DNA of 16,026 nucleotides from an uncultured archaeon (GCA_964480435.1 CAYZSS010000012.1:1-16026), one strand, 5' to 3'. Shown: positions 1 to 16,026, numbered from the stretch's first letter. Numbers and translations: made by a program. Notes: generated by a model not told the origin, from the letters alone.

Positions 1-3000
1 GCTGGCATTATTCTATTGGAATATTCTTCCTTAGTCATTTGGATTGATCCCAAAGCATTTGTTTTCCATTCTAGTTTTGCTTCTAAGCTATCCAACCCAA
101 TTGGATTCCCGTTAATAGTACAGCCATTAGTTATTACTAAAGTTTGCTTATCTTGTTTTGATTCAGTAGATACTAATTTTATTTGTATTAAATCAGCAGC
201 TAAACAAGATCTTTCATCAACATTTCCACCAAGCCCTAAAAACACATGCATAGGAACTTTCATCTCCCATTTTCCGCCCATAGCACTAAGTTTTATTACT
301 AATACTGCGTCATATTCTTCATTGCTTTGTATTCCCATTCCTGTTTGTGTTAATGTTACAGGGACTTCAATAGCTTGCGCTAATGATTTGTCAAATTCTT
401 TTCCTTTGTAAGCTGTTTCTAAAAAACTGTTTATTTGACTTAATGAAATTCTTTCTGCAAAGTTTCCTTGCACAAATACATCATCAATAGTTACTGACAC
501 ATCACTTGTATTTGTCATTATAATTTTTTCTTTTGCAAGCCCAATTTTTGCATCCACTTTCATGTCAATATTATCTTTATCAATAGTAACAAACTCTGAA
601 CTTGTTTTGTAACTCATTTCAAAAGATTTGTACTTTGGTTTGTAAATTAAAACTTTCAAAGTTACGTTTGGTTTTTGGGCAGGCATATCAATTATTGCTT
701 TTCCTTCATCATCTGTTTTGCCCATAAATAAAACTAATTCGGAATTGTCTTTTACATAAATTTTTGCATCTTTTATCAATTCCCCTGTTTCCTTATCTTT
801 TACCAATGCATCCATTTTTATAGGAATGTAAGATGGCAATACAGTTGGTTTTATTTCAACAGTAAGTTCTTTATTTGCATTAACATTTATCAAGAATTCT
901 TTTTGGTAGTATTGTTGTTTATCTTGTATTACTGTAAACTTAATACTTCCGCTACCAATTTTTCTTGGCTCGAAGTTTATTTCTCCCATTACCATGTCAT
1001 GCTTTGATAATTCCATATATTGGTCTTCAGCATAAATAATATTGTAATTATTTTCTGTTTGCAGAACAACACTATTTAATTCTGGTTTAATATCTCCTGA
1101 AACACCTTTTATTTTTGAAGTCAAGAAGAAAGTATTCTCTTGCTCATTACTAATAATTACTCTATAATTTGATAATGGTTTTATGTTGTTATTTATTAAT
1201 TTAAATTGCAATTTGTAAGTCTTTCCAATATCAGCAGTGTATGGAGTATCAGGAACTAAATCTTGTATAATTTCTTCATCCAAATCTTCCACATTTATTT
1301 CAAAACAAAATAAATCATCACAAGTTTGCTGAGTTGTTCCAACTGTAAAAAATGCATCCCTACTTTTTGCATAAAGCGGGCTAATTAAATCGCTCCAATT
1401 TTGTTCCAGAGGGTCTGTAAGAACATCGCTTTCGTTTTTATTATTAACATACATCTTAAAGTTTATTGGCAAATCTTCTCCAAACCTAACAATATCTTTT
1501 ACTTTCAATTGTACATCCACAAAAAATATTCCGGATTGTACATTCATTTCGCTAAGGTCCCATTTCATTCCAATCCATTTGAAAGTATCTTCAAAAGGCA
1601 GACCTTGTTCTATTTCATTACCAGTTACATTTATTCCTTCTATGTCGTGATTATATCCTTCTTCTCCATCTTTTGGGCTGTAACTTCTTCCTTTACTTAA
1701 AGTAGCTAAGCCACTATAGGTTACTTTTTCAATATGCCAACCATCTTTTTCAACAACATCCTTATCACCAGCTACAAAGTAAGCACCCATTGTTTTAAAT
1801 GGGCTACCATCAGCTTTAACAGGGACAGTAATTTTGAATTTTGCAACATAGTCATTTCCCGCACTCAAAACTGATGCTTGAGTTCCTTCCAAATTAGTTA
1901 ATTCAATAAATTCTATTTTTGGGTCCTGACTTAATTTCTTTTTTTCTATTACTACTTCTCTTTCTGTAGTAGTATCAGGTACTATATATTCTGCTGTTGA
2001 AATATAATTTTCATATCCTTCTTTTTCAACTGTAAAGTATAATTTTTTATCAGCTCTAAATTCAACTCCTTTTTGACCTGCTGCATCAGCAATTGTTTCT
2101 CCCAAAGGTAGAATCTCGTTCCAGGATGCGTCAAAATATTTAATTATAGGGAAAGGAACATAATTTCCAAATGTGTCTTTTACTGAAACACTTATAATCC
2201 CTTTTGGAATATACATTGAAACTGTATAATCAAAATTCACTAAAGTATCTGTATTATCAAAATATGTTTTATCTGAAAATCCTGAATAATTTAATTTGTA
2301 AGCAAATAATTTGTATTGCCCATCCGGAATATAATCCTCAAATTCCGCTATTCCATTTACATCAGAAATTGCAGGAGTATATGGAGCAATATTTTCTACT
2401 TCATCTTTTGTTTCATATATCATTACTTTAGCATTTGCCACTGGCTTTCCAAAAGAATCCAATACTTTTGCTTTCATTAATTTATAATCTGATGTTGATT
2501 TTGATAAAGTAATTTCTAAAACATCAGGTGTTGGTGGCATAAATAAAGTATATGATGCTGTGTTATACCCAGCTTTCTTTGCAGTATAATAGTAAGCTTT
2601 TGTACTTGATGGAATAGTATAACTTGTTAATCCATTATCATCTGTTGGATCACCACAACCAATTTTGTTATATATGCCTACATTCTTATCATAAAAACAA
2701 ACATCTACATCCTTCAATACTTGTTTTGAAACATTAAAAGCTCTAATTATTATATTTGCTCCATTATCGTATTTAGTTAAATTCACATTTGCTTGTTTTG
2801 TATCTGTTTCTCCTAAAGAAATTATAGTAGTTCCTGCAGAGTATCCTTCTTTTGTTACTGTTATAGTGTAAAATCCAGGAGCTAAATTAGAAAATACTAA
2901 TTGGTTTGTTTCTTCACTATAAGTAGTCCCTACCGGACCAAGATACTGACCAATTGCTAAATCTCCAACCACAGTAGTTAGGGGCAAATTAGAGCTATCA

Positions 3001-3743
3001 TAAACATTAATTATTATTCTACTATCCCCTGAATTTTGCAAAGGAGATAATAAAATTGAAGTACCGTCATTTACTTGCTCATCATCATGTTGAGTGTAAA
3101 ATTCAGACATTGTGCTTACCAATAGATATCCACAATCCCCATCTACATCTACATCCACATCATTACTTGTATAATTATTAATATTATCGGGTGCTGCTGC
3201 TCCTGAATTTGAGCAGGAAAAATAAATATCTACTGCTTTTAATGGGCTGTTATCAGTAGTGTAAAGAGAGAATGAAAGTTTTTTCTTGCTTAAATTTAAA
3301 GAATCTATTAATACAGTATAAGTTAGAGTATCATCTTCAAGCTTAAGACTTTTTAGGTAGGGTGTTCCCGCATAAGTTAAAGTAAAAAGAATTTCTTCTC
3401 CAGGTTTTCCTTTAAACTGAATTGCACCAAGCTCATCAGTTATAATACTTGTATCTTCACCAGCTAGAAAAAATGTTACCAATGAATTAGGGATAGGGGT
3501 TCCAATTTTATCAGCAAATGTTACTGATACCATTTCACTTGTTTGCAATCCTAAGCTCATTATTATTGCATAAATTACTGCAATTATTAATACTCCGAAA
3601 ATAAGTAAAAATAACACAAATGATGGAATCACTTTATCGATTGGATCAATAACAGAATATATCGGTATTCCTTTAGAATCCAATTTATCCAAAAAATTAT
3701 AGTATTTTTCTTCTAGTTTATAGTAAAAATCTCTCAAACCCAT
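1..3743 (-). CDS. Giant signal-anchored surface protein, paralog B. Only the N-terminal ~1247 codons are in the window; the C-terminus runs off the left edge.
   Basis: The minus frame is open from ATG 3743-3741 to position 3. I translated it codon by codon at both ends and at ~2400-2477. No minus-strand ORF is listed for 1..3743, as expected for an ORF with no stop in the window. The start is preceded by AGGGTGA plus 5 nt. N-terminus: MGLRDFYYKLEEKYYNFLDKLDSKGIPIYSVIDPIDKVIPSFVLFLLIFGVLIIAVIYAII, a conserved motif plus TM helix that closely matches the N-terminus of the neighbouring giant. It contains beta-sandwich-type repeats (e.g. MKAKVLDSFGKPVANAKVMIYETKD). The left-edge segment VIKLSAMGGKWEMKVPMHVFLGLGGNVDERSCLAADL...ITNGCTINGNPIG...LEWKTNALGS aligns with residues ~1110-1210 of the neighbour. 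Confidence 0.8.
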   Translation of the reverse strand, partial: MGLRDFYYKLEEKYYNFLDKLDSKGIPIYSVIDPIDKVIPSFVLFLLIFGVLIIAVIYAIIMSLGLQTSEMVSVTFADKIGTPIPNSLVTFFLAGEDTSIITDELGAIQFKGKPGEEILFTLTYAGTPYLKSLKLEDDTLTYTVLIDSLNLSKKKLSFSLYTTDNSPLKAVDIYFSCSNSGAAAPDNINNYTSNDVDVDVDGDCGYLLVSTMSEFYTQHDDEQVNDGTSILLSPLQNSGDSRIIINVYDSSNLPLTTVVGDLAIGQYLGPVGTTYSEETNQLVFSNLAPGFYTITVTKEGYSAGTTIISLGETDTKQANVNLTKYDNGANIIIRAFNVSKQVLKDVDVCFYDKNVGIYNKIGCGDPTDDNGLTSYTIPSSTKAYYYTAKKAGYNTASYTLFMPPTPDVLEITLSKSTSDYKLMKAKVLDSFGKPVANAKVMIYETKDEVENIAPYTPAISDVNGIAEFEDYIPDGQYKLFAYKLNYSGFSDKTYFDNTDTLVNFDYTVSMYIPKGIISVSVKDTFGNYVPFPIIKYFDASWNEILPLGETIADAAGQKGVEFRADKKLYFTVEKEGYENYISTAEYIVPDTTTEREVVIEKKKLSQDPKIEFIELTNLEGTQASVLSAGNDYVAKFKITVPVKADGSPFKTMGAYFVAGDKDVVEKDGWHIEKVTYSGLATLSKGRSYSPKDGEEGYNHDIEGINVTGNEIEQGLPFEDTFKWIGMKWDLSEMNVQSGIFFVDVQLKVKDIVRFGEDLPINFKMYVNNKNESDVLTDPLEQNWSDLISPLYAKSRDAFFTVGTTQQTCDDLFCFEINVEDLDEEIIQDLVPDTPYTADIGKTYKLQFKLINNNIKPLSNYRVIISNEQENTFFLTSKIKGVSGDIKPELNSVVLQTENNYNIIYAEDQYMELSKHDMVMGEINFEPRKIGSGSIKFTVIQDKQQYYQKEFLINVNANKELTVEIKPTVLPSYIPIKMDALVKDKETGELIKDAKIYVKDNSELVLFMGKTDDEGKAIIDMPAQKPNVTLKVLIYKPKYKSFEMSYKTSSEFVTIDKDNIDMKVDAKIGLAKEKIIMTNTSDVSVTIDDVFVQGNFAERISLSQINSFLETAYKGKEFDKSLAQAIEVPVTLTQTGMGIQSNEEYDAVLVIKLSAMGGKWEMKVPMHVFLGLGGNVDERSCLAADLIQIKLVSTESKQDKQTLVITNGCTINGNPIGLDSLEAKLEWKTNALGSIQMTKEEYSNRIMP

Positions 3744-3755
3744 ATTATTCACCCT
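3739..3755 (-). repeat. Copy 1 of an exact 17-nt direct repeat (minus strand AGGGTGAATAATATGGG = SD + spacer + ATG + GG), at the start of paralog B
   Basis: The plus-strand string cccatattattcaccct occurs at 3739-3755 and again at 3804-3820. The flanking bases differ on both sides. Confidence 0.9.
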
Positions 3756-3766
3756 TATATTGGGGC

Positions 3767-3808
3767 CTATTTTGATTTCCCTTTTTCGGAAATCACAAAC
3801 TTGCCCAT
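3767..3808 (-). CDS. Candidate 13-codon mini-ORF (MGKFVISEKGKSK*) between the two giant genes
   Basis: ATG at 3808-3806 sits in copy 2 of the SD+ATG cassette. The stop is TAG at 3769-3767. A 7-bp stem-loop (gatttcc/ggaaatc, 3774-3794) lies inside it. Coding status is unproven. Confidence 0.2.
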   Translation of the reverse strand: MGKFVISEKGKSK

Positions 3809-3820
3809 ATTATTCACCCT
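3804..3820 (-). repeat. Copy 2 of the 17-nt SD+ATG cassette, at the start of the mini-ORF
   Basis: 17/17 identical to 3739-3755 and 65 nt away from it. Confidence 0.9.
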
Positions 3821-3854
3821 AATAAAAAATAAAAATACACGCTTATTTGCGTGT
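3821..3854 (-). terminator. Hairpin plus oligo-T terminator-like element downstream of the 2406-aa gene
   Basis: The minus strand reads ACACGC-AAATAA-GCGTGT (3854..3837), then ATTTTTATTTTTTATT (3836..3821). It lies 22 nt after the stop at 3877-3879. Oligo-T tracts are the known archaeal termination signal. Confidence 0.5.
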
Positions 3855-3876
3855 TACTAAAAACGTAATTGGAACT

Positions 3877-6800
3877 TTAGTTAGTTCCCATTGCCCAAGT
3901 ATCATTTGCCCAAATCTTTATTGAGCTTTCTGTACTTGATATACAGTATTTGCTTACGCTTCTGCTTGTATCTTTAAATGCATCCAATATTCCCACATAT
4001 CCTAAATCCAGATAAGCAGGCATAGCATTCTTAATTAAATCTCCTGAGTAATCCCCAGTACTAAGTTTGTATTTCAAGATATTTCTTGTTGCTGTGCTTA
4101 TACCTTCCCAAGATTTTTTAGTTGAGCTGTACATTACACTTGTAAACTCTCCTGATGCTTCTCCGCTTTTTACCATTATTGATGGAGTAACAATTGAGCC
4201 CTTAGGAACCCAGGATATTTCCAAGTTTCCAGTAGATTCTTGTATTGCTATCCCTTTAACTTTGGATAAATCGCTTGTAAGCAATGGAAGGTAGAATATA
4301 CCTTGATTGTTATAAACTTTATCTGCTGTTAATTCAAATACAGTCCCTCTAAATAATCTTGTTAAATCGTTTGTCACAACAGAGTATTTATTAGTAGTTG
4401 TAGTACCAGCAGTTAAAGCTTGTATTGTCATCTTCTCTCCTGTTGGAAGCCCAGTACCAATAAAGTTTATTGTTCTTCCTTTTTGTACAGGATATTCAAA
4501 AGGGAAATTATACAACTTCTCTGTTTTTTCTGTGCCTGCTATTAAAATTGGAACAAATACATAATTACCATCTGTTGCTTTTTCAATTTGAATATAATAT
4601 GTTCCTGCCTTAGATACTGATAAACCTGATTTTAGTTTTACAATTTTTCCAAGAGCAGAGTCTATTGTATATGTTGCAGGTACAGAACTTAATCCGCCAT
4701 AATATTCAGCACTATAGTTTCCAGGCATTAGGTTTGCTCTAAATTGTGCATTTCTCAGCATATCTGCAGTTAAATCACCTACTCCACTTCCGCCTGCTGC
4801 TTTTAATGCAACAATTAATCTTTCTATTTCCAAAGCAGTGAATGGGTCATTTGCATAGAACACCATTACAGTTTGACCTAAAGCAATTGCCTTTGCAAGC
4901 TCTTTTTTCTTAGAGTCCCAAGTTGTTGATAGAATATCTGTCATCTTTAGGTAACAGTTACTACCAACTTTCAACATATTAGGATTTGTTGCTGCTTGTT
5001 CAGTAGCAAAAGCACAATTTGCTGCCCCATCTAATCTTACATAGAACCTGTCTTTATCTGGGTGTTCTCCTGTTGCACAAGCACCTTCTGCACTAGAGAA
5101 ATAACAACTATTCATGCTATCTAATGCTGTTTTTGCTTTGCTTAAATCATAACTTCCGTTCTTCATTAATTCCATAGCAGTTTTCAATGCGCTTATTTCA
5201 GAGTCATATCCACCTAAATAGCCAATATATTCTAATAATCTATTTTCATTTAATTTTACTTGTGCAGTAGTCAATTTATTATTTTCAAGCTTTGCTTTTA
5301 TTGCCTCTGACAAAGTATTTTGTGATCCAAATAAAGTACCTAAGCCTCCGCTTTTTCTTACCAAAGCCACTGTGAATTGATATTGATCACAGAAATATCC
5401 GCTTCCGTTGTATGGGTCTTCTTTTGTGTCACAAAATCCTGAAACAAGGTCTTTTGTTTCCCAAGTATATTTTATATCAGGATATGCGCTGTTATCTAAA
5501 TAAATTCCTTTATTTCCATATAGAGAATTACATTCAGTTGTAGAACCTGCTGTTCCTGCTCCAGTCCCAGTCCCGTCTCCACCTTTTCCTTCTCCTTCTT
5601 TCTTAATTTGTTCATTAGTTTTTACGCTGCTGCTTTGTTCTACGTTGTCATCACCAAATACAGTTGCGTTAATAGTAAAGTTATATACTTTTGTTTTGTT
5701 GTACCCTTTCTTTACTACCTCTCCCTGGAATTCAACTTTAACAGGGTGTGATCCTTTTTTCAAAGCTTCAGGCTTAGTAAATGTTATTGTCAAAGTTTGA
5801 CCATTTGTTCCAGGTATCACTTTTACTTTAATTACAGCGTCATTGTCTACTTTTTGTTCGAACTCTAAATTTCCGTAATATCTTACTTCATCTAAAGAAC
5901 CAAAACAATTTACACTAATAGTTAATATTTCTACTTCTCCGGATTGTGGATAAACAAATACATTATTCACAAACATATCGTTCTTAATTGTTATAGGAAC
6001 ATTAATTGTAATTTGATTATCTCCTGTTGATAATGGAATATAACTTTTCCATTTATCAGGTCCACAAGTAGGGTCTCCTTCAAGATATCTTCCGGAAAGT
6101 TTACTTGCCAATCCTAGCCAATTAGCTTTATCCTGAACATATACCAAGATTGAAGTTGATTTTGGGTTATATGATAAATTATATTTAAATGTCAGTAGAG
6201 CTGGCATTTTTACAAGGGTCTGTGTTTGACCTGCAACTACTCTTAGAGCACTTAATTGATCAATATCTCCACTTACTGAATCTGGTGTTTCAGGTATTTC
6301 TTGTCCTGCTTTCAAAATATCTAAATTCTTAGTAAATAACACCATAAATTGTTCAGCCATTACTCCATCAATAGTATCTGCCTGAGGAGATTCAACAACT
6401 GTTGCTGTTGCATAATAAGTTCCTTGTGCTTGCCCTGTTATTTCATCAACAGCTTCTAAATTATGATATGCTACTGGCTCTGCTTTATCCATTGTTAAGC
6501 CTCTTGCATAACATTTATTCCACATTTTTACTTGTTTTATTGCTCCACTAGTAATTCCAGCACCAGTAAAGTCAATTGTTTTTCCACCTTCAAATACAAA
6601 ACAATCATTGCTGATTTCGTTAGCAAAATCTCTTACAATTACAGGGATTTGAGCTATTGTAGTCATTAAACCCCTGTTTACACCCGCAGAAACATAAACA
6701 GCATATTGACCCACCATTGATGTTGCAGTAATATTAAAGGATTGTGTTTGACCAGCATTCAAAGTAAATGATGGGTTATCCAACCATAATTGAGACATAG

Positions 6801-9800
6801 CCTGCAATGATATTTCTGCAGGGAATTCACAAGTATTTCTAATTTGTAATTGTGCTACTGATGGCAATGAACCATTATTATAATTCAACCCTAAAGTAGA
6901 TTGCCCACCTTGTGCAAGTAATAATTGTTGTTGTAATAATGTTGAATTAGTACCTTGAGTTTGCATTGCCAGATTAGGATTTAGAGCAAGCAAAGCTGAG
7001 TTTTGAGCAGCTACAGCCCCAGGAGTATTATTTAATCCTGAGCCAACCGCATTAAGATATCCTGAACTAGATATATTGCTATTATTATTATTTTGTAAAA
7101 GCCCACTACCTAAAACACTACTCATACCAGAACCAAGCCCAGTCATTCCCATTCCACCATATTGGTTTACTCCCAATGTTACAACAGGAACACCGTTAAC
7201 TTGCGTTCCGCTGCCTTGTGATGAAACCACTTGCAAACATTTAGTTAGTATAGATACTACTACTTGTGCTTGTGCTTCTGCTTGGATATCTTGCAATCCA
7301 CTATCAGTAGGGTTCACAGCTTTCAGTCTTAAAGTTACTCCTGATTTACCACTTACTAAGTCACCAAGAGAAATAAAATCAATCGATGTTTCTGTTAATC
7401 CAGATCCTAAACTATTAGCATATGTTCCATCTTCTGAATATATTGCTATTGATTTTTTACTTAGTTTCTTGGAATCAAGGAAAAAGTCTCCAAGAACAGT
7501 TCCTTTCCAAACAAGTTCAACTGTTGGATTATATAAATAAACATCGTTTCCGTTTACTGTACAAGAGTTATCTATTTCAAAAGACATGGATGTTTTTTCT
7601 TTATCTCCTGAAACTAAAATTTGCCATAATTCATCCTCTGTTTCAGTTATAGGAGTTAATCTTAAACAATCTGTAGAATCTAATCCACCAGCTAATTTAA
7701 TGTATACTTTTACTGGCAACTCCATTTTCCATTTGTAATCTAAACCAGCCACTGCTAATTCTATTATCATTTTTGATTCAAATTCTTTCGGCTCTAATAA
7801 ATTCTTTCCCTCAGTTAAAGAAACTTTGTATTCTAAATCCATACTACTTGTTTCTCCAGTTAGGAACATATTCACATAATTTTTCTTAAATTCAAACTTA
7901 ACAAAATCCTTGTATTCTCCTTCTGTTAAATAGATATTTGTAATTTTCAATTTCAAAGGAGTTAAATTAGTTACATTAAATGACCCTTCAACATAATCTT
8001 TTATGGATCTATCAATTGTAAAATTTAATTCAGGTACATCAGTTAACAAAATATTTTCTGAAACTATAACCTCTTTTTCTAGTTTCTTATATCCACTTGC
8101 CATTACCTGTAGCATTACTTTTGTTCCTAAACTTAAAGCAGGAACTTTGAATAATGCAAAACCTGAATAATCTGTCCTTAATGATGTCATTAATTTATCA
8201 TCAATATATACATTTACCAAAGCATCAACTATTGCCTCATTAGCATCTAAATCCATAACCTTTAAGCTCAAGTCATTTTCTAAGTATGGTACTATCATAC
8301 CTGGAACTAAATCAGCAAACAATTCTTCTGATTCAGATACATCTACAGTTAATGATCTTTCATAAACCAGAGTACCATCATCCCCAACTATGGAGATTTT
8401 TATTATATTCAGTCCTTCTTTCATTACTGAAAATTCTAAACTTGAAGTTAAACTAAAAGCAGAATTTACATTTATACCAAGGGCCTTTACTTGTCCAGCT
8501 GTGTTTCCTGCTGAAATGGCTTTTCCACCCAAAACCATATTTTTAACTTTAAAGTCAATTCCTTTGTTTGGGCTTTCTATAATCAAAGTTGCATTATTAT
8601 ATTCTTTTGGAGATATACTTAGCATAGATATATCTATATTATATATTCCATTTAATTTTGCAAAGAAAGTATCTACTATTTTTTGTTTTACTCCATCCCC
8701 AGTTACAACAATATCTGAACATATTGCTCCAGAGCAAACCTTATTTCCTAAACTAAGCGGTATTTTATTAGTTTTTGCGTATAATCCATCTTTATCAGCA
8801 CTACCACTAGTACCTAATTCTGAATCAAAAGGTTCTCTCAAATAAGTTGAGCCTTTCTTTAACCAAACTCTATAATTCAAAGATAATAAACTTTTTTCTG
8901 CAGTCACAGATCCAAAAGATACTTTTACTAAATAATTTCCAGGTGCTACTTTTGTTGTACTTGACATACCCCAAAGTCCCTCATTCGCTGACAAGTTTTG
9001 CATGTCATTTGCTGTGCCATTTGGAGGAGTATATGTTGTTCCTAATTTTGAAGTACCATTAAAAAATTCTACAGACTTAATATACATCTGGGACTTTTCC
9101 AAAATTAAAGCATCATCTGCTTTAAAGAAAACACCCATTTCATCATAAGCCAATCCTTCTGGAACCCTAAATATAAAATATCCGGTATATTCTTCCCCCA
9201 TTACTATTGGCTTAGGATTTGACTCAATTGAATTTCCTTGAGAGTCATAAACGGCAACTAAATCTAAACCTAAATTTGTTGCTTTATCATAGATATAAGC
9301 AGTTACTTCTTTTGTAGAATCTGCAATTGCTTGTATTGGAAGACTTACAAACACAGAGTCATCTTTTGTTACTTTAAGATAAACTACCTTGTCCGCTCTT
9401 AAAGTATAATATACAGACCCAGTTTCATCAGTATACAAAGCACTTGAATTCTCTTTTGCATCAGTAAAAACATTATATACATTCACTTCTGCTCCCTGAA
9501 CCGGAAGAAAATCTTTGTTTATTGTTTTTATCATTAAATCTCCACTACCAATATTTAATTTTACTGCAATTTTATTTTCTATTTTTCCACTTAAAATAAT
9601 TGGTTGAGAATCTGAAGAAAAACTTCCTTTTACTACTTTTACATAGTAGCTTTTTCCTGCACTTAAATTATTAAAACTTACTCCCCCCGCAAGGTCAGTA
9701 GTTTTTGTTGTTAATAAACTGTCTTTTTCAACATTGAATAATTGCACAGAAGCATTATACACAGGCTCATTATCTGTTCCTGAAACCATTACAGATAATT

Positions 9801-11097
9801 CAGGGCTTTGCTTTATTGGTTTTAAAGTAACAGAATAAGCACTTTCAGAAGGAATCAAATTATCCATTTCTTCTAACATATAATTTTCTGCATCTATTAC
9901 AAATCTATAAATATATGCCGCATCTCCAACTGGGTATTCATAATATCCCACGCTTTTCAGTTGTCCTGCTGCCTCTTCAATATTATTTTTATAAACTTTG
10001 ATTACAGCTTGTTCAATTGGATTTCCCAAAGTATCTTTAATATTTACTTTTATTAGACCTACTGTTTTTTTACTCAACTGCACAGTTGCTGAAATGGTTT
10101 CATCTATCCCCACAGAAGTAGTAAAACCATTTTCTTGTACGTAAGGAGTATATGTGTTTTCTGAAGCATACACACCTTCAAGATCAGTTACAATAAGATA
10201 ATATTCAATATTTGCAGGTACTTCTAACTCTACAACTCCAGATGCTTGAGTTATTCCTGATGTTGCTGAAGAGTCATATTCAGTATCCATTGCTTTTACT
10301 GTTGCATTTGCTTTTGGGTTTCCATCAATATCTAATACTGTTACTACTATCTTTCCAAATCCCTCTGATTTTTCAGAAACAAATAAGTATGGAGCTACAT
10401 CATCCAAAGAGAAAGATTCTGAAGCATAATCCGGTGATGACAGAATAACAACCAAATTACCACAATCAGTAGCAATATTATCCACTGTTGCTTGTCCATC
10501 AGTAGTACTAATATTTGCGAAAAAACTTCCATTTTCTGTACAAGTAGCAGTACCATTTATTTGACCGCTAAAAAAAGTTTGCTTTGTTGCATCTGAACTA
10601 TCATAAAAAAATACTGTCTTGGATATAAGTCCGCCAACATAATTTAAATCAATAATTTCTTGTTGCCCATTTTCTTTAATGGTCACGGTATCTTCTAAAA
10701 GGTTATAATTTGGATCTAAAATGGATAAAGGTATTACACTCCCCACATCCCCAACAAAAGAAAGTTTTCCACTATCGTCTGTTTTTATTGTAAGAGTGCT
10801 ATCAGCAAGAATAAGATCTACACTCAAGCCACTAACCAGCATATTCCTAGTGGTATCCTTAAATGTTAAGCTTACTGTTGCCTGGGCCGGAGCAAAGCCC
10901 GCAGTTAAAGCATATATTCCTACTGCAATTAATGCAAGTATTATTAAACAAAAAACTAAAAAAACAGGAAAACCCGCTACTCCTTTATTATGAAGCCAGT
11001 CATCAACTTTGTATAAGGCGATTCCTTTTGAATCTAGCCAATCCAAAAAATTGTAATATTTTTCTTCCAAATTATAGTATATATCTTTCAGACCCAT
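3877..11097 (-). CDS. Giant signal-anchored surface protein, paralog A (~2406 aa), with multiple prealbumin/CarboxypepD_reg-like beta-sandwich repeats
   Basis: Single uninterrupted ORF. The track start at 11106 is a GTG. The ATG at 11097 gives MGLKDIYYNLEEKYYNFLDWLDSKGI, which aligns with the paralog start, and is preceded by GTGAT plus 4 nt. TM helix: FPVFLVFCLIILALIAVGIYALTAGF. Recurrent strand-D-x-x-G-x-P-x-x-x-A-x-V modules: VVTVLDIDGNPKANATVKAM, IKVNIKDTLGNPIEQAVIKVYK, VMVSGTDNEPVYNASVQLFN, MIKTINKDFLPVQGAEVNVYN, LKVMDLDANEAIVDALVNVYI. There is no C-terminal TM or sorting signal. The repeat family is assigned by pattern only. Confidence 0.85.
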   Translation of the reverse strand: MGLKDIYYNLEEKYYNFLDWLDSKGIALYKVDDWLHNKGVAGFPVFLVFCLIILALIAVGIYALTAGFAPAQATVSLTFKDTTRNMLVSGLSVDLILADSTLTIKTDDSGKLSFVGDVGSVIPLSILDPNYNLLEDTVTIKENGQQEIIDLNYVGGLISKTVFFYDSSDATKQTFFSGQINGTATCTENGSFFANISTTDGQATVDNIATDCGNLVVILSSPDYASESFSLDDVAPYLFVSEKSEGFGKIVVTVLDIDGNPKANATVKAMDTEYDSSATSGITQASGVVELEVPANIEYYLIVTDLEGVYASENTYTPYVQENGFTTSVGIDETISATVQLSKKTVGLIKVNIKDTLGNPIEQAVIKVYKNNIEEAAGQLKSVGYYEYPVGDAAYIYRFVIDAENYMLEEMDNLIPSESAYSVTLKPIKQSPELSVMVSGTDNEPVYNASVQLFNVEKDSLLTTKTTDLAGGVSFNNLSAGKSYYVKVVKGSFSSDSQPIILSGKIENKIAVKLNIGSGDLMIKTINKDFLPVQGAEVNVYNVFTDAKENSSALYTDETGSVYYTLRADKVVYLKVTKDDSVFVSLPIQAIADSTKEVTAYIYDKATNLGLDLVAVYDSQGNSIESNPKPIVMGEEYTGYFIFRVPEGLAYDEMGVFFKADDALILEKSQMYIKSVEFFNGTSKLGTTYTPPNGTANDMQNLSANEGLWGMSSTTKVAPGNYLVKVSFGSVTAEKSLLSLNYRVWLKKGSTYLREPFDSELGTSGSADKDGLYAKTNKIPLSLGNKVCSGAICSDIVVTGDGVKQKIVDTFFAKLNGIYNIDISMLSISPKEYNNATLIIESPNKGIDFKVKNMVLGGKAISAGNTAGQVKALGINVNSAFSLTSSLEFSVMKEGLNIIKISIVGDDGTLVYERSLTVDVSESEELFADLVPGMIVPYLENDLSLKVMDLDANEAIVDALVNVYIDDKLMTSLRTDYSGFALFKVPALSLGTKVMLQVMASGYKKLEKEVIVSENILLTDVPELNFTIDRSIKDYVEGSFNVTNLTPLKLKITNIYLTEGEYKDFVKFEFKKNYVNMFLTGETSSMDLEYKVSLTEGKNLLEPKEFESKMIIELAVAGLDYKWKMELPVKVYIKLAGGLDSTDCLRLTPITETEDELWQILVSGDKEKTSMSFEIDNSCTVNGNDVYLYNPTVELVWKGTVLGDFFLDSKKLSKKSIAIYSEDGTYANSLGSGLTETSIDFISLGDLVSGKSGVTLRLKAVNPTDSGLQDIQAEAQAQVVVSILTKCLQVVSSQGSGTQVNGVPVVTLGVNQYGGMGMTGLGSGMSSVLGSGLLQNNNNSNISSSGYLNAVGSGLNNTPGAVAAQNSALLALNPNLAMQTQGTNSTLLQQQLLLAQGGQSTLGLNYNNGSLPSVAQLQIRNTCEFPAEISLQAMSQLWLDNPSFTLNAGQTQSFNITATSMVGQYAVYVSAGVNRGLMTTIAQIPVIVRDFANEISNDCFVFEGGKTIDFTGAGITSGAIKQVKMWNKCYARGLTMDKAEPVAYHNLEAVDEITGQAQGTYYATATVVESPQADTIDGVMAEQFMVLFTKNLDILKAGQEIPETPDSVSGDIDQLSALRVVAGQTQTLVKMPALLTFKYNLSYNPKSTSILVYVQDKANWLGLASKLSGRYLEGDPTCGPDKWKSYIPLSTGDNQITINVPITIKNDMFVNNVFVYPQSGEVEILTISVNCFGSLDEVRYYGNLEFEQKVDNDAVIKVKVIPGTNGQTLTITFTKPEALKKGSHPVKVEFQGEVVKKGYNKTKVYNFTINATVFGDDNVEQSSSVKTNEQIKKEGEGKGGDGTGTGAGTAGSTTECNSLYGNKGIYLDNSAYPDIKYTWETKDLVSGFCDTKEDPYNGSGYFCDQYQFTVALVRKSGGLGTLFGSQNTLSEAIKAKLENNKLTTAQVKLNENRLLEYIGYLGGYDSEISALKTAMELMKNGSYDLSKAKTALDSMNSCYFSSAEGACATGEHPDKDRFYVRLDGAANCAFATEQAATNPNMLKVGSNCYLKMTDILSTTWDSKKKELAKAIALGQTVMVFYANDPFTALEIERLIVALKAAGGSGVGDLTADMLRNAQFRANLMPGNYSAEYYGGLSSVPATYTIDSALGKIVKLKSGLSVSKAGTYYIQIEKATDGNYVFVPILIAGTEKTEKLYNFPFEYPVQKGRTINFIGTGLPTGEKMTIQALTAGTTTTNKYSVVTNDLTRLFRGTVFELTADKVYNNQGIFYLPLLTSDLSKVKGIAIQESTGNLEISWVPKGSIVTPSIMVKSGEASGEFTSVMYSSTKKSWEGISTATRNILKYKLSTGDYSGDLIKNAMPAYLDLGYVGILDAFKDTSRSVSKYCISSTESSIKIWANDTWAMGTN

Positions 11098-11120
11098 ATC
11101 AATCACACAAATATATTTTA

Positions 11121-11143
11121 TATGTTGTTAAATACACAACATA
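11121..11143 (-). promoter_or_regulatory. Perfect 8-bp stem / 7-nt loop hairpin just upstream of the SD of the giant gene
   Basis: tatgttgt (11121-11128) and acaacata (11136-11143) are exact reverse complements. The hairpin lies 15 nt upstream of the GTGAT SD. An oligo-T run (minus strand, 11171..11166) and a TATA-like TAATATATATAAATATT (11160..11144) lie further upstream. Confidence 0.3.
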
Positions 11144-11219
11144 AATATTTATATATATTAACCTTAAAAAAGATATGTTATTTTTTACTTAGTTTTTCTA
11201 TTTTTTCTATTAGTTTTAA

Positions 11220-12671
11220 CTATGACACAAGAGTTAAAGTACCCGATGTAGGAGATACTGTTTCATAAACACAATTTTTTGTGGTTGCTCCAGTAAGCGG
11301 ATTAAAAGGTATTGCTGATTTTCCTCTTGCATATTCTCTATTATCAAGCTCAACACTAAAATTGTATTCTATTGCATTTCCAAAAGTAAATATAGAGCTT
11401 TCATCCTTTATTTTGAAAGAAATCACAATATTATCCAAATAATTACAGGGGACCTCAACCAAAGAAAAGTCAGTTGCAGAAATAGTTTTATAAAATTCAG
11501 CCTCTCCAAAATTCAAAGTAAATTCAAAATCATCATCAACAAAAGAAACATCAGTTAAACCTTTATGATATGCAATATTATTAAATTTATCTTCAAGCAC
11601 AGTCTGCATTGCGGACTTAATATTTTCCCTAGATAAGGAAGTTGGATTTGAGTTGGATTTATTAAAAGTAAATTTCGTGTTGATTCCAGGTAAAGAAACA
11701 CCTATATCACAATCAGTTTCCCCTAATTGCCCAGTATAACATTTAATATCATTTGAGTTAGTCCAGCACTCTGACTTACAATCCCCTACATACAAATCTC
11801 TAAATTTAGAATTTATAAATTCCTTGGCTTCAAAATCTTTTATTGTTTCCAGGAATGATGAGATTGCCCCAAAAATCCTAAGAGGCACATAAATAGTTGT
11901 TTTATTTCTTGGCAAAATTGCATCATCAACACTTGCCTGATCAATATATCTGTAAATCATAATACGCAAAATTTTCTCATATTCCCCAACATCACTTAAG
12001 TTAGATAAATCAATAGGAATGTAAAAAGAGCCATTTTTACAACTATTAGGGGTAACCCCGGATCCAGACTTATCACAATCAACCAATTCTAACAACCTGG
12101 CGCCACCCTCTGTAGAATTCTGAATTGCTTTGTGCACAGTATCAGTAGTAGTACTTGATTGCAAATTAGGAATAGTGTCTAAATTATACAGGTCAACCAC
12201 ATTAGACCCAACCATCTGCGTTGGGTCATAAATAAAAAATCTATATGCTATTTTGTAATCCCCGGAAAAATGTTCCATTTGAGTAATATATACATTTGTA
12301 AAAAAGTTTGCCACCGGCGAGCTTTCATTTGTTCCAATAAATTTAACTTTTTCAAAAGTTTGGGTTTGATCCGACCAAGATTTGTTAATATCCAAAATAT
12401 ATAAGTTATCGGTACTATCAGTAGCATCAAAATACTCTGCCATTTTTTTAACCAGAACAAGACTAACAAAACTGTAGCTATCTAATCTCAGAATATCTTT
12501 TAGAGTGTTAAGCTCCGTTTGCGACTGCACAGTAGTAAATATTTTACTATAATTTGCTTCACTATTATCAAGATGTTGCATAACCAGCACAGTAATGCCA
12601 ATCACAATAAAGCCAACAAGAGCGGTAAAAAGAGTAAAACCCCTTTTTCCCCTCAAATTAAAATTTAGCAT
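11220..12671 (-). CDS. Secreted 483-aa protein with a class III (type IV pilin/archaellin-like) signal peptide
   Basis: The N-terminus MLNFNLRGKRG|FTLFTALVGFIVIGITVLVM has a basic n-region, Gly at -1 and a hydrophobic stretch, which fits the prepilin-peptidase substrate pattern. It lacks the bacterial Glu+5. The remainder is Cys-containing and rich in N-x-S/T sequons, as expected for an extracellular protein. I recognise no other domain. Confidence 0.6.
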   Translation of the reverse strand: MLNFNLRGKRGFTLFTALVGFIVIGITVLVMQHLDNSEANYSKIFTTVQSQTELNTLKDILRLDSYSFVSLVLVKKMAEYFDATDSTDNLYILDINKSWSDQTQTFEKVKFIGTNESSPVANFFTNVYITQMEHFSGDYKIAYRFFIYDPTQMVGSNVVDLYNLDTIPNLQSSTTTDTVHKAIQNSTEGGARLLELVDCDKSGSGVTPNSCKNGSFYIPIDLSNLSDVGEYEKILRIMIYRYIDQASVDDAILPRNKTTIYVPLRIFGAISSFLETIKDFEAKEFINSKFRDLYVGDCKSECWTNSNDIKCYTGQLGETDCDIGVSLPGINTKFTFNKSNSNPTSLSRENIKSAMQTVLEDKFNNIAYHKGLTDVSFVDDDFEFTLNFGEAEFYKTISATDFSLVEVPCNYLDNIVISFKIKDESSIFTFGNAIEYNFSVELDNREYARGKSAIPFNPLTGATTKNCVYETVSPTSGTLTLVS

Positions 12672-12692
12672 TATTATGTAACTGGATTAATG

Positions 12693-12700
12693 TTTATAAA
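12693..12700 (-). promoter_or_regulatory. TATA-box candidate for the pilin-like gene (leaderless geometry)
   Basis: The minus strand reads TTTATAAA, with 21 nt between the box and the ATG at 12671 (centre about -26). There is no SD motif in between. Confidence 0.45.
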
Positions 12701-12812
12701 GATTTAGAAAACATGGTTATTGTTTTTAAACCTTTTCCCTGTATGAAAATATAAGTATAAAGTAGAATATCCTAAACGAAGTTTATGGATATGGTCTGTT
12801 TTAGCAGACGGT

Positions 12813-12828
12813 GCCTTTTTTAAAAGGC
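12813..12828. repeat. Palindrome GCCTTTT-TT-AAAAGGC immediately upstream of the tRNA
   Basis: 7-bp arms, read directly. A near-identical palindrome lies at 13001-13017. Confidence 0.8.
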
Positions 12829-12832
12829 TCGA

Positions 12833-12906
12833 GGTCGTGTAGCTCAGCCCGGTTGAGCAGTGGTCTTATACGCCAAAGGTCGCAGGTTCAAATCCTGCCT
12901 CGACCA
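12833..12906 (+). tRNA. tRNA-Ile, anticodon UAU (74 nt, no intron, no encoded CCA)
   Basis: Manual cloverleaf: acceptor GGTCGTG/CTCGACC (one U6-U67 mismatch), D arm GCTC-AGCCCGGTT-GAGC, anticodon arm GTGGT-CTTATAC-GCCAA (27-43 G-A mismatch, 31-39 U-G), variable AGGTC, T arm GCAGG-TTCAAAT-CCTGC, discriminator A. The anticodon TAT is at 12867-12869, with U33 and A37. Confidence 0.75.
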
Positions 12907-12910
12907 TTAT

Positions 12911-12928
12911 GTGGGTTTTTAAACCCAC
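12911..12928 (+). terminator. Hairpin with an internal T5 run just after the tRNA; possible tRNA transcript terminator
   Basis: GTGGGTTT-TT-AAACCCAC begins 5 nt after the tRNA 3' end. TTTTT is at 12916-12920. Confidence 0.3.
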
Positions 12929-13000
12929 AAAGTCCAGAAGGACTAAGAAGTTTTCGCAACTAAGAAAGCTTTTTGCGAAGGCAAAAGATTATTCTTACTT

Positions 13001-13017
13001 GCCTTTTCTTAAAAGGC
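13001..13017. repeat. Palindrome GCCTTTT-CTT-AAAAGGC, second copy
   Basis: Same 7-bp arms as 12813-12828. It lies 53 nt upstream of the ATG at 13070 and upstream of the TATA candidate. Confidence 0.8.
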
Positions 13018-13038
13018 AGAAAGCCACTTTTTACTGCT

Positions 13039-13050
13039 ATTTTTAAATAA
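13039..13050 (+). promoter_or_regulatory. TATA-box candidate for the 13070 operon (leaderless geometry)
   Basis: ATTTTTAAATAA is centred about 25 nt upstream of ATG 13070, with no SD motif in between. Confidence 0.4.
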
Positions 13051-13069
13051 TTACGCACATAAATTTAAT

Positions 13070-14125
13070 ATGCAAGATCTTAATGAGTTTATTTTGTCTA
13101 ATAAGTGGCTTAGCAAAGTAAGAGGTAACAACAAAGCACTAGCTTTTTCTTTAAGATATCTTGGGGAATTAAAATACCTGCCAAAATATTACAAAAAGCC
13201 AATAGACATAATACTTATACCACAAAACAAAAAATTAATCAAACAAGTTCTTACAAAAACAGAAACAGAATTTCACAATATCACTTTAGATTTTTTTACT
13301 AGCCACTATTTTGAAAATTTAATAATTAAAGACCAAGCACTACTTAAAGAACTAGATAATATAAAAATAAATAAAACTAATTTTGATAACATTTCAGAAA
13401 AATTTATGTTACATGAATCAAACGCAATGCAAATTGTTTCTTTTGGAATAGTTGCAAACAAAAATTCACAACTAATAAATAGCGTGGATGTTCAAATTAC
13501 ATTGAAAGCACATGATTCTTGGAGAAATTCAATTTTTGTTTATGAAGAGAGATTTTTTAAACAGCTGCAAAAATATTTGGATTCTGAATTTGGTACAGGA
13601 AAAAACATCATTAAATTTATTACCCTTCCTGAGTTAAAACAAAAAACAAAAACAGAACTTAAAAAAATTATTTCTGAAAGACAAAAATCAAATTGTATTT
13701 ATTATGGCATAAATAAAGAATTTGGTACTATTACAAATAAGGTCCAAATTAAAAAAATTACAGCCTATTTATCAATAAAAGATATTAGTAAAGAAATTAA
13801 AGGAAATACAACCTATCTTTCTAAATCAATAGAAGGAGAAGCAATAGTTATAAAAACCCATAAAGATCTAAAAAAAATAACCCCTGAAAAATTAAAAAAT
13901 AAAATATTAATTACACATCAAACCTGCCCTCATTTTATTCCTTATCTAAAAAATGTAATTGGAATAGTCACTGATGAGGGGGGAATAACCTGCCACGCAG
14001 CAATATTATCAAGAGAGTTAAAGATCCCTTGCATAATTGGAACACAAAACGCAACAAAAAAAATAAAAACAGGACAAAAAATAAAAATGGATTTAGACAA
14101 AGGAGAAATAGTTATTTTAAATTAA
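13070..14125 (+). CDS. Protein with a PEP-utilizing-enzyme mobile (phosphohistidine swivel) domain and an uncharacterised ~250-aa N-terminal region
   Basis: The C-terminus ILITHQTCPHFIPYLKNVIGIVTDEGGITCHAAILSRELKIPCIIGTQNATKKIKTGQKIKMDLDKGEIVIL matches the PPDK/PEP synthase/Enzyme I swivel-domain signature GG-x-T-S/C-H-AA-I-x-x-R-E-L-x-IP, with the phospho-accepting His retained. I recognise no ATP-grasp or PEP/pyruvate-binding domain. Confidence 0.75.
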   Translation: MQDLNEFILSNKWLSKVRGNNKALAFSLRYLGELKYLPKYYKKPIDIILIPQNKKLIKQVLTKTETEFHNITLDFFTSHYFENLIIKDQALLKELDNIKINKTNFDNISEKFMLHESNAMQIVSFGIVANKNSQLINSVDVQITLKAHDSWRNSIFVYEERFFKQLQKYLDSEFGTGKNIIKFITLPELKQKTKTELKKIISERQKSNCIYYGINKEFGTITNKVQIKKITAYLSIKDISKEIKGNTTYLSKSIEGEAIVIKTHKDLKKITPEKLKNKILITHQTCPHFIPYLKNVIGIVTDEGGITCHAAILSRELKIPCIIGTQNATKKIKTGQKIKMDLDKGEIVILN

Positions 14126-14141
14126 ATACGGATGTGATGTT

Positions 14142-14825
14142 ATGCCACCAAAAAAAATAAGTTCTACACATACTAGACTATTAAAAATATCAGATGGGAT
14201 GTCAATTATTGCAAGACACAGTATTCCAGACACAACAACTCAAAAAAAATGGCTTACACGAGGAGGAGAACAACAAGCCTACTGGGCTGGTCAAAACTTA
14301 CCCCCCGGTTTTAAATTAGAAGTATTAGCCGCCAAAGCAGCAAGGGCACAAAATACAGGGCACATCGCAGAAAAAGGATATGCAGACGCGGGAATCCCAA
14401 AACAAAAAACTAAACCAACATATAAATCAAGTTTAGAGAAAATATTATCTTCTTTTGATTTTAGAGACCCAATAGAAAAATTAAAAATAGGGGGCGAAGC
14501 AGTCATAACAGACCTAACTCAAAGAGTATATGCCGGAATTGGCAAAAAAGAAAAACCACTTATACTTTCAATTACACATGACGGAGCAGTATATGCGATT
14601 CTTTCTGCATTACGAATAATAAACGAAAAAGAAGACCTTGAAGCAAAGTTTGGAAAAAGAAAACCAACAAAAATGCTAAAAGACACAGACGCAGCTATTG
14701 CACCCACAGAAGGAATTTTATTCTATTTTTTAAATGAAAAAAATGGAAAAAGAGTAATCCTTTCATTTAGAAGACAAAGATACGATGTAACAGCAGAAAT
14801 AAAAAGAATCTTAGCCAAGAAATAA
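14142..14825 (+). CDS. Histidine phosphatase superfamily (phosphoglycerate mutase-like) protein with an RHS variant of the RHG motif
   Basis: Motifs occur in canonical order: IIARHS (RHG-like), LTRGGEQQAYWAGQNL (LT-x-x-G-x-x-QA), ARAQNTGHI (RA-x-x-T) and LSITHDGAVYAIL (second catalytic His, H-G/D-G). The SD-like GTGAT lies 3 nt upstream of the ATG, 16 nt after the upstream stop. Confidence 0.6.
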   Translation: MPPKKISSTHTRLLKISDGMSIIARHSIPDTTTQKKWLTRGGEQQAYWAGQNLPPGFKLEVLAAKAARAQNTGHIAEKGYADAGIPKQKTKPTYKSSLEKILSSFDFRDPIEKLKIGGEAVITDLTQRVYAGIGKKEKPLILSITHDGAVYAILSALRIINEKEDLEAKFGKRKPTKMLKDTDAAIAPTEGILFYFLNEKNGKRVILSFRRQRYDVTAEIKRILAKK

Positions 14826-14830
14826 ATTTA

Positions 14831-15445
14831 TTATCCAAATATTAATTTATAATATAGGTTAAATAAATTAATTTTTTTATCATTATAAATTACGGCAATA
14901 TTTTTATTAAATTGTCCGTGTTTAAATTTGATTAATTCAACAGTGTTTGCATTTTTTAAACTGTATCCAAATTTACAACCATATAAGTATAGACCTCCTA
15001 TTTTTTCCAAAATATCAGATTTAGAAAAAATATTAGTAACAGATAATTTTGTTGTTTGCATTTTATTATTTGGTGTTGCAATCAAAACAATGTTTTTAAT
15101 ATTTTTAAGTTTTTCCAGTTCTGCAAAGTTTTCAATTAATAAAGTGCCACCAAAACTTTTTGCAATAATATACACAGAGTCATATTTTTTGTATTTCTTA
15201 ATTATATTTAATAATTTCTTTGATGCAGGCAAAAGATCTTTCTTATAATTTATCCGACCAGGCCAATCAAATAATACCGTGTCAATATTTGAGCTTTTAT
15301 TTTCGAAAAAGGTCATTAAACTCAACATCCAACCATCATCTGATTCTTTTGTCCCAAACAAAGGCAAAAACCAAGAAATAAGTTTACTACAAGCATAATT
15401 CTTTGATTTTGCACCAGGAACAAACAAAACAAGCTCTTTCACCAT
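14831..15445 (-). CDS. Alpha/beta-hydrolase-fold-like protein (~204 aa from the internal ATG)
   Basis: Starts MVKELVLFVPG, with a nucleophile-elbow-like YIIAKSFGG (A-x-S-x-G) and IVLIATP. I prefer the ATG at 15445 to the track start at 15502. The longer form overlaps the trm1 start, adds a Cys-rich non-homologous-looking extension (MHSKYCCRYHFICICIKLS), and 15445 has a TATA-like ATTTTATTT about 25 nt upstream. Confidence 0.5.
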   Translation of the reverse strand: MVKELVLFVPGAKSKNYACSKLISWFLPLFGTKESDDGWMLSLMTFFENKSSNIDTVLFDWPGRINYKKDLLPASKKLLNIIKKYKKYDSVYIIAKSFGGTLLIENFAELEKLKNIKNIVLIATPNNKMQTTKLSVTNIFSKSDILEKIGGLYLYGCKFGYSLKNANTVELIKFKHGQFNKNIAVIYNDKKINLFNLYYKLIFG

Positions 15446-15472
15446 ACTTAATTTAATGCAGATACAAATAAA

Positions 15473-16026
15473 ATGATACCGACAACAATATTTGCTATGC
15501 AAGCATATTCTGAAAAGTACAAATCTGAAATCAAAGTAGAATACGAAGATTCTAAATTATCAAAAGGAATGGAAGTATTTCTAAACCAGAATATGTACTT
15601 TAATAGATTAACTAATTTTCTAATTGCTCAAAAAGAAAAACCAAAAAAAGCAGTAGACCTAATGTGCGCATCAGGAATTCTTTCCATTGCCCTTCAAAAA
15701 GATTTGGGAATTAAAACAATTGCAAATGATTTGAACCCTAGGGCATTAAGATCAGTTGAAAAAAATGCAAGGCTGAATGATGTAAAAATAACAACCACAA
15801 GACACAGCGCAGACGAATACCCATTAAAAACAGAAGATTTTTTTATTATTGACCTTTTTGGAAGCCCTGCAAAAACAATAGAGCACGTTATTAAGAATTG
15901 TAAATTAAATTCAATTATTTGTTCTACTGCCACGGATATTGCTGTGCTTGGTGGAAAGTATCCGCAAAAATCCTTATCCATGTATGGTTCAGAGATAAAG
16001 TTAAATGGATTTGCTGATGAAATGAG
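15473..16026 (+). CDS. trm1: tRNA (guanine26-N2)-dimethyltransferase Trm1, 5' part (runs off the right edge)
   Basis: Translation: ...VFLNQNMYFNRLTNFLI...AVDLMCASGILSIALQKDLGIKTIANDLNPRALRSVEKNARLND...FIIDLFGSPAKT...ICSTATDIAVLGG. This matches the Trm1 family signatures (VFYNP-x-x-x-FNRD, SAM-binding A-x-SG-IR, ND-x-N, D-P-FGSP, TATD-x-A-x-L-x-G). There is no stop in the window, so it is not in the ORF track. An alternative in-frame start is at 15497. Confidence 0.8.
   Translation, partial: MIPTTIFAMQAYSEKYKSEIKVEYEDSKLSKGMEVFLNQNMYFNRLTNFLIAQKEKPKKAVDLMCASGILSIALQKDLGIKTIANDLNPRALRSVEKNARLNDVKITTTRHSADEYPLKTEDFFIIDLFGSPAKTIEHVIKNCKLNSIICSTATDIAVLGGKYPQKSLSMYGSEIKLNGFADEM

What the first reader, a model, noticed from the sequence alone, without database searches (positions are those of the whole stretch)
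1..12700. Pilin-like gene followed by two tandem paralogous giant signal-anchored proteins: candidate cell-surface attachment or envelope module
Three co-oriented minus-strand genes fill about 80% of the window. The first encodes a 483-aa protein with a class III signal peptide and has a leaderless-type promoter. The next two are giant paralogs (2406 aa, and more than 1247 aa), and both start sites carry SD motifs, as internal operon genes do.

Both giants have N-in/C-out signal-anchor topology and long arrays of beta-sandwich repeats. I could recognise no catalytic motif in either.

In a small-genome, probably episymbiotic archaeon, spending more than 11 kb on two such proteins next to a pilin-like subunit suggests a dedicated surface structure: a host-attachment fibre, a tether or an S-layer-like coat. 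I do not recognise this gene combination as a described system. The function is an inference.
Basis: partly seen in the sequence, partly recalled or inferred. Interest (0 to 1): 0.75.

Follow-up and report, generated by a model that had tools for sequence, protein, structure and literature searches.

The report
Iainarchaeota pilin-like plus giant surface proteins
Three real neighbouring genes of a tiny uncultured archaeon (a pilin-like protein and two huge membrane-anchored surface proteins) are a cut-down copy of an apparently undescribed gene cluster conserved across the phylum Iainarchaeota, probably a cell-surface fibre or contact apparatus whose function is unproven.

Summary
Three co-oriented minus-strand genes (483 aa, 2406 aa, more than 1247 aa) fill 77% of the window. 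The first has an invariant class-III-type N-terminus (RG|FTLFTAL). The two giants are collinear paralogs with one N-terminal membrane anchor.

The nearest relatives are Candidatus Iainarchaeum (Diapherotrites, DPANN) genomes. A co-oriented giant lies upstream in 63 of 69 assessable loci and downstream in 61 of 65.

The common locus is larger than the triad. It has an archaeosortase-family protein, giant 1, the pilin-like protein, giant 2, a small four-helix membrane protein and giant 3. The one locus read further upstream also has a divergent type-IV-filament ATPase and a platform-like gene. The window is a reduced form shared by four related genomes.

All giants share a new 43-aa N-terminal motif (304 clusters at 50% identity, always at residue 1). 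Some giant 1 proteins end in peptidoglycan-cleaving domains. The window's giants have no recognisable enzyme domain, and modelling of the giant's C-terminal part failed.

Best reading: a membrane-anchored giant-fibre surface apparatus linked to a type-IV-filament system. Attachment to bacteria, an envelope coat and other roles remain open. I found no published description.

The parts
11220..12671 (-). Gene A: 483-aa protein with a class-III-type (type IV pilin-like) N-terminus. Founding member here of family F1.
   Evidence: ORF and translation. 15 homologs with invariant FTLFTA, Cys199/Cys211 and a YVPLRxF motif. 80 genome loci. AF2 model pLDDT 70.4 with a long N-terminal helix, aa 12-82. No Pfam, PDB or fold match.
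12564..12671 (-). Class-III-type signal region of gene A (aa 1-36): leader MLNFNLRGKRG, putative cleavage after Gly11, hydrophobic helix FTLFTALVGFIVIGITVLVMQ.
   Evidence: Sequence. Hydrophobic segment aa 10-36. Motif conserved across the family.
12693..12700 (-). TATA-like box TTTATAAA about 26 nt upstream of the gene A ATG. Candidate promoter of a leaderless mRNA.
   Evidence: Read. Inference only.
11125..11170 (-). Conserved A-B intergenic block (core GTTAATATATATAAATATTTATGT, 11139-11162), preceded by a T-run. Candidate promoter or operator of giant gene B.
   Evidence: Nearly invariant in 4 genomes. Unique in the window, 0 expected by chance. Restricted to this subclade's loci.
3877..11097 (-). 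Gene B: 2406-aa giant, by position and similarity the 'giant 2' type. N-terminal motif, one membrane anchor, large extracellular part.
10900..11097 (-). Gene B aa 1-66: conserved N-terminal motif (MGLKDIYYNLEEKYYNFLDWLDSKGI..., aa 1-43) plus the single transmembrane segment (aa ~44-66).
   Evidence: Hits 142 ORFs in 75 loci. 304 clusters at 50% identity in 1.84 billion proteins, always at residue ~1 of the target; full-length targets 2000-3050 aa. Consensus.
9304..10884 (-). Gene B aa 72-598: five prealbumin/CarboxypepD_reg-like ~80-aa domains. A sixth lies at aa 940-1020 (nt 8038-8280).
   Evidence: Pfam CarboxypepD_reg 2.6e-13, bMG3 3.7e-10. Iterated domain HMM.
6898..7230 (-). Gene B aa ~1290-1400: Q/N/G/S/L-rich low-complexity linker.
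   Evidence: Sequence. Found only in the ortholog. Lowest ortholog identity, 41%.
3880..5532 (-). Gene B aa 1856-2406: C-terminal Cys-containing module with the family motifs C...YGFD/FCDxxQF and, at the end, ...C.........W.N.
   Evidence: Alignment of 34 giant 2 C-termini. No Pfam or PDB match. AF2 failed, pLDDT 36. Ortholog identity 42-53%, against 60-83% in the proximal half.
3739..3824 (-). B-C spacer with a 21-nt direct repeat (3739-3759 and 3804-3824, 20/21 identical) that duplicates the SD and start of gene C. The upstream copy opens a 13-codon ORF.
   Evidence: Absent from the relative L087, which has a hairpin plus T-run there instead.
1..3743 (-). Gene C: first 1247 aa of a second giant ('giant 3' type), truncated by the window edge. 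The ortholog is 2603 aa.
   Evidence: 58% identical over 705 aligned residues to the ortholog L001/L087; the full ortholog, L087:17813-25621, ends with the same VC...WWNP motif as giant 2 proteins. Six collinear prealbumin-like domains. Pfam CarboxypepD_reg 7.1e-16, Big_1 7.3e-10.

Best explanation
The three genes are a lineage-specific reduced form of a cell-surface locus conserved across Iainarchaeota.

Genes B and C encode very long extracellular proteins. Each is held in the archaeon's own membrane by one N-terminal transmembrane helix, preceded by a family-specific 43-aa N-terminal segment that is presumably cytoplasmic. From the membrane outwards, each has a stalk of prealbumin-like domains, then a conserved non-repetitive middle, then a faster-evolving Cys-containing distal module.

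Gene A encodes a large protein with a class-III (type IV pilin-type) N-terminus. It is presumably processed by a prepilin peptidase and handled by a type-IV-filament ATPase and platform. These are encoded beside the full locus in one related genome that I could read that far upstream, and an ATPase gene also lies at the flank edge in five others. Gene A would work with the giants as a minor or tip-like subunit or membrane partner, not as a bulk fibre subunit.

The apparatus projects giant fibres from the cell for contact with surfaces or other cells. In the full locus, some copies of the third giant carry peptidoglycan-cleaving tips, which points to bacterial cell walls as one target.

Shown: the gene structures, the family memberships, the synteny and the domain layout. 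Inferred: the topology, signal processing, any physical association between A and the giants, and the contact function.
For: - Gene structure and N-termini.
- The gene A family occurs in 80 (capped) species genomes, nearly all labelled Iainarchaeum, Diapherotrites or 'archaeon'.
- Co-oriented giants flank it in 63/69 loci upstream and 61/65 downstream.
- The exact triad occurs in the nearest relative. F1 followed directly by the start of a giant occurs on two more short subclade contigs.
- The common locus contains an exosortase/archaeosortase-family protein (TIGR04178, 31 bits against a cut-off of 23; seen in 19 loci).
- The P0022 locus (L088) shows a divergent T2SSE-type ATPase and a weak T2SSF platform-like gene upstream. 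FlaI/TadA-like ATPase genes lie at the flank edge of 5 loci.
- The giants' N-terminal motif is family-specific and strictly N-terminal: 304 clusters, with full-length targets of 2000-3050 aa.
- B and C have a fixed collinear architecture.
- The distal half evolves faster than the proximal half between orthologs: 42-53% against 60-83% identity.
- Giant 1 C-termini carry SLT (1.3e-13, 2.1e-11) or glucosaminidase (1.8e-8) domains in 4 of 53 genomes.
- Large SLT-bearing extracellular proteins have been proposed as bacterial-wall attachment proteins in other DPANN (PMC8204110; PMC9723730).
- No relatives were found on viral contigs or in phage protein families.
Against: - There is no direct functional evidence of any kind.
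- B and C contain no recognised adhesin, lectin or enzyme domain, and the model of B's C-terminal part failed.
- Gene A matches no pilin model or solved fold. It is much larger than a major pilin and lacks Glu5.
- The window and its nearest relative lack the archaeosortase gene, giant 1 and ATPase within 10 kb. A link to that machinery is therefore unproven for this genome.
- Muralytic tips are confirmed in only 4 of 53 giant 1 proteins and in none of the window-type giants.
- The highly conserved, collinear architecture with a fixed gene order across a phylum looks more like a housekeeping structure than a typical fast-shuffling host adhesin.
- Synteny breaks in one clade.
Confidence: 0.5

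Rival explanations
1. The giants are the main cell-envelope (S-layer-like coat or spacer) proteins of Iainarchaeota. In this reading the paralogs are anchored by their N-terminal helix and form the wall that defines the pseudo-periplasm. The class-III protein and the archaeosortase-family enzyme would be envelope-biogenesis partners.
For: - Near-universal presence, fixed order and collinear architecture across the phylum, as expected of a housekeeping structure.
- A conserved, strong-looking AT-rich promoter block sits upstream of gene B.
- In Haloferax an archaeosortase processes the S-layer glycoprotein (established knowledge; PMC7157517 listed).
- The proteins are built of Ig-like or prealbumin-like domains, like several archaeal S-layer proteins (own knowledge).
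Against: - No S-layer family matched.
- There is no C-terminal anchor or PGF-CTERM-type sorting signal on any giant.
- N-glycosylation sequons are not enriched: 28 observed against about 25 expected.
- Muralytic tips on giant 1 make little sense for a passive coat in a peptidoglycan-free archaeon.
- Three giants of 2400-2900 aa each would be unusually large lattice subunits.
Confidence: 0.25
2. The locus is a pseudopilus-type secretion or extension device. Gene A polymerises into a short pseudopilus on a type-IV-filament ATPase and platform. This pushes out or releases the giants, which are its cargo. The archaeosortase-family protein clips them from their N-terminal anchor.
For: - The class-III N-terminus is conserved.
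- An ATPase and platform-like gene lie beside the full locus in L088.
- An archaeosortase-family gene sits directly upstream of giant 1 in 19 loci.
- The conserved N-terminal motif on every giant could be a recognition signal.
Against: - Known exosortases and archaeosortases act on C-terminal signals, and the giants have none.
- No secretion substrate of an archaeal type-IV-filament system of this kind is known (own knowledge).
- The window's subclade keeps A, B and C without the sortase or ATPase nearby.
Confidence: 0.1
3. The giants are nutrient-scavenging or antagonistic exoproteins, displaying murein or polymer degradation and binding on the surface, rather than attachment organelles. Gene A is an unrelated surface protein that merely shares regulation.
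For: - SLT and glucosaminidase tips occur on some giant 1 proteins.
- Archaeal peptidoglycan hydrolases that kill bacteria have been reported (PMC12352652, title and abstract).
- Iainarchaeota may be free-living (PMC6349945).
Against: - B and C have no hydrolase domain.
- The tight A-giant linkage across the phylum argues for a shared structure.
Confidence: 0.1
4. The adjacency is coincidental: three unrelated large ORFs, or over-called ORFs in AT-rich DNA.
For: GC is low, about 31%, which favours long spurious ORFs in principle.
Against: - Orthologs are 46-60% identical with conserved order.
- Hundreds of family members exist.
- Pfam domains score above their cut-offs.
- Synteny holds in more than 90% of assessable loci.
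Confidence: 0.02

Closest known systems
Large extracellular murein lytic-transglycosylase-domain proteins of Woesearchaeota and Pacearchaeota (fam00969; Castelle et al. 2021, PMC8204110; also PMC9723730)
   Same: These are DPANN proteins of up to about 3000 aa, predicted extracellular, and proposed to bind or degrade bacterial walls. Giant 1 of the full Iainarchaeota locus carries SLT or glucosaminidase domains in some genomes.
   Different: The window's giants B and C have no SLT or other hydrolase domain. I did not test the published family for the N-terminal motif, the pilin-like partner or the multi-giant locus. Whether fam00969 is homologous to this family was also not tested.
Archaeal type IV filament (TFF) systems and class-III-signal-peptide proteins (pilins, archaellins, bindosome proteins; PMC6098224; bioRxiv 10.64898/2026.04.22.720090)
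   Same: Gene A has a basic leader, Gly at -1 and a hydrophobic helix. A FlaI/TadA-like ATPase and a T2SSF-like gene lie beside the full locus.
   Different: Gene A is 483 aa, has Thr rather than Glu at +5 and hits no pilin model. No ATPase, platform or peptidase gene is in the window. I found no described archaeal TFF system that includes N-anchored giants.
Archaeosortase (ArtA) with PGF-CTERM S-layer glycoprotein
   Same: In the full locus a small exosortase/archaeosortase-family membrane protein is encoded next to a giant surface protein.
   Different: The giants have no C-terminal tripartite sorting signal. The sortase-like protein is only about 185 aa. It is absent from the window.
SPEARE and other giant proteins of Nanohaloarchaeota, and giant genes of Omnitrophota predators (PMC6642349; bioRxiv 10.1101/2023.11.21.568195)
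   Same: These are very large surface proteins of ultra-small, host-dependent or predatory prokaryotes, thought to mediate cell contact and wall degradation.
   Different: I tested no homology with these proteins. By my own recollection, SPEARE proteins combine protease, adhesion and endonuclease domains, none of which is found here. The N-terminal motif and pilin-like partner seen here are specific to this family.

Membership tests
Type IV pilin-like / class III signal peptide proteins | Short basic leader ending in Gly/Ala at -1, followed by about 20 hydrophobic residues | tested here: met
   RGKRG|FTLFTALVGFIVIGITVLVMQ. The motif is conserved family-wide.
Type IV pilin-like / class III signal peptide proteins | Match to pilin or pseudopilin sequence models (Pfam N_methyl, TIGR pilin families) or to solved pilins | tested here: not met
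   No Pfam hit at E<=1. The best NCBIfam hit is GspG at E=0.2, 11.7 bits against a cut-off of 88.85. No PDB sequence hit, single or profile.
Type IV pilin-like / class III signal peptide proteins | Lollipop fold: a long N-terminal helix packed on a globular beta-rich domain | tested here: inconclusive
Type IV pilin-like / class III signal peptide proteins | Genomic linkage to a TFF ATPase, platform protein and prepilin peptidase | tested here: inconclusive
   An ATPase plus a weak T2SSF-like gene lie beside the full locus in L088, and an ATPase gene sits at the flank edge of 5 loci. None is in the window or within 10 kb in the nearest relative. No peptidase gene was seen anywhere.
Type IV pilin-like / class III signal peptide proteins | Cleavage by a prepilin peptidase and assembly into a filament | not testable with these tools
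   Needs biochemistry or imaging.
Archaeal S-layer proteins | Match to a known S-layer protein family or domain | tested here: not met
   B and C gave only generic prealbumin or Ig-like hits.
Archaeal S-layer proteins | Lattice formation and very high abundance | not testable with these tools
   Needs cryo-ET or proteomics.
Archaeosortase/exosortase substrates | C-terminal tripartite signal: motif, transmembrane helix, basic tail | tested here: not met
   winB has no hydrophobic segment other than the N-terminal one. The C-termini of more than 90 giants are soluble.
DPANN large SLT-domain extracellular proteins | Lytic transglycosylase (SLT/GH23) domain | tested here: not met
   Absent from winB, winC and the full winC ortholog. 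Absent from 34 giant 2 C-termini. Present only in giant 1 of L042 and L068.
Bacterial alpha-2-macroglobulin-like proteins | MG-domain series plus a CxEQ thioester motif | tested here: not met
   bMG3/MG4 hits are short and overlap the CarboxypepD_reg hits. There is no C.EQ motif in B, C or the C ortholog.
Iainarchaeota giant family (defined here) | N-terminal M..lk.fY..lEDKYY..lD.ld.kGIPVY motif plus a single TM, followed by collinear prealbumin-like domains; length 2000-3300 aa | tested here: met
   Both B and C meet these features.

The most novel reading that the evidence does not exclude
Iainarchaeota carry a previously undescribed surface organelle. A type-IV-filament motor, a large class-III-signal subunit and an archaeosortase-like enzyme assemble three paralogous giant proteins of about 2500 aa each. 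A new N-terminal targeting and anchor motif marks these giants. The result would be long fibres used to seize bacterial cells, with some lineages breaching peptidoglycan through muralytic tips. This would be a cross-domain attachment or predation apparatus. The window would be a minimal version of it: one subunit plus two fibres.
Probability: 0.25. Interest if true: 0.85.

Novelty: new variant of a known kind. Interest (0 to 1): 0.62.

Why it matters
Iainarchaeota have no cultured member, and whether they live freely or on hosts is unsettled. A locus that takes up roughly 2% of a 1 Mb genome is a concrete handle on that question, for three reasons:
- It is conserved across the phylum.
- It couples a pilin-type protein to membrane-anchored giants.
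- In some lineages the giants end in peptidoglycan-cleaving domains.

The locus also supplies practical tools. The 43-aa N-terminal motif is a specific marker for finding these proteins in metagenomes. The proteins themselves are candidates for antibodies or cryo-ET assignment. The muralytic tips give a testable prediction: contact with bacteria rather than archaea.

The pairing of an archaeosortase-family enzyme with proteins that lack any C-terminal sorting signal is also unexplained. It could point to a new sortase substrate type.

Tried and rejected
Searches and models that led nowhere:
- The third homology search, with winB aa 1407-2406, returned nothing. It did not even find the 60%-identical ortholog, probably because low-complexity words swamped the candidate list.
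- AF2 on that region with a 6-sequence alignment gave pLDDT 36, which is unusable.
- Profile searches against PDB sequences found nothing for the gene A family, the giant 2 C-terminal module or the common giant 1 tail.

Ideas considered and dropped:
- By eye, the Cys-rich majority tail of giant 1 (PEALLVTVgIwKSglG...CAA.KL...YN) looked like a degenerate SLT domain. This was not supported: hhalign against an SLT-bearing tail gave probability 0.4%. I do not claim it.
- NlpC/P60-like motifs in four giant 1 tails were seen by eye only and had no Pfam hit.
- A viral or tailocin origin was rejected. No relatives were found on IMG/VR contigs and no PHROG hits.
- An alpha-2-macroglobulin reading was rejected because there is no thioester motif.
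- A C-terminal sorting signal for the neighbouring archaeosortase was rejected.

Literature: searches for this gene combination found nothing specific. The original Iainarchaeum paper (Youssef 2015) is not in the held library, so I cannot rule out a mention there.

Full report
WHAT IS IN THE WINDOW

Three minus-strand genes cover 12,416 of 16,026 nt, or 77%.
- Gene A (12671-11220) encodes 483 aa.
- Gene B (11097-3877) encodes 2406 aa, counted from the ATG that homologs also use.
- Gene C (3743-1) is cut by the window edge after 1247 aa.

GC is about 31% throughout. The only RNA gene is a tRNA-Ile(UAU) at 12833-12906, between gene A and a divergent gene with a PEP-utilizer domain.

GENE A

Gene A starts MLNFNLRGKRG|FTLFTALVGFIVIGITVLVMQ. 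This has the form of a class III (type IV pilin-type) signal: a short basic leader, Gly at -1, then a hydrophobic helix.

In an alignment of 15 homologs, F-T-L-F-T-A are invariant. So are two cysteines (199, 211) and a YVPLRxF motif. Across 86 family members the N-terminus is [KR][GA]F[TN]L[FY][TS]A.

The protein matches no Pfam or NCBIfam pilin model and no PDB sequence, either as a single sequence or as a profile. An AlphaFold model (pLDDT 70.4) shows a helix spanning aa 12-82 followed by an alpha/beta domain, but it has no Foldseek match in the PDB.

'Class-III-signal protein' is therefore supported by the motif. 'Pilin' in the sense of a fibre subunit is not shown, and at 483 aa it is far larger than a major pilin.

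THE GIANTS

B and C each have one hydrophobic segment, at about aa 44-66, and no other. A 43-aa N-terminal segment precedes it and is the best-conserved part of the proteins: B and C are 41% identical over the first 127 aa.

This segment is a family signature.
- Its consensus is M..lk.fY..lEDKYY..lD.ld.kGIPVYk.vD.iE.kgIPSFP.
- It hit 142 ORFs in 75 related loci.
- It hit 304 clusters at 50% identity among 1.84 billion proteins, always starting at residue ~1 of the target. Full-length targets are 2000-3050 aa.
- Named members are only 'hypothetical' or 'carboxypeptidase regulatory-like domain-containing' proteins. Their sources are Iainarchaeum or Diapherotrites, unclassified 'archaeon' MAGs, one MAG labelled Micrarchaeota, and two short fragments from a bin labelled as a bacterium.

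An iterated domain model found six ~80-aa prealbumin (CarboxypepD_reg-like) domains at matching positions in B and C (Pfam support). Both proteins align collinearly with the same distant relatives over 1200-1900 residues. They are true full-length paralogs with a fixed architecture.

The recognisable repeats cover only about the first quarter of each protein. The middle (aa ~600-1290) is conserved in about 60 loci. A Q/N/G/S-rich linker (aa ~1290-1400) is lineage-specific.

The C-terminal module looked lineage-specific by single-sequence search. An alignment of 34 giant 2 C-termini then showed shared motifs: C...YGFD, FCDxxQF, PFDGxVG, and a terminal VC...LxWN. So it is divergent but homologous. 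Between orthologs it is 42-53% identical, against 60-83% for the proximal half.

No enzyme, adhesin or S-layer family matched B, C or the full 2603-aa ortholog of C. Structure prediction of B's C-terminal 1000 aa failed with pLDDT 36.

ORGANISM AND SYNTENY

The closest homologs come from Candidatus Iainarchaeum MAGs: 46% identity for A and 60% for B. In the nearest genome the order A, 2570-aa giant, 2603-aa giant is the same, followed by unrelated genes. Two further contigs of the subclade show A preceded by the same divergent PEP-utilizer gene and followed by the start of a giant.

Nearly all are labelled Iainarchaeum, Diapherotrites or 'archaeon'. A co-oriented giant of this family lies directly upstream of the gene A homolog in 63 of 69 assessable loci, and downstream in 61 of 65.

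THE COMMON LOCUS

Clustering all ORFs in these loci gives this common layout, in order:
1. A ~185-aa exosortase/archaeosortase-family protein (TIGR04178, 31 bits against a cut-off of 23). In some loci a LemA protein takes this place.
2. Giant 1, 2700-3300 aa.
3. The gene A family protein.
4. Giant 2, about 2500 aa.
5. Often a ~155-aa four-helix membrane protein.
6. Giant 3.

In the one locus where I could see further upstream (L088), a divergent operon encodes a T2SSE-type ATPase, a 766-aa protein with a weak T2SSF match, and a NosD/beta-helix protein. FlaI/TadA-like ATPase genes also sit at the flank edge of five other loci.

The window is thus a reduced form: A, then a giant 2 type (B), then a giant 3 type (C).

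Synteny is not absolute. In the clade of P0005 the gene A homolog has no giant neighbours. A giant 34% identical to B (P0017) has no gene A homolog beside it.

CLUES TO FUNCTION FROM THE WIDER LOCUS

None of more than 90 giants has a C-terminal hydrophobic sorting signal. The neighbouring archaeosortase-family enzyme therefore has no obvious canonical substrate.

Giant 1 ends in an SLT lytic transglycosylase domain in L042 and L068, and in a glucosaminidase domain in two genomes. That is 4 of 53 tails scanned. An archaeon without peptidoglycan has no evident use for these domains on its own wall. This points to bacterial walls as a target, as already proposed for large SLT proteins of Woese- and Pacearchaeota (PMC8204110; PMC9723730).

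The commonest giant 1 tail resembles SLT by eye, but that resemblance failed both tests I could run. No family member was found on viral contigs or in phage protein families.

TRANSCRIPTION SIGNALS

A TATA-like box about 26 nt upstream of the gene A ATG fits a leaderless mRNA. SD-like pentamers precede B and C.

The A-B spacer carries a T-run and then a ~45-nt AT-rich block. This block is almost invariant in four genomes whose proteins have diverged to 46-60% identity. It is unique in the window and restricted to this subclade. I read it as gene B's own promoter or operator, so co-transcription of all three genes is unproven.

The B-C spacer contains a 21-nt duplication of gene C's SD and start, which creates a 13-codon upstream ORF. 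The relative instead has a hairpin plus T-run there.

INTERPRETATION

The best-supported reading (confidence about 0.5) is a cell-surface apparatus. Giant proteins anchored by their N-termini project from the cell. They work together with a class-III-signal protein that is handled by a type-IV-filament machine. The likely role is contact with surfaces or cells.

The main rival (about 0.25) is an S-layer-like envelope role. Phylum-wide conservation and the fixed architecture favour it. The muralytic tips and the lack of any S-layer family or C-terminal anchor argue against it.

A pseudopilus-type export device and a surface-displayed scavenging or antagonism role remain possible at about 0.1 each.

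Several of its details need revision: it is not a self-contained triad, gene A is not shown to be a pilin, B and C are not shown to be operon-internal, and the lifestyle is not known to be episymbiotic (PMC6349945).

NOVELTY

I found no description of this locus, of the giants' N-terminal motif or of the gene A family. I looked in Pfam, NCBIfam, PHROGs and PDB, and in the literature I could search.

The components are of known kinds: type-IV-filament parts, a sortase-family enzyme and Ig-like giant surface proteins. I therefore rate it a new variant of a known kind, with a 0.25 chance that it is a distinct new organelle for cross-domain contact.

Noticed in passing
window 12833-12906 (+): tRNA-Ile with anticodon UAU (TAT), lying between gene A and the divergent PEP-utilizer-domain gene. 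By my own recollection most archaea decode AUA with a modified CAU tRNA, so this may say something about the organism's decoding system.
   Followed up: no
window 11125-11170 (-), core 11139-11162: A ~45-nt AT-rich block in the A-B spacer (TTTTTAAgGTTAATATATATAAATATTTATGTaGTcTATTTAACA) is nearly invariant in four genomes whose neighbouring proteins are only 46-60% identical. It is flanked by GTTAA...TTAAC. Probably a promoter or operator for giant gene B.
   Followed up: partly
window 3739-3759 and 3804-3824: A 21-nt direct repeat (20/21 identical) duplicates the SD and start codon of gene C. The upstream copy opens a 13-codon ORF (MGKFVISEKGKSK). It is absent from the nearest relative, which has a hairpin plus T-run there.
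   Followed up: partly
window 6898-7230 (-), gene B aa ~1290-1400: A Q/N/G/S/L-rich low-complexity stretch interrupts the giant. It is found only in this lineage and is the least conserved segment between orthologs (41%).
   Followed up: no
window ~5370-5400 (-), gene B aa ~1903-1907; alignment A2: Invariant Cys, Asp and Gln in an FCDxxQF motif, plus further invariant Cys and Trp, across 34 giant 2 C-terminal modules. This is not the alpha-2-macroglobulin CxEQ thioester spacing. Its role is unknown.
   Followed up: no
L042:9447-9986, L068:7547-9946, L011:7567-9966 (giant 1 C-termini, not in the window): Giant 1 of the full locus ends in SLT lytic transglycosylase or glucosaminidase domains in 4 of 53 genomes. 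Four others show an NlpC/P60-like H..LYVGK motif by eye only.
   Followed up: partly
Giant 1 proteins, e.g. L024:7564-9963, L013:7542-9941: Two conserved hydrophobic stretches (...DCG[IV]P... and G[IL]xxG[LI]ANxAGxxAY) flank a ~450-aa helical region near the C-terminus of giant 1. By eye this recalls tape-measure or conjugation proteins with muralytic ends. Not tested.
   Followed up: no
L013:597-1157, L088:9200-9772 and 17 other loci: A ~185-aa exosortase/archaeosortase-family protein lies directly upstream of giant 1, although no protein in the locus has a C-terminal sorting signal. Its substrate is unexplained.
   Followed up: partly
L003, L004, L008, L009; P0017 locus: In one clade the gene A homolog sits beside a 331-577-aa hypothetical protein near Sec61-beta, with no giants nearby. 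A giant 34% identical to B has no gene A homolog beside it. The linkage has therefore been broken at least once.
   Followed up: partly
window 13070-14125 (+): A 351-aa protein carries only the PEP-utilizing-enzyme mobile domain at its C-terminus (Pfam 6.5e-23). Relatives have a 105-aa stand-alone version at the same divergent position.
   Followed up: no
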